Shown here: positions 1-64,000 of the stretch, one piece after another
How positions within the stretch are numbered: position 1 is the first letter of the stretch
Layout of the letters: each line of letters begins with the position of its first letter
Sequence record: PZ445450.1
Direction: 5' to 3' (one strand)
Length of the DNA: 64,000 bases
From: a phage
The notes under the pieces: model-generated
Databases searched by the model: none
Seen by the model: the letters and a program-made list of their open reading frames with translations, nothing else
Told to the model about the DNA's origin: nothing
Program-made: the position numbers and the translations under genes

Positions 1-2206
1 CGATCTTCCGCTGTGGAAATATGTGGATCGTGTGTTCGAGGACGTTATCATCCAGGAGTTGCTCTGGAAAGAGTTGGTAGCGGAATCAAAAGGTGTATTC
101 TACGGCAAATCTGACATGCAGAACTTTATGTATGACCCTGCCAAAGAGAAGCCTAAAGGATTCAAGAAGATTACCTGGAAGAATGCATTACGCCGAGGCA
201 TGCTGCAGCATTTCCTGATGGAGTTGCAGGCTCGACAGGGTGTGTATTTCGACATAGATGGGGCTATTGCTTTACGTGACCGCTGCGATGCGTGGATGAA
301 AGAGATCGCTGATCGTGTTGAACCACAACTTCCTTTAAAAGAGTTATCAATGTCTCAGCGGCCTAAGTTCCCTGAAAAGCCGTTTAACCAGGATGGGACA
401 ATCTCCAATAATGGTTGGAAATGGTTAAAAGACAAGCTTGGCTACCCTGTGGACATGAGTGCTTTAGAATTCAAAGCTCCTCCTAAGCGAGCATTTACCT
501 CCACAGGAGATGTCAGTAAGATGGGGATAAAATGGTGTGAAGAGATGGGCTGTAAAGACCCTGATAAGATGGCGGATTTCTTGAGGGGCTATATCAAGGG
601 CACCTCCACACCACAACCTTTACCTAAAGAGCTAATGGATCAGGCAATAAGCGATCTACAGCAGAAGCGAATGCCTGACTGCAAGATACCTATGAAAATC
701 AGCAATCAGGACGATATTAAGCGATACCTGATCAGTGCTGGTTGGCTTCCGACAATGTGGAGAACTAAGGATGTAACTAAAGACAGCAAGAAGAAAGCTC
801 TACCTGATGCAGATGTTGATGCACGAGTGTATGCATATATGGACGAGCTTTTAGAGTCAGAGTATTGTGACCTAATTATCAACTTCTGGAACAAAACTGA
901 TGCTAAGTTCCAGACAACCGTGCACAAGTTCCGAAGCTTTCCTAACTCCGAAAGGATTAAAAAGGAAGTATTCGGGAAAATACGTAGAAAAGCTAGGGCA
1001 CTTATTACTTCTCCGCAACTGAAAGATACGTTTGGACACCTATGCCCGAATCTTGAAAAATTGAACGGAGAGATGGCTAAAGATATCGTCTTGTGGTTAT
1101 CATTGCGAAACCGCAGATCGGTCCTTGATCCAATCAAGGAGGATAAGGTTGATACTGGTCTTCTTAATCACCCACGTTTGAAGATTGACCATAAGCTTCC
1201 TGCTAAAAGTTCTGGATTAACAAACACTTCCCGACAGAAACACAGTATTTGTGCAAACATGCCTAAACCATCTCCTAAAGTGGTTATGGGTAAAGAGATG
1301 CGTAGTCTGTGGGGTGTTCCTCCAGGATACTTTGAGATCGGTATTGACGGGTCCAACTTAGAGCAGCTTATCGGGGCTTGGGGTGCCTTTGAGTTCGACA
1401 ACGGCTTGTACTATGATGTTGTAAGTAACGGAGACGCACACCAAAACAATGCTGAGGCATATACAAAAGTAGCAGGCAAAGAGGTGTCTCGTAACGACGG
1501 TAAACCTATCACGTATGGGGTTATGTACGGGGCACAAAAAGATAAAGTTGCAGATATGCTGGATATCTCCCCAGAGTTGGGGCAAAGGGTGATCGATGCA
1601 CTTTGGGATGCCAACCCCGGTCTTAAGGGGCGCAAAGAGGATCTGGAGAAATTCTGGGAAGCAACAGGTAAGAAGTTTATCTACTCTTTTGATGGTCATG
1701 CTATCTGGACCCGATCTAAACACTCTTTACTTAATGCATACCAACAAAATGGTGGTGCATCGCTGTGTGACTTAGTTGGGATACTCATGCACCACCAAAT
1801 GGTGAAGCGTGGGTGGTACGATGAAGGTGTCCGTCGTATTATTTATTACCATGATGAGTACCAACTTCAGGTCCCTGACACACCTAAGTATAAGACTGTG
1901 TACACCTTCGACACAATTGAAGAATTGGAAGCATTTAAGGCAGAGCAGGAGGCCAAACTTCATGTGTTCGACGGTCATAAGTACAAAAAGGCACGCAAGG
2001 ATGAAAACGGAAACGAAGTGGTTGACAGAGACGGAAACACGGTGTACGATCCTATCCTGAACGATGACGGAAAGCTTGAACTTATCTGGAGCCCTGTGGG
2101 TGAAATGGTGGTGCATTGCTTCTGGCAAGCTTCTAAAATGATGGGCGTTCCATTCCAGATCACAGGTGAATACTTGTGCGGTCGTAACTGGGGTGATTGT
2201 CACTAA
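1..2206 (+). CDS. DNA polymerase, family A (Pol I-like), C-terminal part; 5' end lies outside the window
   Basis: ORF open from window start in frame 2. Motif A-like DGSNLEQL, motif B K...YGVMYG, motif C YYHDEYQ. Confidence 0.9.
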   Translation, partial: DLPLWKYVDRVFEDVIIQELLWKELVAESKGVFYGKSDMQNFMYDPAKEKPKGFKKITWKNALRRGMLQHFLMELQARQGVYFDIDGAIALRDRCDAWMKEIADRVEPQLPLKELSMSQRPKFPEKPFNQDGTISNNGWKWLKDKLGYPVDMSALEFKAPPKRAFTSTGDVSKMGIKWCEEMGCKDPDKMADFLRGYIKGTSTPQPLPKELMDQAISDLQQKRMPDCKIPMKISNQDDIKRYLISAGWLPTMWRTKDVTKDSKKKALPDADVDARVYAYMDELLESEYCDLIINFWNKTDAKFQTTVHKFRSFPNSERIKKEVFGKIRRKARALITSPQLKDTFGHLCPNLEKLNGEMAKDIVLWLSLRNRRSVLDPIKEDKVDTGLLNHPRLKIDHKLPAKSSGLTNTSRQKHSICANMPKPSPKVVMGKEMRSLWGVPPGYFEIGIDGSNLEQLIGAWGAFEFDNGLYYDVVSNGDAHQNNAEAYTKVAGKEVSRNDGKPITYGVMYGAQKDKVADMLDISPELGQRVIDALWDANPGLKGRKEDLEKFWEATGKKFIYSFDGHAIWTRSKHSLLNAYQQNGGASLCDLVGILMHHQMVKRGWYDEGVRRIIYYHDEYQLQVPDTPKYKTVYTFDTIEELEAFKAEQEAKLHVFDGHKYKKARKDENGNEVVDRDGNTVYDPILNDDGKLELIWSPVGEMVVHCFWQASKMMGVPFQITGEYLCGRNWGDCH

Positions 2207-2255
2207 TGTAAACTATCAGCACAGGGAGGTGCTGTTGAGCAAAGAGGAGACTTTT

Positions 2256-2540
2256 ATGGTAGTAGAGCCAACAAAAACATTTACATCCATGACCATTCCT
2301 GTTATTATGCAGGTGGAGTGTGTTCAGGTATCTCAAGTGTGGCCTGGCACCAAAATCCCAACAGGGCCTGATTTCTTTCAGGTTGGGAAAGTGTACAATG
2401 TCTGGAAGGCACCAGATTGTTACCCTTTCATTAAAGATGACCGTGGGATGCTGTGGTATCTTGGAAATGACTTGACACTGCACCTTGGGAATGCTATTAT
2501 TGCAGTATTCAGACTTAACAAGAAGGAGACCGATCAATGA
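2256..2540 (+). CDS. hypothetical protein
   Basis: ATG preceded by agaggag RBS; track ORF 2166..2540 trimmed to the RBS-supported internal start. Confidence 0.5.
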   Translation: MVVEPTKTFTSMTIPVIMQVECVQVSQVWPGTKIPTGPDFFQVGKVYNVWKAPDCYPFIKDDRGMLWYLGNDLTLHLGNAIIAVFRLNKKETDQ

Positions 2541-2764
2541 CGACTTTGGTTAAAGCTACCTTTGTAGAAGAAAAGATGACAGACCTGTCATTCTTTAAAG
2601 AAGGAAAGACCTACGAGGTTTATTACGATAAAGCTCGTGCAAACAAAATGATTAAAGACGAGGAAGGGGTTGCCTGGTATATCTCTCACCTGGCAAACGG
2701 TGAGTATCATATCTACGGAACCACTTTGCTTGCCAAGTTTGTAGTTGTTGAAGAGGACCTATGA
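2537..2764 (+). CDS. hypothetical protein
   Basis: ATGA stop/start overlap with upstream gene; aaggagacc RBS. Confidence 0.5.
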   Translation: MTTLVKATFVEEKMTDLSFFKEGKTYEVYYDKARANKMIKDEEGVAWYISHLANGEYHIYGTTLLAKFVVVEEDL

Positions 2765-2955
2765 AAGTAAAGTATCTTGCTGAAGGTATGAATAGGTATT
2801 TTACCCTTGGTGAAGAATATTGGCCCTTTACAAACAACGGTGATGTCTACGTGAAAGATAATTTCGGCACGCCGTGGTTTCTGCACTCTAATGGGCTGGG
2901 ATACTCCATTTACTGCGGTGCAGTGAACAACACAACTCTTGCAGAGTTCGTTTAG
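2761..2955 (+). CDS. hypothetical protein
   Basis: Start overlaps upstream stop (ATGA); operon context. Confidence 0.45.
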   Translation: MKVKYLAEGMNRYFTLGEEYWPFTNNGDVYVKDNFGTPWFLHSNGLGYSIYCGAVNNTTLAEFV

Positions 2956-2965
2956 AGGAGGTAGG

Positions 2966-3337
2966 ATGTTAGTAAAAGGTACCCACACAGTCAAACAACG
3001 TATTGAAGTTGAGATTGATGATTGTGAGCTGAAGCATATTTTACGGTCATGCTCCAACGTTTTGCTCCTTAGTATTCTCCAGGAGCGAGCGGAGAACGAG
3101 TTCTTAAATGCACTGGCAGGCCGCCCTGGTGATTTCTGTGTGCGTAAGCGTGGTGACAACAAGTCATGGCTGTGGGAGATAGACGCAGAATGGGATTACC
3201 ATAAAAATGAGGGTATAGATGAACCTATTCGTGAATTGACGGACAACGAGGTTCAGATGTACAATGAAGTTTGTCAGTGGGCAAAAAGTCAACAAACTTA
3301 TCTTGATCCTTGGTGGATGATCGAAAATAGTCGTTGA
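2966..3337 (+). CDS. hypothetical protein
   Basis: gaggagg RBS before internal ATG of track ORF 2939..3337. Confidence 0.5.
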   Translation: MLVKGTHTVKQRIEVEIDDCELKHILRSCSNVLLLSILQERAENEFLNALAGRPGDFCVRKRGDNKSWLWEIDAEWDYHKNEGIDEPIRELTDNEVQMYNEVCQWAKSQQTYLDPWWMIENSR

Positions 3338-3362
3338 CAGGAAGTAAGATTAGATATAAGAT
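3334..3362 (+). promoter_or_regulatory. sigma70-like promoter (TTGACA-N17-TAAGAT)
   Basis: -35 TTGACA at 3334-3339, -10 TAAGAT at 3357-3362; upstream of gene 3414. Confidence 0.5.
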
Positions 3363-3413
3363 GCTTCACACAAACAGAGCGTTGATTGTTTAACACTTAA
3401 GGAGACCGCTAAG

Positions 3414-3668
3414 ATGAAAATTACTCTGAAGCCAGAATGCGTTGAAAATGACCGAGCTTTTAAAGATTGCACAATCGGTGCAATTTATGAAGCAGAGTTT
3501 TGTGAGAACCCTTTGGTAAAAGCCCTTCTGGAAGAAGGAGCTCCTCTATCACAGGAAGAGCTTGATGAGTTGGAAAACTCAGCACAGTGCCTTACCTTTA
3601 AAGATGATGAAGGAGACTCTGTCTGGTGCACTGTTAATGAAGTAGTTTTTGTAAAACCTGAACATTAA
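3414..3668 (+). CDS. hypothetical protein, paralogue of 3732..4004
   Basis: RBS taaggagacc; shares KP(E/D)..E.D.AF(K/R)DCT and KDD(E/Q)GD motifs with the next gene. Confidence 0.55.
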   Translation: MKITLKPECVENDRAFKDCTIGAIYEAEFCENPLVKALLEEGAPLSQEELDELENSAQCLTFKDDEGDSVWCTVNEVVFVKPEH

Positions 3669-3671
3669 TGC

Positions 3672-3700
3672 TTGACAACAGTCATAGGGCTTACTATAAT
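3672..3700 (+). promoter_or_regulatory. consensus sigma70 promoter (TTGACA-N17-TATAAT)
   Basis: -35 TTGACA 3672-3677, 17-nt spacer, -10 TATAAT 3695-3700. Confidence 0.6.
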
Positions 3701-3731
3701 GGCCCTATCAAAACGAAAGGGGACCACAGCA

Positions 3732-4004
3732 ATGACCAAACAATATCAACGAATTAAAGCCAAGGTTAAGCCAGACTATCTGGAGAAGGACTCTGCTTTT
3801 CGGGACTGCACAGCTGACAAAGTTTACACAGGGGCCGTCCTGTTGAACGATGAACTTGAAGTAGATATTCTGGGTAAAGAGGCCACTATTAAGGACGACC
3901 AAGGCGATTATGTTTGCTGCACCACACGTGAGCTAGAAATCTTAGAATACTTCGGTGAAATCTTCACCTCTCTTGATGATTACTTAGATGATGAGGAAGC
4001 GTGA
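3732..4004 (+). CDS. hypothetical protein, paralogue of 3414..3668
   Basis: aaagggga RBS before internal ATG; the longer track ORF start lies inside the promoter. Confidence 0.55.
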   Translation: MTKQYQRIKAKVKPDYLEKDSAFRDCTADKVYTGAVLLNDELEVDILGKEATIKDDQGDYVCCTTRELEILEYFGEIFTSLDDYLDDEEA

Positions 4005-4393
4005 TGAAAAATATTTGGGATATCGATATCTTTGAAGCCTCTAAGCTTGATGGTGCTGATGGAGTGATTATGGTGTCTGATGGCAAGGCAACACTAACTT
4101 CCGGAGATATCATCTATGCCTTGGACGAGCTGGCGCTTCTGAAATCTACCGGTAACACTTTAGAGGAGCGTCTTCAAGGCTTCGCCTTCAAAGAAGGCAC
4201 AAATACCGCCATGATGTGCACCACACGGACAGTTCAAGTTGGTAACGGTGTCTATATGATCATTGCTGTGTGTCCTAAATTCAGCAACGTCAACAAAGAT
4301 GATGCTGACGCTGTCAACGATGTGGTTGTTCTCTTCGTGGGTGACGCTATGGCAGATCTGATGAATGCAGGAGAAGCAGCAAATGAAGACTGA
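4001..4393 (+). CDS. hypothetical protein
   Basis: ATGA overlap with upstream stop; 130-aa ORF. Confidence 0.5.
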   Translation: MMKNIWDIDIFEASKLDGADGVIMVSDGKATLTSGDIIYALDELALLKSTGNTLEERLQGFAFKEGTNTAMMCTTRTVQVGNGVYMIIAVCPKFSNVNKDDADAVNDVVVLFVGDAMADLMNAGEAANED

Positions 4394-4685
4394 AAACATC
4401 ACCCCCGCAGGGTTCTTAAAAGTATACCGTGAACTGCTATATACTACAGAGGACAGTGTTCTAGAGTATCCAGAATATCTTTTGCTGTATAAGTATCTGC
4501 AGGAGGCTGGTGAAAATCTGCCAGTTAGTGCAGAAGGTGGTCCGAACTGGATATACAGCGCATGGAGAAAGGTTGACATTCTCCCCGACCCAGGTAAAGA
4601 TATGGTAGTTTGGCAGCTTATTAACAACATCGGGATTCCAATCTTTGATGAAGCTGTTAAAATCTATTTTGAACTTGACGATTAA
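4383..4685 (+). CDS. hypothetical protein
   Basis: caggagaag RBS lies between first and second ATG, so the second ATG is taken as start. Confidence 0.5.
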   Translation: MKTENITPAGFLKVYRELLYTTEDSVLEYPEYLLLYKYLQEAGENLPVSAEGGPNWIYSAWRKVDILPDPGKDMVVWQLINNIGIPIFDEAVKIYFELDD

Positions 4686-4702
4686 TATCAGGAGACCTTA
4701 AG

Positions 4703-4948
4703 ATGACTGAAGTAGTTGCTCGCGCAGGACAGAAAGTACGTTGTGTTGAAGTAGGTTTTGGTGGCAAAGGGTGTCAAAACTTGACTCAAGGTAAGGAATA
4801 CGCTGTTATTTCTGGTGGTGGCGACGAAAGTATTGTGTTCGAGGGCCACATCCTGGATGCTGAAAACTTTGAAATCTTTGACGACGATGGGGATCCGATC
4901 ACCTGCCTGCTGGACGGGAATTGGGGAACTTTCGAAGTGATTGGCTAA
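4703..4948 (+). CDS. hypothetical protein
   Basis: caggagacc RBS; Gly-rich acidic 81-aa ORF. Confidence 0.5.
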   Translation: MTEVVARAGQKVRCVEVGFGGKGCQNLTQGKEYAVISGGGDESIVFEGHILDAENFEIFDDDGDPITCLLDGNWGTFEVIG

Positions 4949-5031
4949 CAAATACCTATTGTAATTTACAGAAGGAGATGCTAAAATAGTGTCTCCTTCT
5001 ATGTTGTTCAAATAAAATCGGAGATTCCATA

Positions 5032-5397
5032 ATGGAACAAATGAACGATCAAGCGTCGGTTGCGATGAACGAGCAAGAACAACCTCAAGAATTTTTCTTA
5101 GGGTTAAGTAAAGATCAAGTGTCTCTTTTGCTAGTGCTTTCTTCTTTCATGGGAAGACTTCAGGAGCTCACACAACAACCGGAGGCTGAACAATTATTTC
5201 AGGCTCTGCGTGAAGAAGAAAAATATCGTCGTTTGGACTATGCCTTAGGTTGGGTAGCTCAACAACGAGATATGCTGATGGCCCTCTCTGGGACCACAAG
5301 TTTTGCAATGGGCCTGTTGGCTCAAGTTCAGGACAAATTAATTCAAGCAGGGTTTGCACACACGGCAAACACTAACGAAGAACAAGGAGACAAATAA
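5032..5397 (+). CDS. hypothetical Gln/Glu-rich protein
   Basis: RBS ggaga; 121-aa ORF. Confidence 0.5.
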   Translation: MEQMNDQASVAMNEQEQPQEFFLGLSKDQVSLLLVLSSFMGRLQELTQQPEAEQLFQALREEEKYRRLDYALGWVAQQRDMLMALSGTTSFAMGLLAQVQDKLIQAGFAHTANTNEEQGDK

Positions 5398-6626
5398 TGA
5401 GCGTTATTCAACAATTCGCTAACCCGATGAATCCGCGTGAAACTGTTTTACTGGCTCACGGCATGATTAAACGCGTCAGCATCAAGCCTATCAAAGGTGC
5501 TGATCCTACAACAGGTATTAAAACCACTGTGTGGCAAGGTAAGAAAATTGAGTCCAGCCACACCATCTCTTTACTGATTTCTGAACTGGATTCCTCTGAT
5601 AACCTGCTTCAAGGTGGTGAAGAAGTCTGGATCAGCATGGGTGATAAACTGCTTAAACCGGGTCATCAAGACTCTGTCTCTGTTAAGATTGATGACAAGT
5701 GGGAAACCGTAACGCCAGGATGGATCGTAAATATCCCTTTGAAGGCAAACGAGCATAACGGTAAGACCTACTACAAAGGCTCACTGGCTAAGATGGTTAA
5801 GCTGGGCGCAGGAGAGGCTCCAGCAGCGACTCAGCAGCAAAAACAGCAACAAGGTGCACAATCACAAGGCCAGAAGCAGAAACCTCAGCAGAATGCCAAT
5901 CAGGACGTTTTACGCATCTATGGTGATGTGACTCAGATTGTTGGCAACGTGGTTACTGTAAATGACCACAAGATTGGCGAAGGTGCTATGGTTGTAACTG
6001 ATGAGCAGCTTAAAGACCTGGTGGTAGGCGGTCGTGTTGCAGCCATTGTGGACAAAGACACCGGAAACATTATCAGTGGTTTCAAAGCCTACCCACCTAA
6101 GGCAGAGAACGGCACTCAAGGCCCTGGTGGCAAGCGTAAATCCTCTTACGACCCTATTGGTGTGGAGACGGGGCATAGCATCAATGCGTTGCAGATCATC
6201 CTGGATCGTGGGTTTAAGGTAGACGACCCACTAGGCGTGGCTAAAACACTGCACGTAGTCACCATCGAGCTTAAGAAAGAGTATGCTCAAGCCACCAACC
6301 GAACTGAAGATGAAGTAGGTGCCAGTGTCGGTAATGCGGTGTTGAACGCTTGTCGCCGTATTGACAAGAAAACGAAAGTTGATGATTTTGCAGCGGCAAT
6401 TACTGCAGAAGCAAAAGATGTTTTGACTAATCTGGCTGAGCCGTTGTACGATTGGATCAAGAACGGTGCTGAGTCCACTGACCATCAAGAACCTCAAGCT
6501 GCCAAACAGGAAGAAGCCGCTCCACAGCAAAACACTGTAGACGCCCCTCCTGTAAATGATGAGGAAGATGACCCGATGGATCAGAATCCAGCACAGTACG
6601 CCTTTGATGATGACATCCCTTTTTAA
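5397..6626 (+). CDS. ssDNA-binding-like protein with bacterial SSB-type C-terminal acidic tip
   Basis: Ends AFDDDIPF, as E. coli SSB ends DFDDDIPF; Gln-rich linker QQQKQQQGAQSQGQKQKPQQ; RBS aaggagac; start overlaps upstream stop. Confidence 0.6.
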   Translation: MSVIQQFANPMNPRETVLLAHGMIKRVSIKPIKGADPTTGIKTTVWQGKKIESSHTISLLISELDSSDNLLQGGEEVWISMGDKLLKPGHQDSVSVKIDDKWETVTPGWIVNIPLKANEHNGKTYYKGSLAKMVKLGAGEAPAATQQQKQQQGAQSQGQKQKPQQNANQDVLRIYGDVTQIVGNVVTVNDHKIGEGAMVVTDEQLKDLVVGGRVAAIVDKDTGNIISGFKAYPPKAENGTQGPGGKRKSSYDPIGVETGHSINALQIILDRGFKVDDPLGVAKTLHVVTIELKKEYAQATNRTEDEVGASVGNAVLNACRRIDKKTKVDDFAAAITAEAKDVLTNLAEPLYDWIKNGAESTDHQEPQAAKQEEAAPQQNTVDAPPVNDEEDDPMDQNPAQYAFDDDIPF

Positions 6627-6642
6627 CATCTAGTCAACATGG

Positions 6643-6669
6643 CCCTGCCCGAAAGGGTGGGGCATTTTT
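6643..6669 (+). terminator. rho-independent terminator
   Basis: ccctgccc-GAAA-gggtgggg hairpin followed by cattttt. Confidence 0.55.
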
Positions 6670-6688
6670 GTATAAGGAGATCTGAAAA

Positions 6689-7105
6689 ATGACATTAGAA
6701 GATATCATTGTTAAGCCTGAGAACTATGACCAATACAACCTGTCAACTCAATCTGTAGACCTTGGATGCGCCACGGTCAGTGCGTGGCTGGTTAACGGAA
6801 AAGAGTTGGATAAATGCTTGGAAGCCCACATGTCTGTTAACAAGTTCCTGGATGAAAACACTCACTGGCTTGAGGGTGCAGGCGTATATGCTTCATGGTT
6901 GGAGAGTATGGGATTCGACTACCAATCTGAAGAGGGGTGGTGGAGCTATTTAGCTATCTGCCCAGAGACGCTACAATGCTTCATGAAATATTCTGAAGAT
7001 TTGGAGTACCGTGCGGTGGTTGATAGTGCTATTGCCCGTTATAGCCGTAAACCTTTTTCCCACGACATTAAAACTGTGGAAGAATTTGTTGAAGTTTTCT
7101 GTTGA
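6689..7105 (+). CDS. hypothetical protein
   Basis: aaggaga RBS; 138-aa ORF. Confidence 0.5.
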   Translation: MTLEDIIVKPENYDQYNLSTQSVDLGCATVSAWLVNGKELDKCLEAHMSVNKFLDENTHWLEGAGVYASWLESMGFDYQSEEGWWSYLAICPETLQCFMKYSEDLEYRAVVDSAIARYSRKPFSHDIKTVEEFVEVFC

Positions 7106-7130
7106 CACGGATTGAAAGGTGTGCAATTAT
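7102..7130 (+). promoter_or_regulatory. sigma70-like promoter
   Basis: -35 TTGACA 7102-7107, about 17-nt spacer, A/T-rich -10. Confidence 0.4.
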
Positions 7131-7201
7131 AACTTCATAGAACGGGAGGACGTGATGAACGAAGAAAACTGGGATGTATAACTAACAGGAGGCCACTGCC
7201 C

Positions 7202-7399
7202 ATGATTTATCGAATCCGTGTAAGAGAAGATGCACCAGGCTGTTACTTTGACTGGCGTGGGTGGTGGTTTCTCCACCCGATGGATGGACTCACAGATAGA
7301 ATGCTGGATGCTGCCCTTTATACAGATACCGATATAGAATATAATCTCTATCTGAAGGACGGTATAGATAACGGTCTATTTGAAGCAATTCCTGTGTAA
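7202..7399 (+). CDS. hypothetical protein
   Basis: aggagg RBS; 65-aa ORF. Confidence 0.45.
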   Translation: MIYRIRVREDAPGCYFDWRGWWFLHPMDGLTDRMLDAALYTDTDIEYNLYLKDGIDNGLFEAIPV

Positions 7400-7467
7400 G
7401 AGACTGTGATAGCCATGTTTTATGATCTTCCTGTAGCACCACCACCTGTTGAACCCGGAGAACTAAG

Positions 7468-7893
7468 ATGATCTATGAAATGCCAAAACTGATTCGTGAC
7501 GATGCCCAAAACGCTCACACCATTATTATGGGCAAACGCATGGATATTATTTGTCATAAAGATTTCTGGGAAGGAAGTTACTTCACAGAGTATTTTGGTA
7601 AACTGGACAATGGTCTGCTGATCCAGTTCTACACCGATGCGGAAAACAACATTCACTGGGAGTTCGAAACTGAAGATATCCATAAACTTTTCACCTTCCT
7701 CGGTATTAAGGTTGAGGCCAAGTTTGAAGAAGGTGAGTGCGACGATTGTGGATTCTATGAGGTAACAGATTTCTACCTTCCAAGTGGTAAAAATCTCTAC
7801 TACGAAAGCCACTTCGGCAACTCAAATATGCCACAGGGTTGGGATGAGTTTTTGGAAATTGCAGAAGAGGAGCTGGAATACCGTGATTATTGA
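7468..7893 (+). CDS. hypothetical acidic protein
   Basis: ggaga RBS; 141-aa ORF. Confidence 0.5.
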   Translation: MIYEMPKLIRDDAQNAHTIIMGKRMDIICHKDFWEGSYFTEYFGKLDNGLLIQFYTDAENNIHWEFETEDIHKLFTFLGIKVEAKFEEGECDDCGFYEVTDFYLPSGKNLYYESHFGNSNMPQGWDEFLEIAEEELEYRDY

Positions 7894-8341
7894 TACTGTA
7901 AAGGGAGATCTAATCTCCATTTTCAAGAAAGGGTCAGGCCACATGATCCACGGTTGTAACTGCTTTCACACAATGGGTGCAGGTATAGCGAAAGATATTG
8001 CCCGTGAGTTCCCTCAAGCACTGGCAGCCGACAAAGAGACTGCTTATGGTAATCTAGACAAGCTGGGTATGTTTTCTTGTTGGGAGCATTTTGCCAAGGC
8101 CAGGGTCGTATATGGAATCAACCTGTATACCCAGTTCTACCCAGGGCCCAATGCTGAATACTTCTCAATCATGAAAGGTTTTGAGCGAGTCAACGAGGTA
8201 TTCAAAGGTATGTCATTGCCGTTCTACATTCCTAAAATCGGATGCGGTATTGGAGGTCTAAAGTGGGAACATGTAGAAGATGTAATTAATCTTGCAACCA
8301 CAGATATTGATGTGGTTGTAGTAGAGTACAAAAAGTGTTGA
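7883..8341 (+). CDS. macro domain protein, TARG1/OARD1-like (ADP-ribose hydrolase/deacylase family)
   Basis: VKGDLISIF...HGCNCFHTMGAGIA...PKIGCGIGGLKWEHV resembles the TARG1/OARD1 signature. GTG at 7883 chosen as start; the longer track ORF from 7784 lies inside the upstream gene. Confidence 0.7.
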   Translation: MIIDTVKGDLISIFKKGSGHMIHGCNCFHTMGAGIAKDIAREFPQALAADKETAYGNLDKLGMFSCWEHFAKARVVYGINLYTQFYPGPNAEYFSIMKGFERVNEVFKGMSLPFYIPKIGCGIGGLKWEHVEDVINLATTDIDVVVVEYKKC

Positions 8342-8366
8342 CGACCATCTTCTGAGGTGATATAGT
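8338..8366 (+). promoter_or_regulatory. sigma70-like promoter (TTGACG-N17-TATAGT)
   Basis: -35 8338-8343, -10 8361-8366. Confidence 0.45.
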
Positions 8367-8395
8367 TTCCACAACAACTAAGAGAGGAGAGCACT

Positions 8396-8566
8396 GTGGA
8401 GACTAAAATCTTAATTCTTGCTGTGGTAGATACAACCGAAGGAGCTATATTCGAATCTGCAGGAGGGTATTTCTACCTACCATACGGAAAAAGAACTTCC
8501 GAGCCAAGTAAAGATTCAATCCTCAAAGTGTTCCCGTGTGCTTTCTGGCTGGAGATTTTGGTATAA
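8396..8566 (+). CDS. small hypothetical protein (56 aa, GTG start)
   Basis: agagaggagag RBS 6 nt upstream of GTG; below the ORF-track size cut-off. Confidence 0.35.
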   Translation: METKILILAVVDTTEGAIFESAGGYFYLPYGKRTSEPSKDSILKVFPCAFWLEILV

Positions 8567-8592
8567 GATTGCAGATGATTTGGGAGAGAATT

Positions 8593-8787
8593 ATGAGAAA
8601 CAAGAAAGAACTTTACTCTGGTGAGTGGATCAACGATCAACAGGTGGGAGAGGTAACCTGCTTCCGATGTTTTACCAGGTACAATCTTAAAACTGCACCA
8701 AAAAGTGTTCCAAAGACTGATGGTTATTATATAAAAGAACCCCATTGCCCAAAATGTAAATGCCGATTGTACTGGAGCAATCTGTAA
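8593..8787 (+). CDS. zinc-ribbon protein (CxxC...CxxC)
   Basis: CFRCF...CPKCKC; ggagag RBS before internal ATG of track ORF 8536..8787. Confidence 0.45.
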   Translation: MRNKKELYSGEWINDQQVGEVTCFRCFTRYNLKTAPKSVPKTDGYYIKEPHCPKCKCRLYWSNL

Positions 8788-8791
8788 GAGG

Positions 8792-8819
8792 TTGACATCT
8801 GAAAACTGCAGTGTATAAT
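8792..8819 (+). promoter_or_regulatory. consensus sigma70 promoter (TTGACA-N16-TATAAT)
   Basis: -35 8792-8797, -10 8814-8819. Confidence 0.6.
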
Positions 8820-8850
8820 ATACGCATAAACTAACAGAGAGCGATGTATT

Positions 8851-9042
8851 ATGGTAATTTTTAACCGAGATGGTATCATAGTTAGACAGCACCCGTTCCT
8901 TGAATACTATCAAATTGAGCAATGGTGCTACGGGGATTGCAGTCACTCCTATGGGCAAAGTTGGGGATACCGTACAGTTTTTGAATCCACAGACCTTGAC
9001 AAAGTAAGACAGAAAGTTTTAGAACTTATTAACAACAAGTGA
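8851..9042 (+). CDS. hypothetical protein
   Basis: Downstream of consensus promoter; 63-aa ORF. Confidence 0.45.
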   Translation: MVIFNRDGIIVRQHPFLEYYQIEQWCYGDCSHSYGQSWGYRTVFESTDLDKVRQKVLELINNK

Positions 9043-9049
9043 GTATGAT

Positions 9050-9382
9050 ATGGTAACATTGGAAAGACGTAAAGCTATCGCCGCCACACTGGCAGACATC
9101 TTTTGGGATTGCAACTTAAAAGATACCAGAAATTGTGGCGCATCTGTAGATGTATTATTCTCACGGCCCACCATTGTTGCAATGGGAAACCTGTTAAACG
9201 TAGTGTACGGAGCATGGGATAAAGAGGGTGGATTTTACATCTGGCAACCTGACTACGGGACCTGGAAAGAGGTAAGGGGTGCGGATGACTTTGGGCCTGC
9301 AGCTGCTAAGATGGATGGCTGGCAAATTTATGTTGGAAACGACATGAAGCTGAAAGGCGAGATTGTTTACTGGTTACCTTAA
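9050..9382 (+). CDS. hypothetical protein
   Basis: 110-aa ORF in operon context. Confidence 0.45.
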   Translation: MVTLERRKAIAATLADIFWDCNLKDTRNCGASVDVLFSRPTIVAMGNLLNVVYGAWDKEGGFYIWQPDYGTWKEVRGADDFGPAAAKMDGWQIYVGNDMKLKGEIVYWLP

Positions 9383-9402
9383 GAGAATGCAGGAGATAAA
9401 GT

Positions 9403-9648
9403 ATGAACAAAGGGTGGACATTTGTAGACGGCGTTAAAAACATGCCTCTAGGGAAGTATATTGTAGCCATGGCAGATGAGAATGGCAAGGTGGATTTCGG
9501 AGTTTGCGAGGTTGTTCTTGCAGGATCTGGTGACTATGCTCACAAAACTGGGATAATTAACGGTCATTTCTACTTTGATTACAACCCTGTTGTGGCGTAT
9601 ATGGCTATGCCAGAGTTAGAGCTCCCAAAGGAGGGTGCAGATGTTTAA
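9403..9648 (+). CDS. hypothetical protein
   Basis: gcaggagataaag RBS. Confidence 0.45.
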   Translation: MNKGWTFVDGVKNMPLGKYIVAMADENGKVDFGVCEVVLAGSGDYAHKTGIINGHFYFDYNPVVAYMAMPELELPKEGADV

Positions 9649-9838
9649 GCTTAAATCTGCATGGAACATCGCTGTGGGGGACGAGATCCGCATCCCAGGT
9701 GGAAAGACCATTATGAAGATATCACGTATCGAGTATGAAGGTGATCGTGTATTTCATATCTTTGCAGAAGATGGTCGAGAAATTTATATACAGGCAGGCT
9801 CTCACATCTATATCCGTAAGAAAGGGGACGACAAATGA
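9635..9838 (+). CDS. hypothetical protein
   Basis: ggaggg RBS; short overlap with upstream gene. Confidence 0.45.
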   Translation: MQMFKLKSAWNIAVGDEIRIPGGKTIMKISRIEYEGDRVFHIFAEDGREIYIQAGSHIYIRKKGDDK

Positions 9839-10167
9839 CAGAGATCATCGTTTCAACTGCAGGGTATGTATTCCTGACAATCATTGCGTTGGCTATTCTG
9901 GTGGCGGTGTATGGATTTGTTATCCTGCCTATTCTTGAGACATTTAGTTTGTGTCGGTGTTGGAGAAAAGCTTACGGACCACAACCGTGGAAAGACTGGT
10001 TCCATTTGGTGCGTATAGCGTTCTCTTATGCCTATGACCACTCTAGCAGTGCATGCGTAACCGGGTACCATGCCTACAACTGGAACTGGGAAGGGCTGGG
10101 GAGATGGACTGTTACAAAAACTATACCCTTACGGTTGTATAAAGGAAAGAACAAACTGGGCACCTGA
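9835..10167 (+). CDS. hypothetical membrane protein
   Basis: ATGA overlap; hydrophobic helix VFLTIIALAILVAVYGFVILPIL. Confidence 0.45.
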   Translation: MTEIIVSTAGYVFLTIIALAILVAVYGFVILPILETFSLCRCWRKAYGPQPWKDWFHLVRIAFSYAYDHSSSACVTGYHAYNWNWEGLGRWTVTKTIPLRLYKGKNKLGT

Positions 10168-10197
10168 TATTTTTAAGTTATCAGGTTGCTAGAGATC

Positions 10198-10229
10198 AGG
10201 AGGATTTCTAAAATGGATTTCCTCCTTTT
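10198..10229 (+). terminator. rho-independent terminator
   Basis: aggagga ... tcctcct stem followed by ttt; ends plus-strand block 1. Confidence 0.5.
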
Positions 10230-10478
10230 GATATTTCACCGGACCAGATATTTTAAAATTCTTAGAAAATCAGAAAATGGATCGAAAACTAAAATGGATT
10301 TTTCAGAGTAGGCGCGACAAGCTGAATCGCTCATCCTATCGTTTGCACCATATTCTAGACCACCATTACAGATTTCCCGCACATGCTCACATCCTTCTAC
10401 TAGAACTTCCTCCACTTACCCTTGACTTTTTATGGTAATAGTCTAACCACTATCTTGAGGTTGCGGTACAGCTTTCCG

Positions 10479-10640
10479 GGTACTCGATCTGTTTTTCGTT
10501 TCAAAGATTGAATTTTCTGAAAATTTTTCTCGATAAATTTCTCAGTACTCGATCTGTTTTTCGTTTTCTGAATCGGATTTTCTGGAAATCGTTCCGGAGC
10601 TCGACCTGAAATTTTTGGGGACGAAATCGATTTTTCGTTT
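10479..10640. repeat. AT-rich tandem direct repeats
   Basis: gtactcgatctgtttttcgttt occurs identically at 10479 and 10548; flanking gattttctg(a/g)aaat and aaatggat(t) motifs recur 3-4 times between 10200 and 10680. Confidence 0.6.
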
Positions 10641-10772
10641 TCAGAAATGGATTTTTAAAATTTCTATATGGGAATATTTTATAGGATACTGTTTTATAGG
10701 AAATTGTTACGGAGGGTAATTAGCATGCTAATTAAATTTATTAAATGCGAGGAGTTCTCATTTAGAATTTTG

Positions 10773-10927
10773 AATGATAATCATTCTCGTTTGCAGAATA
10801 ACGGGCAGGCCCGGTGATTGTCTCCCGGCCCCTGTTGCCCCGGCTTGTTATTATAGTATCACACAGGACAAAGAAAGCAAGGACTTTTTGCATAAATTTT
10901 TAAATGATAATGATAACCGTTCTCATT
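10773..10927. promoter_or_regulatory. Fur-box-like palindromes next to a GC-rich hairpin element
   Basis: aatgataatcatt (10773-10785) and aatgataatgataaccgttctcatt (10903-10927) resemble the Fur box GATAATGATAATCATTATC; GC-rich elements at 10806-10846 and 10941-10980. Confidence 0.4.
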
Positions 10928-11149
10928 TTATGCAGCGCCCATCCCCGGTGGTTGTCTCCCCCGTCACCGGTGCCTGCCGTCCTTTCGATAGGTATATTGT
11001 GCCACCTGGCGGGGCCGCTGTCAACACTTTTCAAAAAATTTTTCTAACCTGATGCGCTAACCGTTGCAACCTGGCGGGGCCAGCCTGGCAGGGGGGTGAA
11101 AGCTTGCAAACCTGGTAGTAGGGTAAACAATTGAAGAGGAGGTACAAAA

Positions 11150-11323
11150 ATGAAAGGTAATGCTACTCACCTGGAGAATGTAGCGATTAATGACGCTGAG
11201 GCTATCGCCCTGGTTGAAAAGGCTATGGCGGGAGCGTTGGAACATAAAGAAGAGTACGAAAAAATGGTGGTTAACCTAGCGGGGGCGGCAGGTGGATTCT
11301 ATCATAAAAATAATTTAAAATAG
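11150..11323 (+). CDS. small hypothetical protein (57 aa)
   Basis: Strong RBS gaagaggagg 7 nt upstream; not in ORF track (under 60 aa). Confidence 0.45.
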   Translation: MKGNATHLENVAINDAEAIALVEKAMAGALEHKEEYEKMVVNLAGAAGGFYHKNNLK

Positions 11324-11326
11324 TCG

Positions 11327-11354
11327 TTGACAACAAGGTTAATCATGGTATTAT
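11327..11354 (+). promoter_or_regulatory. sigma70-like promoter (TTGACA-N16-TATTAT)
   Basis: -35 11327-11332, -10 11349-11354. Confidence 0.5.
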
Positions 11355-11404
11355 TACCCTACAAGGTGAACAACACCGCACTAACCAGTAAAGAGGATAA
11401 ATTT

Positions 11405-11602
11405 ATGAACGCATACGGGATCAAAGTACGTTGCAACACTCGCCAGGTGGTCACCAATCAAGTGATTTGCCGGGTGGATGTAACCATCAACAACGGGCAA
11501 GGCCTTTATAAATTTCGTCGCGGTCATAGCTATACCCTGCAACAGCTTAATCGTTGCGCCCTGACAAAAGGTCAGATCAACCACTGGTTTAATAAAAAAT
11601 AA
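11405..11602 (+). CDS. hypothetical protein
   Basis: aagagga RBS before internal ATG; the longer track ORF overlaps the promoter. Confidence 0.5.
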   Translation: MNAYGIKVRCNTRQVVTNQVICRVDVTINNGQGLYKFRRGHSYTLQQLNRCALTKGQINHWFNKK

Positions 11603-11605
11603 ATA

Positions 11606-11634
11606 TTGACATGTAGTCTGAAACAAAATATACT
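11606..11634 (+). promoter_or_regulatory. sigma70 promoter (TTGACA-N17-TATACT)
   Basis: -35 11606-11611, -10 11629-11634. Confidence 0.6.
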
Positions 11635-11666
11635 GAAAGCACAAAAGACACTAAGAGGATAAAATC

Positions 11667-12065
11667 ATGAAAACCACAACCTTTAATTTTGACAATGCTG
11701 ACTTCTCTTTTTCTGATGTTAAAAGCTGCCGCCGTGATCGCGGATTCTACAAGGCCTATAATCTGGTTGGCCTGGACGATGATAATAATTTGCACGAAGT
11801 AGCGGAGATCCGGTACTATGCCGCCGCCAGCGGTAACACTCACTACTGTGTATTTTGGATTCACGACAACAAGAACAATAAGTACGGTTATACTGGCGGC
11901 AAGGCGAGCGGTCACGGTTATGATAAAGCCAACGCTGCACTTGAAAGCGCATTAAGTGCCATGGGAATCACTGCCGACGGCTGGATCTATGAAGAAGAGT
12001 TTTTGGCGGCACTTGCTAACCACCTGGGCTATAAAAAGCACATTGTAACATGTGCCCACGAATAA
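11667..12065 (+). CDS. hypothetical protein
   Basis: aagaggataaaa RBS; 132-aa ORF. Confidence 0.55.
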   Translation: MKTTTFNFDNADFSFSDVKSCRRDRGFYKAYNLVGLDDDNNLHEVAEIRYYAAASGNTHYCVFWIHDNKNNKYGYTGGKASGHGYDKANAALESALSAMGITADGWIYEEEFLAALANHLGYKKHIVTCAHE

Positions 12066-12073
12066 AAAAATTA

Positions 12074-12102
12074 TTGACACGCTGCAAAATTCAAGTAAAC
12101 TA
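12074..12102 (+). promoter_or_regulatory. sigma70-like promoter (TTGACA, -10 TAAACT)
   Basis: -35 12074-12079; followed by 5' hairpin ggcggga-atgt-ttcccgcc at 12112-12130. Confidence 0.5.
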
Positions 12103-12149
12103 TACACAAAAGGCGGGAATGTTTCCCGCCAACACAAAGGAAAAAGATC

Positions 12150-12545
12150 ATGAATAAGAACGTACGCCGCATCATGAACGAACTGGCAAACGATGAAAAA
12201 ATTATTGACATGCATTTAGTCAACATTTGCCGCCGTTGTGTAACATATAACAACCGCGCCGCAAAAGCGCGTGAGATGAACGCAAAAGGCACCTTAAAGC
12301 CTTTTCAGGTGGTTGTAAAATCTATAACTAATGCAGCAGGCCAGGCGCATGACCACAACAACGAGAGCACTAATATTGATCCGTCTTACGTAATGAAACG
12401 GATCCGGACTTGCAAGAATAAAGAGCAGGTGTATAACGTCATAGATTGGCTGGACTCCCTGGGCGATGTGGTTTACAATAGGTTTTCTGCAGCCATCGAG
12501 ATCCAGCTTGACAGATTGGACGGGAAAGTACTAAAAACTTATTGA
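12150..12545 (+). CDS. hypothetical protein
   Basis: Leader caacacaaaggaaaaag then ATG; 131-aa ORF. Confidence 0.55.
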   Translation: MNKNVRRIMNELANDEKIIDMHLVNICRRCVTYNNRAAKAREMNAKGTLKPFQVVVKSITNAAGQAHDHNNESTNIDPSYVMKRIRTCKNKEQVYNVIDWLDSLGDVVYNRFSAAIEIQLDRLDGKVLKTY

Positions 12546-12547
12546 GT

Positions 12548-12591
12548 TTATTTTTAGATGGCCTTGACTCCAGGGCCATCAATAAAGTAAA
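12548..12591 (+). repeat. 44-nt intergenic element, copy 1 of 3 identical
   Basis: ttatttttagatggccttgactccagggccatcaataaagtaaa; hairpin GATGGCC/GGCCATC with TTGACT in the loop; begins 3 nt after the stop codon. Confidence 0.8.
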
Positions 12592-12625
12592 CTAACCACA
12601 ATTAAGCGGAAAAGGAGGCTTAAAG

Positions 12626-12745
12626 ATGAGCACTACACGCCAGCACACAAAGGTAACTATTATCGTTTGCATCATTGGTTACATCCTGGCGCAAATGTTG
12701 ATGGGTAGCGCCAACGGTGTAGCAAAATTTTTCTTAAACTTTTAA
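12626..12745 (+). CDS. small hydrophobic peptide (39 aa)
   Basis: aaaaggaggc RBS; sequence VTIIVCIIGYILAQMLMG. Confidence 0.4.
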   Translation: MSTTRQHTKVTIIVCIIGYILAQMLMGSANGVAKFFLNF

Positions 12746-12773
12746 TTGACAAGCTAACTTAGATCAGTATACT
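12746..12773 (+). promoter_or_regulatory. sigma70 promoter (TTGACA-N16-TATACT)
   Basis: -35 12746-12751, -10 12768-12773; 5' hairpin gggaa-aac-ttccc follows. Confidence 0.6.
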
Positions 12774-12824
12774 AAGCACATAGACGGGAAAACTTCCCCA
12801 GACACACGAAAGGAGAAAAACACC

Positions 12825-13166
12825 ATGACTACTATGACCGCCGAAGAAAAAGCCCTGCAGATCGCCGCTCTGAAAAAACAGATCGCAGACCTTGAGAATA
12901 AGATCGATAACTTTGAAATCGACGAGGACAAGTACGACGAAAACTATGATGAATGGCTAGACGAGGTTTATGGCGAAATTATGATCGGAAACATTTCTTT
13001 TCTTCCGTCGCGTATCCTCAAGGAGTTAGATCCTATCGCTTACCGCTGCGGATTTAGCGACTACATCGACAGCCTGGATATTGAGGACGATGAAGAATAC
13101 CGGGAATTACAGACAGAGTTGGAAGAAGCAAAAGAAGAGCTTGCGGAGCTGGAAGAAAACGAGTAA
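12825..13166 (+). CDS. hypothetical acidic coiled-coil protein
   Basis: aaaggagaaaaa RBS; very acidic 113-aa protein. Confidence 0.55.
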   Translation: MTTMTAEEKALQIAALKKQIADLENKIDNFEIDEDKYDENYDEWLDEVYGEIMIGNISFLPSRILKELDPIAYRCGFSDYIDSLDIEDDEEYRELQTELEEAKEELAELEENE

Positions 13167-13168
13167 GA

Positions 13169-13212
13169 TTATTTTTAGATGGCCTTGACTCCAGGGCCAT
13201 CAATAAAGTAAA
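13169..13212 (+). repeat. 44-nt intergenic element, copy 2 of 3 identical
   Basis: Identical 44-mer to 12548..12591; begins 3 nt after the stop codon. Confidence 0.8.
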
Positions 13213-13255
13213 CTTTATACTGTTAACACTGAACTAATGCATAGGAGTTAAAACC

Positions 13256-13501
13256 ATGGCAGCACTAATCACTAAATATTACGCCCCTACCAACACCAAA
13301 AGCGCCCGTATCATGGTAAAAGGCTTCGGACGTAAAAAGGTTTACACCTGGGATTATGCCTTAGACACGGAAGACAACTACACCAACGCGATGACAGATT
13401 TTATTAATGAGCTGAACACGCGGATCTTGACAAATTATAAAATTACCGATATTGCCTATATAGGGGAAGGCGGGATCTGTTTTGTCGGTATCGTCAAATA
13501 A
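13256..13501 (+). CDS. hypothetical protein
   Basis: aggag RBS; 81-aa ORF. Confidence 0.5.
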   Translation: MAALITKYYAPTNTKSARIMVKGFGRKKVYTWDYALDTEDNYTNAMTDFINELNTRILTNYKITDIAYIGEGGICFVGIVK

Positions 13502-13577
13502 ACTGTTTTTTCGGTGGTCCTGGTAGCAGGGCCATCTATAAAGATAGTTTATCAATACAATGAAAGGAGAAAGTAAC

Positions 13578-13925
13578 ATGATCAGTGGGGCAAGTTTTAT
13601 TATTGGCGCTATTGCTACGGCTTTAATTGTAAACAAGATCCAATCTAAAAACGAAAAAGAGAGCAACGCGCTCACAGAATACCCATTTTGGATATTCAAC
13701 GACAATGAAGACTACATTATCAAGTACAAGAATGAGAAGGGCGACCAGGTAACACCGCGACCGATCCCGGCCTACAAGATGCAAGAAACACTATACCGCC
13801 TAAAGGCTGGAGGCGCAAAAATCGTAGACTTTTGGGGATATGATTGCAAGGATCAGGAGGTTATAAAACGGCGTATCCGGGCTATTCAGGCCAATATTGA
13901 AGTTAGCAAGGGGGGGAATATATGA
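13578..13925 (+). CDS. hypothetical membrane-anchored protein
   Basis: aaaggagaaag RBS before second ATG; N-terminal helix ISGASFIIGAIATALIV. Confidence 0.5.
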   Translation: MISGASFIIGAIATALIVNKIQSKNEKESNALTEYPFWIFNDNEDYIIKYKNEKGDQVTPRPIPAYKMQETLYRLKAGGAKIVDFWGYDCKDQEVIKRRIRAIQANIEVSKGGNI

Positions 13926-14119
13926 AGATTAATTTTGAGAAGATTGTAAAGCGATCTCATGTTTCCGAAGAGCTGCCGGAACGACGCCAGCGTAACAATA
14001 AACTGAATAAGCCAAAAAGATTTGGAAAGATCTGGCGAAATCATTATGATCGTAAATTGCCTGGCCTACTTTTGGAACGTGAACGACAGGCAGAACGATA
14101 CCGCCATAAAGACAAATAA
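13922..14119 (+). CDS. hypothetical basic protein
   Basis: ATGA overlap; Arg/Lys-rich 65-aa ORF. Confidence 0.45.
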   Translation: MKINFEKIVKRSHVSEELPERRQRNNKLNKPKRFGKIWRNHYDRKLPGLLLERERQAERYRHKDK

Positions 14120-14127
14120 CAACCAAC

Positions 14128-14153
14128 GCCCCGCCATTGTGCGGGGCTTTTTA
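14128..14153 (+). terminator. rho-independent terminator
   Basis: gccccgc-cattgt-gcggggc then ttttta. Confidence 0.7.
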
Positions 14154-14300
14154 TTTCTATCCTACGAATAGCGCCCCTGGTTGGCCCTGTAAGCGCCAAA
14201 AAGGCCCCACCTATGCAATCGCCCCCCTTTAACCTGAAAACATCGCTTAGGGCCGTTTTATGGCGTTAAAAATATCATTGACAGTGATTTTATTTAAAGC

Positions 14301-14328
14301 TTGACATCTTAAACAGGTTAGCTATACT
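14301..14328 (+). promoter_or_regulatory. sigma70 promoter (TTGACA-N16-TATACT)
   Basis: -35 14301-14306, -10 14323-14328. Confidence 0.6.
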
Positions 14329-14360
14329 AACCACATCAAAGAGAGAAAGGAGTAAACGCC

Positions 14361-14621
14361 ATGCGTAAATTAAAAAATTTTGATAAAGTTGATGTTGTCC
14401 TGAATAATTTTTACTACTGCAACAACAAGGCCATTTGGTGGCGTGATAGTTCCACCGATAAAGTCAAGGCGCGCTTTCTCCAGGGGCACTGGCAAGGCCG
14501 CCCAGTGATTAAAATCATGGGGCAATTGGTAGCGTTTAAAAATTGCCGCCGTGTTGATGACGTTGAGGAGATTTTAAACATTTTGCGCCACAATAATTTA
14601 AAAAATAGTGTTGACAAGTAA
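14361..14621 (+). CDS. hypothetical protein
   Basis: aaggag RBS; 86-aa ORF. Confidence 0.5.
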   Translation: MRKLKNFDKVDVVLNNFYYCNNKAIWWRDSSTDKVKARFLQGHWQGRPVIKIMGQLVAFKNCRRVDDVEEILNILRHNNLKNSVDK

Positions 14622-14638
14622 ATCTCAATAAGTATAAT
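14611..14638 (+). promoter_or_regulatory. consensus sigma70 promoter (TTGACA-N16-TATAAT)
   Basis: -35 14611-14616, -10 14633-14638; 5' hairpin ggcgg-gaaaactta-ccgcc at 14649-14667. Confidence 0.65.
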
Positions 14639-14695
14639 TAAACACACAGGCGGGAAAACTTACCGCCACTAACAAAGAAAACAGGAGAAAATATC

Positions 14696-15319
14696 ATGAC
14701 CACCGTTAACATTACCACAGGTTACAATTTATCTTTCGACGTGCTGACCGACGAACAAAAAGAAAAAGCCATTGAAATGGTACGCGAAAGAGAAGAACAC
14801 AGCGGGGATGACTTTTTTGCAGAAAGTGTAATTGAACACTACAAAGAATATATCTTTCCAGAGTACGGCCTTGAAGATACCGAAGTACATTGGTCCGGCT
14901 TTTGGTGCCAGGGTGACGGCGCGTCAATCAGTGCTGAAAACGTGGATTTAGAAAAATTTTTGCGTAAAGTAAAGGCCCTGACCAAGTTCCGATCAATTCG
15001 TCACTTGTTCGGCACAATGCACGATGGCGAGTTATCAGCCAGTGTTGAACGCGACAAGTACAGCCATTACAGCCATGAAAACACTGTAAGCGGATACATT
15101 GATACCACCTGGCTAGATCTGACCGCCAAACAAGAAAACAAAGTGGAAGACCTGGAAGAGCTGATCACCGAGACGGTACGGGAGCTATCCCGCAAGGTTT
15201 ACGTAGACCTGGAGGAGGCCTATCTAGAACAGTTCACTACCGAAAACCTGATCGGCCTTATTGAGGCCAATGATTGGCGGTTTGATGTGGATGAATATGG
15301 AGAGATGAGTTTTTCATAA
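14696..15319 (+). CDS. hypothetical acidic protein (207 aa)
   Basis: Leader ctaacaaagaaaacaggagaaaat then ATG; largest protein of the cassette array. Confidence 0.55.
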   Translation: MTTVNITTGYNLSFDVLTDEQKEKAIEMVREREEHSGDDFFAESVIEHYKEYIFPEYGLEDTEVHWSGFWCQGDGASISAENVDLEKFLRKVKALTKFRSIRHLFGTMHDGELSASVERDKYSHYSHENTVSGYIDTTWLDLTAKQENKVEDLEELITETVRELSRKVYVDLEEAYLEQFTTENLIGLIEANDWRFDVDEYGEMSFS

Positions 15320-15327
15320 ATAAAGTG

Positions 15328-15355
15328 TTGCAATAATCTAAAAACCTGCTATATT
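15328..15355 (+). promoter_or_regulatory. sigma70-like promoter (TTGCAA-N16-TATATT)
   Basis: 5' hairpin ggggcaa-gacg-tttgcccc at 15365-15384 follows. Confidence 0.5.
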
Positions 15356-15408
15356 AAAACTCAAGGGGGCAAGACGTTTGCCCCACACAAAACAAAGAGG
15401 AAAACATT

Positions 15409-15789
15409 ATGAAAAACACTACTAAAGCTATTGACACCGTTATGTTTAACCTGGTTACCTTTCGCGAGGATATGAAAGATCTTCCACGTGAAACAGTGTG
15501 CGATCACATTGAAAACTATCGCAAACTAATCAAAGAGTTGCCTTTAAAACGTGACCAGTATGCGGCTAACGCTATGCTCAACGCCATGATCAAAAAGATG
15601 ATTCAGTGTGATTTAACCCTGGCCTATGATTATGCAGGTGGTCGTTTTGCAGTATACAATCAGCCCGTGCCTGGTATGGGCACCACTGAAGAATTGCACG
15701 CGCTCAATCTAAAACAAGACGTGTGGGATAGTATGCCCCGCGTGGTGGTGTGGGCAGAAAGCGGAAAGATTTACGGCGATAATTTTTAA
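15409..15789 (+). CDS. hypothetical protein
   Basis: cacaaaacaaagaggaaaac leader; 126-aa ORF. Confidence 0.55.
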   Translation: MKNTTKAIDTVMFNLVTFREDMKDLPRETVCDHIENYRKLIKELPLKRDQYAANAMLNAMIKKMIQCDLTLAYDYAGGRFAVYNQPVPGMGTTEELHALNLKQDVWDSMPRVVVWAESGKIYGDNF

Positions 15790-15853
15790 TCAGGTAACAG
15801 GCGGCATATTTGCCGCCTTATTGTTAAACAGAACTGCAAAAGAGGTACATAGA

Positions 15854-16225
15854 ATGGAATTTATTATTTTGGCCGTATTAGTTGCCTTGTTTAACGCCTG
15901 GATCGCTGGCAAGATGGGTAGATCCGCCTTTTTATGGTTTATTATATCTATTTTCCTGGGGGTGGTTGCAACTATTGTACTTGTTATCCTTGCAATTGTT
16001 GACAAAGGCGATAATAGAAAGGGTAAAGTATTTTCCGACCTGTATGACGCGCAAACATTTGTCAACGCCTATTATAGTGATCTTCCAGTCTCCCTACGCT
16101 GCAGCCTTGCACAACAGGTTTTCGATGAAGCTAAAACCAGAGATCACGCCCATGAGATTTGTTTAACTGAGGCGGATCGCCTATTTGAGAGGAATAGAAA
16201 ATATGTGGGCCAGCCGTTTAAATAA
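15854..16225 (+). CDS. hypothetical membrane protein (2 predicted TM helices)
   Basis: aaagaggtac RBS before internal ATG; IILAVLVALFNAWIAG and FLWFIISIFLGVVATIVLVILAIV. Confidence 0.5.
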   Translation: MEFIILAVLVALFNAWIAGKMGRSAFLWFIISIFLGVVATIVLVILAIVDKGDNRKGKVFSDLYDAQTFVNAYYSDLPVSLRCSLAQQVFDEAKTRDHAHEICLTEADRLFERNRKYVGQPFK

Positions 16226-16448
16226 TACCACGTTAATTAATCCCTTTGATGAAGATTTGAAGCCAGCCGCCTGGCGTGATGGATTCAATAACGAACGCTT
16301 TATTTTCAGGCCTGATCTTAAGGAATTTTATAACAATGGATCGAACAACGACAGAGATAATTTTTCTTGTGATGTGCGTGGTGATGGTACTCCTGGGGGC
16401 CATTGTAAACCACGTCACTACTACCAGGATGAAAGGGGGAGACGATGA
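16203..16448 (+). CDS. hypothetical protein
   Basis: gagagg RBS; its stop forms an ATGA overlap with the next ORF, supporting this frame. Confidence 0.4.
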   Translation: MWASRLNNTTLINPFDEDLKPAAWRDGFNNERFIFRPDLKEFYNNGSNNDRDNFSCDVRGDGTPGGHCKPRHYYQDERGRR

Positions 16449-16564
16449 CAACCAAGGATAAGCCCCGCACCGATAAGGTGCGCCGGGTTATGGTATGGCT
16501 TGAGATCATCGCCCTTGAAATATTGTTAGGCGTAGGGATGTATTTTATCGCTGTAAGTAACTGA
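16445..16564 (+). CDS. small membrane peptide (39 aa)
   Basis: aagggggagacg RBS; WLEIIALEILLGVGMYFIAV. Confidence 0.4.
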   Translation: MTTKDKPRTDKVRRVMVWLEIIALEILLGVGMYFIAVSN

Positions 16565-16568
16565 TAAC

Positions 16569-16598
16569 GGCCCCCGATCCCTGGGGGCCTAACTTTTT
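16569..16598 (+). terminator. rho-independent terminator
   Basis: ggccccc-gatccct-gggggcc followed by taacttttt. Confidence 0.65.
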
Positions 16599-16621
16599 CA
16601 AAAAATTTTTCTTCCGGGGTG

Positions 16622-16650
16622 TTGCAATCCGGTCCGAAATATGGATAATA
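16622..16650 (+). promoter_or_regulatory. sigma70-like promoter (TTGCAA-N17-ATAATA)
   Basis: Followed by 5' hairpin gggga-gctaa-tcccc at 16663-16677. Confidence 0.5.
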
Positions 16651-16708
16651 ATAATAATCAACGGGGAGCTAATCCCCACCAACACAAAAACCAGAAAGGA
16701 GAAACAAA

Positions 16709-16909
16709 ATGAGCAACAATATCCGCGTTATTAACTTCAAAAAAGAAGAAAAAATTGCCGTGCTGATTGACGGTCAAGAAATCTTCAAGGGCGACTATGA
16801 AGATCATCAAACGGCGATTAGTATCACTCGCGTGATTGGTTACCATAATTTTTACCCCCAAGGCGCTGAGGCAGCTGTTAAACGAATCAAAGAGATTGTA
16901 GGCCTGTAA
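16709..16909 (+). CDS. hypothetical protein
   Basis: Leader ccaacacaaaaaccagaaaggagaaac then ATG. Confidence 0.55.
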   Translation: MSNNIRVINFKKEEKIAVLIDGQEIFKGDYEDHQTAISITRVIGYHNFYPQGAEAAVKRIKEIVGL

Positions 16910-16912
16910 AAT

Positions 16913-16956
16913 TTATTTTTAGATGGCCTTGACTCCAGGGCCATCAATAAAGTAAA
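16913..16956 (+). repeat. 44-nt intergenic element, copy 3 of 3 identical
   Basis: Identical 44-mer to copies at 12548 and 13169; begins 4 nt after the stop codon. Confidence 0.8.
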
Positions 16957-16993
16957 TTTAAACCCTGTTAAAATACCACGCAGTTAACAAGGA

Positions 16994-17302
16994 GTGATAG
17001 ACATGTTTATCCAGGCTAATAATCTTTATTTCTTTGATGGTCAGATCGTAGACGGCGTGGAAGTAGAGATCACCGGGTGCCCTGGCGGTCAGGTTATGAC
17101 TTTTCGGAATAATGCCTTTGATGATTCTCATATCGTTATGAGAATGGAAGTTAGTAAGCTGGACGATAAGAAAACACTCATTGATTATTCCGTGAAAGAT
17201 CATCCAGACTACCACATGATCTATGGCGATTTGTGCATTGTTGACCGTGACAAGGTGAACGGCATTGTGATCGCTATTGTGAACGATGTTTTCTCAAACT
17301 AG
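16994..17302 (+). CDS. hypothetical protein
   Basis: aacaaggagtgatagac RBS. Confidence 0.55.
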   Translation: MIDMFIQANNLYFFDGQIVDGVEVEITGCPGGQVMTFRNNAFDDSHIVMRMEVSKLDDKKTLIDYSVKDHPDYHMIYGDLCIVDRDKVNGIVIAIVNDVFSN

Positions 17303-17319
17303 TTTCAGCAGGTTATTTT

Positions 17320-17670
17320 ATGAAAGTAAAACTATATTACCTTAATGAGCTTAACCCCCTTGCCCAGGTCCGCGCCCTGGCTAATACCTTGATTTGTGAG
17401 AAATCTGTATATTGTGTTGAGATTAACGCCATGCGTGAACGTCTCAAAGGTGGTTACTTTGACATCCATGCTGCAATCAACGGCCTGAATATGGAATTTA
17501 TCCGCTTACGTAACAGCCGCCAGAGTCTGGCAAGAATGGAACAAGATCCGGCCCACCTTCGTAAGCTGGTTATTGAAAACCATCTGATGTTCAATGCCGA
17601 TGGCGATTATTACCATTTTCACCGTAAACGCTGGTACCGTAGCGGCAATATAGGAAATAATGCAAAATAA
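17320..17670 (+). CDS. hypothetical protein
   Basis: 116-aa ORF; weak RBS. Confidence 0.45.
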   Translation: MKVKLYYLNELNPLAQVRALANTLICEKSVYCVEINAMRERLKGGYFDIHAAINGLNMEFIRLRNSRQSLARMEQDPAHLRKLVIENHLMFNADGDYYHFHRKRWYRSGNIGNNAK

Positions 17671-17707
17671 GGCCCCCGGCAGGGCCTACAGCGATATAAT
17701 CATCTAA

Positions 17708-17739
17708 AGGCTATGCAACCGCATGGCCTTTATTATTTT
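17708..17739 (+). terminator. rho-independent terminator
   Basis: aggctatgc-aacc-gcatggcct then ttattatttt. Confidence 0.6.
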
Positions 17740-17871
17740 GGCGTTACAGCGGCCCCAAGGCGCTTAAAAATTTTTTTAAAGAAGTGCTTGCATCAAGTCC
17801 TACAATATGGATAATAGGACGTGTCAGGGGGCGGCCCCCAATCATTAACCGGATAGATAGGAGTTAAAACT

Positions 17872-18156
17872 ATGGCTATTGTTACCGTTGGCGATGTAGT
17901 AGAAATGGAAGCCAAATACTTAAAAGCGGGTATGCATATCCTACGCAACGATCTTGAGCTAGTCCTGACAATGGTCGACTATAATCCCGGCCAGGATTAT
18001 CCAAGCATCGACTACTTTTTTGAGTATGTTGATGAAGAGCTAAAAGAAGACGAAGCCTATTGCGGTGAATTTTGCAACTTCTTTTGCCCTGATGAGGTTG
18101 TAAAAGTTATCTATCAACCTGGCGTACCTTTCCCGTTGCACGCCATCAATAAATAA
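17872..18156 (+). CDS. hypothetical acidic protein
   Basis: Promoter-like TTGCAT with 5' hairpin ggggg-cgg-ccccc at 17827-17839; aggag RBS. Confidence 0.5.
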   Translation: MAIVTVGDVVEMEAKYLKAGMHILRNDLELVLTMVDYNPGQDYPSIDYFFEYVDEELKEDEAYCGEFCNFFCPDEVVKVIYQPGVPFPLHAINK

Positions 18157-18218
18157 GCCTAGCGGGGCCGAAAAGGCCCCTCCTGAAATTATGAAAAAAT
18201 AAAGAGGGGTAAATCATC

Positions 18219-18455
18219 ATGATTGAACAAATTAAAAGCACTAAACCGAACGTTAACGGCAATGTTTCTCACTTTATTGGTGATAATGAAAGAGGGACAC
18301 CGTACGCTGCGGTAACAGTTCAACCGAACGGGGATTATTGGTTTACTGTATACGGATCTTATTCTTTTGGGCGTCCGGTGCATGATAGAATTTTAAAAGT
18401 AGCTAATCCGACCGGGAAGAATATCACAGCAGAAAAATTTTTTGAAAATAGTTGA
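18219..18455 (+). CDS. hypothetical protein
   Basis: aaagagggg RBS. Confidence 0.5.
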   Translation: MIEQIKSTKPNVNGNVSHFIGDNERGTPYAAVTVQPNGDYWFTVYGSYSFGRPVHDRILKVANPTGKNITAEKFFENS

Positions 18456-18479
18456 CATGACCGTATAAGACTGTAGTAT
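18452..18479 (+). promoter_or_regulatory. sigma70 promoter (TTGACA-N16-TAGTAT)
   Basis: 5' hairpin ggggc-aa-gcccc at 18490-18502, then ccaaccacaaagaggataaaaatc. Confidence 0.55.
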
Positions 18480-18527
18480 ATAAATCAAAGGGGGCAAGCC
18501 CCACCAACCACAAAGAGGATAAAAATC

Positions 18528-18707
18528 ATGGCTATTATTGCAAAGACCGAGATTGTAGGGTTAGATTCTATTCTCCTGGCATATGAGGAAGCTATAGAAA
18601 TGTATGTGGTTTCCTACGGTGAGTATATCCGTGAATATAAATCTGTTGATCTAGCTTTTGAATGTTATATTCGCCAGGTCAATAAAGCATATGATGATTA
18701 TCGTTAA
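18528..18707 (+). CDS. small hypothetical protein (59 aa)
   Basis: Full promoter-hairpin-RBS cassette upstream; below ORF-track size cut-off. Confidence 0.5.
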   Translation: MAIIAKTEIVGLDSILLAYEEAIEMYVVSYGEYIREYKSVDLAFECYIRQVNKAYDDYR

Positions 18708-18713
18708 AATAGT

Positions 18714-18741
18714 TTGACAACAATTATAAATCGGGTAGAAT
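18714..18741 (+). promoter_or_regulatory. sigma70 promoter (TTGACA-N16-TAGAAT)
   Basis: -35 18714-18719; 5' hairpin ggcggca-atga-tgccgct follows. Confidence 0.55.
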
Positions 18742-18792
18742 GTATTTCGTAGGGCGGCAATGATGCCGCTCACAACTAGAAGAGGGGTCATC

Positions 18793-18987
18793 ATGGCGCT
18801 TAAAAAACTAACAAGCAATACTCGTTGGGATGAAATCGACGGGGAAGTTTACATTTTCGCCCGTAAACCAGGGGATCAAAAATGGTCAAAGGCTTTTACT
18901 TGCCACCCTGCAACAATAGACCTGATAAAAAGGGAAGGTCTACGTGAAGCAGTATCAAGAAGCCTACTGATCCCTTGTAAAAAATAG
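18793..18987 (+). CDS. hypothetical protein
   Basis: agaagagggg RBS before internal ATG. Confidence 0.5.
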   Translation: MALKKLTSNTRWDEIDGEVYIFARKPGDQKWSKAFTCHPATIDLIKREGLREAVSRSLLIPCKK

Positions 18988-19068
18988 TTGGACAATACGC
19001 GGTTACCTGGTAAAGTGTACGACATAGGGCGGGGCAATAAGGCAACGCCCATTAATGAGGGTGGAATC

Positions 19069-19173
19069 ATGTTAGAGAAAATTTTCACGGTTGTAGTAGT
19101 GGGCCTGGCGTTATCGGTTGGAGTAGTTGCAACTATGGCTAACATGATCCTATCTTCCCACGGTATTGGATAA
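19069..19173 (+). CDS. small membrane peptide (34 aa)
   Basis: aatgagggtgg RBS; IFTVVVVGLALSVGVVATMANMIL. Confidence 0.4.
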   Translation: MLEKIFTVVVVGLALSVGVVATMANMILSSHGIG

Positions 19174-19183
19174 GGTGAATCAA

Positions 19184-19399
19184 ATGATCACGAATAAAAC
19201 AGGTAAAACAGAATTTTTACGCGGCTTGCAGATCGGCAAGCCTGAGATCTGGTATTGCACTAAAACACCACGTGACGAAATGAAAGACTTCACCGCCACG
19301 CTACAACGGGTAAAGATATCCATCACACAGAAAAAGGCCTTGATAGTGGTGGAAGGTGAGATCCCCCAAGCCGTTGTTATAGTTGAGCGTACAGCATAG
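19184..19399 (+). CDS. hypothetical protein
   Basis: aaggtg RBS before second ATG. Confidence 0.45.
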   Translation: MITNKTGKTEFLRGLQIGKPEIWYCTKTPRDEMKDFTATLQRVKISITQKKALIVVEGEIPQAVVIVERTA

Positions 19400-19488
19400 T
19401 TTAATCTATACCGTACACCCCATTAACTAACAAAGCATAAACAGGCGGCGGTGACCGCCTTAAACGCAACAGAAAGAGGATAGACACA

Positions 19489-19773
19489 ATGAAAAAGATG
19501 ATCGCAGTGGTTGCCCTGGTTGTTGGACTTAATGCGCCTGCAATGGCTAAAGAGCTGGCAAAAGAGGTAGATCTAACTGATATCCATGCCGTCAATCAAA
19601 TCGGGGTTACTTATCGCTTATGCCTTGCCGCTAAAACTTTTAAGGACGGCACTACAGAGTACTACGGATTCGAGGGCGTCCGGTGCGGTGAACTTGCTCG
19701 CGACCTTAAAGAAGATCCAGACCTGGAGGATCTGCCGATAACCGTAAACGGGAAAACTTACGTGAACCGTTAA
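19489..19773 (+). CDS. hypothetical secreted/periplasmic protein with signal peptide
   Basis: MKKMIAVVALVVGLNAPAMA then K; aaagagga RBS; 5' hairpin ggcgg-cggtga-ccgcc at 19444-19459. Confidence 0.55.
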   Translation: MKKMIAVVALVVGLNAPAMAKELAKEVDLTDIHAVNQIGVTYRLCLAAKTFKDGTTEYYGFEGVRCGELARDLKEDPDLEDLPITVNGKTYVNR

Positions 19774-19775
19774 CC

Positions 19776-19910
19776 ATGAGAAAGATAATTATTACCATAG
19801 GGATCGTGGCGGCAATGTTGGCGATCTTTCCCCTTATGGTTAGGTATGTGCTGATCAGTGTTGTCCTGGTAGTCAGCGATCTAATGTTATATATTAACTC
19901 ATTGTTTTAG
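19776..19910 (+). CDS. small membrane peptide (44 aa)
   Basis: Hydrophobic ORF IIITIGIVAAMLAIFPL...VLISVVLVV; weak RBS. Confidence 0.3.
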   Translation: MRKIIITIGIVAAMLAIFPLMVRYVLISVVLVVSDLMLYINSLF

Positions 19911-19918
19911 GTGGAATA

Positions 19919-20110
19919 ATGACAGCAGAAGAAGTTAAAAAAGTACTGGCAGTACTACGTTACCATAATCATTGCAAGGTGAAGAATGATCCTGATTATC
20001 TCGATTCATCCCTTGAAGAGGATACACTGCAAGCCATAAGCAACATGCAAGAATTGCTTAAGCGTATGACAGAGAAAAACCGACCGGACTATATAGGCGA
20101 AAAAATATAA
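19919..20110 (+). CDS. hypothetical protein
   Basis: aggtgg RBS; 63-aa ORF. Confidence 0.45.
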   Translation: MTAEEVKKVLAVLRYHNHCKVKNDPDYLDSSLEEDTLQAISNMQELLKRMTEKNRPDYIGEKI

Positions 20111-20126
20111 TCTTTATAAACCATAA

Positions 20127-20156
20127 AACAGGGCTTGTAATGGTCCTGTTTTTTGT
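20127..20156 (+). terminator. rho-independent terminator
   Basis: aacagggc ... gtcctgtt stem followed by ttttttg. Confidence 0.55.
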
Positions 20157-20170
20157 TATACTTATTTCAC

Positions 20171-20217
20171 GGCAGGCACCTGGCGACGGGGGGAGACAAT
20201 CACCGGGGGTGCCTGTC
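20171..20217. repeat. GC-rich element, inverted copy of the element at 10941..10980
   Basis: Reverse complement reads ccccggtgattgtctcccccc...ggtgcctgcc, matching 10941-10980 and, partly, 10806-10846. Confidence 0.7.
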
Positions 20218-20239
20218 ATATAAAAAACTATAAAAACCG

Positions 20240-20268
20240 TTGACACCTGCCAGGCGGTGGGGTAACAT
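20240..20268 (+). promoter_or_regulatory. sigma70-like promoter (TTGACA-N17-TAACAT)
   Basis: -35 20240-20245, -10 20263-20268. Confidence 0.5.
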
Positions 20269-20322
20269 TTATCTTGAAGGGGCAAAAGTGCTCACACAAC
20301 AACCAGAAGAGAGGAAAACGCC

Positions 20323-20595
20323 ATGTTAAGCTGGATTAACCAAGAAGTCGAATCACGTTTTAATACTATTTAGGATCTCATCGAAAAAGAGGACGGAACA
20401 TCAAGCCCTTATCTCAATAATCTTGAATTCCATTTCGTGGAAGCGATGAACGCAGAACATGATCACGAAGGTGGTGCGGACGAGTTCGCTAAAGGGTATG
20501 GCTTCAACAATGCCAACGAAATGATCGAGGCGGTTGTACTCCAGGCTGAGGAAGATTATCAATTAAAAACGCTTGAATTCTGCCGCCGTAAGTAA
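20323..20595 (+). pseudogene. cassette gene interrupted by an in-frame amber (TAG) codon at 20371-20373
   Basis: Promoter, CA-rich leader and agaagagaggaaaacgcc RBS precede ATG 20323; codon 17 is TAG, after which the same frame stays open for 73 more codons to TAA at 20593-20595. Confidence 0.45.
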
Positions 20596-20657
20596 TAAGA
20601 TAATGACACGGGCCAAAAGGCCCACTAATCAGAACCGCACAAAAAGAGAGAAAGAAA

Positions 20658-20876
20658 ATGGCAACCCGTAAAATTAAAGTTGTTTGCATTGAATCAACTG
20701 GTAGCGCTTTTGTAGTTGGTCAGAAATATAATGCGGTTTTAATGGGTACGGATTGGAAGGTTAAAGGCCTTGATGGTTACGAATACGGCACTACTCGGGG
20801 ATTGCGTGGTCGAATCGGATACGTGAGTTTTGACAACAAAGAAAAATTTGTTTTCGATATTGTTGTGAGTAAATAG
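20658..20876 (+). CDS. hypothetical protein
   Basis: 5' hairpin gggcc-aaaa-ggccc, leader cacaaaaagagagaaagaaa then ATG. Confidence 0.5.
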   Translation: MATRKIKVVCIESTGSAFVVGQKYNAVLMGTDWKVKGLDGYEYGTTRGLRGRIGYVSFDNKEKFVFDIVVSK

Positions 20877-20932
20877 CAATTCATGCTATATTATCAACTA
20901 ATCAAAACGAACCGCATAAAGAGGAAAACATC

Positions 20933-21196
20933 ATGAAACGTCTTGACCAGCTCAAACTAGTTCAGTACATGGCTTACAGAATTCTTGAAGTCCAAAAAGG
21001 TAGCAAAAAAGAAGTTTGCGAGAAAGCGTACAAGATCTTTACTCGCAAAAAAGACGATTGGATGTTACGCCAGACCAAAAAAGCCGATATCTTGGGGTAC
21101 CTGGAAGAAGAGATCCGGCTTGAAGAACAAGAAGAGATCCGCCGTAGTGAGGCAGATTATCAGGCAGCTTGGGAAAACTGGATGAGCAACAAATAA
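20933..21196 (+). CDS. hypothetical charged protein
   Basis: aaagaggaaaac RBS. Confidence 0.5.
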   Translation: MKRLDQLKLVQYMAYRILEVQKGSKKEVCEKAYKIFTRKKDDWMLRQTKKADILGYLEEEIRLEEQEEIRRSEADYQAAWENWMSNK

Positions 21197-21262
21197 TACA
21201 ACAGGTTGCATGGTCAGGGGCGATAAAGCCCCTTGATCACATAAAAATTATGCTATCCCTTG

Positions 21263-21291
21263 TTGACAGGGATCGGCAGTTTTGCTATATT
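21263..21291 (+). promoter_or_regulatory. sigma70 promoter (TTGACA-N17-TATATT)
   Basis: -35 21263-21268, -10 21286-21291. Confidence 0.55.
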
Positions 21292-21340
21292 CTTTTTTGA
21301 AGGGAAGTTGTAAGAAAATTAACTAAGAGGTAAAAACACC

Positions 21341-21760
21341 ATGAACATTAAATCTGATAATCCGGCATATAGCTTTGATAACGCTTTTTGTCACGGTCCG
21401 GCGGCGAAAGGATTCGAAATCGATGGTAAACTAATTATTGTCAATGTTGACGGGGAAGAGGTTGCAGTATATCCGGTGGCAGACGTTAAAAGCCGTCTAC
21501 AATGCCGCATAGATGTTACCGCCTATCAGCTTGATCCGGTCCGGGTAGTTGCCCTGGTCCTGGAAGAAGAAATTAAAGCAATGCACCACAGCAACAAGTT
21601 TATTGGTGACGCTCAAGATAATATGCAGGTATGCCGCTATAAAGTTAATGAAGTGCTTAAAGAGTACGGCTATAAGGATTTAATGATCAAGCGCGATGAA
21701 AAATTCCGCTACCGTAACAACCTGGCAAATCGGATTTTTGAAATATACGAATCATTATAA
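21341..21760 (+). CDS. hypothetical protein
   Basis: aagaggtaaaaac RBS; last gene of plus-strand block. Confidence 0.55.
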   Translation: MNIKSDNPAYSFDNAFCHGPAAKGFEIDGKLIIVNVDGEEVAVYPVADVKSRLQCRIDVTAYQLDPVRVVALVLEEEIKAMHHSNKFIGDAQDNMQVCRYKVNEVLKEYGYKDLMIKRDEKFRYRNNLANRIFEIYESL

Positions 21761-21780
21761 TTTCTTAACTGAATTATCAA

Positions 21781-21806
21781 GGGGCTTAAAGGCCCCTTTC
21801 TTTTTG
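21781..21806 (+). terminator. rho-independent terminator
   Basis: ggggc-ttaaag-gcccc followed by tttctttttg. Confidence 0.7.
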
Positions 21807-22421
21807 TCTGCTCTTCTCCTACCATAAACGGCCCTACCTGGCAAGTGGAATAATTGACTAGCCATCAATCCCACATACTGTACAAATATACATGGAAAAT
21901 AACTATTGCATAATCTTTCATTGTGCGGTAGCAGGGCCATTTTTACCCGTTTTCTCTCCCAAAAGTGCACGTAATGCCGCTATTGCACAAATTTTAACCT
22001 GATGCACATATCCAATATCTTGTCAACAACTAAAAATCTTTATAAGTCATACACTTATACAGCATCGAAAGCGTGTTCTACGTGAAAAATCGAGTATAAC
22101 TATAGCCGCCAGATCTCAGAATTCACGTACGCACGCCATTCTATAGCCTGCAAAGTATTTATTCCAACCACAGAATAACGGAATAGTCAATACCTGCATA
22201 AAATAATTATTCGTGTAAACTGCATAACATAAATCAGCTCAGGTGTCAACATTTTTCGTAAACAGTCCGAAATTATCACGATGAGTTATCATAAACAGAG
22301 AAATCTTTAGTCGTCTAATGTTTACTGTACATTACTATACTGACTGGAATCATTAGATGACTAAGAAAAAGATAAGAAATAATTAATAATGTAATTGTTT
22401 TATCTGTAACAATAAGGCAAC

Positions 22422-22700
22422 CATGCAAACGAATGTCATGGCGCGACGGAGTCGCGACATAATATAAAAGCAGTAACCATCACCCCCGTGATAGTTTGTC
22501 TGCAATCTATTATTCAGATCATAGTTGCCTTGTATTTAGTTAATCATGACATAACAAGCAAGGCAACTATAGCTCTGATAATAGTTGCCCTGCTTTTATA
22601 TTATGTCATAGATTGTTAGCTTGTTAACTGTCAGCCTGTTGGCTGTTAGCTTGTCAATTATTAAATTGCTAATCTTTATCATGCAAACGAATGTCATGGC
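22422..22700. repeat. Composite repeat locus: 21-bp direct repeats flanking nested inverted repeats
   Basis: catgcaaacgaatgtcatggc at 22422-22442 and 22680-22700; 18-bp inverted repeat gacataatataaaagcag (22456-22473) / ctgcttttatattatgtc (22580-22597); inner palindromes cgcgac/gtcgcg and atagttgccttg/caaggcaactat. Confidence 0.8.
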
Positions 22701-22711
22701 TTATCATCTCT

Positions 22712-22767
22712 GTGTAAACAGTTTGGGCGTAAACTATTCAGGCGTAAACAGTCTATGCGTAAACAGT
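22712..22767. repeat. Four tandem iterons with 15-bp period (G[CT]GTAAAC[AT][AG]T)
   Basis: gtgtaaacagt, gcgtaaactat, gcgtaaacagt, gcgtaaacagt at 15-bp spacing; tgttagcttgt/tgtcagcctgt repeats sit just upstream and tgtgtc repeats downstream. Confidence 0.8.
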
Positions 22768-23141
22768 GAGATATGGAATAGTAACAGCCGTTATTGTGTC
22801 ATATTGTGTGACATTGTGTCCGGTGTCTGGTGTCCAGTGTGTCAGACAAGTTTTTCTCCTCTTTGTCAAGTGCTGCATGAAAAATTTACAAACTGGTATG
22901 GTAGCATTTTTGCGGCCCTGTTTACATTCAGTTGTGTATGTATAACCCTTGTTGTGTGGGCGTTTAGACGTCTAGACGGTTGGAAGTCTGCAGGTCAATA
23001 TCTAATCTATCGGCTGCTAACTATATCCCACACAAATAGTAAGAAATATAATTGTTATGTGCGTAAACAGTAACTCATGTTATCAATCCCTGTATGTATC
23101 GCCAGTGGTGCGCATAATGGGTATTATGTTAAATTGCCCGT

Positions 23142-23178
23142 AATGATAATGGTTCTCACAATGATAGGTATTCTCATT
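23142..23178. promoter_or_regulatory. Fur-box-like palindromic motifs
   Basis: aatgataatggttctcacaatgataggtattctcatt; same motif family as 10773 and 10903. Confidence 0.35.
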
Positions 23179-23420
23179 CATCCACACAAAATAGGTTGCA
23201 AATGTTGTGCCACTGTGTGAACGGCCTGGCCTATTAATTTCCCTCACTGCCTCGATATTTGAGAATTGTTATAAGAATGAGAAGTATTCCCATTTCGTCC
23301 GCCTGGCAGCACTCCTGTAGTCCTACAAGGACTCTAGCTGAAAGCTAGACCCTTCGGGCCTCCCTGCAGGTCAGGTCAAAATCGTGGTAGAATTGGGCTT
23401 ATTCAGATATTTCTGGCCGA

Positions 23421-23961
23421 CTCTTCAGGTCTGTGTGGGAAAAGCCAACCTCTCCGGCGGGGCAGGGGGAGGTCAATTAAAAAATTTACGTGGTGTATGA
23501 AGCGCTCTTCAGGTAAGGCAGGTATTATGGGATGAAACCCTCTTCAGGCAATGATATTTGTGGGTGTGATATTTGCTGGAAAGCCAGATATGACGGGACT
23601 CCCGGCGGGGATGGGGCAGTACAGACAGGGAAAATATGGGGATGTAGTTGGGTAAATTGATCAGACAGGTAGAGTATGGAATATGTTACAAGTATGTTAA
23701 ATATGGAGGGTGAATATCTGTAGGATTTGTGTGTAAAATCAAAGACTTAAGCGGTGTTGTGGTATTTTCTATAAATAATTCAAGTTTAATAGGTAATATT
23801 TGTCTCTATCCACTCTGTGTGGTAAACAGATTCAGATGATATTGGTTTGCAAGTGTATACATAATATACAAATTAAAGATACAAGAAACCCCCCTCCCCC
23901 TTCGGCTACCATTCACCTTTTCCTCTGACTGGTACTTAAACACTTATTCAGACTCTTCAGG
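23421..23961. repeat. Dispersed direct repeats of CTCTTCAGG with degenerate ~110-bp units
   Basis: CTCTTCAGG at 23421, 23505, 23540 and 23953; ctccggcggggcaggggg and ctcccggcggggatgggg recur; no supported ORF. Confidence 0.7.
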
Positions 23962-24311
23962 TTATCACCCATATATCATATGGCAGTGACTGGTGTCCTC
24001 CGGCCCCTCTTTCGTCACCCGTCCGCTTCGCCATGCTAATGCCATAGCCAAATGTTCGGTTGTTCACCCTGTTCACTCAGGTGTATCTCCATACCCCTTC
24101 AAACCGAAGAGAACAGAAAACCCGAATTACTCGGTAAAAGAAAAGAGAAGAACTTAATTTTATCATGATAGGCAAGAATGTCAAGGCATGACTGCTCACT
24201 AAACAAGCAAACAGTCATGTGTGGAAGGTAAGTGATTGTGGTGGTAGGAAATTTAGTTGAAAGATGTGTTATAGGTGCTCCCAGCACTTTAGCCGGGTAG
24301 CTAATTGTGTG

Positions 24312-24527
24312 TCAGTCCAGTGGTTCATCACCTACTTCACTGAAATCAATGTTCATGGTCTCCTCCCAACCATCAATCTCAGCACCAGAGTAGAGATCTT
24401 TAGGACTTACTCCCAAAGCCTCAGCAACAGAGTCTATATTTAACACCTCTGGCAGGTATGATTCATCGAATTCAAGGTAAATCAGGCCACGAGTGTTGTC
24501 AGCTCCACCAAATATTTCTATCTTCAT
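24312..24527 (-). CDS. hypothetical acidic protein
   Basis: cagaggagat RBS before internal ATG of track ORF 24312..24593; last gene of minus-strand block. Confidence 0.5.
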   Translation of the reverse strand: MKIEIFGGADNTRGLIYLEFDESYLPEVLNIDSVAEALGVSPKDLYSGAEIDGWEETMNIDFSEVGDEPLD

Positions 24528-24647
24528 GAAATCTCCTCTGGAAATGAGAATGTGAACAGGGTTTATATGTTCCAATGCACTGGAATTATGCACGTTTGCC
24601 TCTTCAGGCCATGCTTTAGCATGAGGAACCTGTGTGGGCTCGGTGCT

Positions 24648-24860
24648 TCATAGTCTACCACCTCTGAACTCTTCGTGCTCAGGCATAATAGAGAACCAGA
24701 TATCTACGATGTCTTCCCACGTTAGGTCATCAGCCTCAGGATCTACCTGGAGCGAAGATGGAGAATCTTCAGAATTGAAGTTTTCCTCTTGCACTGGCTC
24801 AGTCAAGGGACATATAGTCACTCCTTTGGATGTCTCTTCAGACGCATGTGTGGTAGTCAT
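24648..24860 (-). CDS. hypothetical acidic protein
   Basis: 70-aa ORF; start overlaps stop of upstream small ORF. Confidence 0.45.
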   Translation of the reverse strand: MTTTHASEETSKGVTICPLTEPVQEENFNSEDSPSSLQVDPEADDLTWEDIVDIWFSIMPEHEEFRGGRL

Positions 24861-24946
24861 GTTCCACCCGTGAGTATTCCGGCAACAGCCGCTATGGAAG
24901 TAATGATCATCAGGATCACCACTAAAACTTCAGACAATGTTCTCAT
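24857..24946 (-). CDS. small membrane peptide (29 aa)
   Basis: ggaga RBS; LVVILMIITSIAAVAGIL; its TGA overlaps the ATG of the downstream gene. Confidence 0.3.
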   Translation of the reverse strand: MRTLSEVLVVILMIITSIAAVAGILTGGT

Positions 24947-25226
24947 TGTGTATTCCATATTCTCCAAACTGTGTGTGGATACTATCACGGGAGCGGTAAT
25001 GTGTCAACAGCAACGCCGCGAGGGTTTGGTTAAAATCCGAGCGTATGGTGATTTGGGTCAAAACGGACGTGCGTTCTCGCTACGCTCGAAAGAGAGGTTT
25101 GTTTATAGACCGTCCTTAAACGCTCTGTAACGAGATTATCTGTCCAAGGTATGCAATCGTGCACCAGATAAAGAAAAGGACGCCATAGAGCGTCCTAGGT
25201 GTCTTAAATTTGATATTTTGCTATAC

Positions 25227-25532
25227 CTATGAGGGCTTATCAAGGTTGGAGTAGCTGAAAGGTGTCAAAAGGTGATTGTCAAAATCTCTCAAACTGTCCA
25301 GATCTTTTTCCTCGTCCTGACACCATCTGTGCCTACATTTATTGTTGTAGTGCATAGAATGCATAGCGTTCTGCAACTTAACAGGCACAAGTGATTCAGG
25401 AGTGGATAGTATTGTTGGGTATGCCAGAACCACCTCAAATAGTGGGAACACATCGAAACTAAAGTCTACCTCTGCAGAGGTTGATGGCATGTAGGAGTAT
25501 TTAGCCGCCTTTGTAGACATAATCCACCTCAC
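25227..25532 (-). CDS. hypothetical protein
   Basis: 101-aa ORF; 4-nt overlap with upstream gene. Confidence 0.45.
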   Translation of the reverse strand: MRWIMSTKAAKYSYMPSTSAEVDFSFDVFPLFEVVLAYPTILSTPESLVPVKLQNAMHSMHYNNKCRHRWCQDEEKDLDSLRDFDNHLLTPFSYSNLDKPS

Positions 25533-25855
25533 ACAGGTTTGATAATACCTTTACCGAATAATTCTTCGTATCTAATCTTATCCGGATCCCACTCCTGGAT
25601 AATTTCGAAGACAATATCCAACCCAGGGATAATCACTTCTCCAGTGTCAAGTTTGGCAAGAACAAAACCAGAAGGCTGAATGGTTTCCCAGTTGCGACGA
25701 TTGGAATAGAAGACCTCGAAAATATCACCGACCTTGATCTGTTGATCAAGATGTTCAAGATTCTCTTTCATATAGATGCAGCGGATTTTTCGTGCAGGCC
25801 ATAGACCGCCTGCATCACGTTCATTTAGTTCTTTTACAGTAATCGGTATACCCAT
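25529..25855 (-). CDS. hypothetical protein
   Basis: 108-aa ORF in operon. Confidence 0.5.
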   Translation of the reverse strand: MGIPITVKELNERDAGGLWPARKIRCIYMKENLEHLDQQIKVGDIFEVFYSNRRNWETIQPSGFVLAKLDTGEVIIPGLDIVFEIIQEWDPDKIRYEELFGKGIIKPV

Positions 25856-25907
25856 CTCAAATCTCCTTCATGGATAGTAAAAGAGGGGCTTGGGCCCCTC
25901 TTTGTCA

Positions 25908-26213
25908 TTATTCTACAGAGCGTTTGAACAGAATGTCTGCCTCAGACATGTGCTCAACCTCTTCTTCGATTTTAGCTCGACGTTTTTCAGCCTCATAGCG
26001 AATATCGAACTCGGTAGCCACCAGAGATTTGATGAATTTAGGAGAATACAGATGATCCTGCTTCTCAACAAGAATGATATCCTTGATGGCATCTTTCAGA
26101 TCTTTAATCTGAAGCTGGAGTTCCACCAGTTCTTCGATTGTTTTGCGAAGGCGATCACGTTCTGCAGTGTCAGAAGGAAGAGAGGTGAACAGTTCAACTT
26201 TAGATTTAGCCAT
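25908..26213 (-). CDS. hypothetical charged helical protein
   Basis: 101-aa ORF. Confidence 0.5.
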   Translation of the reverse strand: MAKSKVELFTSLPSDTAERDRLRKTIEELVELQLQIKDLKDAIKDIILVEKQDHLYSPKFIKSLVATEFDIRYEAEKRRAKIEEEVEHMSEADILFKRSVE

Positions 26214-26241
26214 AGTAGGAGTCTCCTTATGTTGTTTTAAA

Positions 26242-26493
26242 TTAACGTTCTACAAAAATACCATTCAGTTCAATAACCAGGAATTTCTGGTCTTCACTAT
26301 CGTCTCGTGCCAGTACCTCACAGACGTATCGGTCATCCCCATCATCATCGCAGTCAAATACAAGACTGAGGACTTTATCATGGTAAACCTTCGCCACTAC
26401 CGCCTCGTAAGTATTGCCGATTGTGAATCCAAGATAATCTCCGATGCATTTGACAACAACATGGTCTCCAGCATTTAAGTCAATCTTTGTCAT
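26242..26493 (-). CDS. hypothetical protein
   Basis: aaggagcgcag RBS before internal ATG of track ORF 26242..26559. Confidence 0.5.
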   Translation of the reverse strand: MTKIDLNAGDHVVVKCIGDYLGFTIGNTYEAVVAKVYHDKVLSLVFDCDDDGDDRYVCEVLARDDSEDQKFLVIELNGIFVER

Positions 26494-26648
26494 TACTGCG
26501 CTCCTTGGGTAATAATACTGTATGTAAAACTTTAACCAGAGATGTGAATAACGCCCCAAAACACACCGATAGCACTAAAACAGACAAGGCCATCATTAAA
26601 GCTTCAGTAAAATCAGTCACTCCTCACCTCTTGTTAGTCACTATACTG

Positions 26649-26912
26649 TCATTTATCCTTGCCGTCAAGAACTTTTTTAAATCTTTCAGGGATATCTCCT
26701 GTTCTTAGATAGTTCATGACCTCGCAAGGTTCCCACTTGAATTTCTTACAGAGCAGGACGGCTGAGATTGTTTCATTGCGAAAAGAAAGGATATTAATAT
26801 CCCACTCTGAGAACCCCAACTTCCGAAGGGTAGCTATAGAAATCCTCACCGCAACCCAGCAGCAAAAACATGCAACAAACGCCACTGCTACAACCCACAT
26901 CAGGATGTTCAT
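26649..26912 (-). CDS. hypothetical membrane protein
   Basis: N-terminal helix ILMWVVAVAFVACFCCWVAV. Confidence 0.45.
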   Translation of the reverse strand: MNILMWVVAVAFVACFCCWVAVRISIATLRKLGFSEWDINILSFRNETISAVLLCKKFKWEPCEVMNYLRTGDIPERFKKVLDGKDK

Positions 26913-27001
26913 ACAAGCACCTTACTGAAATACAAGACACAGTGTTAAGGTTACTGACCAGCAAATAATTAACAGAACTGTTGCAACCTTGGCAAGATTT
27001 A

Positions 27002-27289
27002 TCATAGTGCCTCTAAGATTTCATATCCATCTGGTCGGAATACAAGCCACTCCGTGGCTCCGTTTGGTCGATACGCTTTATACAGAACAACCTGATCTCG
27101 GCACATGCACATAGCTACATAGTTTTCATCCACACCTGCAGCCTGCATTGCAGCTTCTTCTCCGGCAACTGCTTTGCTTACAACCTCCTTGGTAGGCAGG
27201 TGTGCGATCAGTTCGTCACCATCATTAACTCCAAAATGGCTGAGCTCCCCATTGGTATCTTTAATCTTAATCTTAACCAGATCTTTCAT
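27002..27289 (-). CDS. small acidic protein, possible member of the MK(I/V)K...EVVEE family
   Basis: Starts MKDLVKIKIK; acidic; contiguous with family members. Confidence 0.45.
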   Translation of the reverse strand: MKDLVKIKIKDTNGELSHFGVNDGDELIAHLPTKEVVSKAVAGEEAAMQAAGVDENYVAMCMCRDQVVLYKAYRPNGATEWLVFRPDGYEILEAL

Positions 27290-27618
27290 TAGTCTTCCTC
27301 CAGGTTCAAAGGCCCTAAGATTTCATATGCCAGATTAGAAGTTACCAGAGGGTCTTCTGCATCTTTAGTATTATACCACCCGTGAATAACCAGAGTCCCA
27401 CTCTGTTTCATATCCAACTGGAACTGTTCTGCAGTTTCCTCCTCCATCTCTAAGATTTCCATAAGGTATTTGATGTTAGGAAGGTATGCAGCTGTTACAG
27501 TCCCCTCTACCAGACCTTCAGGCCAACCTACATCTGGATGACAAGTAGGAACCAGGTTGGTCAGCTTAATGGTGTACGCTTTTTCTGCACGAGCCTTCAG
27601 TAACGGGTCAATCTTCAT
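27289..27618 (-). CDS. hypothetical acidic protein
   Basis: 109-aa ORF; starts 1 nt after the upstream stop. Confidence 0.5.
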   Translation of the reverse strand: MKIDPLLKARAEKAYTIKLTNLVPTCHPDVGWPEGLVEGTVTAAYLPNIKYLMEILEMEEETAEQFQLDMKQSGTLVIHGWYNTKDAEDPLVTSNLAYEILGPLNLEED

Positions 27619-27968
27619 TATTCGTCCTCCTCTTCGGTGCCTGCTTCCAGTAATAAGTTAAGAATATCTTCTGCACAAGGCTCATAGAACTCTTGGCCTT
27701 CATTATCGATGATTTTGTAGTCATCTCCACGAATAATCAGGGGATCACTCTCAAAATTATCGAGACCTTTAACAACGACAACACGATCGATTGCCATCAT
27801 TGTAAGAACTTTATCGACATCTTCCTCTGCTACACCATACTGCAGCAGAATGTCCTTGGTAGGAGGAACAGCATCCACCACAACACCGTTACCAAAACCT
27901 TCCGGCAAGTTAGCTAAAATATCTTCCGGAACCACATTAGTATCAAAACCGGTAATTTCTACTTTCAT
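27618..27968 (-). CDS. small acidic protein, family member
   Basis: Starts MKVEITG; acidic C-terminus EAGTEEEDE. Confidence 0.5.
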   Translation of the reverse strand: MKVEITGFDTNVVPEDILANLPEGFGNGVVVDAVPPTKDILLQYGVAEEDVDKVLTMMAIDRVVVVKGLDNFESDPLIIRGDDYKIIDNEGQEFYEPCAEDILNLLLEAGTEEEDE

Positions 27969-28229
27969 TTACAGCACCTCTTCGTCAACTACTTCATAAA
28001 AATGGCCTGGGATTGCAATAGCGTTCTCACCTTCACCTACAAACACAGTTCCATCAAGAATCAACATCATAAGAATTTCTGTAATATCCTCTTCCGGAAC
28101 GTTGCCAAAACCTTTAATCAGCTCGTAGGTTGGGAGATTTACCTCTAAGATGTCACCATCTTTAGAACGGAAATCAACACCGTCCTGAATCTCTGCCGTT
28201 TCAAGGTTTTTCAATTTAATCTTCATCAA
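27969..28229 (-). CDS. small acidic protein, family member
   Basis: MMKIKLKNLE ... FYEVVDEEVL. Confidence 0.55.
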   Translation of the reverse strand: MMKIKLKNLETAEIQDGVDFRSKDGDILEVNLPTYELIKGFGNVPEEDITEILMMLILDGTVFVGEGENAIAIPGHFYEVVDEEVL

Positions 28230-28305
28230 TCAGTCTCCTGTCTTGTTAAGATGAAGGTATTATTTCACACAGGGTTGGCGTTGTCAACACCTGTGTGCAA
28301 GAAAA

Positions 28306-28701
28306 TTACTGAAACAGTGTGAATAAATTACCTTCCGGTGGGAACTTATCTGCCAAAAACGGTGTTAGCACAGTAGCCTTCTGAAGATCTGGGGTCCACT
28401 CGTTGTTCAGAACATCCCAATAGTACGCAATGTTGCTGTGTGGGTGCCGCATTACGAACTTTTTCCCTTCGTAGTCAGTTGAAACCTCTACAGAAGAAAT
28501 AACAACAGAATCTTCAAGAGTTTCTTCATAGAAAGATCCGCCCTCGAATTTCCAACGAGATGCAAGAGCTCCTGCCTTAAACGCTGCAGATAACGGACTG
28601 TCTGCAAGAACATACATTTCTTGCACTCTGTCACTGCGATCTTTGCTTCTTACGTTGTATACAGTGTCTGAGCTATACTCAACACGGTATAGACTTACCA
28701 T
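28306..28701 (-). CDS. hypothetical protein
   Basis: 131-aa ORF. Confidence 0.5.
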   Translation of the reverse strand: MVSLYRVEYSSDTVYNVRSKDRSDRVQEMYVLADSPLSAAFKAGALASRWKFEGGSFYEETLEDSVVISSVEVSTDYEGKKFVMRHPHSNIAYYWDVLNNEWTPDLQKATVLTPFLADKFPPEGNLFTLFQ

Positions 28702-29033
28702 TACCGAACCTCCTCAATAACTTCCACATCTGAACCTACTATAAATGCAAAAGGACAGGTTTCAGGAAAGACATCCGGATCGCCGCCAAGCTTGCTAACA
28801 ATTTCTCCACCACTAATAAACACAAGCTCACCGATATTCATCAGGTTGCTGAAATAGTACCCATAATGATTAAAGAATGCAGCAGGGTCAGGTAGACTAG
28901 TGGCCTCAAGCTCTACATCGGTTGAGGTTACTTTCTTATCATAACCTCTCGCCTTTTGAGATGCAAGATCTGCAGAATCCTCAGGCGACCGGAGATGCAC
29001 AGGAATTGTTTCACCAATAAAACGTACTTTCAT
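28701..29033 (-). CDS. small acidic protein, family member
   Basis: Internal ATG (MKVRFIG) chosen; track start is TTG inside the upstream gene; ends DVEVIEEVR. Confidence 0.45.
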   Translation of the reverse strand: MKVRFIGETIPVHLRSPEDSADLASQKARGYDKKVTSTDVELEATSLPDPAAFFNHYGYYFSNLMNIGELVFISGGEIVSKLGGDPDVFPETCPFAFIVGSDVEVIEEVR

Positions 29034-29037
29034 ATTA

Positions 29038-29301
29038 TCACCCAACAACCATAGCTTCAAAAGGAGTCATGAACGAATAAACGGCATCATCATCTGCTTC
29101 AGGGAATGCTCCCAATGACTTCAGGTCTAAGCCCTTGACAAATACAAGGTTTTGATCAAAAGCTTCTTGCGGATCAATCCGATACATATCCCGTAGGATA
29201 TCGCTTACCTCCTCATCAAGAGGTGAGTATGCTGTGCACGTTTTTCCGATCAAGCTTTGAGAATCAGGGTATCCACCTGAAGTTTTAAAATAAACAATCA
29301 T
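29038..29301 (-). CDS. small acidic protein, family member
   Basis: LVFVKGLDLKSLGAFPE core shared with paralogues. Confidence 0.5.
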   Translation of the reverse strand: MIVYFKTSGGYPDSQSLIGKTCTAYSPLDEEVSDILRDMYRIDPQEAFDQNLVFVKGLDLKSLGAFPEADDDAVYSFMTPFEAMVVG

Positions 29302-29394
29302 ATAGTATCACCTCTGGCAAGAATGGGGATTCCTTTCCCACAAGTAATTACAAACTTTTCTTCTTATTGAGGCAGTATGCTAATCCAAGCAGGA

Positions 29395-29664
29395 TTATTC
29401 CTCTACAACCTCATACACATCAGGAGTTACAATCAACTCTTCTCCGTTACCCGGTGCAACAAACACCACCAAACCTTCAGGTGTGTGCTTTTTAGCCATC
29501 TCGATAACATCTTCTCGCAGAGCTGGCTCCATCAGATCAAAACCTTCACCCAGGGCATCACGAACCACCTTCATGTAGTCTACTGGTTGTGCTTCAACGA
29601 TCATGCCTTCAACCAGTCCACAGTTTTTGTCTGCCAGCTCAGTTTTGAATAATTTAATTTTCAT
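29395..29664 (-). CDS. small acidic protein, family member
   Basis: MKIKLFKTEL ... DVYEVVEE. Confidence 0.55.
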   Translation of the reverse strand: MKIKLFKTELADKNCGLVEGMIVEAQPVDYMKVVRDALGEGFDLMEPALREDVIEMAKKHTPEGLVVFVAPGNGEELIVTPDVYEVVEE

Positions 29665-29801
29665 TTAGAGGTCTCCTCAATTATTTGATATTAATAGCCG
29701 TAACCTAACACATTAACTACAACTGCGATTGCAAACATAATTTCAAAGCATGCAATCTCTACATTTGGGACTAGTTTCTTAATCACGCCCATTGTAGCAC
29801 C

Positions 29802-30119
29802 TCATTCTCCAAAGTCAATCTTTACTTTGCCTTTCCCCTTACCTTTCTTTCCACCACATTTAGCCAACTGACGTGCTGCAACATCTACCATACGGTCAGT
29901 TGCCTCGTAAGCATCACTGCCTTTAGCTTTGGCAATAACTTCTTTTCCGGAAGTGTCAAAAATGAACGCCATAACTTCCTGGTGATCATTTTCAACTTTT
30001 ACACTCACACGTGCATAGTTGGCAGAGGGGTGCAAACGCTCCAGCTTAGACATTTTGTGGGAAATGAAAGACACCATACCTTCAGTGATTTCTACGTTGC
30101 CAGTGATTTCAATTTGCAT
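29802..30119 (-). CDS. hpf: ribosome hibernation promoting factor / RaiA (YfiA) family homologue
   Basis: MQIEITGNVEITEGM...KLE...VKVE...AKAKGSDAYEATDRMVDVAARQLAK parallels E. coli HPF MQLNITGNNVEITEAL...KLE...LKVE...ASAEGQDMYAAIDGLIDKLARQLTK; Lys/Gly-rich tail. Confidence 0.75.
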   Translation of the reverse strand: MQIEITGNVEITEGMVSFISHKMSKLERLHPSANYARVSVKVENDHQEVMAFIFDTSGKEVIAKAKGSDAYEATDRMVDVAARQLAKCGGKKGKGKGKVKIDFGE

Positions 30120-30201
30120 AACGTGTTCCTTTTAAAGAAGAGGGAACCAAACCCTCTTTGAAAACAATGATACTAAATCTGAAGCGTTGTGTCAACAGTT
30201 T

Positions 30202-30492
30202 TTACAGCTTGTTGTCGATAGTTTTTAAAATATCTACAGCAAGATCTGCCATTTTTCGAACATACTCTGCAAACTCAACAGGATCCTTGATCAAAGAATT
30301 CACAGGGTCGTACCCTAGAGCGTTCAAAATGGCTGCAGCATCTACAACCTTCTCATCATTTGCGAAGATCTCTCCGTCAAACTTGTAGGTCCATTTTGAG
30401 TCAACCTTAGCAGAGCAGGGTTTGTCCATGCTTGTTACACCATCGTCTTTAAACTCTCCTGCGTTATCCATATTCAGAACTAAATCCATCAT
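30202..30492 (-). CDS. hypothetical acidic protein
   Basis: 96-aa ORF. Confidence 0.5.
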   Translation of the reverse strand: MMDLVLNMDNAGEFKDDGVTSMDKPCSAKVDSKWTYKFDGEIFANDEKVVDAAAILNALGYDPVNSLIKDPVEFAEYVRKMADLAVDILKTIDNKL

Positions 30493-30509
30493 AGTGGCAC
30501 CTCACTGTT

Positions 30510-30986
30510 TCAGTTTAGCTTTTCTTCAACAACCCCATAGCTTGGGACAGAGTCAAGAGCTTTCTGGTTTAAAAGTGGTGTAGCAGGATCTGCAATGACA
30601 TCCCAAGTCTCATACAGACCGCACTCATGATACCCCCAACGCTGCTCAATTGTCAAGCTGAGTGGCAAATCTTTACCGTCACAAACAACCTTCCATCTAC
30701 AAATGCTGGTATCTGGGCGTATCTGTGCACGGTATATCTGTACAAAATCCAATTTGAATTTGAGGTACTCGTCATACAATTTAAGCACAAAGCTCTCGAT
30801 TTGTGGAGACACTTTTGCAGCAAACTGTGCGTATTTGTACTTGCACTGGATGATCTTTCTGCGTTTTGCAGTTAAATTTTTTGCCGCCAGTTGTTCTTCA
30901 GTGTATCTCCACCTACGATCAACAAACGCAACAGGGTCTTTGTCCCCATAGAGGTCTTCCCAGTTAATCAGAAGCATACCTGTCAC
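30510..30986 (-). CDS. hypothetical protein
   Basis: 158-aa ORF. Confidence 0.5.
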   Translation of the reverse strand: MTGMLLINWEDLYGDKDPVAFVDRRWRYTEEQLAAKNLTAKRRKIIQCKYKYAQFAAKVSPQIESFVLKLYDEYLKFKLDFVQIYRAQIRPDTSICRWKVVCDGKDLPLSLTIEQRWGYHECGLYETWDVIADPATPLLNQKALDSVPSYGVVEEKLN

Positions 30987-31216
30987 TCCTCCACAACTTC
31001 AAGGCCTTTACCGCCTCGCTCTGGCAGATTACTTAAAGATAGGTAATACATATAATCAGGAGAGATCCTGCCAGACTCTGCACCTGCAGCTAGTAAATCC
31101 TTCCCTTTAACCAGGACAACATTCTCGTTTGCAGATAGCCGTTTTGCTTCCACAATTTTACCAACACAGTCAACCAAGGAAGGGTACCCTAAATCTGTAA
31201 GAAATTTAACTTTCAT
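30983..31216 (-). CDS. small acidic protein, family member
   Basis: MKVKFLTDLGYPSLVD ... GLEVVEE. Confidence 0.55.
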   Translation of the reverse strand: MKVKFLTDLGYPSLVDCVGKIVEAKRLSANENVVLVKGKDLLAAGAESGRISPDYMYYLSLSNLPERGGKGLEVVEE

Positions 31217-31255
31217 GCTACCTCCTGCTTCTACCGTCCCTGGTAAGATAAATTA

Positions 31256-31657
31256 TTACTGAACAGAGCGCGGGGCTGGGAAGGATAACTCTTCTAAAGA
31301 GAAGATTTCATTTCCTACCACCCAAGTTGCTGGATCATCTGGGTCAACAGGCTGGATAATCATTACCTCATCCGCCTCGCACACACGTTTCCCACCTATA
31401 GTAGCGGAGTCAGCCACTAGCATACGAGGCTCTTCAGAAATGCACAGGTAACCTCCTCGGCCCACTGTTCCTTCCACAGGATCCTGCCCTTTGACCACAA
31501 TGAATACCTTCTCTCCTGTGGCGATATTACTTTGCACACTAACAGTTTGACCAACTTTAGATGTACCGATCTTAGTGGCTTCAAACATTAAATCCCGAAT
31601 TACTGTTGCATAGTTGCCGGACACTTTCTTACCTTCTTTAGTAATCTCAATCTTCAT
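31256..31657 (-). CDS. hypothetical protein, possibly a distant family member
   Basis: Starts MKIEITKEG, same N-terminal pattern. Confidence 0.45.
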   Translation of the reverse strand: MKIEITKEGKKVSGNYATVIRDLMFEATKIGTSKVGQTVSVQSNIATGEKVFIVVKGQDPVEGTVGRGGYLCISEEPRMLVADSATIGGKRVCEADEVMIIQPVDPDDPATWVVGNEIFSLEELSFPAPRSVQ

Positions 31658-31929
31658 AATCTAGGCTCCTTAAATGAATCTATGTAATCAATTAAATCCC
31701 AAACATCGCGATGGGCTGTCAGAGGGTATACTTCTCCGAGAGGGATCATAGCAATAAGTCTATCAAAAACCCAGTCTGGACGCAACATTTTATGGTGATA
31801 TTCCCACTCACCTTCCACAGATTTTTTCTGAGTGATCAGGATCTCTGTGTAGTGTTTCGCCTGTCTTGAGTAGATTGAAAATGACTTGTACATAAATGAC
31901 CCCCTCTTGTTGAAAACAACAATACACAA
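31654..31929 (-). CDS. hypothetical protein
   Basis: 91-aa ORF; overlaps neighbour by 4 nt. Confidence 0.45.
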   Translation of the reverse strand: MCIVVFNKRGSFMYKSFSIYSRQAKHYTEILITQKKSVEGEWEYHHKMLRPDWVFDRLIAMIPLGEVYPLTAHRDVWDLIDYIDSFKEPRL

Positions 31930-32244
31930 CTACCAGGTTACTGTCAAGTAGGCAACCGTATTATTTTTCTCTGGGGAGATGCCAACAACATCTACCTGCA
32001 GACCTCCTGCCCTTAAATCTCCAACAATGTGCGGGAAGTAATCTGAGAGATGCGAGGGTAGATTTATCGAAAATCCGCACCCCAGAAAGCCTGCTAACGC
32101 TTTATTTTGTATCTCTCCTACAATCGCATCATAAATGGAGTTAAGCTCGTCAGGAAGCGTTACAGGACGTTTTAGCGCTAACTGGTGTAATTTGTCCTTA
32201 GCACTCATTTTCATTTCAGGTCTACCTCTGGGGGTGCCAACCAC
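31930..32244 (-). CDS. hypothetical protein
   Basis: 104-aa ORF. Confidence 0.45.
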   Translation of the reverse strand: MVGTPRGRPEMKMSAKDKLHQLALKRPVTLPDELNSIYDAIVGEIQNKALAGFLGCGFSINLPSHLSDYFPHIVGDLRAGGLQVDVVGISPEKNNTVAYLTVTW

Positions 32245-32744
32245 ATAAACGGCGGCAAGTCTAAACGGTTTTTCTTATCCCACACAAAATATGCATATGC
32301 TTGCCCGTCAGTTCTGCCGTTTGATTGAAATGATGGACGCTTAGATATTGTGATCACAGTAGTAGGTGCATTATCAAGCCACCATTCAAATCTGGCTTTG
32401 CTTTCCAGAAAATTAAGACGCAAAAGCATAATAACTACGTCAGCATCTTTCAACGCCTTGTCTACAAACTCACGAGCCAGGCTGTATGGTGGGTTGGTGA
32501 TAATACAGTCAACATGGTTGTATTCTGTATTCAGATAGTCAACACCTTCTTGGATTTCTCCCCATGCAGATCCTAACGGCATACGGGAGTAGAACACACC
32601 TGAGGCACTATTCCTGCAAGGCTCTAAGTAGGTCCAGTCTTCTGGGAACGGAATAAGGTCATACAGCCCTTCTGCACACCACTCCGGTGTCACATACTCA
32701 TCGTAGGCGTTACGTTGTTCATCAGGTTTTCGAGCACAAGTCAT
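32211..32744 (-). CDS. DNA methyltransferase (amino-methyltransferase, NPPY motif)
   Basis: VDCIITNPPYSLAREF catalytic motif; Dam-like size. Confidence 0.7.
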   Translation of the reverse strand: MTCARKPDEQRNAYDEYVTPEWCAEGLYDLIPFPEDWTYLEPCRNSASGVFYSRMPLGSAWGEIQEGVDYLNTEYNHVDCIITNPPYSLAREFVDKALKDADVVIMLLRLNFLESKARFEWWLDNAPTTVITISKRPSFQSNGRTDGQAYAYFVWDKKNRLDLPPFMWLAPPEVDLK

Positions 32745-32795
32745 GCAAATCTCCAGATCATAAAAGCCCTCCGAAGAGGGCTTTAGAATTAATGT

Positions 32796-33845
32796 TTAAG
32801 CTTCTTCGATAATTCCTGCACCCAGGATTTTTTCATTGAGCTCTTTTGCTGTTTTAATAATATTGTCCACCAGACGCTTGCGAGTCTTATCTTTTACCTT
32901 AACCTCTTCACCGCCGTTCAGGGTTGTCTTCAATTGGGACAGAATGTCTTGAAGTTCAACGACAGAGAATCGCTGCAGATCTTCTGAGGTAATCTCGCCT
33001 AAGGCAATCTTAACGGTCTCACCACTTTCCATCTGCAGGTTCAGGAACACAGTGTGAACATCACCTTTCGAACCACCCGCTTTTGCAGATTCAACAGCAT
33101 GAACTAGCTCATCTAAAGAGGTGCACTGGTGAATCTCCGGAAGACCTGCTTCACCTAGCACACCTTCTTCATCACCTTTTGCCAAAAGCTTTTTAGGTTT
33201 TTGTCCGTTCTGGATGCGTTGTATGTTGCCTTCATCCAGAATAATAGCTCCAGTACGTGCTGCCAGCTCTTCTCCGTCCAACCACACTTCGCCACCAGCT
33301 GTGATGGATGCGATCTCATCTTCTGTCAGCACTCCACCGTAGTATTTTTCAATCAGGCGTTCAAAACGTTTTTTCCAGTAGCTGACCTGAGTATTCATGT
33401 TCACACCGTTACCATAAGTGCCACCTTGATAGTAGTGGAACATAAATTCTGTGTCCGGAGCCACAGTGCGTTCTTTGCAACCCAGCCATAAGATTGTTCC
33501 CGCAGAGCAGCACATCCCTTCAGCATGTGCAACAACGCTTGCCTGAGACTCGCGGAATGCCTGTAGATAAGCCATTGCAATGTGCACGCAACCCCCAGGG
33601 CTATTGATGATCACCCGAATGCTTTCTTCCGGCTGAGCCATACGGATCGTCTGCAGACGAGACATATGATCCTGCAGGTCTTCCAAATCGTCGATATAAA
33701 GAACGTGGTCAACAACAGGTGTTGGGTAGCTGTATGTTTCCATGATACCGCCCGGCATACCAAACATTTTATTACTCATAGGTTCGAAACCGTTCTGTTT
33801 TTCTTTCATGCCGTGTACCATGGTGCTGCGAGGTGTTAAATTCAT
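32796..33845 (-). CDS. ClpP/S14-like serine peptidase with C-terminal extension
   Basis: INSPGGCVHIAMAYL and GMCCSAGTILWLG resemble the ClpP oxyanion and active-site Ser regions. Confidence 0.6.
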   Translation of the reverse strand: MNLTPRSTMVHGMKEKQNGFEPMSNKMFGMPGGIMETYSYPTPVVDHVLYIDDLEDLQDHMSRLQTIRMAQPEESIRVIINSPGGCVHIAMAYLQAFRESQASVVAHAEGMCCSAGTILWLGCKERTVAPDTEFMFHYYQGGTYGNGVNMNTQVSYWKKRFERLIEKYYGGVLTEDEIASITAGGEVWLDGEELAARTGAIILDEGNIQRIQNGQKPKKLLAKGDEEGVLGEAGLPEIHQCTSLDELVHAVESAKAGGSKGDVHTVFLNLQMESGETVKIALGEITSEDLQRFSVVELQDILSQLKTTLNGGEEVKVKDKTRKRLVDNIIKTAKELNEKILGAGIIEEA

Positions 33846-33905
33846 GAGAAATCCTTAATATTGGAAGTTGAAAGCTATTTATTTAAACCTGATTCACATT
33901 TACCT

Positions 33906-34340
33906 TTATTTAGCAATCACTATAGAATACTTACGATTGTCAGAAGCATCACAACTCAATGATTGCCAGTCTACCACATACCACGTATCATTGTCAACAA
34001 TTACTTTATCGCCTGTTCTGTAGCAAGTGCTGCTTTCAATAATGCGAGACTCGATAAAGAATCTGTGTCGGCGCTCACGTAGCAACGCTAAGTTGATTAT
34101 ATTACCACCGCTGTCCTTGGTCCACACATTCTTGGATCCTTTATTTGCCAAAATTGTCTCGCCGTTATAGACAAACAGGCAGTATATTTTATTCAGTTTC
34201 TCTTGTATTGTAGCCATACTGTCCTTCTCCTTGTTTTGTCCGATAATAATATCTAAAGCTTGCCTATTTGTCAACAACTGTTTTAGATATTTAAGGGTGG
34301 AATAACCACCCTTCTGTATTACTCGGAAACAGGGGTCCAA
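33906..34340 (-). CDS. hypothetical protein
   Basis: 144-aa ORF. Confidence 0.45.
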   Translation of the reverse strand: MDPCFRVIQKGGYSTLKYLKQLLTNRQALDIIIGQNKEKDSMATIQEKLNKIYCLFVYNGETILANKGSKNVWTKDSGGNIINLALLRERRHRFFIESRIIESSTCYRTGDKVIVDNDTWYVVDWQSLSCDASDNRKYSIVIAK

Positions 34341-35107
34341 ATATGATTTGCACGATCCTCGATAAGATTGAGTGCGATCTGACGACCCAACCCGGAACGA
34401 ACGACATCGTCTGGACTATCAAAGCTGATCATTCCAACCTCAGGATCTGGATGGCGAGTAAAGAAATCCGTCACCCATGCAAGGCCAGATTTGCCAGGGA
34501 TGTCACGTTGGCTATTATCACCCATAATTACAAGAGTGGCCTGATCAGAGATCCTTGTGATAATTGACAACATTTCTTCAGGGTTAGTTTGCTGTGCCTC
34601 GTCAATCAGAACAAAGCATCGCTCATCGAAACTACGACCACGAATGCTTTCAACTTCACAAATCTCGATACGACTGTTCTGACCGTCTCCCAGCATTGCG
34701 GCAAAAGCACCTTTGCCAACACGACGACAAATCGTGTCCATCATGCTTCGAAGATAGGGCCACAGTTTCTGCATTGCATTCCCTGGTTTAAATCCTGAAG
34801 TTTTTCCTGTCTGGACGTAAGGACGTGCAACAATAATCTTATCAATCTCGTTCTTACGCAGAAGATCACCTGCATATGCAGATGCCATGAATGTCTTACC
34901 GGATCCAAACACACCGTTTACAATAATAATCTTACGTGACCCTAGATAATCAAGATACTTTTGCTGCTTCTTATTCATTGGTCGGAGAGCTGGAGCGGTG
35001 TGCTCTCTTTCGTCAGCAAATTTCTCAGCAGCCTTACGCAGGCGATCAGATTTGCGAGCCTCTCTAGCTTCATCACGCATGCGTTTTGTTTCTTTAGCTC
35101 GACCCAT
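34319..35107 (-). CDS. phoH: PhoH-like ATPase
   Basis: Walker A GVFGSGKTFMA; PhoH-like length and layout. Confidence 0.75.
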   Translation of the reverse strand: MGRAKETKRMRDEAREARKSDRLRKAAEKFADEREHTAPALRPMNKKQQKYLDYLGSRKIIIVNGVFGSGKTFMASAYAGDLLRKNEIDKIIVARPYVQTGKTSGFKPGNAMQKLWPYLRSMMDTICRRVGKGAFAAMLGDGQNSRIEICEVESIRGRSFDERCFVLIDEAQQTNPEEMLSIITRISDQATLVIMGDNSQRDIPGKSGLAWVTDFFTRHPDPEVGMISFDSPDDVVRSGLGRQIALNLIEDRANHIWTPVSE

Positions 35108-35145
35108 GTTGGGACTCCTTTCAGATTGAGATGTGCCAAGTACTT

Positions 35146-35496
35146 TTACTGCAACAGTTTTTCAATAGCCGCTTCCATGCTGCTTGCAACAGCCTGAACT
35201 CGGATATTCATCTCTTCTTGGTGGATCAGCTCCTTAAGCTCTTTAATGGTAAATTCTTTAGAGAAACCTTCCACCATAATCTTGTGCAAGGCTTCTTGCG
35301 TGTCTACTTGCAAGAACTTTTCCAGTTTGTTGGCAGAGGCTTCTAAATCAGCCCGAATACGAGGGTCATCTGTGCGATTCAGCATTAGGCGTAAGCCATC
35401 AAGATTAGTAGAAATAGCATCTGCATGTTGAGTAACTAACCGTGGCAAAATGAGATCTACAAACTTATTAGCCAAATCGATACGTTCTTGTGTCAC
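35146..35496 (-). CDS. hypothetical protein (GTG start)
   Basis: 116-aa ORF; GTG start overlaps stop of upstream small ORF. Confidence 0.45.
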   Translation of the reverse strand: MTQERIDLANKFVDLILPRLVTQHADAISTNLDGLRLMLNRTDDPRIRADLEASANKLEKFLQVDTQEALHKIMVEGFSKEFTIKELKELIHQEEMNIRVQAVASSMEAAIEKLLQ

Positions 35497-35606
35497 TGTT
35501 GCACCCCCTCTTCATCTTCATGATGTTTCTTTTCACGCTTGTGTTTTTTCTTAAGCTCAAGCGCAATCTCTTTCTTGTACGCCTTCTTCAAGGCTTTTTT
35601 AGCCAT
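35493..35606 (-). CDS. small highly basic protein (37 aa)
   Basis: Strong RBS cagaggaggtg; MAKKALKKAYKKEIALELKKKHKREKKHH; not in ORF track. Confidence 0.4.
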   Translation of the reverse strand: MAKKALKKAYKKEIALELKKKHKREKKHHEDEEGVQQ

Positions 35607-35668
35607 TTGGCACCTCCTCTGCTTTCATTACGACAATTATAACCAACTTAACAAAGATTTGTCAACAA

Positions 35669-36142
35669 CTAGTCTACCTGAACCCAACCGCCTGATACTT
35701 TTTTAAACATTCTTTGGTTATCACTACCTCGGAACGGTTTCTTGGTTGGTAAATCTTTTACATACTTACCGTCAATGATGATATCAGCCAGTTTAAGAAC
35801 ATCACTAGAGATATGGTCAAATGTGAACCCAGTATATACAAGAATAGTTTTCTTGTCACCAAATTTTTCCTTAATTTTCTCCATCAGGCTAATAATATCT
35901 GGCTCATTATAGTATGCTAAGGGTTCTCCACCCAGCAGAGAGATACCGCACACAGACGGGTTATCTAAATCTGACAAGATTTTTTGCAAGTCTTCTTCAG
36001 TGAACTCCCTCCCCTTATCTTTTGACCAAAATGCCTGATTAAAGCAACCATGGCAAGCGTGTGGGCACCCAGATACCCACAAGGCAGTTCTAATACCTGG
36101 CCCTTCGGTGTAAGATATTTCTGTGTATCCGACAATGTTCAT
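35669..36142 (-). CDS. nrdG: anaerobic ribonucleotide reductase activating protein (radical SAM)
   Basis: CPHACHGCFN radical-SAM cysteine motif; directly downstream of nrdD. Confidence 0.85.
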   Translation of the reverse strand: MNIVGYTEISYTEGPGIRTALWVSGCPHACHGCFNQAFWSKDKGREFTEEDLQKILSDLDNPSVCGISLLGGEPLAYYNEPDIISLMEKIKEKFGDKKTILVYTGFTFDHISSDVLKLADIIIDGKYVKDLPTKKPFRGSDNQRMFKKVSGGWVQVD

Positions 36143-36255
36143 AGATACTCCGCATCACATTTAGGGCAATGCCAAATAAAATCGTCTAGTGCCTTGCACC
36201 AACGAAGATTGCAACTACAGCCGCACTTGCAAATTTTATAAATACCTGATGACAT
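36139..36255 (-). CDS. small Cys-rich protein (38 aa, 8 Cys), translationally coupled to nrdG
   Basis: RBS gctaggaggtg; MSSGIYKICKCGCSCNLRWCKALDDFIWHCPKCDAEYL; its TGA overlaps the nrdG ATG. Confidence 0.45.
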   Translation of the reverse strand: MSSGIYKICKCGCSCNLRWCKALDDFIWHCPKCDAEYL

Positions 36256-36318
36256 ACTGCACCTCCTAGCTCACTGTGTGTCAATAATATGCCACATCCT
36301 TGTGGCTTTTGTCAAGTA

Positions 36319-38442
36319 TCAGCAACTACAACTTCCATAGTGCTTAACTCGCTCGATAACTTCCGCTTGCTTACCTTTATTGTAAGGACGGGAGTTAGGA
36401 CTGGAAAGGTATCCAGACACACGTCGAATTACACTGATCGTTCCCTCTTCATGGTTTCCACACTCTGGGCACACAAAGCCTTTAGCTGTTGCACTGAACT
36501 CACCAGAGAAACCACACTTAAGACATTTATCCACAGGTTGGTTAATACCAAAATACATAATGTGTTTATACCCGAAGTCAACAAGAGCCTCTAAAGCATC
36601 AAGGTTGTTTTTCAGGTTAGGTGTCTCTACGTATCCGATGTTGCCACCGGAGGAGATCATAGCAAAACCTTCCTCATACTCCCACTTATCAAAAGGAGAG
36701 CTATTGATCCATACTGGCTGATGGAAACTGTTGGTGAGATATTCATGCTCGTGCTTTAACACTTCTGGATATTCACGATCCAGACAGGTTGCAGCTTTAT
36801 AGCATAGACTCTCAGAAGGAGTGCCGTACAAGCTAAATGCTAGTCTACTTTCCTTCTTGTATCGCTCACAAGCATCTCTCATGTGCTGAAGGATTCCAAG
36901 AGCTAAAGCCTTGTCACCCTCTCTACCCAAAATCTGACAGGTTTCATACACACCGATATACCCAATACTAATGGAAGCGTACCCGTCATAGAAGAGTTTA
37001 TCAATACTCTCTTCAGGATCCAGGCGAGCAAGAGCGCCTTCACACCACATGATGGGATTCTGCCCTGCCTTTGTTCCTTTTAGACGATTAACCCTTACAA
37101 GGTGAGCCTCGTATGCAAGATCCAAGTATTCGTCAAGAACTGCAAAGAAATCAACACCTTCCGTCTTGGCTTTTGCCGCAATCATTGGCAGGTTAAGGCT
37201 AACAACGCCTAAGTTAAATCTGCCAAGGTATTTCTCCTCACCTGTTTCCAAGTCATTGTATTTGCTAAGAAAACTCCGGCAACCCATGCTCGTTACTTTG
37301 CCATCTGTCGAGCCTGTCACTTTTCTATTTAGTGGTACAGATACGAAGTCAGGGTAGATACGTTCTGCACAGCATTCCAGAGCTAATCGTTTCAAATCAT
37401 AGTTAGGATCCCCAGGGTTCATGTTGACACCCTCTTCTAGGAAGAACAGCACTTTAGGGAACACAGGTGTAATACGTTCTTCACCAAGACCCATTTTGTG
37501 GACTTTCAGGTAGTTTTTGGTAATCATTCTACCAAAGACCGAGGTATCCAGTCCTAAACTTAATGTGATAAATGGAGTTTGCCCGTTGACAGAAGTTAAC
37601 GTATTGATTTGATAGAGCAAAGTCTGCATGCTGTCAAATACGTCTTTATCTGTCATTTGCATTGCAACAGTCTCAGCATCCGGCAACCAATGTTCCTGGC
37701 AAAATTTAAGGTTCTTCTCATAGGTTGCTTCAGCATACTGTGCCAGATAATGATCAATATGGCTCATAGTCTGACCACCATATTGAGCACTAGCTACCGC
37801 ACTAGAGATTTGGCTAAGGATTGTTGTTGCAACCCCTATTGACTTCGGCTTACTGACATGGGCGTTACCAATGTTGAATCCGTTTTCCAACATATCTGGA
37901 TAATTTACCAAACAACAGTTTGTTAACGGACTGATCAAGTAGTCAAGATCATGCACATGGATGAAGCCTTTATTGTGCTCTTCGGAGACACGGTCTGGCA
38001 GGATCTGTGTTGATGCAAGGTGTTTGCTAAGAATACCTGCAAGCAGGTCGCGATGAGTGTGTACATGATTAGTAGGCTTATTTGCGTTTTCTTTTGTAAA
38101 TTCATCACAAGTTCGATCCAAGAAGCCACTAATATCTGCAAGCAGTTTTCCACCTGCCTCTCTGTTATTATCTCTTGTCTGTCTATACTGGATGTATTCT
38201 CTGGCTGCACATTTTAAACCCATATCCATAAGAGCATCTTCAACAAGGATATGGATATTTTTTACAGAGATCGTGCACTGGTCGGTTGGTAGATTGTTAG
38301 CCACAACTTCATTAACCGCGCAGGCGATCCGGTAAGCTTCTTCTTCAGTATGTCCAGACTCAAGTAAGGCGGACTCTGCCGCCTTGATCACCTTAATTCC
38401 GTTATAGAACTCTTCTCTACCGTCCCGTTTTACAACTTTCAC
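36319..38442 (-). CDS. nrdD: anaerobic (class III) ribonucleoside-triphosphate reductase
   Basis: 707 aa; C-terminal glycyl-radical region RRVSGYLS and Cys-rich zinc site CLKCGF...CPECG. Confidence 0.85.
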   Translation of the reverse strand: MKVVKRDGREEFYNGIKVIKAAESALLESGHTEEEAYRIACAVNEVVANNLPTDQCTISVKNIHILVEDALMDMGLKCAAREYIQYRQTRDNNREAGGKLLADISGFLDRTCDEFTKENANKPTNHVHTHRDLLAGILSKHLASTQILPDRVSEEHNKGFIHVHDLDYLISPLTNCCLVNYPDMLENGFNIGNAHVSKPKSIGVATTILSQISSAVASAQYGGQTMSHIDHYLAQYAEATYEKNLKFCQEHWLPDAETVAMQMTDKDVFDSMQTLLYQINTLTSVNGQTPFITLSLGLDTSVFGRMITKNYLKVHKMGLGEERITPVFPKVLFFLEEGVNMNPGDPNYDLKRLALECCAERIYPDFVSVPLNRKVTGSTDGKVTSMGCRSFLSKYNDLETGEEKYLGRFNLGVVSLNLPMIAAKAKTEGVDFFAVLDEYLDLAYEAHLVRVNRLKGTKAGQNPIMWCEGALARLDPEESIDKLFYDGYASISIGYIGVYETCQILGREGDKALALGILQHMRDACERYKKESRLAFSLYGTPSESLCYKAATCLDREYPEVLKHEHEYLTNSFHQPVWINSSPFDKWEYEEGFAMISSGGNIGYVETPNLKNNLDALEALVDFGYKHIMYFGINQPVDKCLKCGFSGEFSATAKGFVCPECGNHEEGTISVIRRVSGYLSSPNSRPYNKGKQAEVIERVKHYGSCSC

Positions 38443-38717
38443 TTTTTCTCTCCAAAACCATTCTTAACAAAAGAGATGAAATCGTCGGCACCGCCTATAT
38501 GGACACTGTCAAGATCGCTTTCTAAGAAGATCTGCGGCAACGTTCTGGGGACAATTGGACTGCACTTCTCAATAAGCTCTTCTTTTGTGTAGCCCTCGCC
38601 AAGTGTCTTATATACAAAAGGCAGACCTTTGCTGATTGCAAATTCTTTTGCTCTGACACAATGTGGGCAGTTATCCTTACCGTAAATGATGATGAAAAAA
38701 GATTTTTCGCAGCTCAT
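38439..38717 (-). CDS. glutaredoxin/NrdH-like redoxin
   Basis: CPHC active site in GKDNCPHCVRAKEF. Confidence 0.7.
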   Translation of the reverse strand: MSCEKSFFIIIYGKDNCPHCVRAKEFAISKGLPFVYKTLGEGYTKEELIEKCSPIVPRTLPQIFLESDLDSVHIGGADDFISFVKNGFGEKK

Positions 38718-38720
38718 ATA

Positions 38721-39809
38721 TTAAAACTCCCAAATTTCTTCTTCAGCGTCGTTAACAGTTGTGTTGACGCGGTAGTCAGTGTTCGACATTTCTTGGTTCG
38801 CCGTCTGTTGCAATGAAGGTTTCATCCACACCTGCATAAACGGTAGCGGGTCCTTTGTTGGCGGCACAAAGTCTTTGTCGATGTCGTAGTAATCATAAAT
38901 CGGTGAGCAGTTATAGTCAACCCACTCTTTAAGCAACGGTGAGTTAAGACCTATAATCGCTCTTCCTTCGCTGAAAATATAGTCACTCCAACCGTACTCT
39001 TTGGTTCGTACTTCATCAAGAATCTCTTTTAACTCCCCCTTTATCTCAAGGAAGCTTTTCTCCCATGCGGGATCATTAAGCAGGATATCAATGATGGCAA
39101 AATCACCTTTCGAATGTAGCATTTCGTCAAGCATGATTTTTTGAACAAGCTGCGCCACCTGAACAAAGATACCCTGTTCAGCTACTGCGAAAGTGCATGC
39201 AAAACTTGCAATAAACTCAATACTTTCCAGAGCTAAAAGTGCAAAAAGCGCTCTAAGAATGCATTTCCGCACAACATCTTCTTCAACACTAGAAGGATCC
39301 AGTCGATATTTTGCACCAATAACCTCAAGCTCTTGCATGTATTTAACAATAACGCCGGATCTGCTCAGAACGTTTTGGTTTTCCTGAATCTCTTCTATAA
39401 TCTCACGGGCATTGGGGAGGCATTGTCTAACAATCTCTGAGTAAGTTAGTGCGTGAAGAACTTCAATCTCTGACTGTTTCATCAATAGAGTGAAAAGCTC
39501 ACTATTAGTGATGAATGGTGAAAAGAGGCAGATGATCGATCTTGCCGCAACGCTATCAGCCTCCCATTGCCACATCAAGGTCTGCACCATTACATCATAA
39601 GTTGACTTGGAGCATGTTACAAAATCTGAAATAGATTGCGACAAATCCACTTCATCCTCTGCCCAGTCTTGTTCTTTTTGTTTTTTGTACAGTTCGAACA
39701 GTTGTGGATATTTTTTGTTGATAGAGTCGTACATACCCATTTGCTGTCCCAGAAACAGCGGATAGTCACCAGTTTTATGAGCGGTGTTCTCAGCATTAAA
39801 TACAGCCAT
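38721..39809 (-). CDS. nrdB: ribonucleotide reductase class I beta subunit
   Basis: Follows nrdA; gaggtag RBS before internal ATG (MAVFNAEN); di-iron helix region E..H motifs; UUCG-loop hairpin ggggc-ttcg-gcccc between nrdA and nrdB. Confidence 0.8.
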   Translation of the reverse strand: MAVFNAENTAHKTGDYPLFLGQQMGMYDSINKKYPQLFELYKKQKEQDWAEDEVDLSQSISDFVTCSKSTYDVMVQTLMWQWEADSVAARSIICLFSPFITNSELFTLLMKQSEIEVLHALTYSEIVRQCLPNAREIIEEIQENQNVLSRSGVIVKYMQELEVIGAKYRLDPSSVEEDVVRKCILRALFALLALESIEFIASFACTFAVAEQGIFVQVAQLVQKIMLDEMLHSKGDFAIIDILLNDPAWEKSFLEIKGELKEILDEVRTKEYGWSDYIFSEGRAIIGLNSPLLKEWVDYNCSPIYDYYDIDKDFVPPTKDPLPFMQVWMKPSLQQTANQEMSNTDYRVNTTVNDAEEEIWEF

Positions 39810-39847
39810 TATTCTACCTCTAAAATGGGGCCGAAGCCCCTTTAAAA

Positions 39848-42163
39848 TTATAGTGCACAGCTTTCGCAATACGGATCTTCAACTGAACTATCTGCAATCA
39901 AAGGATAGTTCTTTCTGGTTTCATCTTCAGCCTGTTTCTTGGCATGAAGTTCCTCTGCCAAGGAGTCACCCGCACCAACCCTAGAGTTTAAATAATACCA
40001 TGTCTTCATTCCGAATTTAGTGGCACGGATAAGGTACCCTAGCTGCTCCTTCATTGAAATTTTACCATCTTTCAACTTGGTGTAGTCTATGTATAAATCC
40101 GCGCTGATTGCCTGACCTGTGAATTTTTGAATCACAGCATACATATCGATCATGTCGTTAGTATCAACGTCCCAAGCCGAAGTGTAATACTCTTTCAACT
40201 CATCATAGTCAGGAACGATAAACAGCACCTGCCCTTGTGGCGACTTTTTAAAGATAATGTGCTCACGGACAGGATAAACCCCGTTAGTGGTGTTTGTTGC
40301 CAGCGAAGAGCTTTCATTAGGCATGTATGCTTCAAGAACGCTATTACGTAGCCCACCATTTTCAACGATTTCTTTACGTAACCCTTCCCAATCCTGCTTA
40401 AGAGAAGGATCTTTCACCACACTATCGACCTCTTTGTTATAAGTATCGATTGGTAACCAACCCTCTGGGTATTTTGTTTTATGCATCCACTCGCAGACAC
40501 CACGCTCTTTTGCCAATCGTAAACTTGCCTTATGCAAGCTGTAGCTGTGGAGCTCTGCAAGATCGTGAACAAGCTGTTTACTTTCAGGAGACCCGTAAGC
40601 AACCTTGTGGCTGGCAATAAAATGTGCAACATTGGTAAGGCCAACCCCGATGGATCTGCGTTTTTTAACAGTGCTCTCCATATTTTCATACGGATATGTC
40701 ATGATTTCCATAACATTGTCAATCATAAGCACAGTGTAGTATGCAACATCCTCATACTCCTCTGGAGTAACCCTTCCAGCTACAAGAGATGACAGGAAGC
40801 ACAATGCAACTTCGCCATCATCAACATCGTACTTGAAGATATTACGCATATCTGAATAGCCTTTTGTCGGGAGGGCTATTTCTGCACACAGGTTACTTGA
40901 ATAGATCACATCTTTAAAAGGTGTATGTCTATTCATCTCATCTGTCCAGTACACATACAGCCTGCCAACCTCGGTACGCTGAGTGATCAGCTCAACAGCA
41001 AGATCTCTAGCTCGGATCCATGTTTTAGGAATACTGTCATCTTTAGCGATACGATCAACCTCTGCATCGAACTCCTCCATAGACATGGTGAAGATACCCT
41101 CATGCAGTTGAGGCGCGTGCTTATAAGAAACAAGCATCCAATCCAAATTCTTAGCCACACGGTTGATAAACGACCTATTAATACCTATAGAGTAGTCCAT
41201 GGTGTTGATTCTTTTTGAAGCAACAGTCATAGGGTTTCTCAAACGGATTAGCTCATCAATCTGCGGGTCCAGTGCAAGGAATGATACTGTTGCAGAACCG
41301 CCACGTGATTGTTGTCTGTTCTCCTTAACCCCAGCATCAATACCTCGATAATATGGAATCTTGCCCATATGTTTAATAGTGTTACCACGAACACCATCAC
41401 CTGCAGATCTTGATGATAAATAGTAGCCAATACCTGCTTGGTTAACCGTCATTGTGTATGCAACTTCACGTGCCACACCAATAGATTTTGCTGTATCGTC
41501 AGCTTTTATTACACAACAAGATGCATACCCTGTCTTGCCTGTGCGTAGACCGTTTAAGTACGGTGTCGGGGCATTGATCTTTAAGTCTGACAGATAAGTG
41601 TATAATTTTACAACATCTTCAATACGGCGTTCTTTCGGCATATTTTTCATGACAGCCATCGCTATCCCCATAAACATCATCTGTGGAGATTCGAACAGGG
41701 TGTCTTTAAGAGTATCCTTGATCCCGTATTTGTCTCGAAACTGTTTAAGGACTGCATAGCCATAACCAAGGTCTTTACTGTGATCAATAACAGTGTCTAA
41801 AGTGTTTAACTCGGTAAAGCTATATCCCATATCCTCCCAATACCCTTTATCAACCATGGTATTGTAAAATGATGGTAAGGAAGGGATCTTTGTGAATCCT
41901 CCAAAAGCCTCTTTATAAATCTGACCGATAAGAACACGACCAGCCATACGAGAATGTGCTTCGTCCTTACGGCTAACACAGGAGTCTATAATAGCTTGGT
42001 TAACTTCTTTGGTTGTGCATCCATCATACAGCCGTTTGTATGCATCAAGTGCAATATGTGACCAATTGCCGTTACCGTCGTCACCGAAAATAGCTGCCTT
42101 ATTTAAACGTTCCGGATCGAATGCTACTTCACATCCGTTGCTTTTAATTACCTTGGTGATCAA
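39848..42163 (-). CDS. nrdA: ribonucleotide reductase class I alpha subunit
   Basis: 771 aa; N-terminal ATP-cone-like VIKSNGCEVAFDPERL; active-site SNLCAEIALPT. Confidence 0.9.
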   Translation of the reverse strand: MITKVIKSNGCEVAFDPERLNKAAIFGDDGNGNWSHIALDAYKRLYDGCTTKEVNQAIIDSCVSRKDEAHSRMAGRVLIGQIYKEAFGGFTKIPSLPSFYNTMVDKGYWEDMGYSFTELNTLDTVIDHSKDLGYGYAVLKQFRDKYGIKDTLKDTLFESPQMMFMGIAMAVMKNMPKERRIEDVVKLYTYLSDLKINAPTPYLNGLRTGKTGYASCCVIKADDTAKSIGVAREVAYTMTVNQAGIGYYLSSRSAGDGVRGNTIKHMGKIPYYRGIDAGVKENRQQSRGGSATVSFLALDPQIDELIRLRNPMTVASKRINTMDYSIGINRSFINRVAKNLDWMLVSYKHAPQLHEGIFTMSMEEFDAEVDRIAKDDSIPKTWIRARDLAVELITQRTEVGRLYVYWTDEMNRHTPFKDVIYSSNLCAEIALPTKGYSDMRNIFKYDVDDGEVALCFLSSLVAGRVTPEEYEDVAYYTVLMIDNVMEIMTYPYENMESTVKKRRSIGVGLTNVAHFIASHKVAYGSPESKQLVHDLAELHSYSLHKASLRLAKERGVCEWMHKTKYPEGWLPIDTYNKEVDSVVKDPSLKQDWEGLRKEIVENGGLRNSVLEAYMPNESSSLATNTTNGVYPVREHIIFKKSPQGQVLFIVPDYDELKEYYTSAWDVDTNDMIDMYAVIQKFTGQAISADLYIDYTKLKDGKISMKEQLGYLIRATKFGMKTWYYLNSRVGAGDSLAEELHAKKQAEDETRKNYPLIADSSVEDPYCESCAL

Positions 42164-42390
42164 TTTGCTTCCTCCACTTCATCAACGTATTTATCAAGGC
42201 AGGTATCAGTATCTTGTTGGGTAAAGGTATCCTCTTCTACAGAGATATTTATAATTTTACCTGTATACTCGTCATAATAAACATCATCATACATTTTAAT
42301 ATCGTTTGTCAGGCCATTGAACCAAAGCCAACCAACATATTCTGCCCGACTTGCAAAACCAAGATCCTTCCACTTGGAGTTATGACTCAT
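42160..42390 (-). CDS. hypothetical acidic protein
   Basis: aaggtgg RBS before internal ATG (MSHNSKW). Confidence 0.45.
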   Translation of the reverse strand: MSHNSKWKDLGFASRAEYVGWLWFNGLTNDIKMYDDVYYDEYTGKIINISVEEDTFTQQDTDTCLDKYVDEVEEAN

Positions 42391-42400
42391 CTTCACCACC

Positions 42401-42862
42401 TTAGCTTTCAATACCGAATAATTTTTCCAGGCGATGCAGATCTTCAAAATTGAAAGGTTCATCAACAATATGAATATCTTCAGCCTTTTCAGATTGTTTT
42501 GTATACTTTCTTACATTGACACGATCCTCTACGGGGATATCATACGGAAGATCTTGAACAAGCATTGTCTCACCGGGTGCTTTATCTACATCTAGAATAT
42601 CTACACCATTATACATTTGTGGGTATCTAAAGTCTGCACGCATGACACCAGCAAATACATCGGCCTTTCGATAATGAGTTGGTTTATTTTTGCATCTAAC
42701 GTTTTTTCCACGAAGAACATCAATATTTTTTAAATCAAACCCTACGGCAAAGAGTGCAGCTCGAAGACCGTTTCGTGTGCGAACGTTAAACCCAGGAACG
42801 GTAGATAGGAAATCTAAAGTAACTGAAATAAATGTCTTTTTAGGAATCATAACATCACTCAT
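42401..42862 (-). CDS. hypothetical protein in nucleotide-metabolism operon
   Basis: aagggagacag RBS before internal ATG (MSDVMIPKK); no recognisable motif. Confidence 0.45.
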   Translation of the reverse strand: MSDVMIPKKTFISVTLDFLSTVPGFNVRTRNGLRAALFAVGFDLKNIDVLRGKNVRCKNKPTHYRKADVFAGVMRADFRYPQMYNGVDILDVDKAPGETMLVQDLPYDIPVEDRVNVRKYTKQSEKAEDIHIVDEPFNFEDLHRLEKLFGIES

Positions 42863-42960
42863 ATCTGTCTCCCTTTCTGGCTCACCAACAAAGTGAGCCA
42901 CTATTATAGATTATCTAATGCTATTAGTCAACACAAAAATTACCTATCGCTGTGATAGGC

Positions 42961-43944
42961 TTACCCTTTCATGAAGTGGTTATTAAGCAACTGTCTGTGC
43001 TGAACCCACCCACAAAAGTTGGCAGACCAGAATTTACCATCACGGTCTTGATGGGTTACACCTTCCTGCCAAACACAACTATCTTGTGTGATTTCACATG
43101 AAGACAGGTAGTAGTTTAAACGTTCCATTGCATTATCGTGATCCATAGGTGTCGCCTGGTGCTCGTAAGGGCTTGCATGAATACGATCCCCACCAATCAA
43201 TTTTTTAGCCACACTATCTGCTTTTTCAAACGTGCTGTCAATATTGCGATAAGATACTTGTGCACAGCAGCTCGCACTAATAGATAGAGCTTCTCCAGTA
43301 TCGAGAATGCATAGCTTCCCTTCTGTGTCACGCACGGCATAGTTAAACTCACCGTCCAAATAAACGTGCTCTACATATGGGGTGTGCCATTGGCCTGGTT
43401 TAAGGGTTTCAGGAGTGCTATTCATAAGAGCATCCCACATACAATTAGCCAGCATCTGAATCGTAGGATCAGCATCGTGCCAGCAACGCAGATGGAAAAA
43501 ATTATTCCACTCGGTGCTTGTTACAACTGTTTTCATGCGCTGAAACGGCTCCACTAAGCGATTACATACTTGCTTATGGTAACCAGCAAGGGCGAACTTC
43601 TCTGCATGCCACGCGGCGTTTTTTGCAGCTTCTTTCCAAAACTCTTCAGGAGTTAACTCCATGTCGGTATACTCTACACGGATCTTTTGATCGTGTTCCC
43701 CACCATCTTCCATCCCTCGCTTATTTACACCGAAGCGAACTGGCATTGCCGGATTCTCCACGATCTGCTGCAGCATCTTACCGACAGGAACTGCACGAGA
43801 AGACATGGCGTTTCGGCTGAACACTCGATGTGTCATAAGCTCTGAGTGAATAATTCGAGGATACTCTAGCTCAAAAGTGGTGATACGCTTACCTTTCTCG
43901 GAAATGCTGTCGGCAATAATCTTTGCAGTGCACAGTTTTAGCAT
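42961..43944 (-). CDS. thyX: flavin-dependent thymidylate synthase
   Basis: ThyX-type signature HRVFSRNAMSSR (RHR...S.N..S.R pattern). Confidence 0.75.
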   Translation of the reverse strand: MLKLCTAKIIADSISEKGKRITTFELEYPRIIHSELMTHRVFSRNAMSSRAVPVGKMLQQIVENPAMPVRFGVNKRGMEDGGEHDQKIRVEYTDMELTPEEFWKEAAKNAAWHAEKFALAGYHKQVCNRLVEPFQRMKTVVTSTEWNNFFHLRCWHDADPTIQMLANCMWDALMNSTPETLKPGQWHTPYVEHVYLDGEFNYAVRDTEGKLCILDTGEALSISASCCAQVSYRNIDSTFEKADSVAKKLIGGDRIHASPYEHQATPMDHDNAMERLNYYLSSCEITQDSCVWQEGVTHQDRDGKFWSANFCGWVQHRQLLNNHFMKG

Positions 43945-44144
43945 TATTTAGCTCTCCTTGTTTTAATTTTGGAAATTTCGTCTGGGTTTATGTTGGCCTT
44001 AAATGCAAGGTATCTGTTAAACATATCAGAGCACATGTCTTGGGTGATCCTGGAGGCATACACTAGCTTACCTCCAAGATCATATACCTCTAGCCAGTCA
44101 CCGTATCTGACTACAGGATCGCCACCTTTAGAACATCTGCCCAT
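43944..44144 (-). CDS. hypothetical protein
   Basis: 66-aa ORF; start overlaps the upstream stop by 1 nt. Confidence 0.4.
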   Translation of the reverse strand: MGRCSKGGDPVVRYGDWLEVYDLGGKLVYASRITQDMCSDMFNRYLAFKANINPDEISKIKTRRAK

Positions 44145-44145
44145 T

Positions 44146-44739
44146 TCAAATACCTTCTAAAAACTTTCCTATTTTATACCAACTATTGGTGGTATAGTCA
44201 ACACTGACCTTCAACTCCTCGAATTGCTCATAAGGAGTGTCTTTTAAGATTTTAATAACTTCAGGGCGTGAAGCGAATTGGTTCAGGTATTCATGCCTGT
44301 CGTCAATTATAACATCTACAGCCACATTCCCTTTGAAATGTGTGGCGTAGAAGCCGTGGCCCTGGGTGTGATCGTCCAGATCCATAAAATCGCTGGTCCA
44401 ACGCTTTAAGAACCTTGATTTAGATGCAAGGTGACCTTTCTTGCATACCGAGATAAATGCAAGCTTGTGACCACGAGCAACCAAATCTTTCATAACCTCA
44501 ATAGCCCCCTCTTCAGGCTTAAGAAAGTCGTAGAGGAACGGATCACTCCAGAAATCAAAAGGTCCTATGATGTTTTCTTTGGGGCGATCAGGCCAATACT
44601 TTGACAGATCGTAATACATCAGTCCGTTAGAAGGTTTAGCGACTGTCTTACTGGCTGGACCATACAAACGCTCCAACCACTCCCACCATGCTGTTCCTGA
44701 ATCTACCAGTGTCAAATCTACATCAATTCCGATTAACAT
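44146..44739 (-). CDS. HAD-family phosphatase, likely 5'(3')-deoxyribonucleotidase
   Basis: N-terminal IGIDVDLTLVD (DxDxT nucleophile motif). Confidence 0.6.
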   Translation of the reverse strand: MLIGIDVDLTLVDSGTAWWEWLERLYGPASKTVAKPSNGLMYYDLSKYWPDRPKENIIGPFDFWSDPFLYDFLKPEEGAIEVMKDLVARGHKLAFISVCKKGHLASKSRFLKRWTSDFMDLDDHTQGHGFYATHFKGNVAVDVIIDDRHEYLNQFASRPEVIKILKDTPYEQFEELKVSVDYTTNSWYKIGKFLEGI

Positions 44740-45347
44740 TCTTCTTGGGCCTCTTTAGCATCAATATACTTGCACACAATCTCCGATGCACATTCCCAAG
44801 GTGCACCTTCAGGGTTTACAACATCGAACTCAATTCCTTTTATTCCGTTCTTTTCCAGGCTTAGATAGGTTCTGGAATCATTTCCCCAGTCATATCCGGC
44901 CCGGTGAATACGGAACAACAACAGATCTCCACCTGTGCTGTATGCGTACTCGCTAAGGCATGCCAGCTCCTCTTTGAAGCCACCATCGGAGTAAACAACA
45001 ACCCCTTTACCTTCTGGGAAATCTTTCTCCAGAGAAGCAACACTGGCCTTTCCGAAGGCATCACTGCCGAATACAGGTTTAATCAGGGCCTCGCTACAAT
45101 GGATCATCCACTCACGAGGAGAAACGTGCTTGCCATCGATCATCAAGAACGGGCACGGCTCTTCTTTATAGCGGCGATCATAGAATGCATTCCACAACTG
45201 TGGTGAAATACCTGCTGCCTTAATTGCCACGCTGAATAGCATTTCCTTTACCTCGCGGTGATGCGAGTTTGGAATAGCTTCCAACAAAAGATCTGCGATA
45301 TGGTCTTTTCCAGAACTTGGTGGAGCATTAAGAACAATAATATCCAT
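44733..45347 (-). CDS. deoxynucleoside monophosphate kinase-like P-loop protein
   Basis: LNAPPSSGKDHIADL P-loop at N-terminus; T4 gp1-like length. Confidence 0.55.
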   Translation of the reverse strand: MDIIVLNAPPSSGKDHIADLLLEAIPNSHHREVKEMLFSVAIKAAGISPQLWNAFYDRRYKEEPCPFLMIDGKHVSPREWMIHCSEALIKPVFGSDAFGKASVASLEKDFPEGKGVVVYSDGGFKEELACLSEYAYSTGGDLLLFRIHRAGYDWGNDSRTYLSLEKNGIKGIEFDVVNPEGAPWECASEIVCKYIDAKEAQEEC

Positions 45348-45550
45348 TAAAAACCTCCGTGATATTCTTCGACTGCATCAATAATACTTTTACACTTATC
45401 TACCAGCTCGTTAGCCACTACAGCATCATCTTCCCAAACAGCCTCCTCAATCTGATCAAGCAGTGATCGCATCTTCCCCATCATCTCTGGAACAAAGTCT
45501 TCTGAAAAGCTGTCTGGAATTGTTAACTCTGGTGTCATTGCGGTCTCCAA
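45347..45550 (-). CDS. hypothetical acidic protein
   Basis: 67-aa ORF. Confidence 0.4.
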   Translation of the reverse strand: METAMTPELTIPDSFSEDFVPEMMGKMRSLLDQIEEAVWEDDAVVANELVDKCKSIIDAVEEYHGGF

Positions 45551-45565
45551 TCATACTGTGCGTTA

Positions 45566-46024
45566 TTAGAAGTTTGTTTTTACACGTCCCTTTTCATCTA
45601 CTTCGTTGTTAGCTAAAAGCGTTACAAAGTCTGTAAAACGAACATGAAGAACTCTTTTCTTATCTAGATATCCTAAAGCCACACCTGAGAAATTTATCAT
45701 CAAAGGGGCTAAAGAAGCTCTAGCATTAAAATGCTGCTGCTCCACTCTCCCAACACCCTTAGTATAAGAAGGGTTGAGATTGTAAGTTCTGAATCCAAGT
45801 TTTGTTGGAGCTTTAGAATTAAAAACAACTTTATAACGTTTCTTACTCAGCTTATGTTCCAGAATAAGCATACCCTTTTCACCTCGGATAAGCTGAAAAT
45901 CTGTAAAATGCTCTTTTAAGACAAAAGGTAGTGCCAGCCCCATAGCCTGCCCCCTTTGCACGGCTGTCTCACCAAAAGCTTTTGCATCGGTAAGCTCTTT
46001 AGTCAAGTCTATGCTTTTGATCAT
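45566..46024 (-). CDS. hypothetical protein
   Basis: 152-aa ORF. Confidence 0.45.
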   Translation of the reverse strand: MIKSIDLTKELTDAKAFGETAVQRGQAMGLALPFVLKEHFTDFQLIRGEKGMLILEHKLSKKRYKVVFNSKAPTKLGFRTYNLNPSYTKGVGRVEQQHFNARASLAPLMINFSGVALGYLDKKRVLHVRFTDFVTLLANNEVDEKGRVKTNF

Positions 46025-46835
46025 ACCTGGTCTCCAAAATGTATTGTAGTTCTTTCTTGCCTATACTCTTCATTCCAGCAGTCTTACCTGCTTCTTCTTG
46101 AAAAGAAGAATAGCACTCAACAAACACTCTGTCAACACCATCAACTAAAGATTTTATGAAATATGTTGATTCTTCAGATTTTGGGTCATCATCTCCCAAT
46201 ACTTTCCCAGCATTATACCCAACACGTCTTATACAGAAGTCGTAATCGTCCGGTGTGCTAAAAGAAAATAACTTATTCTCCCCGATCTCTACAGGGTCCC
46301 TATTGCACACCTTTTTCTCCCAAATTTGGAAAACACATGGCACGTCATAAGGTTTGCCGTTAAGTAAAAACGAGTTCTTGGGGCACCTTTCGCTGTAAAT
46401 AAGGTGCATCGACATGTCCAGTTTGTTTGCAAAAAATATTTTTTCAAAAGTTCGTGGCAAGATGAAGGCTATAGCTCCACCAGGCTCTAGCAATGATGCA
46501 CAGTGGTTAAAGAACTTGCAAGCTAAAGACGAATTTTTGCCGAATGGAGGATTACCTATGAATACATCAGCCTTGGGATACACCTCTAAGAAGTTTGCCT
46601 TAATACACGGGGTTGGGCCTTCAAATTCAGGATCTGGTACCAAATCATACGACAGTATCTCTGAAAATAGTTTTGAAAAAGAACCCTTTCCAGCAGAAGG
46701 CTCAACGTATGCACAATTCCCATACTTACCTTTTACTTTACCAACAAGATATTCTGCATACTCGGGGTCTGTGTAATATTTGTCGTTGGACTCTTTCTTG
46801 CTCAAAGTACCTCCAAAAGGAAAAGGGAGGCGCAA
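45999..46835 (-). CDS. DNA N6-adenine methyltransferase (NPPF motif)
   Basis: EPSAGKGSF (AdoMet motif I) and DVFIGNPPFG (motif IV). Confidence 0.7.
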   Translation of the reverse strand: MRLPFPFGGTLSKKESNDKYYTDPEYAEYLVGKVKGKYGNCAYVEPSAGKGSFSKLFSEILSYDLVPDPEFEGPTPCIKANFLEVYPKADVFIGNPPFGKNSSLACKFFNHCASLLEPGGAIAFILPRTFEKIFFANKLDMSMHLIYSERCPKNSFLLNGKPYDVPCVFQIWEKKVCNRDPVEIGENKLFSFSTPDDYDFCIRRVGYNAGKVLGDDDPKSEESTYFIKSLVDGVDRVFVECYSSFQEEAGKTAGMKSIGKKELQYILETRYDQKHRLD

Positions 46836-46850
46836 GCCTCCCTCTATTTG

Positions 46851-47834
46851 TTAGATTATCTGAATAAGGGTGTTTTTCATCTCTTCCCTAGTACGGATGT
46901 TGTTACGATCACGAACAACAGATCCACAACCTTCGCAGCGGTATGTTTTAAATGCACTCAGCTGAGTATACGCCAAAGCTTCTTCCTCGTGAAGGTGTTC
47001 TCCACCACAACGTGGGCAACGAACTTTTGACTCCTCATCTTGGTAGTACAACGACATGTTAGGGTGCTGCTTAGCAAACGGACGCGCCAGCAAATACAGG
47101 CCTTCAAGAGACAAGATGTCCCCAACATTATACTCCCGCATCTGTTTAAACGCATCAAGATCACCATGAACACACTTGATCCACATTTCAAATGTGTGGT
47201 CAATCAGCTTCTGTCGGGCCAGTTGGAAGTATTTACATGCATACTCTAACGTGTTTGCATTCAAACGGAATGCCTTTTTAATCATCTTGAGGGTGTCAAC
47301 CTCTTTGTATGGACTTGTTGGCGGTAAGCCGTGAAATGCAAATCGTTGGTTGGCCCATCCACAGTCAAAACCAGAGTTGTGCGCTACTGCAACATCACAT
47401 TTATCCAGATAATACCACAAATCTTGAATCAGTTCAAGATCGTTGTGGATATCCTCGCCCCACATTTTGTAATCAGGAAGAGCACAGTCAACCACGCTAG
47501 GGCTGTCTAACCATTTACCTGCGAAAGTTAGCATATAAGGCATAATTTCAATACCGCAGGTTTGAATGTTGGTCTTATAGTGCCCAAAGAACCAGCCGTT
47601 TGTTGGGGATGTCTCTGTATCATACACCCAAACTTTAGCGCCTTTGTGTTCTTCAAGGAAGCGCTCCGTTGCCTCTCCTACAATCTCTGACATATTCTCT
47701 TGTGCACGTTTAAGCTGTAGTCGGATCCAGCTCTCACGCGACTCACGCCCTAAAAATTCACGAGCAATTTGTCTATTAGTGTATCCCTGTTGCTTTAGTG
47801 TTAAAATTTGCTCAAGAGTTAACTTTGTCATCAT
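46851..47834 (-). CDS. DEDD-family 3'-5' exonuclease with N-terminal HTH and C-terminal zinc ribbon
   Basis: VWVYDTETS (Exo I), AVAHNSGFD (Exo II), YNVGD (Exo III); CPRCGG...CEGCGS. Confidence 0.7.
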   Translation of the reverse strand: MMTKLTLEQILTLKQQGYTNRQIAREFLGRESRESWIRLQLKRAQENMSEIVGEATERFLEEHKGAKVWVYDTETSPTNGWFFGHYKTNIQTCGIEIMPYMLTFAGKWLDSPSVVDCALPDYKMWGEDIHNDLELIQDLWYYLDKCDVAVAHNSGFDCGWANQRFAFHGLPPTSPYKEVDTLKMIKKAFRLNANTLEYACKYFQLARQKLIDHTFEMWIKCVHGDLDAFKQMREYNVGDILSLEGLYLLARPFAKQHPNMSLYYQDEESKVRCPRCGGEHLHEEEALAYTQLSAFKTYRCEGCGSVVRDRNNIRTREEMKNTLIQII

Positions 47835-47846
47835 CGTTAAGATTCC

Positions 47847-48068
47847 TTAGTAAAACTGAAGAATGTCTTTTAAAGCGAAGTCACGGTATTCGCCCTTATC
47901 TACGTCAAATGCATGCATCAACCACTGCTCTTCTTTATGATACTCTGTAGAGCCAAACCATAAATTAGGCTCAGTAACGCAGCGATCTGCAACAACACCT
48001 TTCCAGTTACGGTATTTCATCCTGATCAGAACTGAATAGCAAGGATTGAATACCTTTTTCGTCCCCAT
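47847..48068 (-). CDS. hypothetical protein
   Basis: 73-aa ORF; 3' end overlaps next gene. Confidence 0.4.
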   Translation of the reverse strand: MGTKKVFNPCYSVLIRMKYRNWKGVVADRCVTEPNLWFGSTEYHKEEQWLMHAFDVDKGEYRDFALKDILQFY

Positions 48069-48486
48069 AGAAATCTCTCTCCTCAGTTTTCTTTATAAAC
48101 TCCTGCATGTAGGCCTCAATAGCCTCATGCTTGGTATACTCTGAATTAATGACAAGACCGAGATCCGATTCTGCACGTGCAATAATCGTAGCTTTAGAGC
48201 ATCTCCTCAAGAACTTTGTCATATCATCTCTGTAATTTTTGTGGAGCGGGAAGTCGCTGTAGTCTTTCTCCAGATAGTCAGCCATCCGGCGTAACGCCTC
48301 TGATAAACTGCAATCTGTATACTCGTTACAGTATTTCATCCAGTATTTAAGCACATACCCCTCAAAGGTATTAGTGCATTGGGACAAAACACCCCTGCAA
48401 CGACCAGTCAGATGATCATGATCTAAACAAGGCTTACGAAGTGGTTCGCACAAGATTGGATCAAGACCATCCTGCTCTTCTGACAA
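48007..48486 (-). CDS. recombination endonuclease VII (T4 gp49-like Holliday junction resolvase)
   Basis: CLDHDHLTGRCRGVLSQCTN matches the endo VII HLDHDH..G..RG.LC..CN zinc/catalytic motif. Confidence 0.75.
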   Translation of the reverse strand: MSEEQDGLDPILCEPLRKPCLDHDHLTGRCRGVLSQCTNTFEGYVLKYWMKYCNEYTDCSLSEALRRMADYLEKDYSDFPLHKNYRDDMTKFLRRCSKATIIARAESDLGLVINSEYTKHEAIEAYMQEFIKKTEERDFYGDEKGIQSLLFSSDQDEIP

Positions 48487-48563
48487 TTCTTTCCGAAAGT
48501 CGGCTATGTCCTTAGAATCTTTTAGCCACCCGCTATGGACGGGGGCTTTGACAGCTTTCTTTC

Positions 48564-49193
48564 TTATTTTACGCTTTGCGATAATCCCTCCAGATGCGCC
48601 CTACCTATCCAATAAGCATCTGCGAGATCGGCCTTACCTTGTACCAAGTTGATCCCATCCAGGAACCCAGGTTCAGATACTTCGCAGGCCTTAACCATCA
48701 ACTTTTTATCCATCGTAACAGGTTTCTTCACAGTATGCTCTTTACCTGTCCTTTTGTCAAGCTTTTTCTTCTCCTCAAAAGCAAGTTCTTCAGGAAGATG
48801 ACTACGAGCAAACTTTTTGGCAGTTGTTGGTGTCACTGTGTGAACCTTAAACAGGCCGTCATTTTCACAATCTGCTAAAGCATCCCAAAGCATAACTTCA
48901 AGACCGTAAAACAACCCAGCCAGCTCACGTGTGGCATCACCTCGCGATCCAAAGGAAAGCCCTTCCATAACCACAGTATCGACTCCGTGCGTGTGGATAT
49001 AATATCTAACCTGTTTGCAGATCCAGTCAATACGCTCAGCAGCTGTTGCAAAAGAAACCGTCCCTGGTTTCTTCTCTTTTGCAGATGAGCTTTGTGTGCG
49101 TAACACAACCTTATGAACAGGCCTACCATCGTCCCATACAACACAGGCTGTGTGGGTAAGAGACTGGTCTATAGACAGCAGTCTTTCTCTCAT
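48564..49193 (-). CDS. RuvC/RNase-H-fold nuclease-like protein
   Basis: SIDQSLTHTACVV and DTVVMEGLSFG resemble RuvC-family acidic motifs; weak. Confidence 0.45.
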   Translation of the reverse strand: MRERLLSIDQSLTHTACVVWDDGRPVHKVVLRTQSSSAKEKKPGTVSFATAAERIDWICKQVRYYIHTHGVDTVVMEGLSFGSRGDATRELAGLFYGLEVMLWDALADCENDGLFKVHTVTPTTAKKFARSHLPEELAFEEKKKLDKRTGKEHTVKKPVTMDKKLMVKACEVSEPGFLDGINLVQGKADLADAYWIGRAHLEGLSQSVK

Positions 49194-49516
49194 GCTGTTT
49201 CCTCTTCATCTGGAGAATAAGCTTTGTCTTTGAATAGCACAAGAGAGCAAAGCTTAACGTCTGTTTCCACGCTGGTAAACATGCATAACCGCTCGCCCTC
49301 AATCAGCTCGCAATCCTCTTTTAAAACAGCAGACCATACACGATCATCTGCGTAATCATCAGTATACAGGATGTATGCAATAGTGTCATCTTCATACAAC
49401 CGCCACATACCTGTGGCAACAATAAATGTATTTTTTGTTTTAAGGGTCCCTGTTGTATGATCATCCTCAAAAACAGCTTCCATAATTGCATTATCTACAG
49501 AATTTTTAGTCATCAA
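49190..49516 (-). CDS. hypothetical protein
   Basis: 108-aa ORF; 4-nt overlaps both sides. Confidence 0.45.
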   Translation of the reverse strand: MMTKNSVDNAIMEAVFEDDHTTGTLKTKNTFIVATGMWRLYEDDTIAYILYTDDYADDRVWSAVLKEDCELIEGERLCMFTSVETDVKLCSLVLFKDKAYSPDEEETA

Positions 49517-50652
49517 ATTGCTCCAACATTTCTAAGAACGTTAACAAGTTTTGTTTGATCATTGAATGTTCGCTTCATATACAAACAGTCAAAAATTATA
49601 CTCATCCACTGACCTACGGAAATCCTACGGTCGATACCATTGAAATCAGTATACTTAACAGCACCTTTCGGAAACCATTTTTTATACTGATCAATGATTG
49701 TTAACCACATCTCTTTCGGTGTGCTGCACTGGGACAGCAAGGAGAATGCAGATGCATCTCCAAACTTCCCTTTACCAATAAGACCTTGGTAAGGCTTAAT
49801 ATTGTCAGCTGAGTCACCACATAGCATTTGATAACCGAAGAACAACATTCCATACCCACCAACATCGCCGTTTGGTTTCATGAATATGTTACCCATACCG
49901 TTATCAATGAGCATAGGTGTCTCTCTTACAAAATCACCTTTATCGTTCCTCATCGGATCGAATACAAGCCCAGGAAGTGTTCGCTGGTCCTTATCTATAG
50001 AGATAATAAACTTGTTGAACTTGCCTGTTTTCTGGTAGTGGTTCCAACCTTCAAATTGCTGGATAGCTAACCAGTCGTCAGCTTCAATACCGTTGATCAC
50101 TTGAGCGTTATATTGCTTTTGGAGATACTGTCTTGCATCTTCAAGCAATAGTGGTCGAAGAGTATTGTTACGGTTGGCTTTATATCGTTCCGGCATGGGA
50201 AGATCTAGTCTGAAATTACCAGTACCCCCAAGCACTCCTACGCACCGATCTTCAGGAATACCGAGATAGTTAAGGACTGCATTAGCTTTACACTTAATTG
50301 TGTGCAAGCAGTTCTCTACAGGATCAGGGGTTTGGATATCCAAGACATCGAAATCTTCTCGTGTCCACGGAATAAACTCCTTGCCAGCTTTTTTACATGC
50401 AGCTTCACGGTTGGTGTTCTCAGCCTTTAACCAACCACCAACTGCGTTCTTCTGCCTCCCCCAAAACTCTGTTCGTGTTTTAAACACCTTCTTACGTCCT
50501 GAGGCTTTATGTGTTACCTCAATTGTCCTTTTTTCACAACTTGCTGCAGCTTGGTATGCAACCTGATCGAAGTCATAATAAACTATAGCGTCAGGTTCAA
50601 GAAGATCAGCTAGACAATCTATGGACTCAATAAGCGGATATTCTCTACTCAA
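49513..50652 (-). CDS. 5'-3' exonuclease / flap endonuclease (FEN family)
   Basis: GIEADDWLA and LCGDSADNIKPYQGLIGKGK (H3TH-like) motifs. Confidence 0.75.
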   Translation of the reverse strand: MSREYPLIESIDCLADLLEPDAIVYYDFDQVAYQAAASCEKRTIEVTHKASGRKKVFKTRTEFWGRQKNAVGGWLKAENTNREAACKKAGKEFIPWTREDFDVLDIQTPDPVENCLHTIKCKANAVLNYLGIPEDRCVGVLGGTGNFRLDLPMPERYKANRNNTLRPLLLEDARQYLQKQYNAQVINGIEADDWLAIQQFEGWNHYQKTGKFNKFIISIDKDQRTLPGLVFDPMRNDKGDFVRETPMLIDNGMGNIFMKPNGDVGGYGMLFFGYQMLCGDSADNIKPYQGLIGKGKFGDASAFSLLSQCSTPKEMWLTIIDQYKKWFPKGAVKYTDFNGIDRRISVGQWMSIIFDCLYMKRTFNDQTKLVNVLRNVGAI

Positions 50653-50953
50653 AGACCCTCCTGTTAGTTATTCTGCAAGATGGTTGGATGCTGTAATGGA
50701 ATGCATCATCACTCTCTGCAATAAGCGACTCAACATCCCAATATTTTTCAAAAAGGAACGGATTAGACCCCCAGTGGTGGGTTATTTTCATCAAGGAGTC
50801 TGGTATCAGATAGCCACAGATCTTAATTACATCGCCAGGTTGAATTGTGTTTTCATGAAGGTTGCTTGCCTTCTTCAGAATCATACCTTTATGATTCTCG
50901 TTTGCATACAACTGGACAATATCTTTATCTTCAACAATAAAAATTTTAAGCAT
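50645..50953 (-). CDS. hypothetical protein
   Basis: 102-aa ORF. Confidence 0.45.
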   Translation of the reverse strand: MLKIFIVEDKDIVQLYANENHKGMILKKASNLHENTIQPGDVIKICGYLIPDSLMKITHHWGSNPFLFEKYWDVESLIAESDDAFHYSIQPSCRITNRRVFE

Positions 50954-51012
50954 ATCTAGTTCTCCTAGTTTATAGATATCTGACCGATAATATCAGATTA
51001 ATAACACTTTTG

Positions 51013-51306
51013 TCAAGACTTTTTAGTCTTTCTTGGAGAGCTTTTTGTTGATCTTTTCCTTTTGTGGTAGATTCCAAGTGCAGCATTTTCTTGGGCGCAC
51101 GTTTTAACAGTTCTCAGACAAGAACTTTCAGCTTTAGGCAGGTTTAACTCCCACCAACCAAGCCAGTAAAGTTCTGATTCAGACAACTGCTCAGATTCAG
51201 CCTTCCGATACAAGGCTTGCATACCTCTGATGATATCGTCCAGAGGTGTATCGAATACAAAAGCTGTCTTATCGAATTTCTCTTTTACAGGTCTCTTAGC
51301 CATCAA
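51013..51306 (-). CDS. hypothetical protein with basic C-terminus
   Basis: 97-aa ORF. Confidence 0.45.
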   Translation of the reverse strand: MMAKRPVKEKFDKTAFVFDTPLDDIIRGMQALYRKAESEQLSESELYWLGWWELNLPKAESSCLRTVKTCAQENAALGIYHKRKRSTKSSPRKTKKS

Positions 51307-51760
51307 GGTAACCCTCTATCCACGAAAAGTCAGTCTTCCATTCTGGAACTTTACTAAGCTCACGCCATTCTGCAAAGCAGTCTCGGTAATACGCCTCTGC
51401 CATACCCTTGGTGATCTTATTCACCTTAGCCAACTGATTAACTGCCTGAGCATACTTTCCACGAATATTTGCTAACCCAGGATGCACCGATGTGTGACAA
51501 TCTGGGCACAACGCTATCAGTCCGACAAGCCGGATCACTCCCTCTTCGAAAGTGTAAAGTTCATGACACTCCACTGGATGTTTGCTGCCTTTACCTCCGC
51601 ACACCTCACAAGTGTAGTTGGCTTCTCTATAGCACTTCTTTCGGATCTTATCCCACTCGCTCTTCTTCACAGCGTTCCGGAGGTTATTATACCAAGCTGT
51701 TTCTGGGATCAGCTGCACAATAAGCCTGCGTTCAGACTTCATTAAACGTCCGTCTTCCAC
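51296..51760 (-). CDS. zinc-finger HNH-like nuclease (putative)
   Basis: CEVCGG...HPVECHELY...CPDCH...H arrangement. Confidence 0.45.
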   Translation of the reverse strand: MEDGRLMKSERRLIVQLIPETAWYNNLRNAVKKSEWDKIRKKCYREANYTCEVCGGKGSKHPVECHELYTFEEGVIRLVGLIALCPDCHTSVHPGLANIRGKYAQAVNQLAKVNKITKGMAEAYYRDCFAEWRELSKVPEWKTDFSWIEGYLDG

Positions 51761-51769
51761 GTATCCCCC

Positions 51770-51976
51770 TTATTCAAAGAAATGGGTGCGAGGGCAGGAA
51801 CCTGCCTCGCCTTGTTTCACAAGCTCGTAGAGCTCACCTTGGCTTGTCTCATAAAGGCAAATACGTTTACCATTGTCCCGATATACATCGACAAGATACG
51901 CTGTTTCACCTGCAAACACGACACCACAGGCCAGACATGCTACCATGAACAAAATTGCCAACAGAAAATCTTTCAT
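51770..51976 (-). CDS. small lipoprotein (signal peptide with lipobox)
   Basis: MKDFLLAILFMVACLACGVVFAG; just downstream of the endolysin. Confidence 0.5.
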   Translation of the reverse strand: MKDFLLAILFMVACLACGVVFAGETAYLVDVYRDNGKRICLYETSQGELYELVKQGEAGSCPRTHFFE

Positions 51977-52039
51977 GGTTAAACCCTCCCAAACATTTTA
52001 TGAGGTGACAATACCACGTCCGTGTGGTTATGTCAACCA

Positions 52040-52519
52040 TTAATCCAGTACTGTGCCTCCGGCTTTTCGGAAGACGTCCAGCATCTTCTCTATGTTTTCT
52101 ACACGCTGATCATACAGTTTACCAGCCCCCGGTGGTGGTGGGAAACTTGCCCAACGGCTACGGCATTTATAGATAGCTGAACGGATCCTTCCTTCATAAA
52201 TGTCATCAAGGGCTTTACATTCGCGGATCAACTGTTTTGCTATGGCATCCTGACTTGCCGGACCAAAATCTCTTAAGCCAAGCTGCTTCATGTAATGCTT
52301 AGCGTATTTCTCCAGAATTTGGTATCTGCCAAATGCTGAAGAGGTAAGGCCTGGTCTTAATTTGACATAAATACCGGGATGCCTGCTGAGATCCTCTATG
52401 TATTTTCCACCAACAAGGATGTGGTACGAAGCATCTTCGCCACCATACCTGTCAGTACCTTCTGAATGTGAAATCATCGAAAAAAATGCTCTCAATTGTA
52501 CATTTTTATCTAGCTTCAT
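52040..52519 (-). CDS. endolysin, lambda R-like lytic transglycosylase
   Basis: LRAFFSMISHSEGTD...ILVGG...GRYQIL...KQLGL...GGTV closely parallels lambda R (AFLDMLAWSEGTD...VIVGG...GRYQLL...KQLGL). Confidence 0.9.
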   Translation of the reverse strand: MKLDKNVQLRAFFSMISHSEGTDRYGGEDASYHILVGGKYIEDLSRHPGIYVKLRPGLTSSAFGRYQILEKYAKHYMKQLGLRDFGPASQDAIAKQLIRECKALDDIYEGRIRSAIYKCRSRWASFPPPPGAGKLYDQRVENIEKMLDVFRKAGGTVLD

Positions 52520-53232
52520 TTAAACCTCCGATTAAACCACTCTTCCAACGAATCATCATGTTTTGCATATTCTGCGGATTTTCTGACGCATACAGCATCC
52601 CACCACTCCGTGTATTGCCCCAAATGATACCTTTTGCTGTTTTCAGCAATCTGAACTTGCCACTTGTCAGTATCGTGTCTCCATTTAACACCTGTACACC
52701 CAGATGTGTTATTAAGTTTTAGTATTTTGCCTTTATAAGTACCTGAAACTAGCTGTTTTCTTGCCTCTACAGCCTCATCTTTGGTCTTAAAGTACCCAGC
52801 AAACCTATCTCCTTCGAGGGTGTTATATACTGCATACCATAAACCACATTTCTTATAAACGCCTAAGTTACCGTGCGGGTTATTTTTCGGGAGTAAATTA
52901 TTTCTTATGCGGTCCTTGTTGTTATCACTGTAGGTGCCCATAGAAAGATTTTCTATATTATCCTGGCCTTTTATATCATTTAAATGCCTGACAAGAAAGT
53001 TTTTTGTTAAAGAGTTATAAAACATGTCGTAAATAATTCTATGACGCTTCTTATCACCACCTTTATGAGAGTTGATTATAACATACCCTTGTGCATCATT
53101 ACAACCAGCTTTTGTGCCAGCTTTTATGAAGAGTTGATTTTTACCTCGGCCTCTATAATGATTCTTTGTCCAAACTAGCTCCCCATCTTTGTACCAAAAT
53201 GCAAAATTATCATTGAAGAAGAAATTAATCAT
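52516..53232 (-). CDS. HNH-AP2 homing endonuclease (free-standing)
   Basis: HNH core HRIIYDMF...VRHLNDIKGQDNIENLSMGTYSDNN plus two AP2-like repeats (GVYKK..GLWYAV...F.TKDEA; TGVKWRHDTDKWQVQI...LGQYTEWWDA). Confidence 0.75.
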   Translation of the reverse strand: MINFFFNDNFAFWYKDGELVWTKNHYRGRGKNQLFIKAGTKAGCNDAQGYVIINSHKGGDKKRHRIIYDMFYNSLTKNFLVRHLNDIKGQDNIENLSMGTYSDNNKDRIRNNLLPKNNPHGNLGVYKKCGLWYAVYNTLEGDRFAGYFKTKDEAVEARKQLVSGTYKGKILKLNNTSGCTGVKWRHDTDKWQVQIAENSKRYHLGQYTEWWDAVCVRKSAEYAKHDDSLEEWFNRRFK

Positions 53233-53385
53233 TTTTTTTACTCTCCAATCTACTTATAGCATATCCGATCAACAACACTGTACAGCATGGTTATATTGCA
53301 CAGTGCGAATATCAAGGCATATGCAGGTGCCAATTGAAAAAACCCTCATTCAATTGGCTACCGTTACCTACTGAACCTTCCTACA

Positions 53386-54669
53386 TCATTCCAGCACCTC
53401 CCAAGTGTCTGGGTCAACATTTCGGACGCAGATACCGACAGGGAATTGGTAGTTGTTGTCTTCTGTCCTTGATTGATATTTGAAGGTGACAAACTTGCCG
53501 ATCATTTCCTGCATCCTGTCATAGCTACGCTCCTCGTGCGTGCCTTTCATCTTCATTTTAACAACTATACCTTCCTTGTCAACGCAGATAAGAACACCTT
53601 CATCATTCTTATCTTTCTCAACGTCAATAACTTTCACCTCAGCATCGTTGAACTTTTTCCATTTCAATGCTTCAGATGTTCGCTGACCATATTCATATTT
53701 ACCACAGAAGTTACGCATGATAGTACCTTCATATCCTTCGGACATGAATACACCAACAGATTCTTCGCAATGATCAACTGTGTACGCAAGCTCTGCGTCA
53801 ACAACCTTGATATGGTCAAGCATCAGGGTGGTAATGGTATCTTCTGCATCCATAAGATCCTTGCATCGTCCAGATTCTGTTTCCGGATCCCACCATACCT
53901 TGTCACTAGGAATGTCGAAAATATGATACTCTAAGTCATAGCTACAGTACCCTCCGTAACGCAAATCATCACGAACAGGCTCAACATCAACAGGAATATC
54001 TACCTTATTGAAGTTTTTGTATGTTGATAAGCCTGCCTTAATTGCGGCATGACGGCGTTTTTTATCTGCCTCGTAGTCTTTATCGATCTCGGCCTGAATC
54101 TCTTCCTGTGTGCGCCAACGTTTAGCAAGAGACACTATTTTCTGCAGAGGCAGACCATGAATATAGATCTCTCCGTCGAGCTGTTTAATCCCGGTGGTGA
54201 AGTGGAAAGAACGAAGTTGCTCCAGAAGCTTTCCTTGAATAGGGTAGGACTTATTACCACGGGAAATAAATTTAGGCTCACCGTTTTGGAAAACAACCAG
54301 TAGACGAAGGCCATCTAACTTACGCAAGATCCAGCAGGGTAATTTAAGTGCCTTTCCACGCTTCAGGTAGTCATGCACCAGCATGGGTAAAAGGTCAACA
54401 CCCTGCTCGCAATCTTCCATATTTTCAACATACCCCAGACGGACTTGTTTTTCCCACTTACTGATCGCTTCCAGCTCAGCCTGTTGCTCAGCTGTAGTTT
54501 CATTGGCACGGCCCACGTTCTTAGGTGTGCAGATCGTCTCTTTGTATTGCAGTTTACCATCAAGCTTGCCAAACTCTACGATAACCTTATCACCATCCGT
54601 GAATACTTTCCACTGTTGGTAGCTGCCATCTTTGTTCAGTGCGTACAGTGTTGTTTTGATCTGATGCAT
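53386..54669 (-). CDS. DNA ligase (nucleotidyltransferase superfamily)
   Basis: Motif I KLDGLR, motif IV-like EGYEGTIMRN, motif V-like KMKMKG. Confidence 0.7.
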   Translation of the reverse strand: MHQIKTTLYALNKDGSYQQWKVFTDGDKVIVEFGKLDGKLQYKETICTPKNVGRANETTAEQQAELEAISKWEKQVRLGYVENMEDCEQGVDLLPMLVHDYLKRGKALKLPCWILRKLDGLRLLVVFQNGEPKFISRGNKSYPIQGKLLEQLRSFHFTTGIKQLDGEIYIHGLPLQKIVSLAKRWRTQEEIQAEIDKDYEADKKRRHAAIKAGLSTYKNFNKVDIPVDVEPVRDDLRYGGYCSYDLEYHIFDIPSDKVWWDPETESGRCKDLMDAEDTITTLMLDHIKVVDAELAYTVDHCEESVGVFMSEGYEGTIMRNFCGKYEYGQRTSEALKWKKFNDAEVKVIDVEKDKNDEGVLICVDKEGIVVKMKMKGTHEERSYDRMQEMIGKFVTFKYQSRTEDNNYQFPVGICVRNVDPDTWEVLE

Positions 54670-54938
54670 TACTCGGCCTCTTCCTTAAAAATTTTAAACA
54701 TCTCTTCTTTGCTCATTACCAACCAGTCTCCCATAAAGTCAACTAGCCAATCTCCCTGGTACAAGACAAGGTTACCAAAAGGCTCGACAAGCTCACACAT
54801 GCGACGAAGATCTCTGGTCCGAACAGGTGACGATGTAAACACACCTGTATCAATCCACCGTTGCAGATCAGATACTGATGAAGAGCTTCCGTCAAACTGA
54901 TGTGCTTCTACAGGTTTAGCAAGATTAAATAACGGCAT
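54669..54938 (-). CDS. hypothetical protein
   Basis: 89-aa ORF. Confidence 0.45.
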   Translation of the reverse strand: MPLFNLAKPVEAHQFDGSSSSVSDLQRWIDTGVFTSSPVRTRDLRRMCELVEPFGNLVLYQGDWLVDFMGDWLVMSKEEMFKIFKEEAE

Positions 54939-55233
54939 TGCAGTCCTCCTTCTGTAGTAGGTCTTTTATAGGATAAACAAGTAAGTGTGGGTCGTAATAA
55001 CGTATAGTCCTATTCTGCCACACTATGAACTTTATTACAACCAAATTTACAATATCTTTATCACCATGTAGCCCAACACACACATTTGTCCATATTTTGT
55101 GGTTGAAGACCTTGCTATCGATGTAGATTTTAGTGTCAAACTTATCTTCCATTCTACCAATAAGTTTGATCAGCTCCTTCATCTGGTCGCCAAACACAGC
55201 ATCTTTTTCAAGATCTCTGGAATGCTTGTACAT
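54925..55233 (-). CDS. hypothetical protein
   Basis: 102-aa ORF. Confidence 0.45.
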   Translation of the reverse strand: MYKHSRDLEKDAVFGDQMKELIKLIGRMEDKFDTKIYIDSKVFNHKIWTNVCVGLHGDKDIVNLVVIKFIVWQNRTIRYYDPHLLVYPIKDLLQKEDCNAVI

Positions 55234-55295
55234 AACTGACTACCTCACTGCATACTTTCCATAATAAGTAAAGCCGGGTAATCCCGGCTATGTTG

Positions 55296-56009
55296 TTAAA
55301 TATACTCTGTTACATCCTTGAAGCTCGAAGGCTTCATAATCTTACCTTTACTGTCAAGGAATATAATAACTTTATTGCCGTTGTAGAACTCCTCTTTAGC
55401 AACGAAACCTTCGTAGCGACCACCAAAACGACGCTCAAGATCTTTAATCTCCAACTCGATGAGTTGTTCAGCAGGCATATCTGCACTGGCACCGTGTGAA
55501 TGCCGTAGATGGTTGATCCGTGCAAACTTACTGTCATTAGATTTTAGAACCTTCCGCATCATCCCACACACATCCCCGCTAAGCTGGAACAGTAAAGCTG
55601 TTGATAACTCCGCTAGTCGGTAAGCTGACGCTCTTTGCTTGGATGTGTTTTTCGCAGCGATCAGTGTATCATAGAACTCACCGATCTTGAACTTAAGACC
55701 TCGCGGATTATCAAACAGGTTTGACCACTTTTCGTGGTTATCATTAACAAGATAAGCTGCATAACTTGTGACAACGTGAAGATCGCAGGCCTCTTTTAGC
55801 AGGTGATCTCCACCATCACCTTTCTCCAGCTCTTCCAAAACCTCATTGAACTCTTCCTCAATGAAGCTAAGCTGTAATTCGAATGGTGTGTATGATTTTT
55901 TCACTTTAGCTGCCACACGGTTCCAGTTTTCCACCCAGTTGGCAGACCAAAGGTAGTTTTCAGGCTGGGACAGTTTTTCCAGGTTGTCGATCAGTTTAGT
56001 ATTCAGCAT
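55296..56009 (-). CDS. MazG-like nucleotide pyrophosphohydrolase (putative)
   Basis: FIEEEFNEVLEELEKGDGGDHLLKEACDLHVV resembles the MazG EExxE...D metal-binding helix pair. Confidence 0.5.
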   Translation of the reverse strand: MLNTKLIDNLEKLSQPENYLWSANWVENWNRVAAKVKKSYTPFELQLSFIEEEFNEVLEELEKGDGGDHLLKEACDLHVVTSYAAYLVNDNHEKWSNLFDNPRGLKFKIGEFYDTLIAAKNTSKQRASAYRLAELSTALLFQLSGDVCGMMRKVLKSNDSKFARINHLRHSHGASADMPAEQLIELEIKDLERRFGGRYEGFVAKEEFYNGNKVIIFLDSKGKIMKPSSFKDVTEYI

Positions 56010-56022
56010 TAAAGGTCTCCTT

Positions 56023-56784
56023 TTAAAGTTCCATAAAGTTTTCTACAGTTTCAATAAATGCTTTATCAGAGAAAGCGTCAACAGCACCGTTAAACCATAC
56101 AGGGATCCCGCGATCCTCATATTGATAAAGGTCGCTACGTGAAATGCCACTTCCATCTGCACTCTGCGAATCATACTTGTTTACAATCAGCAGTTTTGTG
56201 CCTTTACAAGTAGCAGGAAACAATTCCCAGTTAAAATTAATAACTGTGTTAGAACAACCTACCAGGATCACCATATCATTGCTTGTGAGAGATGTCAACA
56301 GGTCATACATGTCTGTATACTTAGGAGCAACCTCACCGAAGAACACTACATTGGGCTTAACCCAGGTATACTTGCCTGTATCTACCTCCGTGTATCCGAT
56401 ATTTTTAATTACATCATTACCTTCAGCATCTTCGTAGGTGATTTCAGGCAAATACCCGTGGACATGTAAAATATCTTCATGTTTTACACCAGCACGCTCC
56501 AGCAAATCATCTACATTGGTAGTAAGGTTGATCACACGACCAGACCAGCGGGAATACCACTCAGCGATCCGAAGATGTGCAAGGTTAGGATCAACACTGC
56601 CCAGAGCTACACGACGTGCATTGTAAAAGTCATGCACCTTATAGTAGTTCTTGGCAAAGGTGTGGATGTTGCACACCTCATCGATGCTGAAATTCTCCCA
56701 CATTGCAGTGCTACCAGATCGGAAAGTGGGAATACCAGATTCAGCGCTCAAACCAGCACCGGAGATAATAATCAGTCGTCGCAT
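56023..56784 (-). CDS. Sir2 (sirtuin) family NAD-dependent protein
   Basis: GAGLSAESGIPTFRSG, TTNVDDLLERAG, HVHGYL, PNVVFFGE sirtuin motifs; no obvious CxxC zinc ribbon. Confidence 0.8.
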   Translation of the reverse strand: MRRLIIISGAGLSAESGIPTFRSGSTAMWENFSIDEVCNIHTFAKNYYKVHDFYNARRVALGSVDPNLAHLRIAEWYSRWSGRVINLTTNVDDLLERAGVKHEDILHVHGYLPEITYEDAEGNDVIKNIGYTEVDTGKYTWVKPNVVFFGEVAPKYTDMYDLLTSLTSNDMVILVGCSNTVINFNWELFPATCKGTKLLIVNKYDSQSADGSGISRSDLYQYEDRGIPVWFNGAVDAFSDKAFIETVENFMEL

Positions 56785-56792
56785 AAGTGTCC

Positions 56793-57143
56793 TCAGTAGA
56801 TGTTTTGTTTAATCTCTATTCCAAACTTCTTGAATGAGTCAGCAGCAAGCATAAATTTACGAGCTGCCGATGGATTAGAAGTATGCACGAAAATAATCAC
56901 GTTGTCAATAAGTGGTGGCTTTCCGAATACAAGTTTCTCCTCTAGCGCAGAGAAGCAGTCGTACCCTTCAAGCACTTCACCTAGATCATTGTCAAAATGC
57001 CACTCAGAAACGCTCCTGTAGAGCTTTCTATTATCGTTAATAAAATCCATGAACTCAGAAGAGTTCTTCAGCCAAAGAGCATCTTGGATTCCGTAATTTG
57101 ACGGATCTCTCAAGTCATCTAGCCACACAATCAACTTCTTCAT
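56793..57143 (-). CDS. hypothetical protein
   Basis: Internal ATG (MKKLIVWLDD) forms ATGA overlap with the RNA ligase stop. Confidence 0.45.
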   Translation of the reverse strand: MKKLIVWLDDLRDPSNYGIQDALWLKNSSEFMDFINDNRKLYRSVSEWHFDNDLGEVLEGYDCFSALEEKLVFGKPPLIDNVIIFVHTSNPSAARKFMLAADSFKKFGIEIKQNIY

Positions 57144-58075
57144 TGCATATAGTCCTCGTTGTGAAAATAGCAATCAAGTATCTCACGGCGTTCCTGCTCC
57201 AGGAGGCAGTTCCACACATCTTCTGTGTAATTGCTACGAATGAAGTTTACCATGCCATAAAACTCTTCGTCAATACGTTTAAAGATATCATCATCCCAAA
57301 TCTTCCAAGCTTTACCCCTCATTACGGCCTTCCGTGCCAAATAGTATGGAGACTTGATCTTCAGCTGCAGGTCATAAGGGTAGTAAGGCTTACGGATCAT
57401 ATACCCTTCGCCCCTTGTTTCTGCAGCTAATTCTTTTGCATAGCTGAACGGGATTTCACGCACAGTGTGAGGACGTTTTGCACCAAGGTATTTGGCAATT
57501 CCATCTAAAGCTGCTTCTGGTAGCATTATTCCAGAATCATTATATCTGCAACCTATCAAATATGCGCCATGGTCTTCTTGAACAATATGCGGATCTGAAG
57601 GGTGACAAATTTCAAACATGAATGTCATGTTTTCATTGCCCATAACCTTCTTGATAAGATCTAAATTACCACATTGCTCTTGGATGGTTTCCTTTGCAAG
57701 GTTACAATATGGAGAATCAAGAGACCCGGTTGTTGAGAACAATAGGTCACCTTTATGAGATGATACCACACCAAGGAATCCGTTCTTTTTCTCTACCGCA
57801 GTCACAAGCTTATTGTCAGGCAGGTTGGTGGAGTTTTCTCCCAAGTTAAACACTTTTGTGAAGGGCCATGCCACAACATTTCCTTCATTACCTACAACAA
57901 TGCCTCGGCACTCCAGTAAACGAGGGGACAAATGCCATAAATTGTTGTAAAATACTTTTCTAGCATATTTATAGATCTTTAACCCGAGATCTGGGTAATA
58001 CCTACTGGTTACAAGACCTTTGTCAACTAGGTCGTCTGCATTAAAATACTTCATCATACGTTCCTCATTTGTCAT
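57140..58075 (-). CDS. RNA ligase-like nucleotidyltransferase (Rnl family, putative)
   Basis: Motif I EKKNGF, motif IV EGYMIRK, motif V LKIKSPYY; divergent from kinase/phosphoesterase genes. Confidence 0.6.
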   Translation of the reverse strand: MTNEERMMKYFNADDLVDKGLVTSRYYPDLGLKIYKYARKVFYNNLWHLSPRLLECRGIVVGNEGNVVAWPFTKVFNLGENSTNLPDNKLVTAVEKKNGFLGVVSSHKGDLLFSTTGSLDSPYCNLAKETIQEQCGNLDLIKKVMGNENMTFMFEICHPSDPHIVQEDHGAYLIGCRYNDSGIMLPEAALDGIAKYLGAKRPHTVREIPFSYAKELAAETRGEGYMIRKPYYPYDLQLKIKSPYYLARKAVMRGKAWKIWDDDIFKRIDEEFYGMVNFIRSNYTEDVWNCLLEQERREILDCYFHNEDYMQ

Positions 58076-58118
58076 TTTGTCAGTCTATCCTGTCACACAA
58101 ATAACCTAGTGTCAACAC

Positions 58119-58147
58119 TTGAAATTAACAAAACAGTTAGATATACT
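58119..58147 (+). promoter_or_regulatory. sigma70-like promoter (TTGAAA-N17-TATACT) in divergent intergenic region
   Basis: -35 58119-58124, -10 58142-58147. Confidence 0.5.
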
Positions 58148-58175
58148 ATCGTTGAAATTAAAACGGAGGGTCACT

Positions 58176-58586
58176 ATGTCTAAAATGCTATATATCGTGC
58201 GTGGTCTACCAGGGTCTGGCAAATCAACACTGGCAAATGCGCTATCTTTAGAGGGTCTGTATCCACATTTTGAGAAAGACATGTTCTGGTATGACGATGA
58301 CGGCAATTACAACTGGGATGCAAGTAAAGTAACACTCGCAGCGAAATGGTGCAAAGATAACGTAGAAGATATGATGCGTATGGGATACGACCGTATCGTG
58401 GTAAGTAATACGTTTACAAAAGAAAAACATGTGCAGGAATATGTTGACATGGCAATCAGTCATGGGTATAGTTATACCGTGATCGTGGTTGAAAACCGCC
58501 ACGGTAATAAAAGCATTCATGATGTTCCAGACAAGGTTGTGGATCGTATGGAACGCCAGCTTAAAAACTGCATTAAACTTAAATGA
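58176..58586 (+). CDS. polynucleotide kinase-like P-loop kinase
   Basis: ggaggg RBS; MLYIVRGLPGSGKSTLA Walker A at extreme N-terminus, as in Pnk kinase domains. Confidence 0.65.
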   Translation: MSKMLYIVRGLPGSGKSTLANALSLEGLYPHFEKDMFWYDDDGNYNWDASKVTLAAKWCKDNVEDMMRMGYDRIVVSNTFTKEKHVQEYVDMAISHGYSYTVIVVENRHGNKSIHDVPDKVVDRMERQLKNCIKLK

Positions 58587-58593
58587 GGAATGT

Positions 58594-59148
58594 ATGAAAT
58601 ACTTTGTAACAAGCGACACACACTTTCTCCACCAGCGGGTCATGGAGTTTGATTCATGTCAAAAACACAGATCTCAGTATGATCACAATCTTGACAGTAT
58701 GAATGCGGGAATCATCGCCGAATGGAACTCTGTTGTGTCACCTGCAGACACTGTGTTCCACTTGGGAGATATTGCGTGCACTAATGATAAGAATATCAAC
58801 AACTTACTTCCAGATATTCTAAATATGTTGAACGGACATATTATTCTTGTTCGTGGCAACCATGACACAAGGACGACTGTCAGAATTATGAAAGAGTTCG
58901 GTCATGAGGTTGTAGATTATTACGAGCTTCGCCACAACAAGAATTTGATCTGTATGAGCCATTACCAATTTGCAAAGTGGAACAGAAAGCCTCACGGATC
59001 AGTCCAACTGTTCGGTCATGCTCACGGAACCACACAACAGTTGTTTGGCAGGCAGCTTGATGTCGGTTGGGATGTGTGGGGGAGACTCTTACCATTAGAA
59101 GAGGCATACCGTATTGCAATGAGTTTTGCTATTGACAGCGGGGAGTAA
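58594..59148 (+). CDS. calcineurin-like metallophosphoesterase
   Basis: SDTHF, GDI, VRGNHD, GHAH motifs; gagg RBS before internal ATG. Confidence 0.7.
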   Translation: MKYFVTSDTHFLHQRVMEFDSCQKHRSQYDHNLDSMNAGIIAEWNSVVSPADTVFHLGDIACTNDKNINNLLPDILNMLNGHIILVRGNHDTRTTVRIMKEFGHEVVDYYELRHNKNLICMSHYQFAKWNRKPHGSVQLFGHAHGTTQQLFGRQLDVGWDVWGRLLPLEEAYRIAMSFAIDSGE

Positions 59149-59195
59149 TCCCTGCTATTTTAAAGAAAATTGCCACACAAGGAGAATCAGGAGAT

Positions 59196-59546
59196 ATGAA
59201 AGATGGGGATAAGCTGCTATATCTTAAAGTCCCCCTTGAAATACTGTCTATGTCAAAAGTTTTGAATGACACAACTGGAGAGGTTGTTGTTCTTGACTTA
59301 TATGACAAGATCGTATACTGCTACCTGCACAACTGGTACAAGCTTGGAGGAAATTCACGCTTCACACCCAGCACAAGGAAAATTGCAGCAGATGTTGGGA
59401 TAAAGAAAACAAAAGCAGCAGCGTGCGTTAAAACTTTAGAATGTGCAGGAGTGGTTGAAATATCCACACAAGGGAGAGGTAAAAGATGCACATTTTCCAA
59501 AGTTTTGCCACCAGAAGAGGTTATTCGAATGTCAACAACTGGTTAG
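59196..59546 (+). CDS. winged-helix/HTH DNA-binding protein (putative initiator or repressor)
   Basis: aaggagaatcaggag RBS; HTH-like TRKIAADVGIKKTKAAACVKTLECAGVVEI; immediately upstream of iterons. Confidence 0.5.
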   Translation: MKDGDKLLYLKVPLEILSMSKVLNDTTGEVVVLDLYDKIVYCYLHNWYKLGGNSRFTPSTRKIAADVGIKKTKAAACVKTLECAGVVEISTQGRGKRCTFSKVLPPEEVIRMSTTG

Positions 59547-59620
59547 ACCAGTAAAAACTTAAATATCTGTACTATAAGGATTCGTATGTTTTATGTCCAC
59601 CCCAGAGCAGAGGATAGTAA

Positions 59621-59705
59621 CTGTCCGTGATACGGACACTACTGTCCGTCACGCGGACACATCTGTCCGTAATACGGACACTAACTGTCCGTGATACGGA
59701 CACAT
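59621..59705. repeat. Four tandem palindromic iterons CTGTCCGT-N4-CGGACAC
   Basis: Units at 59621, 59642, 59663 and 59686 at 21-23 bp spacing; each contains inverted half-sites GTCCGT/ACGGAC. Confidence 0.85.
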
Positions 59706-59893
59706 AAAGAATATAACTAAAATAACTAAATAATAAAAAAATAAAAGATCTAGTACTTATGGTACTAAAGTGCATATACTTAACTTATGTAGAATATACT
59801 AGATCCTAAGTACCATGTTTTAAATTTATTACTTATTGTTGGTAGTGTCGGCCCTTCATTGGCACTCGCCTACGAGGGGCGAGATGCCGGGCC
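59706..59893. other. AT-rich tract with nested palindromes followed by a long GC-rich hairpin
   Basis: 59706-59845 is strongly AT-rich with agtac-ttatg-gtact and agatctagta/tactagatc inverted repeats; hairpin 59850-59893 with ggccc/gggcc outer stem and ggca+ctcgcc / ggcgag+tgcc inner stem. Confidence 0.6.
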
Positions 59894-60208
59894 TCCATAG
59901 TGCACACAATGACAGAAGTGCATACATGCAGGACTGTTAACATGTGTGGGAGCGAAGCGATAGCGCAGGCCAAAGGCAGAGCACTAATGTTGACCACCGA
60001 CGAAAGCTTGCCAGCGCCGGAAGGAGTCGGTTGAGAGACTCCCGCGCGAGTTCTGATAAAGTTTATGTGTGGAAACTGACAAGAAGGCTCCTAAATCGCT
60101 CCACAGCTATATAAACTATACCAAGTAAGGCAATCGCACCAGTTTGATAGAAAAGCTCGTTACAAAGCGATACAGTGAGTTTTTCTATAACTTGAAGAGG
60201 AGGCTGCT

Positions 60209-60787
60209 ATGAGTTCACGCAAAGATGCCCGTGAAAAGATTGCAAAACGTTATCAGGATGAAGAACAGATGGAGAAAACTTTCAAGTGGAAGCCAGGTTT
60301 CCAGCGTAATCATTCTAACGCCCGTGATCGTAAGCATCCTGATAAGTGGCTAACACCGCCAAATGATGGCATGCAGGTTGGTGATGAGAAGGAGCTATCA
60401 CCTGGAAAAGATGGCAACTACATTCGCACTAAGGACGCCAGTCCAAAGGATGACAGCTATCTTGTAGATAAGGTTCTTGATGGTATTGATGTAGATGTTG
60501 ACACTGCACGAAACCTTTTTCTTGGTTGGTATCGTACAGGTTTTTTCGACATCGAGGCTATTCGTCGTGTTTGTGATATTAAAAAGTCTGCATATGATGA
60601 CGACTCGTTACATCGCACCCTGAGACAATATTCAGAAAGATATGGTCATCCGGTTATCACTCTTGACGATGTTAACGAAGTGATGTATCATGCAGAGGTT
60701 GTTGCAGGCAGATTTGGTGATGCATATCTTGATATCCTTTCTGCAAACGATGAGGTAATGTTGAATAAGATTTACTATGAACGTTGA
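60209..60787 (+). CDS. hypothetical protein
   Basis: gaagaggagg RBS; 192-aa ORF. Confidence 0.55.
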   Translation: MSSRKDAREKIAKRYQDEEQMEKTFKWKPGFQRNHSNARDRKHPDKWLTPPNDGMQVGDEKELSPGKDGNYIRTKDASPKDDSYLVDKVLDGIDVDVDTARNLFLGWYRTGFFDIEAIRRVCDIKKSAYDDDSLHRTLRQYSERYGHPVITLDDVNEVMYHAEVVAGRFGDAYLDILSANDEVMLNKIYYER

Positions 60788-60797
60788 GGAGAGCTTA

Positions 60798-60986
60798 ATG
60801 AACAATCCGGTAGCAAAGAACTGTAATAAGTTCAACAAGTCTGCAATTCACACCGACAGGAAAAAGAGCTGGTCACCGGACATTGACGAGGAGCTTGAGA
60901 ATTACTTTGAAGATCTAGTCACCAATGCAGGTGAGGTTGCGATTAAAGAATACGCAGACAGGAAGGATAAGGCCGGAATCTGTTGA
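60798..60986 (+). CDS. hypothetical protein
   Basis: gaggagag RBS before internal ATG. Confidence 0.45.
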   Translation: MNNPVAKNCNKFNKSAIHTDRKKSWSPDIDEELENYFEDLVTNAGEVAIKEYADRKDKAGIC

Positions 60987-61011
60987 CAAAAATAATGTTA
61001 CCTGATAAGAT
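60983..61011 (+). promoter_or_regulatory. sigma70 promoter (TTGACA-N17-TAAGAT)
   Basis: -35 60983-60988, -10 61006-61011. Confidence 0.55.
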
Positions 61012-61062
61012 CTGCAATATGATGTGATACAATTTTAACTTACGAGGTCTACAGGTAATGCT

Positions 61063-61305
61063 ATGTTTAAGGTTAAGCTCGTTTTCCGTTCCATGAATGA
61101 GGATTATTTAGAAGATGAAGGTGAATTTCGTGCACTAGATGATGCAATAGATTTTGCCAACGACTTAGCTTGTATGAATACTGGTTATGGTTTATGTTGT
61201 TGGGATGGTGGTGTTCAGATTGGTGATAGCAAGATCTTCTACTTCTACCCTGAGCCCGATAACAAACAAATTAAGTATGTTTTATTTATTTGTGCTTTAC
61301 AATGA
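61063..61305 (+). CDS. hypothetical protein
   Basis: 80-aa ORF downstream of promoter. Confidence 0.5.
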   Translation: MFKVKLVFRSMNEDYLEDEGEFRALDDAIDFANDLACMNTGYGLCCWDGGVQIGDSKIFYFYPEPDNKQIKYVLFICALQ

Positions 61306-61593
61306 GGTTGTTTTCGTGTATCATGATGAATATCCAATTTAAAGATGAGTTTGATGGCTTTATCTCCGGATGCTTTGAAACAGGGTTCGGAGAAGGCTGA
61401 GTTCCCCTTAGAGGGCTTGATAGTGCACCACACTTAAAATGGTAGGGGCAGCCAGCACATGACGATGTGACCCCAGCCAACCTGTAATAAGGTCGAGCCA
61501 GAGCGCGGTAATGGGTATCTGGTAACCCACTTGTTGGGTCTTGCTGGTCCAGGACGCTGGGCAAGTCGCAGGGAATACCACCCTGCGGCGAAC

Positions 61594-61640
61594 TTGACAA
61601 TCAGTATTTGCCGTGATAAAATCCACCTATCACGTGATAA
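61594..61640 (+). promoter_or_regulatory. sigma70 promoter (TTGACA-N17-TAAAAT) overlapped by operator-like repeats
   Basis: -35 61594-61599, -10 61617-61622; CGTGATAA direct repeat at 61612 and 61633 and GTGATA...TATCAC inverted repeat spanning the -10. Confidence 0.55.
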
Positions 61641-61650
61641 TGGAGGAAAC

Positions 61651-61989
61651 ATGGCGGATACAACTAAAAAGCGTCGCCGTAGAGGCAGACCTCTGAAAGA
61701 GGAGTCCAACGCCATTCAGCTAGAGAAGAACATTCTTGATATGAAGGAATCTTTTATAGCGATGGTTCCAGAAGCTCACAAAGTTTTAAGAGAGCTGATG
61801 TTGGACCCGAAAACCAAACAAAATATTCGTCAAAGCATTGCAGAGTATGTTCTTGATAAGGCAGACCGAATGCAGGAAGAATATGATGAGATGTTTGGTG
61901 AAGAGGAAGAGGTGGTAGTAGAAGAGGCTGAAAAACCAGCACCTTTTATGCCATTTACCACAGAAATACAGCCTGTTGGCAATAGTTAA
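61651..61989 (+). CDS. hypothetical protein, basic N-terminus and acidic C-terminus
   Basis: ggaggaaac RBS before internal ATG; MADTTKKRRRRGRPLKEE. Confidence 0.5.
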   Translation: MADTTKKRRRRGRPLKEESNAIQLEKNILDMKESFIAMVPEAHKVLRELMLDPKTKQNIRQSIAEYVLDKADRMQEEYDEMFGEEEEVVVEEAEKPAPFMPFTTEIQPVGNS

Positions 61990-62085
61990 AATATTTTCTT
62001 GACAAACTTTGCCTAACAGTGTAATATTATAAACATGGTCTCCCACCTTTTCTGGCGGCTCAGGTGTAAAAGAAAGCCACCCAGT

Positions 62086-62160
62086 GCCCTGTTAGCTTAG
62101 TGGATAAAGCAGCGGCCTTCTAAGCCGTTGACACTGGTTCGAGTCCAGTACGGGGTGCCA
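62086..62160 (+). tRNA. tRNA-Arg (anticodon UCU)
   Basis: Cloverleaf folded by hand: acceptor gccctgt/acggggt (one G-U), anticodon loop CUUCUAA, T-loop TTCGAGT, CCA encoded. Confidence 0.8.
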
Positions 62161-62164
62161 AATT

Positions 62165-62251
62165 GGGGAGTTATCCCGTAGAGGTAGCGGTGTAGACTGT
62201 AAATCTATTGTCATTGCGACTCGGGTGGTTCGACTCCACCACTCCCCACCA
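62165..62251 (+). tRNA. tRNA-Tyr (anticodon GUA), class II
   Basis: Acceptor ggggagt/actcccc, anticodon loop CUGUAAA, long variable arm, T-loop TTCGACT, CCA encoded. Confidence 0.75.
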
Positions 62252-62365
62252 AATTTATATTTTTAAATGCATAAATCATACAGATAATGACATTGATATT
62301 TATCGTCGTTTATACTAGTCACTAACTGCTCGAAAATCAGTGTCATTATCAGTGTAATTTATAAA

Positions 62366-62456
62366 GGAGGGTAGGGAGCAATGGTGCTCAAGCGGTCTTG
62401 AAAACCGTCCCGTTGAGGATGACTCGATGATGGTTCGATTCCATTACTCTCCGCCA
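62366..62456 (+). tRNA. tRNA-Ser (anticodon UGA), class II
   Basis: Acceptor ggagggt/actctcc, anticodon loop CUUGAAA, long variable arm, T-loop TTCGATT, CCA encoded. Confidence 0.75.
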
Positions 62457-62554
62457 CATTGTTGACCTTGTAATTAAGCGAAAGCCGGAAGCAGAACCGG
62501 ATTATCAAATGTTACAGTCGTCATCGCCGACTAGCCACATGGTCAACATATTGC

Positions 62555-62653
62555 GCTAGGTAAGCCCTTTGGCAAGGGCGAGGATTTTTAATCCTGAAAA
62601 TAGACGAGGTAGTCGTTGAATACATAGGTGGTTCGATTCCATCACCTAGCACC
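62555..62653 (+). tRNA. aberrant tRNA-like gene (candidate Lys-UUU-like anticodon loop; ~30-nt insertion before T-arm)
   Basis: Acceptor gctaggt/acctagc, D-arm gccc-tttggcaa-gggc, T-arm ggtgg-ttcgatt-ccatc. Anticodon region aggatttttaatcct gives UUUUUAA loop only with a 4-bp stem; ~30 nt lie between it and the T-arm; 3' CC only. Confidence 0.45.
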
Positions 62654-62657
62654 TTTT

Positions 62658-62733
62658 GCTGATGTAGCACAATTGGCAGTGCAATTGATTTGTAATCAAT
62701 AGGTTGCAGGTTCAAGTCCTGCCATCAGCACCA
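62658..62733 (+). tRNA. tRNA-Thr (anticodon UGU)
   Basis: Acceptor gctgatg/catcagc, D-stem gcac/gtgc, anticodon loop UUUGUAA, T-loop TTCAAGT, CCA encoded. Confidence 0.8.
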
Positions 62734-62734
62734 T

Positions 62735-62809
62735 GGCCCTGTAGCTGGAAGGTTCAAGCAAGCGACTCATAATCGCCAGACGGTGGTTCAATTCCACCCA
62801 GGGCCACCA
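62735..62809 (+). tRNA. tRNA-Met (anticodon CAU; elongator Met or Ile2 lysidine type)
   Basis: Acceptor ggccctg/cagggcc with G1-C72, anticodon loop CUCAUAA, T-loop TTCAATT, CCA encoded. Confidence 0.7.
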
Positions 62810-62820
62810 AATAATAAATA

Positions 62821-62897
62821 CTCCGCGTAGCTCAGCTTGGTAGAGCGCCTGATTTGGGATCAGGAGGTCGAGTGTTCGAATCACTCCGTGGAGACCA
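62821..62897 (+). tRNA. tRNA-Pro (anticodon UGG)
   Basis: C1-G72 acceptor typical of tRNA-Pro, anticodon loop UUUGGGA, T-loop TTCGAAT, CCA encoded. Confidence 0.8.
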
Positions 62898-62943
62898 CCT
62901 TTAGTTATACTTTAAATATATACACACAAAAGGAACCTTTAAA

Positions 62944-63213
62944 ATGTATACACTTAAAATTGTAGAACGTGTAAATCCAACCCATACTGTAGATTTTCGT
63001 GAAGATTTCAACCCTCTTGCTGTAAATCTTCGAGAGTCGTATCATGAACTAAGCTGCGATGCAGTTGTGGTCTTCTTTGAAGACAACTCTGAAGGGGCAG
63101 TAGCTTGTGTTGTTGATAGCGAGCAGAAGTTTTATATTTACAGAGATGTGGATGCTTACTTGATGAATGAGAATGCGGTTACTGTCAGAATCATCCACCG
63201 AGTGCCTCGATAA
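62944..63213 (+). CDS. hypothetical protein
   Basis: aaaggaacc RBS; 89-aa ORF followed by terminator. Confidence 0.5.
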   Translation: MYTLKIVERVNPTHTVDFREDFNPLAVNLRESYHELSCDAVVVFFEDNSEGAVACVVDSEQKFYIYRDVDAYLMNENAVTVRIIHRVPR

Positions 63214-63269
63214 GTATTAGTCTCCTTTTAGTTAGTTTCGATCTATTTAGGTTACTCAATTTTAACCCG

Positions 63270-63300
63270 CCCCGTTAGCTGTATAGCTGCGGGGTTTTTT
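63270..63300 (+). terminator. rho-independent terminator
   Basis: ccccg-ttagctgtatagctg-cgggg stem-loop followed by tttttt. Confidence 0.7.
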
Positions 63301-63318
63301 CGTTTCTGGAGCCTTAAA

Positions 63319-63717
63319 ATGATTTCAGTCTTAACATTGATGAGTAAATACAGAGGGATCATAAAAGGTTTAGTTTTTGCAGCGGCTATAGGCATGGCTT
63401 ATCTTGGGGCCGTGTATTGGTTTAACTCTAAGCTCAATGATGCTTATCAGGAAGGTGTGTCAGCAACAGAGTTGAAGTGGGAACGGATCCTTGACCAACA
63501 ACAAAAGCAAGCCGACAAAATTAAAATGGGCCACGCAGAGGAGGTTAAAAACCTTGAAAAATCTCTTTCTGATCTACAGGATAAATTAAATATGGCTGAG
63601 AAGGCAGGTAAAGAAAAGCAGATTATCTACCTCCAATCTCCTGAAGGTAAGAAGTCAACACTTCCTGATCAGCTAATAGATATTTATAATGAGAGTATCA
63701 ATCAGGAGGTTCGATGA
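63319..63717 (+). CDS. i-spanin-like protein (N-terminal TM helix plus coiled coil)
   Basis: TM segment GLVFAAAIGMAYLGAVYWF then charged helical region; stop overlaps next ATG (ATGA). Confidence 0.5.
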   Translation: MISVLTLMSKYRGIIKGLVFAAAIGMAYLGAVYWFNSKLNDAYQEGVSATELKWERILDQQQKQADKIKMGHAEEVKNLEKSLSDLQDKLNMAEKAGKEKQIIYLQSPEGKKSTLPDQLIDIYNESINQEVR

Positions 63718-64000
63718 GAGTTACTGCACTGGTTGTTTTGTGCTTGTTATTGTGTGGGTGTGCAACCAGCGTTGAGAGAGAATACAAGATTGACCCTCCG
63801 GATGTAGGAAGGTTGATTGTTAAACCTCCCGAGGGTGCTATGAAACCACCTGCTAAAGCTATCCCTTTGAAGAAAGGTGCGCCAGATGCGGTGAATTCTG
63901 GCATTATGAGGGATAATAACCTGTCTTGTAGTAATGATAGAGCTAAATTGATCATTTTGCAAGACTATATAAGAACACTGTTTCCAAAGGAGAGAGGTTA
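63714..64000 (+). CDS. o-spanin-like lipoprotein (proline-rich), 3' end outside the window
   Basis: caggagg RBS; MRVTALVVLCLLLCGC signal/lipobox-like; Pro-rich DPPDVGRLIVKPPEGAMKPPAKAIP. Confidence 0.45.
   Translation, partial: MRVTALVVLCLLLCGCATSVEREYKIDPPDVGRLIVKPPEGAMKPPAKAIPLKKGAPDAVNSGIMRDNNLSCSNDRAKLIILQDYIRTLFPKERG

Follow-up and report, generated by a model that had tools for sequence, protein, structure and literature searches.

The rV5-like coliphage analyzed here encodes a diverged homolog of the ribosome hibernation factor HPF that is predicted to retain the fold of its family, is held under strong purifying selection and most likely acts as a salt-labile, ribosome-binding modulator of hibernation. 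The window, a 64,000-nt stretch of DNA, comes from a Vequintavirus: the 4-kb stretch around the gene is 99.8% identical to Escherichia phage vB_EcoM_Gotham (65% of the stretch covered), and phage MaxBurger matches all of it at 95.1% identity; both are Vequintavirus (rV5-like myoviruses). The phage origin given in the preliminary description of this DNA is thereby confirmed. That description also had the reading frame exactly right, although it gave no strand: the gene is an ATG-to-TGA open reading frame (ORF) of 105 codons on the minus strand, at positions 29802-30119, within an extended array of small phage genes. Its 105-aa product is identical to the proteins of phages Gotham and phiWec189 and 99% identical to rV5 gp139, or ORF144 (YP_002003641, ABI79209), with a single substitution (T56 vs. 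N56). Gene, locus, promoter and downstream 33-aa ORF are the same as in rV5, with no difference of substance.

The gene is already known: its family annotation goes back to the rV5 genome records and is repeated in dozens of later ones, and experimental work on it appeared in 2019. In that study (Mizuno et al. 2019, Nat Commun 10:752, PMC6375957), rV5 protein ABI79209 was included among viral HPFs and fell among gammaproteobacterial sequences in a phylogeny, and hpf in rV5-type phages was noted again by Mathieu et al. in 2020 (PMC6969025). Our literature searches found nothing on phage HPF function beyond these two papers and nothing relevant on stationary-phase infection by Vequintavirinae. 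What is added to the public record here is residue-level and selection detail alone, comprising selection figures, a comparison with a sister lineage, the loss of K80 and K89 together with the gain of a basic tail, the gene's own promoter and corrected annotations. HPF homologs are carried by very few cultured phage lineages, among which Vequintavirus offers the main tractable system. Strong purifying selection acts on the gene although the sole functional test was negative, and the benefit that a virulent phage draws from a hibernation-factor homolog remains a testable question, with relevance to phage infection of starved or dormant hosts and to translation-targeted defense.

An HPF-type member of the HPF/YfiA family

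Homology to the HPF/YfiA (Ribosomal_S30AE) family is virtually certain. The preliminary description had aligned the product by eye with E. coli HPF along its length and had named a profile search as the check on its assignment to the HPF/RaiA family. Both family profiles match above their curated cut-offs: Pfam PF02482 Ribosomal_S30AE scores 48.2 bits (gathering cut-off 23.7 bits; E = 1.9e-12; profile positions 1-83 of 88) and TIGR00741, the HPF/YfiA family model, scores 46.7 bits (cut-off 40.9 bits). Pairwise BLASTP against E. coli reference sequences, which had been checked against databases, gave 42% identity to HPF (E = 2e-17, two one-residue gaps), so that the alignment made by eye holds over residues 1-87/88, and 24% identity to RaiA (E = 4e-6). 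When the PDB was searched with phmmer, the E. coli HPF chains 2rql, 4v8h and 6h4n were matched with E values of about 1e-11, and RaiA with an E value of 0.17. The equivalog models returned 55 bits for short HPF (NCBIfam NF007780/PRK10470, cut-off 125 bits) and 18.7 bits for RaiA/YfiA (NCBIfam NF007654/PRK10324, cut-off 158 bits). Thus, the identities (42% vs. 24%) and the scores on the NCBIfam models (55 vs. 18.7 bits) place the phage protein as HPF-type rather than RaiA-type, and by the same models it is the equivalog of neither host HPF nor host RaiA.

The predicted structure agrees with this assignment. An AlphaFold2 model resting on a 33-sequence alignment has a mean pLDDT of 81, with block means of 85-93 across residues 1-80 and 77 across residues 81-90. 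The S30AE/HPF core domain, delimited from the model, Foldseek matches and conserved positions, spans residues 1-88 (29856-30119, minus strand) and is predicted to consist of beta1 (2-7), alpha1 (13-29), beta2 (33-43), beta3 (46-55), beta4 (60-67) and alpha2 (70-88), which is the canonical beta-alpha-beta-beta-beta-alpha topology in a model rather than a solved structure. The top 36 Foldseek matches of this model in the PDB are all HPF, pY or RaiA. Its rmsd to the HPFs of Vibrio cholerae and E. coli ranges from 1.0 to 1.5 Å overall, with 1.0 Å to V. cholerae HPF (4hei) and 1.1 Å to ribosome-bound E. coli HPF (6h4n_x, 42% identity). Further down the list, at ranks 41 and 49, there is weak similarity to dsRBD folds such as Staufen.

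Short HPF of E. coli and other gammaproteobacteria (YhbH; 2rql, 6h4n, 4hei) is among the closest known systems, with the same fold, a shared MQ[IL]xITG N-terminus and K22, K25, D69, Y71, D75, D79, R83, Q84, K87 and K91 all kept. The differences are that the phage protein has 105 aa with a 17-residue tail, whereas HPF has 95 aa and a 6-7-residue end past alpha2; that K80, K89, R17, T53 and H55 are replaced; that the phage gene lies in a small-gene array with a promoter of its own; and that the rV5 protein was not found on salt-washed ribosomes and left 100S unaffected. The long HPFs of Firmicutes and other bacteria, such as those of Staphylococcus aureus and Bacillus subtilis (about 190 aa), have the N-terminal S30AE domain in common with the phage protein, but the latter is without their C-terminal dimerization domain and ends 17 residues past alpha2.

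Distribution, origin and selection

The protein is carried at 95% identity or more by 117 Vequintavirus phage records; a 118th match comes from a record of a Salmonella chromosome. With E. coli HPF as the tblastn query, 129 of 50,697 phage records were matched, about 117 of them Vequintavirus, and the remaining matches are isolated cases such as the Xanthomonas jumbo phage XaC1. The HPF homologs of XaC1, which is 34% identical to E. coli HPF, and of Cronobacter phage GAP32 are independent acquisitions; like phage bS21 and bL12, they are translation-apparatus genes in large virulent phages. Neither the phage protein nor E. coli HPF, used as a tblastn query, picked up GAP32.

Relatives at the protein level are few. 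An exhaustive search of 1.84 billion cluster representatives produced one close relative, P0004 (about 65% identity), and all cellular representatives in that search were at most 44% identical, with E values of 3.7e-7 or weaker. A word-indexed protein search with the phage protein returned five close relatives, a small number that is explained by the fact that no representative besides P0004 exceeds 44% identity, and a pattern scan of IMG/VR found two loci. P0006 (E = 1.3e-8) was rejected as a relative, the match being a spurious one to a 1160-aa repeat protein. P0004 lies on uncultured contigs of 125-137 kb that are colinear with Vequintavirus and share with it about 73-77% nucleotide identity across roughly 30% of the region; it represents the sister lineage.

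Selection was assessed at both distances. Against ten other Vequintavirus alleles, Nei-Gojobori dN/dS is 0.025-0.156, with dS up to 0.83, which indicates strong purifying selection on the hpf homolog. Between the window gene and the sister lineage dS is saturated and dN/dS undefined, and amino acid identity relative to syntenic neighbors was used instead: the HPF homolog is the most conserved of 11 syntenic genes, at 64% vs. 29-58% for its neighbors.

The phage gene probably derives from a short HPF of gammaproteobacterial type. Identities among enterobacterial HPFs are 77-100%, and 95 aa is the length of nearly all of those listed. Because the phage protein is 40-42% identical to E. coli HPF, its divergence marks the gene as an old acquisition and not a recent copy of a host gene. 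This bears on the idea that the gene is a recently captured, functionless and decaying passenger copy of host hpf. Three isolates could be taken to favor it, namely YP-6, with a nonsense mutation at codon 4 (GAA to TAA), and Murica and APECc02, with frameshifts within the A/G-rich run that encodes the tail; in each case the change is either a real allele or a sequencing error. Such alleles imply that the gene or its tail is dispensable for laboratory propagation. The degree of divergence, however, speaks against recent capture, and the low dN/dS, the conserved promoter of the gene and the fact that it has kept its locus in a lineage with flanking genes of just 29-58% identity speak against decay. 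Thus, selection and synteny effectively refute the passenger reading, which we regard as extremely improbable.

Canonical ribosome-contact residues, the basic tail and possible modes of action

HPF and RaiA plug the A/P-site channel of vacant 30S and 70S ribosomes (PMC7764885). By cryo-EM, K80, R83, K87, K89 and K91 (E. coli numbering) are strictly conserved alpha2 contacts to 16S rRNA, T53 and position 62 contact m2G966, and H55 and E60 contact the C-terminus of uS9 (bioRxiv 10.1101/2025.10.07.680626). We compared the phage protein with 35 cellular homologs, among which 45 positions show at least 80% group conservation. The phage protein keeps 36 of these 45; K22 is invariant, and G7, T12, E43, G58, A63, D69, Y71, D75, D79, R83 and Q84 are retained. 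Three of the five basic alpha2 contacts are kept (R83, K87 and K91), whereas K80 is replaced by Val and K89 by Gly; the sister lineage has Thr and Ser, respectively, at these two positions. Elsewhere, E60 and a hydrophobic residue at position 62 are retained, but T53 is replaced by F52, H55 by F54 and the conserved Arg of alpha1 (E. coli R17) by V16, losses that are common to both phage lineages. Judged from the residues, these replacements could mean that ribosome binding has been lost rather than that its mode has been altered.

Past alpha2, the protein continues into a tail, GGKKGKGKGKVKIDFGE (residues 89-105; 29805-29855, minus strand), that is predicted to be disordered, with pLDDT values below 50 at residues 90-95 and 97-105. 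With six Lys and six Gly among its 17 residues, it is as Lys/Gly-rich as the preliminary description had stated, and it makes the phage protein 10 residues longer than the 95-aa enterobacterial HPFs. The calculated pI is 8.7 for the window protein and 9.4 for that of the sister lineage, vs. 6.5 for E. coli HPF. Among Vequintavirus the tail is almost invariant, and four tail codons carry synonymous-only changes. The tail of the sister lineage, SKSKGIDKRTAKWDY, differs in sequence but has the same length and is also basic, and the tails of both lineages end in a similar K-[IW]-D-[FY].

A C-terminal extension past alpha2 is also found, on a common fold, in E. coli RaiA (YfiA, protein Y; 1n3g, 4v8i). 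The RaiA tail inhibits binding of RMF and hence 100S formation (PMC7764885), and its residues R95 and R96 contact 16S rRNA and uS7 (bioRxiv 10.1101/2025.10.07.680626). The phage tail has a similar reach, but its sequence is unrelated and the net charge of its end is opposite: the RaiA tail has 25 residues and an acidic end (EEVEEE), whereas that of the phage has 17 residues and is Lys/Gly-rich.

The ribosome-binding and sucrose-gradient check that the preliminary description called for had already been published for the rV5 ortholog, which differs by one residue. The ortholog was produced in E. coli NM522 with pBAD24 as the vector, cells were harvested at OD600 = 1, and ribosomes were pelleted through 500 mM NH4Cl, resolved on 10-50% sucrose gradients and analyzed by MS (PMC6375957). 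Peptides of rV5 HPF, including the C-terminal VKIDFGE, were present in the crude extract and missing from 70S and 100S ribosomes, unlike phage bS21 and bL12, which are incorporated into ribosomes, and the 100S peak was unaltered by expression of the protein (PMC6375957). The harvest corresponds to the end of exponential phase, when 100S ribosomes are scarce. Growth phase, genuine loss of binding and salt stripping were offered by the authors as possible reasons for the absence, and they hypothesized that viral HPF may compete with the cellular protein and so prevent dimerization (PMC6375957). The preliminary description had gone on to suggest that the phage manipulates host translation through a factor that silences or protects 70S ribosomes. 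Its claim of homology stands on profile, pairwise, predicted-structure and fold-search evidence, whereas ribosome silencing or protection was not demonstrated, the rV5 ortholog being absent from salt-washed 70S and 100S ribosomes. The description would have given up its idea if a profile match and ribosome association were both lacking; because the profile match is strong, the idea is not refuted by that rule.

A weakened core combined with an electrostatic tail that leaves alpha2 like that of RaiA makes salt-labile association, together with interference with RMF-dependent dimerization, the most economical reading of the protein, and salt-labile binding would reconcile strong purifying selection with the negative high-salt experiment. 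Host RNA polymerase would transcribe the gene from its own near-consensus sigma-70 promoter, and the core would occupy, as cellular HPF and RaiA do, the tRNA/mRNA channel on the 30S subunit when host ribosomes are vacant, with the basic surface that it has kept (K22, K25, R83, K87 and K91) making the contact. Replacement of K80, K89, T53 and H55 would weaken the contact made by the core, and the flexible, Lys-rich tail of 17 residues, exiting the end of alpha2 where the RaiA tail exits, would compensate. By analogy with the RMF block exerted by RaiA, the tail may favor protected 70S monomers over 100S dimers of the RMF/HPF type. Control over the parking of idle ribosomes would thereby pass from the host to the phage, which would keep them intact and quickly reusable. 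Binding at the canonical ribosomal site is, in our judgment, rather probable. The full explanation, in which core docking, weakened contact and a RaiA-like outcome of the tail are taken together, we hold to be evenly poised, and the RaiA-like outcome itself, protective parking of 70S ribosomes, is put forward tentatively and by analogy. Counting against the explanation, the sole experiment found the rV5 ortholog in the lysate and not in 70S or 100S ribosomes, contact residues are replaced, equivalog scores are far below their cut-offs, and nonsense and frameshift alleles exist.

The same residues and the same experiment are open to other readings. Following the idea of Mizuno et al., the protein could be a decoy that counteracts hibernation, competing weakly at the HPF/RaiA site while its tail excludes RMF, such that ribosomes stay available for phage mRNAs when the infected cell attempts to shut down translation. 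Loss of K80, K89, T53 and H55 and absence from salt-washed ribosomes fit weak, reversible binding, the tail exits where the RMF-blocking tail of RaiA exits, and the hypothesis is explicit in the published work (PMC6375957). Expression in E. coli, however, left the small 100S fraction without discernible change, albeit at a harvest point where 100S is scarce, and a weak binder must be abundant to compete, the competition itself being conjectural. We consider this reading unlikely. Similarly doubtful is a re-tooled antagonist that would not count as a hibernation factor in the way the host proteins do, a weakly binding HPF look-alike whose Lys-rich tail, with the K-[IW]-D-[FY] end common to the two divergent phage lineages, would block RMF and/or host HPF/RaiA, either leaving infected cells that enter starvation or a defense-induced shutdown unable to park 100S ribosomes or shielding 16S rRNA from defense or decay nucleases while keeping it instantly reusable.

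Ribosome binding may instead have been lost altogether and the fold repurposed, with a dsRBD-like surface and the basic tail binding another RNA or protein, such as a phage or host transcript or a defense component. The negative ribosome association of the rV5 ortholog, the loss in both lineages of several canonical contact residues and the weak Foldseek similarity to Staufen-type folds are consistent with this, as is the possibly conserved K-[IW]-D-[FY] end, which resembles a short linear motif on a flexible linker. Against it, the 36 family-conserved positions that are kept, including K22 and R83/Q84/K87, would be needless for a new target, and the gene context suggests no partner, the neighbors being without Pfam or PADLOC matches. 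Repurposing is therefore quite unlikely in our estimate, and salt-labile binding to the ribosome remains the preferred reading.

Promoter, leader and neighboring genes

The hpf homolog is preceded by a sigma-70-type promoter sequence, TTGACA-17 nt-TATCAT (30167-30195, minus strand), that matches the consensus at 11 of 12 positions and lies 8 nt past the stop codon of the preceding gene. It corresponds to promoter P144 of the rV5 annotation, and a PhagePromoter prediction in Gotham marks the same site. The motif, AAACTGTTGACAC, is conserved across all Vequintavirus alleles and extends to the divergent L005 lineage, and from its sequence we infer that it is active. A hairpin with a 7-bp stem, AAGAGGG-TTTGGTT-CCCTCTT (30138-30158, minus strand; MFE fold), lies at or near the predicted 5' end of the transcript. 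Within Vequintavirus it is kept with altered stems, for example AGAGAGA/TCTCTCT in YP-6, and it is absent from the L005 lineage among the alleles compared; possibly it serves as an mRNA-stabilizing 5' stem-loop or as a weak attenuator. A Shine-Dalgarno sequence, AAGGA (30127-30131, minus strand), is recognizable 7 nt 5' of the ATG.

A strong host-type promoter, within a block of small genes of the kind typical of early regions, would also suit a host shut-off factor, an HPF-like plug that is made early, floods vacant 30S and 70S ribosomes and lowers host initiation, with phage messages escaping through their timing or through strong initiation signals. HPF-family proteins do occlude the A and P sites. 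An HPF plug is blind, however, to the difference between phage and host mRNA, and strong toxicity is at odds with the published experiment, in which cultures with arabinose-induced expression throughout growth still reached OD600 = 1 and had normal 70S profiles. We judge a shut-off role to be very unlikely.

Downstream, a hydrophobic 33-aa ORF (MGVIKKLVPNVEIACFEIMFAIAVVVNVLGYGY; 29691-29792, minus strand), the ortholog of rV5 gp140, starts 9 nt past the hpf stop codon with GAGG upstream, and is probably co-transcribed with hpf. Each of the 14 Vequintavirus loci examined has it, even the one with the most divergent allele (dS about 0.8), but it is absent from the L005 lineage and has no Pfam or PADLOC match. 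PADLOC also gave no defense-system match for hpf or its neighbors. Two sets of candidate HPF paralogs were rejected for want of any Pfam match with E values up to 10: the neighboring 89-aa gene, which some records call "sigma 54 modulation factor," and the small flanking proteins with MK[IV]E-IT-like N-termini.

Records name the hpf homolog itself "sigma 54 modulation factor," "ribosome hibernation (promoting) factor," "RaiA" and, in a few cases, "ATP-dependent protease La." The RefSeq product name "RaiA" is imprecise by the comparisons above, and the label "ATP-dependent protease La type I" was rejected, as Pfam detected no such domain. A literal role as a sigma-54 modulator was likewise dismissed, since the structural and sequence matches all lead to ribosome-bound factors; the name "sigma-54 modulator" is historical and comes from the location of cellular hpf in the rpoN operon. 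On the 89-aa gene, the "sigma 54" label is a misplaced annotation that started in APECc02.

Genes and a promoter-like site adjoining hpf

On the minus strand, at 27002-29664 and 29038-31216, hpf (the gene for the HPF homolog) is surrounded by an array of genes whose products are small and acidic (pI 4.1-4.8). These proteins look like diverged paralogs of one another. When compared by blastp within a 20-sequence database, five of the paralog-like proteins (encoded at 27002-27289, 27289-27618, 27618-27968, 27969-28229 and 29395-29664, all on the minus strand) gave E values of 9e-7 to 0.03 among themselves, and a further paralog-like pair is encoded on the same strand at 29038-29301 and 30983-31216. 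No Pfam match was obtained for any paralog-like member of the array. Clearly basic products were found for two of the 20 genes examined, namely the HPF homolog (pI 8.7) and the protein encoded at 26649-26912 (pI 8.9).

A hydrophobic 33-aa ORF, orthologous to gp140 of the related phage rV5, starts 9 nt past the hpf stop codon (29691-29792, minus strand). This ORF, which is likely to encode a small membrane peptide, is near-invariant at each of the 14 Vequintavirus loci compared, even in the allele whose dS is ~0.8. The divergent sister lineage lacks it. Inside the final codons of hpf, at 29791-29818 on the minus strand, lies a second promoter-like site (TTGACT-16-TACAAT plus an extended TG, 10/12), and PhagePromoter predicts this site in the related phage Gotham as well. 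Its -10 box and the start codon (ATG) of the 33-aa ORF overlap. If the site is active, transcription of the 89-aa gene downstream, not of the 33-aa ORF, would start from it.

hpf alleles and their annotation in public records

Several hpf alleles of other phages are altered. Codon 4 is a nonsense codon in YP-6, frameshifts affect the Lys/Gly-rich tail in Murica and APECc02, in both cases inside the GGAAAGAAAGGTAAGGGGAAAGG run, and some alleles (L009 and L012) encode 106 aa, with the E. coli-like GNNVEIT restored. The annotation of the locus has also drifted. In the APECc02 record (L011), the label "sigma 54 modulation factor" was placed on the adjoining 89-aa gene, which lacks an S30AE domain, and this misplaced label passed by copying to other phages. 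In several public records the HPF homolog itself is named "ATP-dependent protease La type I." The records with drifted annotation of one kind or the other include APECc02, nomo (L012), nom (L017), MT884008-11 and OR062528. Furthermore, 18 UNVERIFIED GenBank records of the MG0656xx series (e.g., L015), labeled "Campylobacter phage," share 96-99% identity with E. coli Vequintavirus across the hpf region; thus, the assignment of Campylobacter as their host looks doubtful.

Other features of the window

Plus-strand genes (final end 21760) and minus-strand genes (final end 24312) converge on a region of ~2.3 kb (21970-24312) that is devoid of any credible ORF and has the lowest GC content of the window (0.394). 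Within it are a perfect 21-nt direct repeat (copies at 22422 and 22680), a perfect 18-nt inverted repeat (22456-22473 and 22590-22607) and three GTAAAC-N9-GCGTAAAC units spaced by 15 nt (22714-22764). The 2.6-kb counterpart in rV5 (104013-106618) likewise carries no annotation. The region could be origin-like or specify a non-coding RNA.

Two further minus-strand genes were assessed by eye. In the putative 177-aa product of 32211-32744, the motif IITNPPY is of the kind that characterizes N6-adenine/N4-cytosine DNA methyltransferases. The putative 349-aa product of 32796-33845 resembles a ClpP/SppA-type prohead protease region. A plus-strand tRNA cluster at 62086-62897 comprises Arg-TCT, Tyr-GTA, Ser-TGA, Thr-TGT, Met-CAT and Pro-TGG, together with an odd 99-nt tRNA-like element (62555-62653, plus strand) to which ARAGORN assigns a 4-base anticodon (atcc) and whose Rfam tRNA score is only 35.5 bits.

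Follow-up and report, generated by a model that had tools for sequence, protein, structure and literature searches.

A type-2 sirtuin-centred neighbourhood of phage RNA-repair genes was described by Iyer, Burroughs, Anantharaman & Aravind in 2022 (Viruses 14:1977, PMC9503650), with Escherichia phage V5 and Proteus phage Mydo as prototypes. It comprises a sirtuin, a T4-like RNA ligase along with a cREC protein, a kinase for nucleotides, a MazG protein and, in some cases, a calcineurin-like phosphoesterase, and its sirtuin was predicted to remove an RNA 2'-phosphate as KptA/Tpt1 does. In jumbo phages, a Nudix gene, often fused to cREC, is found in place of MazG (PMC9503650). Sirtuins consume NAD+ and some of their classes are ADP-ribosyltransferases or NADases (reviewed in PMC9503650). 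For the homologue in Vibrio phages, Skliros et al. (2016) proposed a protein deacylase function, with salt bridges replacing the zinc ligands. As for MazG enzymes, the one cyanophage MazG tested in vitro is reported not to hydrolyse (p)ppGpp (PMC6850273). We found no experimental test in the literature on a phage sirtuin in RNA repair, nor on one in T5 or in Vequintavirus. The tRNA repair system of T4 relies on a single fused Pnkp which, together with the ligase Rnl1, counters anticodon nucleases.

Here, we analysed a window of 64,000 nucleotides of phage DNA (sequence record PZ445450.1) that belongs to a Vequintavirus, an rV5-type E. coli phage closely related to V5. All six genes of the type-2 neighbourhood of Iyer et al. 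are present at 55296-59148, with no structural difference from it. The locus is 99.8% identical to that of the Vequintavirus Escherichia phage MaxTheCat and is kept in 117 of 120 related records. It is an annotated and widely conserved feature with a published computational interpretation, not a discovery: the gene cluster and the KptA-like prediction have been in print since 2022, and the finding is correct, not new. The present analysis adds a single point, namely that the MazG-like gene goes with the DNA ligase gene and not with the sirtuin gene. The features of the locus are the following, in window coordinates:

56023-56784, minus strand: sirtuin of 253 aa, zinc-less, CobB/SIRT5-like, from a phage-specific clade (PF02146, E 6.9e-28; phrog_2162, 1.5e-108)
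55296-56009, minus strand: predicted MazG-superfamily (all-alpha NTP pyrophosphohydrolase) protein of 237 aa, extended at its C-terminus by a conserved beta-hairpin, GRY...GKIMKP (phrog_671, 1.9e-21)
55272-55289, minus strand: GC-rich hairpin with a T-rich tail directly 3' of the MazG-like stop codon, a terminator-like site AGCCGGGattaCCCGGCTttacttatta from a consensus scan
56793-57143, minus strand: cREC protein (cyclic-phosphate processing receiver domain) of 116 aa, counted from the ATG of the MaxTheCat annotation (PF20274, E 6.4e-14; phrog_1479, 1e-33)
57140-58075, minus strand: T4 Rnl1-type RNA ligase of 311 aa (PF09511, E 1.1e-14; phrog_562, 7e-66)
58176-58586, plus strand: P-loop polynucleotide-kinase-like protein of 136 aa (PF13671 AAA_33, 9e-11; phrog_2071; phrog_505 'polynucleotide kinase'), annotated as polynucleotide kinase in MaxTheCat
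58594-59148, plus strand: calcineurin-like metallophosphoesterase of 184 aa (PF12850; PF00149; phrog_547, 1.4e-52)
53386-54669, minus strand: ATP-dependent DNA ligase of 427 aa (PF01068; PF14743; phrog_114)
54669-55233, minus strand: two small conserved ORFs with no assigned function, of 102 aa (54925-55233) and 89 aa (54669-54938) (phrog_7684; phrog_14585)
62086-62897, plus strand: phage tRNA gene cluster, 7 predictions (ARAGORN, Rfam)

According to ORF calling, the region 55296-56784 comprises exactly two ORFs, those of the sirtuin and the MazG-like protein. Like the RNA ligase, whose gene lies two genes upstream, they are genuine genes, shared by about 120 sequenced phages. The Rnl1, cREC, sirtuin and MazG-like genes are all encoded on the minus strand, with gaps of 8-13 nt or overlaps between them, and the kinase and metallophosphoesterase genes are transcribed divergently from this ligase operon. 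A ribosome-binding site precedes the MazG-like gene, which is probably co-transcribed with the sirtuin gene, and the hairpin that comes after it, a pattern match, is a possible terminus of the ligase-cREC-sirtuin-MazG transcription unit. The two small ORFs sit between the MazG-like and the DNA ligase genes and accompany both in related phages. The tRNA cluster is located ~4 kb from the RNA-repair genes, and the phage tRNAs are plausible substrates of the repair module. As in T4, the phage combines genes for a kinase, a phosphoesterase and an Rnl1-type ligase with tRNA genes of its own; unlike in T4, healing is split between a P-loop kinase and a calcineurin-type phosphoesterase, and the cREC, sirtuin and MazG-like genes are additional.

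The sirtuin matched the canonical SIR2 model of Pfam, and only that one, over nearly its whole length (PF02146 positions 1-178 of 180; 98.2 bits for a gathering score of 24). It carries the motifs GAGLSAESGIPTFR, TTNVDD, the catalytic H109-G110, and KPNVVFFGE. Residues G9-A10-G11, S16-G17, F21-R22, N90, D92, and H109-G110 are invariant in 29 members of its clade and align with those of CobB, as does the likewise invariant F53-Y54-N-x-R57-R58, the same as the CobB FYNARR containing the class III Y-x-x-R that binds acidic acyl groups. E. coli CobB (30% identity, E 4e-27) and SIRT5 are its closest solved relatives, and a Foldseek search with its AlphaFold model (pLDDT 89) retrieved CobB, Sir2Af1, and SIRT5 as top matches (E ~1e-17). 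The Rossmann core, GAGxSxxSGIxxFR, the N/D of TxNxD, the catalytic HG, the xPxVVxFGE loop, and Y-x-x-R are all shared with CobB and human SIRT5. By contrast with CobB, the phage protein is devoid of zinc-binding cysteines: these align to non-Cys residues or fall in a 7-residue deletion at the CobB CHCC, and the stretch from H109 to K143 is free of Cys in all 29 sequences (the phage sirtuin and 28 homologues). The zinc ribbon is thus lost throughout the clade, with the three-stranded beta-sheet of the small domain retained without zinc in the predicted model. The phage sirtuin also has an extra C-terminal segment and lacks the basic N-terminal extension of CobB-L.

A second departure affects the G(T/S)SxxVxP motif, which belongs to the substrate cleft of sirtuins. 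This motif is without Pro throughout the clade, where it reads G176-C-S178-N179-x-V181-I182-N/D, against GTSGHVYP in CobB; GTSxxVxP has accordingly become GCSxxVIN in the phage sirtuin. The scores also fell below the NCBIfam cut-offs for the CobB equivalog and subfamily (122.6 vs 243 for NF001753, 104 vs 320 for NF040867). Members of the clade are uniformly acidic (median pI 5.1, net charge about -12) and therefore unlike a typical RNA-binding enzyme; Tpt1 enzymes are basic. No PADLOC family, including the defence-type SIR2, matched the protein at E<=0.01. The lack of a PADLOC match and the canonical motifs rule out a defence-type SIR2 NADase such as those of ThsA, DSR1/2, SIR2-HerA, and SIR2-pAgo, and the NADase class considered in the earlier note gave way, in profile and structure searches, to a resemblance to the class III of CobB and SIRT5. 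Judging from its conserved residues, the protein is best described as a phage-specific zinc-less offshoot of the class III (CobB/SIRT5-like) sirtuins with a complete NAD+ and catalytic machinery, and it likely consumes NAD+ as a co-substrate rather than as a signalling device.

The adjoining 237-aa protein had no Pfam match at E<=0.01, and direct searches with it against the PDB, Pfam, and NCBIfam returned nothing useful; its recognizable relationship was to phrog_671, 'nucleotide pyrophosphohydrolase'. A word-indexed homologue search recovered only 16 close relatives, and the family was defined by an exhaustive profile search that brought 59 relatives, making 60 members with the window protein. 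PRA-PH (PF01503) matched 40 of these 60 members at E<=0.01 and MazG (PF03819) 12, the window protein matching neither. Compared with the PDB, the family profile found HisE (E 0.017) and MazG (0.19), a match at the superfamily level only. Little or no variation was seen in the motifs E52-E53-x-x-E56, E73-x-x-D76, and N158-x-x-K161-F; they contain the metal-binding pattern EExxE(12-28)ExxD, in which, across the 60 members, E53 and D76 never change and the conservation of E52 and E56 is 90% or higher. The family is separate from MazG, HisE/PRA-PH, and the dimeric dUTPases: its members have 200-260 aa, nearly all their matches are full-length, and they possess a conserved C-terminal beta-hairpin (GRY...F-D-x-x-GKIMKP), in which two lysines are invariant. 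GenBank 'Sir2-like' labels on this ORF look like annotation artefacts.

The predicted structure of the MazG-like protein is an all-alpha helical bundle of moderate confidence (pLDDT 73, the other four models 44-60). Its best fold match was to dimeric dUTPases, which had no counterpart at the sequence level. In a giant virus, a relative of the fold forms a fusion with thymidine kinase, which points weakly to deoxynucleotide metabolism. The T4 gp56 dCTPase/dUTPase also belongs to the all-alpha NTP pyrophosphohydrolase superfamily. The phage encodes a thymidylate synthase and ribonucleotide reductases, and we detected no trimeric dUTPase in its genome with E. coli Dut as single query, a search of limited sensitivity. 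Taken by its motifs and fold, the protein is predicted to be an active-looking nucleotide pyrophosphohydrolase of the MazG/HisE/dimeric-dUTPase superfamily. The gene content announced by the earlier note, namely a Sir2-family gene with the core NAD and catalytic motifs and no zinc ribbon, an adjoining MazG-like pyrophosphohydrolase candidate, and an RNA ligase close by, is therefore confirmed.

The sirtuin clade is present in 1011 phage records, T5 among them, and the MazG-like family in 325. In loci centred on the sirtuin, the MazG-like gene turned up nearby in 13 of 55 cases. In the reciprocal search, run from a 15-sequence subset of the 60-sequence alignment, 35 viral loci centred on the MazG-like gene were compared, of which 33 had a DNA ligase at a distance of up to 7 kb and 13 a sirtuin, counts that rule out an obligate Sir2-MazG module. 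Direct adjacency of both genes was found only in Vequintavirus. In Mydovirus/Seunavirus-type phages, with the order MPE-Rnl1-cREC-PNK-Sir2-DNA ligase (MPE, metallophosphoesterase; PNK, polynucleotide kinase), they are ~3 kb apart, and in a Phapecoctavirus, ~27 kb apart; the sirtuin neighbourhood of T5-like phages has no MazG-like gene. In two distant lineages the DNA ligase is followed by a small ORF, then by the MazG-like gene and finally by a 5'-3' exonuclease, and the 7 kb retrieved to each side contained neither sirtuin nor RNA ligase. These observations suggest that the MazG-like gene is tied to the DNA ligase rather than to the sirtuin, a point not made by Iyer et al., and since it follows the former, the pair should not be treated as a two-gene module.

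The recurrent neighbours of the sirtuin are RNA-end-healing enzymes, which fits the published RNA-repair prediction. T5 speaks for it as an independent lineage with the same association: its sirtuin T5.102, 57% identical to that of the window, is encoded in one operon together with the phosphatase T5.105, which matches HAD_SAK_2, 'Swiss Army Knife RNA repair' (E 4e-20). The phrog_18062 name 'Sir2' for T5.105 looks like an annotation artefact. The sirtuin does not stand beside an RNA ligase in Stephanstirmvirinae, nor within the 6-8 kb examined in T5-like phages. Much of the linkage comes from related myoviruses, and common ancestry may account for part of it.

What we observed are the families and folds of the proteins, the conservation of their motifs, and the order of the genes with its differences among lineages; every substrate and the pathway proposed below are inferred. 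Our preferred reading, to which we give a probability of about 0.4, is that the sirtuin and the MazG-like protein are functionally separable enzymes inside the described nucleic-acid repair cluster, the sirtuin acting in tRNA repair and the MazG-like protein with the DNA ligase and replication. The sirtuin would most likely spend NAD+ on an anionic group in the repair of cleaved tRNA and, in the KptA/Tpt1-like chemistry of the published proposal, an RNA 2'-phosphate would attack C1'' of NAD+. Healing and sealing of the RNA ends would fall to the cREC protein, the kinase, the metallophosphoesterase, and the Rnl1 ligase. The MazG-like protein would most likely clean the (d)NTP pool as a dUTPase/dCTPase-like enzyme or cleave an adenylate or ADP-ribose pyrophosphate by-product.

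The strongest competitor, which we regard as possible and somewhat less probable than this separable-enzyme reading, takes the sirtuin for an NAD+-dependent protein lysine deacylase of the ordinary CobB-like kind, either a deacetylase or a desuccinylase, that remodels host or phage protein acylation, for instance through activation of acetyl-CoA synthetase or control of the repair enzymes encoded next to it; its place among the repair genes would then be incidental or regulatory. The top sequence and fold matches (CobB, Sir2Af1, SIRT5), the invariant catalytic His, NAD pocket, and Y-x-x-R, the small-domain sheet predicted to persist without zinc, and an acidic pI better suited to a protein-modifying than to an RNA-binding enzyme all agree with this function, the same as that put forward by Skliros et al. 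for the Vibrio phage homologue. However, the substrate cleft deviates clade-wide by loss of the zinc ribbon and the change of V-x-P to V-I-N, the scores lie far under the CobB equivalog cut-offs, the E. coli host already has CobB, and a deacylase leaves unexplained the recurrence of RNA-end-processing neighbours in unrelated phage lineages.

The published prediction would make the sirtuin a sirtuin-fold analogue of Tpt1/KptA that, by means of its catalytic His and Y-x-x-R anion pocket and with NAD+, removes a 2'-phosphate from broken tRNA or ADP-ribosylates a terminal phosphate on it, cREC opening the cyclic-phosphate products; we hold this precise activity as tentative, a little below deacylation in plausibility. 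The altered peptide-cleft elements (zinc cysteines lost, GTSxxVxP changed to GCSxxVIN) speak for RNA repair, as do the catalytic His, N90/D92, and the anion-binding Y54-x-x-R57, all without variation in the 29 clade members. On the opposite side, the kinase, metallophosphoesterase, and Rnl1 could, by analogy with T4 Pnkp/Rnl1, already yield a conventional 2'-OH junction, so that a 2'-phosphate step may be unneeded. E. coli has its own KptA. A plain deacylase would show equal conservation, and Y-x-x-R is exactly what a desuccinylase would keep; moreover, the RNA ligase link is not universal, and the nearest matches in sequence and fold are genuine protein deacylases. The likeness to KptA/Tpt1 lies in the proposed chemistry only, an NAD+-dependent reaction in which an oxyanion would attack C1'' and the 2''-OH of the ADP-ribose would resolve the intermediate (the Tpt1 mechanism as given in PMC11417386), and in the genomic context, where RNA ligase, kinase, and cyclic phosphodiesterase genes accompany both enzymes (PMC9503650). 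The two differ in fold, which is unrelated, in the acidic nature of the phage protein, and in its 2'-phosphotransferase activity being a prediction. Sirtuins were the sole family and fold matches of the phage protein, and homology to the ART-fold Tpt1 was not found.

It seems rather unlikely that, as in the model of Iyer et al., the MazG-like enzyme is part of the sirtuin pathway, in the role of the jumbo-phage Nudix. These authors list MazG in the V5/Mydo-type sirtuin neighbourhood and Nudix as its substitute in jumbo phages (PMC9503650); in most rV5-related lineages the MazG-like gene remains in the Rnl1-cREC-PNK-MPE cluster, even where the sirtuin has moved away, and the two invariant hairpin lysines could bind extra phosphates. 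Nevertheless, the gene is missing from T5-like sirtuin neighbourhoods and, in several loci (L061-L064, L076-L077), adjoins the DNA ligase, the surrounding 7 kb being free of sirtuin, cREC, and RNA ligase genes; the comparison of folds points rather to dUTPase-like enzymes, and the giant-virus thymidine kinase fusion is a faint pointer to deoxynucleotide metabolism.

The proposal of the earlier note that the pair jointly modulates host NAD+ or alarmone signalling, with the sirtuin as NADase or ADP-ribosyltransferase and the MazG-like enzyme hydrolysing (p)ppGpp or immune signals, is very improbable: NAD+ consumption and the transferase and NADase classes known among sirtuins, the link of E. coli MazG to (p)ppGpp, and two genes adjacent, probably co-transcribed, and translationally close in this phage count for such a two-gene module, but the adjacency is limited to one genus and each gene occurs elsewhere without the other nearby, no defence-type SIR2 of PADLOC matches, the catalytic His of transfer-type sirtuins is kept, the one tested cyanophage MazG is reported to be inactive on magic-spot nucleotides, and the MazG-like protein, with its dUTPase-like fold, has the DNA ligase as constant neighbour and tracks DNA ligase and replication genes.

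If the RNA-repair prediction is true, the sirtuin would be a second, unrelated fold beside Tpt1 for NAD+-dependent RNA 2'-phosphate chemistry. As an idea, the Tpt1 analogue was published as a prediction in 2022, and only its demonstration would be new; should it hold, this would be the first demonstrated case of a sirtuin acting on nucleic acid and would represent a new phage counter-defence arm against tRNA-cleaving immunity. Such common phages as T5 and rV5 would in that case have a tRNA-repair step that consumes NAD+, and this would bear on their escape from anticodon-nuclease immunity and on their fate under NAD+-depleting immunity.

The interval 55296-56784, in which the earlier note had placed adjacent Sir2-like and MazG-like genes close to an RNA ligase gene, corresponds exactly to two minus-strand ORFs of 253 and 237 aa separated by 13 nt that hold an AAGGAG ribosome-binding site. 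An Rnl1-type (T4-type) RNA ligase gene is indeed close, with a gene for a cyclic-phosphate processing receiver domain (cREC) protein between it and the sirtuin. The features of the region, in minus-strand order and followed by the divergent genes and the tRNA cluster, are:

57140-58075, minus strand, Rnl1-type RNA ligase
56793-57143, minus strand, cREC protein
56023-56784, minus strand, sirtuin, 253 aa
55296-56009, minus strand, MazG-like protein, 237 aa
55272-55289, minus strand, terminator-like hairpin
between hairpin and DNA ligase, minus strand, two small ORFs without assigned function
53386-54669, minus strand, ATP-dependent DNA ligase
58176-59148, divergent from the minus-strand genes, P-loop polynucleotide-kinase-like gene and calcineurin-like metallophosphoesterase
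62086-62897, tRNA gene cluster

The source phage, an rV5-like myophage of E. coli, belongs to Vequintavirus. Over 54600-58200, its sequence shares 99.8% identity with Escherichia phage MaxTheCat (Bas57); of 120 related records, 117 contain at least 80% of this stretch. The feature is not new: genome annotations record it, and a comparative-genomics paper has specifically described this very gene neighbourhood (Iyer, Burroughs, Anantharaman, Aravind, Viruses 2022, PMC9503650).

Elsewhere in the window, a 238-aa HNH homing-endonuclease ORF (52516-53232, minus strand; PF13392, phrog_99) separates the endolysin gene from the DNA ligase gene, where MaxTheCat has just a 124-bp gap. In the adjoining endolysin, identity to MaxTheCat drops to 66%, against 98-100% for the flanking genes, a pattern suggestive of a local event, either the insertion of a mobile element or a module swap. 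ARAGORN predicted a 99-nt tRNA-like gene (62555-62653, plus strand), to which it gave a 4-base anticodon, 'atcc', but no amino acid, and whose score with the Rfam tRNA model is only 35.5 bits; at apparently the same position of its tRNA cluster, MaxTheCat has an annotated 97-nt 'tRNA-Lys'. The ARAGORN-predicted tRNA-Ser(tga) at 62366-62456 is absent from the MaxTheCat annotation and was not recovered by Rfam. Finally, the junction of the plus- and minus-strand gene blocks (about 21800-24300) is an ORF-poor stretch of ~2.5 kb, at which the GC skew turns and GC content is at its lowest (0.394). It contains a 15-nt x3.6 tandem repeat (22714-22767) and one 150-aa TTG ORF, the apparently corresponding MaxTheCat region (90051-92584) carries no annotated gene, and it may be an origin or non-coding region.

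The sirtuin matched Pfam SIR2 (E 6.9e-28, 98.2 bits for a cut-off of 24) and phrog_2162 (E 1.5e-108). Its nearest solved relatives, by sequence and predicted fold, are the class III-type deacylases E. coli CobB (30% identity, E 4e-27), Sir2Af1 and human SIRT5. As the earlier note had recognized, the core NAD-binding and catalytic motifs are in place: the GAG...SG..FR motif, N90 and D92, the catalytic H109-G110, the KP.V.FF.E loop and the class III Y54-x-x-R57 motif are invariant in all 29 aligned members of a phage-specific clade. The lack of a zinc ribbon noted there holds for the whole clade, as the segment from the catalytic His to the KPNV loop is free of cysteine in all 29 sequences, and the CobB cysteines align with other residues or with a 7-residue deletion. 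Known sirtuins have the motif G(T/S)SxxVxP, whereas the phage protein has GCSxxVIN. In the profile searches proposed to settle the sirtuin class, the NCBIfam CobB equivalog models gave scores well short of their cut-offs, and no PADLOC defence-system model matched. On this evidence the protein is not a ThsA/DSR-type NADase but a phage-specific branch that has diverged from canonical sirtuins.

The neighbouring 237-aa protein had no match in Pfam, NCBIfam or PDB sequence searches, but matched phrog_671 'nucleotide pyrophosphohydrolase' (E 1.9e-21). By profile search, 167 relatives (E<=1e-3) were retrieved from 1.84 billion representative proteins, almost all of them 200-260 aa long and matching over the full length. 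Across 60 aligned family members, window protein included, E53, D76, N158, K161, K223 and K226 are invariant and E52, E56, R198, Y199 and P227 nearly so. Besides EExxE...ExxD and NxxKF(P), both MazG-type motifs, the family has a C-terminal GRY...GKIMKP hairpin of its own. The label 'Sir2-like protein' is attached to this ORF in many Vequintavirus records and in one UniProt entry. Likewise, phrog_18062 is named 'Sir2' in PHROG, yet its T5 member T5.105 (7142-7648 in L058, the T5 sirtuin-centred locus) is a HAD_SAK_2 phosphatase; both labels look like propagated annotation errors.

By tblastn, the sirtuin clade occurs in 1011 phage records, including Vequintavirinae, T5-like Demerecviridae, Mydovirus, Seunavirus, Stephanstirmvirinae, KVP40-like phages and jumbo phages. 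The MazG-like family was found in only 325, and its carriers among the matches listed are all myoviruses of roughly 130-155 kb. A MazG-like gene lies within 8 kb of the sirtuin in 13 of 55 sirtuin-centred viral loci, directly adjacent only in Vequintavirus. Mydovirus/Seunavirus-type phages have the order metallophosphoesterase, Rnl1, cREC, polynucleotide kinase, sirtuin, DNA ligase, small ORF, MazG-like gene, and ~27 kb separate sirtuin and MazG-like gene in Phapecoctavirus 'ukendt'. The T5 operon associates the sirtuin T5.102 with T5.105, a 'Swiss Army Knife RNA repair' phosphatase (HAD_SAK_2, E 4e-20), and two DUF7415 proteins; the 6-8 kb examined around it contains neither an RNA ligase nor a MazG-like gene. 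These paralogous DUF7415 proteins, T5.106 and T5.107 (L058 7651-8481; E 3e-33 and 3e-30), are encoded after the sirtuin and the phosphatase and may act in the same pathway as the T5 sirtuin. Around the MazG-like gene, a DNA ligase was present within 7 kb in 33 of 35 loci and a sirtuin in 13; two further lineages have the order DNA ligase, small ORF, MazG-like gene, 5'-3' exonuclease, with neither sirtuin nor RNA ligase within 7 kb on each side. These gene neighbourhoods show that the recurring neighbours of the sirtuin, across unrelated phage lineages, are RNA-end-healing phosphoesterases, and that the constant partner of the MazG-like gene is DNA ligase, not the sirtuin.

For the MazG-like enzyme, we favour a role in (d)NTP-pool sanitation, dUTPase- or dCTPase-like, because its top fold match is to dimeric dUTPases, its gene is linked to DNA ligase and exonuclease, the phage encodes thymidylate synthase and ribonucleotide reductases, and a search of the genome for a trimeric dUTPase, made with a single query, was negative. 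Cleavage of ADP-ribose or adenylate pyrophosphate is a possible alternative. The proposed modulation of host NAD+ or alarmone signalling is unlikely; alarmone hydrolysis found no support, and the one cyanophage MazG tested in vitro did not hydrolyse magic-spot nucleotides (PMC6850273). The initial interpretation was thus partly supported: it was right on the families, its signalling model is improbable, and the pair is no two-gene module. Foldseek also related the MazG-like fold to a giant virus protein annotated as thymidine kinase (BFVD A0A481Z0N6, Mimivirus LCMiAC01, 471 aa; E 1.3e-4, TM 0.49), which may be a kinase-pyrophosphatase fusion hinting at deoxynucleotide metabolism.

Two roles have been published for the sirtuin, and we found no experimental test of either in the literature on phage sirtuins. 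A CobB-like deacetylase role was proposed earlier for Vibrio phages, with zinc ligands replaced by salt bridges (PMC5107563). PMC9503650 proposed instead that the clade acts like KptA/Tpt1, using NAD+ to remove RNA 2'-phosphates, with cyclic phosphates being opened, or ADP-ribose cyclic phosphate processed, by accessory enzymes. With moderate confidence, we favour this RNA-repair role, because the genomic context points the same way in several lineages, the catalytic His and the Y-x-x-R anion-binding pocket would suit a phosphate nucleophile, and peptide-cleft elements have diverged. This His and pocket would also suit the second step, an attack by the ribose 2''-OH parallel to Tpt1 chemistry (PMC11417386). 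However, the clade is uniformly acidic (median pI 5.1), kinase, metallophosphoesterase and Rnl1 could already form a normal junction by analogy with the T4 pathway, and the sequence is exactly what would be expected of a desuccinylase or deacetylase.

Follow-up and report, generated by a model that had tools for sequence, protein, structure and literature searches.

A predicted RNA healing-and-sealing gene cluster with a stand-alone kinase and a metallophosphoesterase in an rV5-like coliphage

Do the neighbouring genes for an RNA ligase, a polynucleotide kinase and a metallophosphoesterase (MPE) in an rV5-like coliphage constitute an RNA repair system, and if so, which of the known systems does it resemble? 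The DNA analysed here (the window; a stretch of 64,000 nt from the record PZ445450.1) belongs to a Vequintavirus with 99% identity to phage AlexBoehm, Bas56 of the BASEL set, in whose annotation the counterparts of the three genes appear as RNA ligase, polynucleotide kinase and phosphoesterase. Many sequenced members of Vequintavirus are 96-99% identical to the window, and rV5 itself is 98% identical over the nearby tRNA region. An earlier note, made from the letters of the sequence, had proposed a split healing-and-sealing module consisting of an RNA-ligase-like nucleotidyltransferase, divergent from a Pnk-like P-loop kinase and a calcineurin-type metallophosphoesterase. We confirmed the three ORFs at their coordinates and strands as well as the divergent arrangement, with a spacer of 100 bp separating the ligase from the kinase-MPE pair (Table 1). 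The module turned out to be larger: the ligase operon also contains genes for a cREC protein, a Sir2-family protein and a MazG-like protein, which the note had overlooked, and the complete six-gene set (sirtuin, ligase, cREC, kinase, MazG and MPE) is enclosed within positions 55296-59148.

Table 1. Positions in the window of the six genes and of two candidate regulatory features
Feature	Position	Strand	Basis
Rnl1-type ATP-dependent RNA ligase, ORF 311 aa	57140..58075	-	Pfam RNA_lig_T4_1 and phrog_562
Stand-alone Pnk-like P-loop 5'-OH polynucleotide kinase (predicted), 136 aa	58176..58586	+	AAA_33, phrog_505, fold model
Calcineurin-type dinuclear MPE, 184 aa	58594..59148	+	Metallophos_2, Metallophos, phrog_547
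cREC (cyclic-phosphate-processing receiver-like) protein, 116 aa	56793..57143	-	PF20274, phrog_1479
Sir2-family (sirtuin) protein, 253 aa	56023..56784	-	PF02146, phrog_2162
MazG-like nucleotide pyrophosphohydrolase, 237 aa	55296..56009	-	phrog_671
Divergent intergenic spacer	58076..58175	.	sigma-70-like site and kinase RBS; consensus match only
GC-rich hairpin, candidate terminator of the ligase-cREC-Sir2-MazG operon	55272..55289	.	terminator scan, pattern match only

The spacer contains a sigma-70-like site on the plus strand (58119-58147, TTGAAA-17-TATACT), and the promoter scan revealed no comparable site on its minus strand. The hairpin beyond the other end of the operon has a stem of 7 bp with 6 G-C pairs, flanked by T-rich tails on both strands. 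The promoter and terminator scans return consensus matches only, and the former yielded 32 promoter-like sites where 18 were expected. The minus-strand gene string that includes the ligase operon also carries an ATP-dependent DNA ligase (53386-54669), a circumstance counted against a role in RNA repair, and no second RNA ligase was found within the window (the genome is roughly 136 kb).

The ligase sequence confidently matched the Pfam family RNA_lig_T4_1 (PF09511; 55.3 bits with a cut-off of 28.3, E 1e-14) and phrog_562 (E 7e-66). It possesses the nucleotidyltransferase motifs I, III, IV and V, including the lysine nucleophile: K96-x-N-G99, E155, E223-G224 and K239-x-K241 correspond to K99, G102, E159, E227-G228, K240 and K242 of T4 Rnl1, and K96, G99, E155, E223-G224, K239 and K241 are invariant across 51 clusters of viral homologues. 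The residues of the Rnl1-specific N-terminal sub-domain that contact ATP (R54, K75 and F77 in T4) are retained too, R57 and K74 being invariant and position 76 being occupied by F in 47 of the 51 clusters and by Y in 4; the ligase retains nine catalytic residues of T4 Rnl1. Both the motifs and the predicted fold are of the RNA-ligase type, and the RNA-ligase-like nucleotidyltransferase of the earlier note is of Rnl1 type. The protein is predicted to seal 3'-OH/5'-PO4 RNA ends in an ATP-dependent manner. Two of its features were counted against RNA repair: T116, invariant in the family, aligns with Lys119 of T4 Rnl1, which is essential according to the mutational literature, and the T4-type C-terminal domain is absent, with only about 65 residues following motif V and both the hhalign and the HMM alignments ending at T4 residue 248-250. 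In T4 Rnl1 this all-helical domain (about residues 255-374, roughly 120 aa) confers the specificity for the tRNA anticodon loop. The score against TIGR02308, the T4 RnlA equivalog, is 38.7 bits (cut-off 242). The true start of the ligase is probably M7 or M8 (58057 or 58054), a small correction to the ORF, because a GAGGAA ribosome-binding site (RBS) precedes these codons and the homologues start there.

The Pnk-like assignment of the kinase was borne out by sequence, catalytic motifs and predicted fold. The sequence, preceded by a GGAGGG RBS (58167-58172), matched AAA_33 (E 5e-11) and the 'polynucleotide kinase' family phrog_505 (E 2e-10), and hhalign related it to the kinase domain of T4 Pnk (residues 1-142) with 96% probability (E 2e-9). 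The invariant residues of the family comprise G10, G15, K16 and T18 of the P-loop (GxxGxGKS/T), D35, N78-T79 and E106-N107-R108-H109, while S77 is nearly invariant. Searches of the PDB with the single sequences of the ligase and the kinase gave only chance matches and were uninformative, hence profiles and predicted folds were required. The AF2 model of the kinase (pLDDT 91) retrieved CthPnk, T4 Pnk, PSTK and mammalian PNKP as the top Foldseek matches in the PDB, with CthPnk (from Clostridium thermocellum) and T4 Pnk as the closest folds (TM 0.71-0.76). Sequence and model together support its prediction as a 5'-OH polynucleotide kinase. The polypeptide finishes with the kinase fold and lacks a fused phosphatase domain; neither the window nor the ligase-anchored loci yielded a match to the T4 HAD (DxDxT) 3'-phosphatase domain, in agreement with the proposal of the earlier note that an MPE stands in for it.

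The MPE gene, which starts 7 nt past the kinase stop, encodes a protein that exceeds the cut-offs of both Metallophos_2 and Metallophos and matches the 'phosphoesterase' family phrog_547 (E 1e-51), so its calcineurin-type character is upheld. The metal-site motifs S7-D8-x-H10, G58-D59, G88-N89-H90, H123 and G141-H142-x-H144 are invariant; 14 diverged homologues all retain D8, H10, D59, N89, H90, H123, H142 and H144. The MPE of the window has no C-terminal D-H-H motif, which its homologues conserve almost without exception; this is a further point counted against RNA repair. The closest solved structure is a hypothetical protein from Aquifex, aq_1665 (1xm7; profile E 3e-17), and the MPE profile revealed no detectable relationship to the CthPnkp or lambda phosphatases. 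Weak profile matches include a nuclease MPE as well as PdeM and YfcE, and the protein might conceivably act as a nuclease or on nucleotides instead. Gene context suggests that the MPE may heal RNA ends with a 2',3'-cyclic phosphate or a 3'-phosphate; such a role is not new, as bacterial Pnkp uses an MPE for RNA 3'-end healing (PMC2190708, PMC3675462).

The ATG codon of the cREC gene overlaps the ligase stop codon (ATGA), and its product confidently matched PF20274 (cREC_REC, 52.8 bits with a cut-off of 27, E 6e-14) and phrog_1479 (E 1e-33). The adjacency of ligase and cREC recurs in the locus of a KP12-like phage (L008), where MPE, ligase, cREC, kinase and Sir2 are encoded on one strand. The Sir2 gene follows 8 nt downstream of cREC (PF02146, E 7e-28; phrog_2162, E 1.5e-108) and accompanies the module in 7 of the 51 ligase clusters and in L008; its product has been predicted to strip the 2'-phosphate from RNA in a Tpt1-like manner (Iyer et al. 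2022, PMC9503650). The final gene of the operon encodes the MazG-like protein, identified by phrog_671 (E 2e-21) with no Pfam match; a MazG gene is linked in 8/51 ligase clusters and has been listed within the rV5-type neighbourhood (PMC9503650). The six-gene set of the window was also seen in L008 and in the loci L092-L104.

The association of the three core genes was assessed in two samples of viral loci. Among 40 dereplicated IMG/VR clusters anchored on the kinase, an MPE was found in 30 and an RNA ligase in 29 (16 Rnl1-like and 16 Rnl2-like, some clusters having both); the partners are on the same strand in all cases and mostly no more than 1.5 kb away. In 51 diverged clusters from viral contigs anchored on the ligase, with neighbours scored within 10 kb, the kinase is present in 45, the MPE in 45 and both in 43, in the orders MPE-ligase-kinase, kinase-ligase-MPE and ligase-MPE-kinase. 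Many diverged phages have the MPE gene next to the kinase gene or overlapping it, among them freshwater phage contigs in which the two overlap and an Rnl2-type ligase follows downstream. The 737-position 'RNA ligase' profile phrog_8238 matches the kinase with its N-terminus and the ligase with its C-terminus. Of about 90 diverged viral loci left after dereplication, most show the same linkage of the three families, and their co-location is not due to chance. Co-inheritance in varying orders with two families of ligases is what a functional healing-and-sealing unit predicts; in this respect the proposal of the earlier note stands. Kinase, MPE and ligase make up an ancient and widespread core, and most environmental phages have this core with neither sirtuin nor cREC. 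The seven tRNA genes, which the note had placed about 3 kb away, were located by ARAGORN at 62086-62897, 2.9 kb past the MPE. Only 4 of 43 related loci have tRNA genes within 10 kb of the kinase; this lack of conservation was counted against RNA repair, and the proximity of the tRNA cluster was rejected as functional evidence, since it says nothing in favour of tRNAs as the substrate.

The best explanation of the gene identities, the intact catalytic motifs, the predicted folds of the kinase and the ligase and the conserved linkage is, with a probability that we estimate at about 70%, that the cluster encodes an RNA break-repair system with tRNA as its presumed substrate. In the scheme that we infer, the 136-aa kinase would phosphorylate the 5'-OH end; the MPE, possibly together with cREC or replaced by it, would open and remove the cyclic phosphate to leave a ligatable 3' end; and the ligase, adenylylated on K96, would then seal the break. 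The cREC, Sir2 and MazG-like genes are additions to this core in rV5-like and KP12-like enterobacterial myophages, which probably deal with 2'-phosphate or ADP-ribose by-products or with alternative end chemistries. The literature yielded neither biochemical nor genetic data on any of the six proteins or on close relatives of them, and no published experiments on Vequintavirus RNA repair.

Or perhaps the system follows the 2'-phosphate-dependent route of Trl1, which departs from the preferred explanation only in the chemistry of the 3' end? Here the opening of the cyclic phosphate by cREC or the MPE would leave a 3'-OH,2'-PO4 end, the 2'-PO4 would be a requirement of the ligase, the junction 2'-phosphate would be transferred to NAD+ by Sir2 in rV5-like phages or by host KptA elsewhere, and ADP-ribose by-products would be cleared by MazG, the MPE or cREC. 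A sirtuin acting as an analogue of KptA has been proposed for this very neighbourhood (Iyer et al. 2022, PMC9503650). Moreover, the clade-invariant ligase residues N98 (K96+2), H163 (E155+8), K249 and R253 (K241+8 and +12), which are replaced by D, I, H and S in T4 Rnl1, resemble in their spacings the ligands of a sulfate (putative 2'-PO4) in CthTrl1-LIG, namely Asn150 (K148+2), His227 (E218+9), Arg334 and Arg337 (K325+9 and +12). However, this correspondence to the Trl1 pocket is one of sequence spacing alone, the PDB search with the ligase family profile finds T4 Rnl1 and not Trl1, and the residue signature is identical in 7 Sir2-linked and 44 Sir2-free ligase clusters, so Sir2 is not an obligatory partner. 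Nor did the window, or the neighbourhoods (within 10 kb) of about 160 viral loci, contain a KptA/Tpt1 homologue, and such linkage was accordingly rejected as an argument for a 2'-PO4 pathway; a 2H cyclic phosphodiesterase domain was absent from the ten ORFs scanned with Pfam (52.5-60.8 kb). We regard the Trl1-like route as unlikely. Its most specific form is quite doubtful, i.e. that the ligase clade is 2'-PO4-dependent rather than T4-type, with N98, H163, K249 and R253 lining the pocket, that the MPE or cREC works as a cyclic phosphodiesterase and not as a phosphatase, and that the sirtuin or host KptA removes the junction 2'-phosphate. If true, removal of the phosphate by a sirtuin would be a new NAD+-dependent reaction for these enzymes, while the action of host KptA on phage-repaired RNAs would provide a physiological substrate for bacterial Tpt1/KptA, an enzyme with no known natural substrate.

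The kinase and the MPE might instead heal DNA nicks with 5'-OH and 3'-phosphate ends, left e.g. by host nucleases, for the nearby DNA ligase, the RNA-ligase homologue being incidental or active on DNA-RNA junctions. T4 Pnk-type kinases accept DNA as well as RNA, the DNA ligase shares the minus-strand string and directly follows Sir2 in L008, and the MPE weakly matches PdeM, the 'ligase-associated DNA damage response' phosphoesterase (E 3e-4, far under the cut-off). Nonetheless, we consider this highly improbable, as the partner conserved in diverged phages is an RNA ligase, Rnl1-like or Rnl2-like, in 29/40 kinase-anchored clusters (environmental loci scored for RNA ligases and not for DNA ligases), and the ligase of the window is of the RNA-ligase type in both fold and motifs. 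Even less credible is a counter-defence role in which small molecules (NAD+/ADPr derivatives, cyclic nucleotides or alarmones) are the substrates of the kinase, MPE, cREC, Sir2 and MazG, polynucleotide ends are not involved and the ligase is a mere neighbour. For Iyer et al. the kinase is no more than 'a nucleotide kinase', while cREC, Sir2 and MazG are assigned to NAD+/ADPr networks (PMC9503650), NUDIX genes occur near the kinase-MPE pair in 10/40 clusters, and a jumbo-phage paper predicts degradation of cyclic-nucleotide signals by some phage calcineurin-like phosphodiesterases. Yet the closest fold matches of the kinase act on polynucleotides or tRNA rather than on nucleosides or nucleotides, and the tight linkage to two RNA ligase families together with the phrog_8238 fusion is hard to explain without a polynucleotide substrate.

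The cluster has already been annotated and described computationally; the novelty is low, the interpretation as an RNA repair system is supported, and the value of the present analysis lies in confirmation, better boundaries and linkage statistics. RNA healing and sealing is the classic means by which phages counter the anticodon nucleases of their hosts, and defences that cleave tRNA have by now proved to be common. Environmental phages widely share a solution unlike that of T4, which combines a short Rnl1-like ligase with an MPE and a kinase that stands alone; its extended six-gene version is carried by rV5-like coliphages, members of therapy collections and of the BASEL set.

Among the known systems, the tRNA-repair pathway of T4, composed of Pnkp (PseT) and Rnl1 (RnlA), counters the anticodon nuclease PrrC. 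The cluster follows the same logic with homologous catalytic domains of kinase and ligase, but the kinase stands alone and a separate MPE takes the place of the HAD (DxDxT) 3'-phosphatase of PseT, while the ligase, unlike RnlA, lacks the C-terminal tRNA-specificity domain and has T116 for K119 and N98 for D101. The bacterial Pnkp-Hen1 and Pnkp1-Rnl-Hen1 systems (PMC2190708, PMC3675462, PMC4411300) share the three chemistries predicted for the cluster, an MPE healing the 2',3'-phosphates, and the phage kinase has its best structural match in CthPnk. However, Pnkp is a single kinase-MPE-ligase polypeptide with a lambda-phosphatase-like MPE and an Rnl4 ligase, whereas the phage has three separate genes and an MPE of the AQ1575/1xm7-like clade with no profile match to the Pnkp phosphatase; no methyltransferase corresponding to Hen1 (a 2'-O-methyltransferase) was found in the ten Pfam-scanned ORFs of 52.5-60.8 kb. 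The idea of a 'split Pnkp' that is homologous to the bacterial enzyme was rejected, as both the MPE clade and the ligase type differ. Compared with Trl1 (LIG-KIN-CPD) and Tpt1 of fungi and plants, the proteins are again separate and counterparts of the 2H phosphodiesterase domain and of Tpt1/KptA were not found, cREC and Sir2 being their respective analogues by proposal only (PMC9503650). The cluster is the same system as the sirtuin-centred RNA-repair neighbourhood type 2, without structural difference, for which phage V5 and Proteus phage Mydo are the prototypes and NAD-linked RNA repair has been predicted (Iyer, Burroughs, Anantharaman, Aravind 2022, Viruses 14:1977, PMC9503650). That set comprises a sirtuin, a T4-like tRNA ligase, cREC, a nucleotide kinase, a MazG pyrophosphatase and an occasional calcineurin-like phosphoesterase, whereas in the ligase clade of the window the MPE is near-constant (45/51 clusters); added here are the widespread kinase-MPE-ligase core and the clade-specific invariant residues of the ligase.

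The earlier note had described a split RNA healing-and-sealing module, made up of an RNA ligase, a Pnk-like kinase and a calcineurin-type metallophosphoesterase (MPE), and ORF calls together with Pfam and PHROG family matches agree on the position and strand of all three genes. The observation is thus confirmed and the RNA-repair interpretation supported, with wider boundaries: the enzyme trio stands, but the note had overlooked the genes for a cyclic-phosphate-processing receiver-like protein (cREC), a sirtuin-family protein (Sir2) and a MazG-like pyrophosphohydrolase. As these adjoin the ligase gene, the unit comprises six genes, from 55296 to 59148, four of them in a minus-strand operon, with the kinase-MPE pair divergent from it. 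The cREC start overlaps the ligase stop (ATGA), and gaps of 8 and 13 nt separate cREC from Sir2 and Sir2 from the MazG-like gene; the kinase has the ribosome-binding site GGAGGG, and its stop lies 7 nt before the MPE start. The true ligase start is most likely M7 or M8 (58057 or 58054), because a GAGGAA site precedes it and it is in register with the homologues. The HTH protein encoded directly 3' of the MPE is labeled a transcriptional regulator in the record of BASEL phage AlexBoehm.

Features of the RNA-repair region and its surroundings
Feature	Coordinates	Strand	Length	Matches
HNH homing-endonuclease ORF	52516-53232	-	238 aa	
GC-rich hairpin	55272-55289			
MazG-like pyrophosphohydrolase	55296-56009	-		phrog_671 E 2e-21
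Sir2	56023-56784	-		PF02146 E 7e-28
cREC	56793-57143	-	116 aa	PF20274 E 6e-14
Ligase	57140-58075	-	311 aa	PF09511 55.3 bits (cut-off 28.3); phrog_562 E 7e-66
Kinase	58176-58586	+	136 aa	AAA_33 E 5e-11; phrog_505 'polynucleotide kinase' E 2e-10
MPE	58594-59148	+	184 aa	Metallophos_2 and Metallophos over cut-off; phrog_547 E 1e-51
HTH protein	59196-59546	+	116 aa	DUF6945/HTH_36; phrog_12838 'replication initiation protein' E 2.5e-80
tRNA-like gene	62555-62653	+	99 nt	ARAGORN 'tRNA-??? (atcc)'; Rfam tRNA model 35.5 bits (gathering score 29)

The 4.8-kb region around the module is 96-99% identical to >100 Vequintavirus (rV5-like) Escherichia myophages, including AlexBoehm (99.2%), whose record labels the three genes RNA ligase, polynucleotide kinase and putative phosphoesterase; 'RNA ligase 1 and tail attachment protein', 'ATPase' and 'NEDD4-binding protein 2' occur in other records. 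Eighteen GenBank records (MG0656xx) named 'Campylobacter phage' show ~97% identity to window 55200-60000, and their host labels look doubtful. The HNH ORF, located between the genes for endolysin and ATP-dependent DNA ligase, represents a mobile-element polymorphism, since AlexBoehm has a mere 125-nt gap there.

The strongest evidence for the module is gene linkage, which supports the claimed kinase-phosphatase-ligase unit. Neighbors were counted within 10 kb in two sets of 80 IMG/VR loci, dereplicated at 80% identity to 51 clusters around the ligase and 40 around the kinase. Ligase-anchored clusters contain the kinase in 45/51 cases, the MPE in 45/51 and both in 43/51, usually as flanking genes (orders MPE-lig-kin, kin-lig-MPE and lig-MPE-kin). 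Kinase-anchored clusters contain the MPE in 30/40 cases, an RNA ligase in 29/40 (16 Rnl1-like, 16 Rnl2-like, some both), the two together in 25/40 and none in 5/40; here the partners always share the strand of the kinase, lie mostly <1.5 kb away, and in many cases overlap with it. Freshwater contigs have overlapping kinase and MPE genes, with a PF09414 (Rnl2-type) ligase 1.8 kb downstream. The KP12-like Klebsiella phage contig (L008) carries MPE, ligase, cREC, kinase, Sir2 and DNA ligase co-directionally. In the phrog_8238 fusion family, the N-terminal part matches the kinase and the C-terminal part the ligase. The divergent arrangement is confined to Vequintavirus (L092). cREC, Sir2 or MazG accompany only 6-8 of the 51 ligase clusters, those of enterobacterial myophages of ~145 kb; therefore, the kinase-MPE-ligase triad is the ancient core and the others are lineage additions.

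A profile of 37 ligase homologs matches T4 Rnl1 (probability 97.5%, E 8e-12, T4 residues 47-248), the sole match in the PDB search (E 2e-12). Residues R57, K74, K96, G99, E155, E223, G224, K239 and K241 correspond to T4 R54, K75, K99 (the AMP-accepting lysine), G102, E159, E227, G228, K240 and K242, and are invariant across 51 diverged clusters; F76 (T4 F77) is F in 47/51 and Y in 4/51. However, the part beyond motif V has only ~65 helical residues, against a tRNA-specificity domain of ~120 aa in T4 Rnl1, T4 K119 and D101 are replaced by T116 and N98, and the protein scores far under the cut-off of the T4 RnlA equivalog model. The retained catalytic residues and these differences identify, at the sequence level, an intact RNA ligase of the Rnl1/Rnl6 superclade that forms a distinct clade.

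The kinase matches the T4 Pnk kinase domain (probability 96%, E 2e-9), and the structures nearest to its model (pLDDT 91) are CthPnk, T4 Pnk, PSTK (a tRNA kinase), mammalian PNKP and Pnkp1. The family search gave at least about 8000 matches; each of the 120 listed is a stand-alone protein, about 107-160 aa long. The P-loop residues, D35, N78-T79 and E106-N107-R108-H109 are invariant, S77 nearly so. As the earlier note had claimed, the window kinase is devoid of a fused phosphatase domain.

The canonical dinuclear-site motifs of the MPE are all invariant in diverged homologs. Its profile reached neither the CthPnkp phosphatase nor lambda phosphatase among the solved structures, the sole significant relative being Aquifex aq_1665 (1xm7, E 3e-17). 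Because that protein is uncharacterized, we infer from the context that the MPE would act at RNA 3' ends. A C-terminal D-H-H motif, present in most homologs and nearly invariant in other phages (DHGE in the KP12-like phage), is missing from the rV5-clade MPE of the window, which ends in AIDSGE. The metal motifs of one environmental homolog (L072) are degenerate (SNQQ, LGN, GEFD); this protein is probably inactive.

We favor a mechanism T4-like in its logic (probability about 0.7): the kinase would phosphorylate the 5'-OH, the MPE, with or without cREC, would remove the 2',3'-cyclic phosphate, and the ligase would seal, countering host ribonucleases that halt translation. A less likely variant is a Trl1-like, 2'-phosphate-dependent pathway. 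Clade-invariant ligase residues N98 (K96+2), H163 (E155+8) and K249/R253 (K241+8/+12) resemble, as judged from sequence spacing, the CthTrl1-LIG sulfate ligands Asn150 (K148+2), His227 (E218+9) and Arg334/Arg337 (K325+9/+12), which reportedly occur in the Trl1 clade only (PMC6379707); yet this signature is the same with or without a linked Sir2, and no Tpt1/KptA homolog is linked within 10 kb in about 160 viral loci or present in the window. Participation of the module in DNA repair or in reactions on small molecules is a minor alternative, as either would leave the RNA-ligase linkage unexplained.

Sir2 retains NAD-binding motifs (GAGxSxxSGIPxFR and TTNVD) as well as the catalytic histidine of HVHG. 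Sirtuins normally carry a Zn-ribbon (CxxC...CxxC); the corresponding stretch of the Sir2 translation contains no cysteines. In L008, NAPRTase and PRPP-synthetase genes (NAD+ salvage; 1-1809) lie ~5 kb upstream of the RNA-repair module, which fits an NAD+-consuming step in the KP12-like lineage.

The seven tRNA genes that the earlier note had placed about 3 kb away are indeed 2.9 kb downstream of the MPE, but only 4/43 related loci have tRNA genes within 10 kb of the kinase, and therefore their adjacency in the window tells nothing about the substrate. The tRNA-like gene has a cloverleaf fold, a 7-nt loop UUUUUAA readable as anticodon UUU (Lys) and a 29-nt variable region with a 5-bp extra stem (MFE z -3.7). 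It shows >=93% identity in about 120 Vequintavirus records, rV5 among them, with inconsistent annotations (none, tRNA-Lys, tRNA-OTHER). PrrC and PARIS attack tRNA-Lys(UUU), for which the tRNA-like gene may thus supply a nuclease-resistant substitute.

The novelty is low, because the system has already been annotated and described computationally; our literature search for experimental work on the proteins of the module found none, and the interest lies in the biochemistry. Iyer et al. (2022, PMC9503650) predict an NAD-linked RNA-repair system from this neighborhood in phage V5; they list a sirtuin, a T4-like tRNA ligase, cREC, a nucleotide kinase and MazG, joined at times by a calcineurin-like phosphoesterase. 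In their proposal the sirtuin is KptA-like, removing the 2'-phosphate, and cyclic phosphates or ADPr>P are resolved by cREC, the calcineurin-like enzyme and other proteins. A jumbo-phage paper by that group gives the definition of cREC and mentions calcineurin-like phosphatases in RNA repair, and bacterial Pnkp provides a functional precedent for an MPE role at RNA 3' ends (PMC2190708, PMC3675462).
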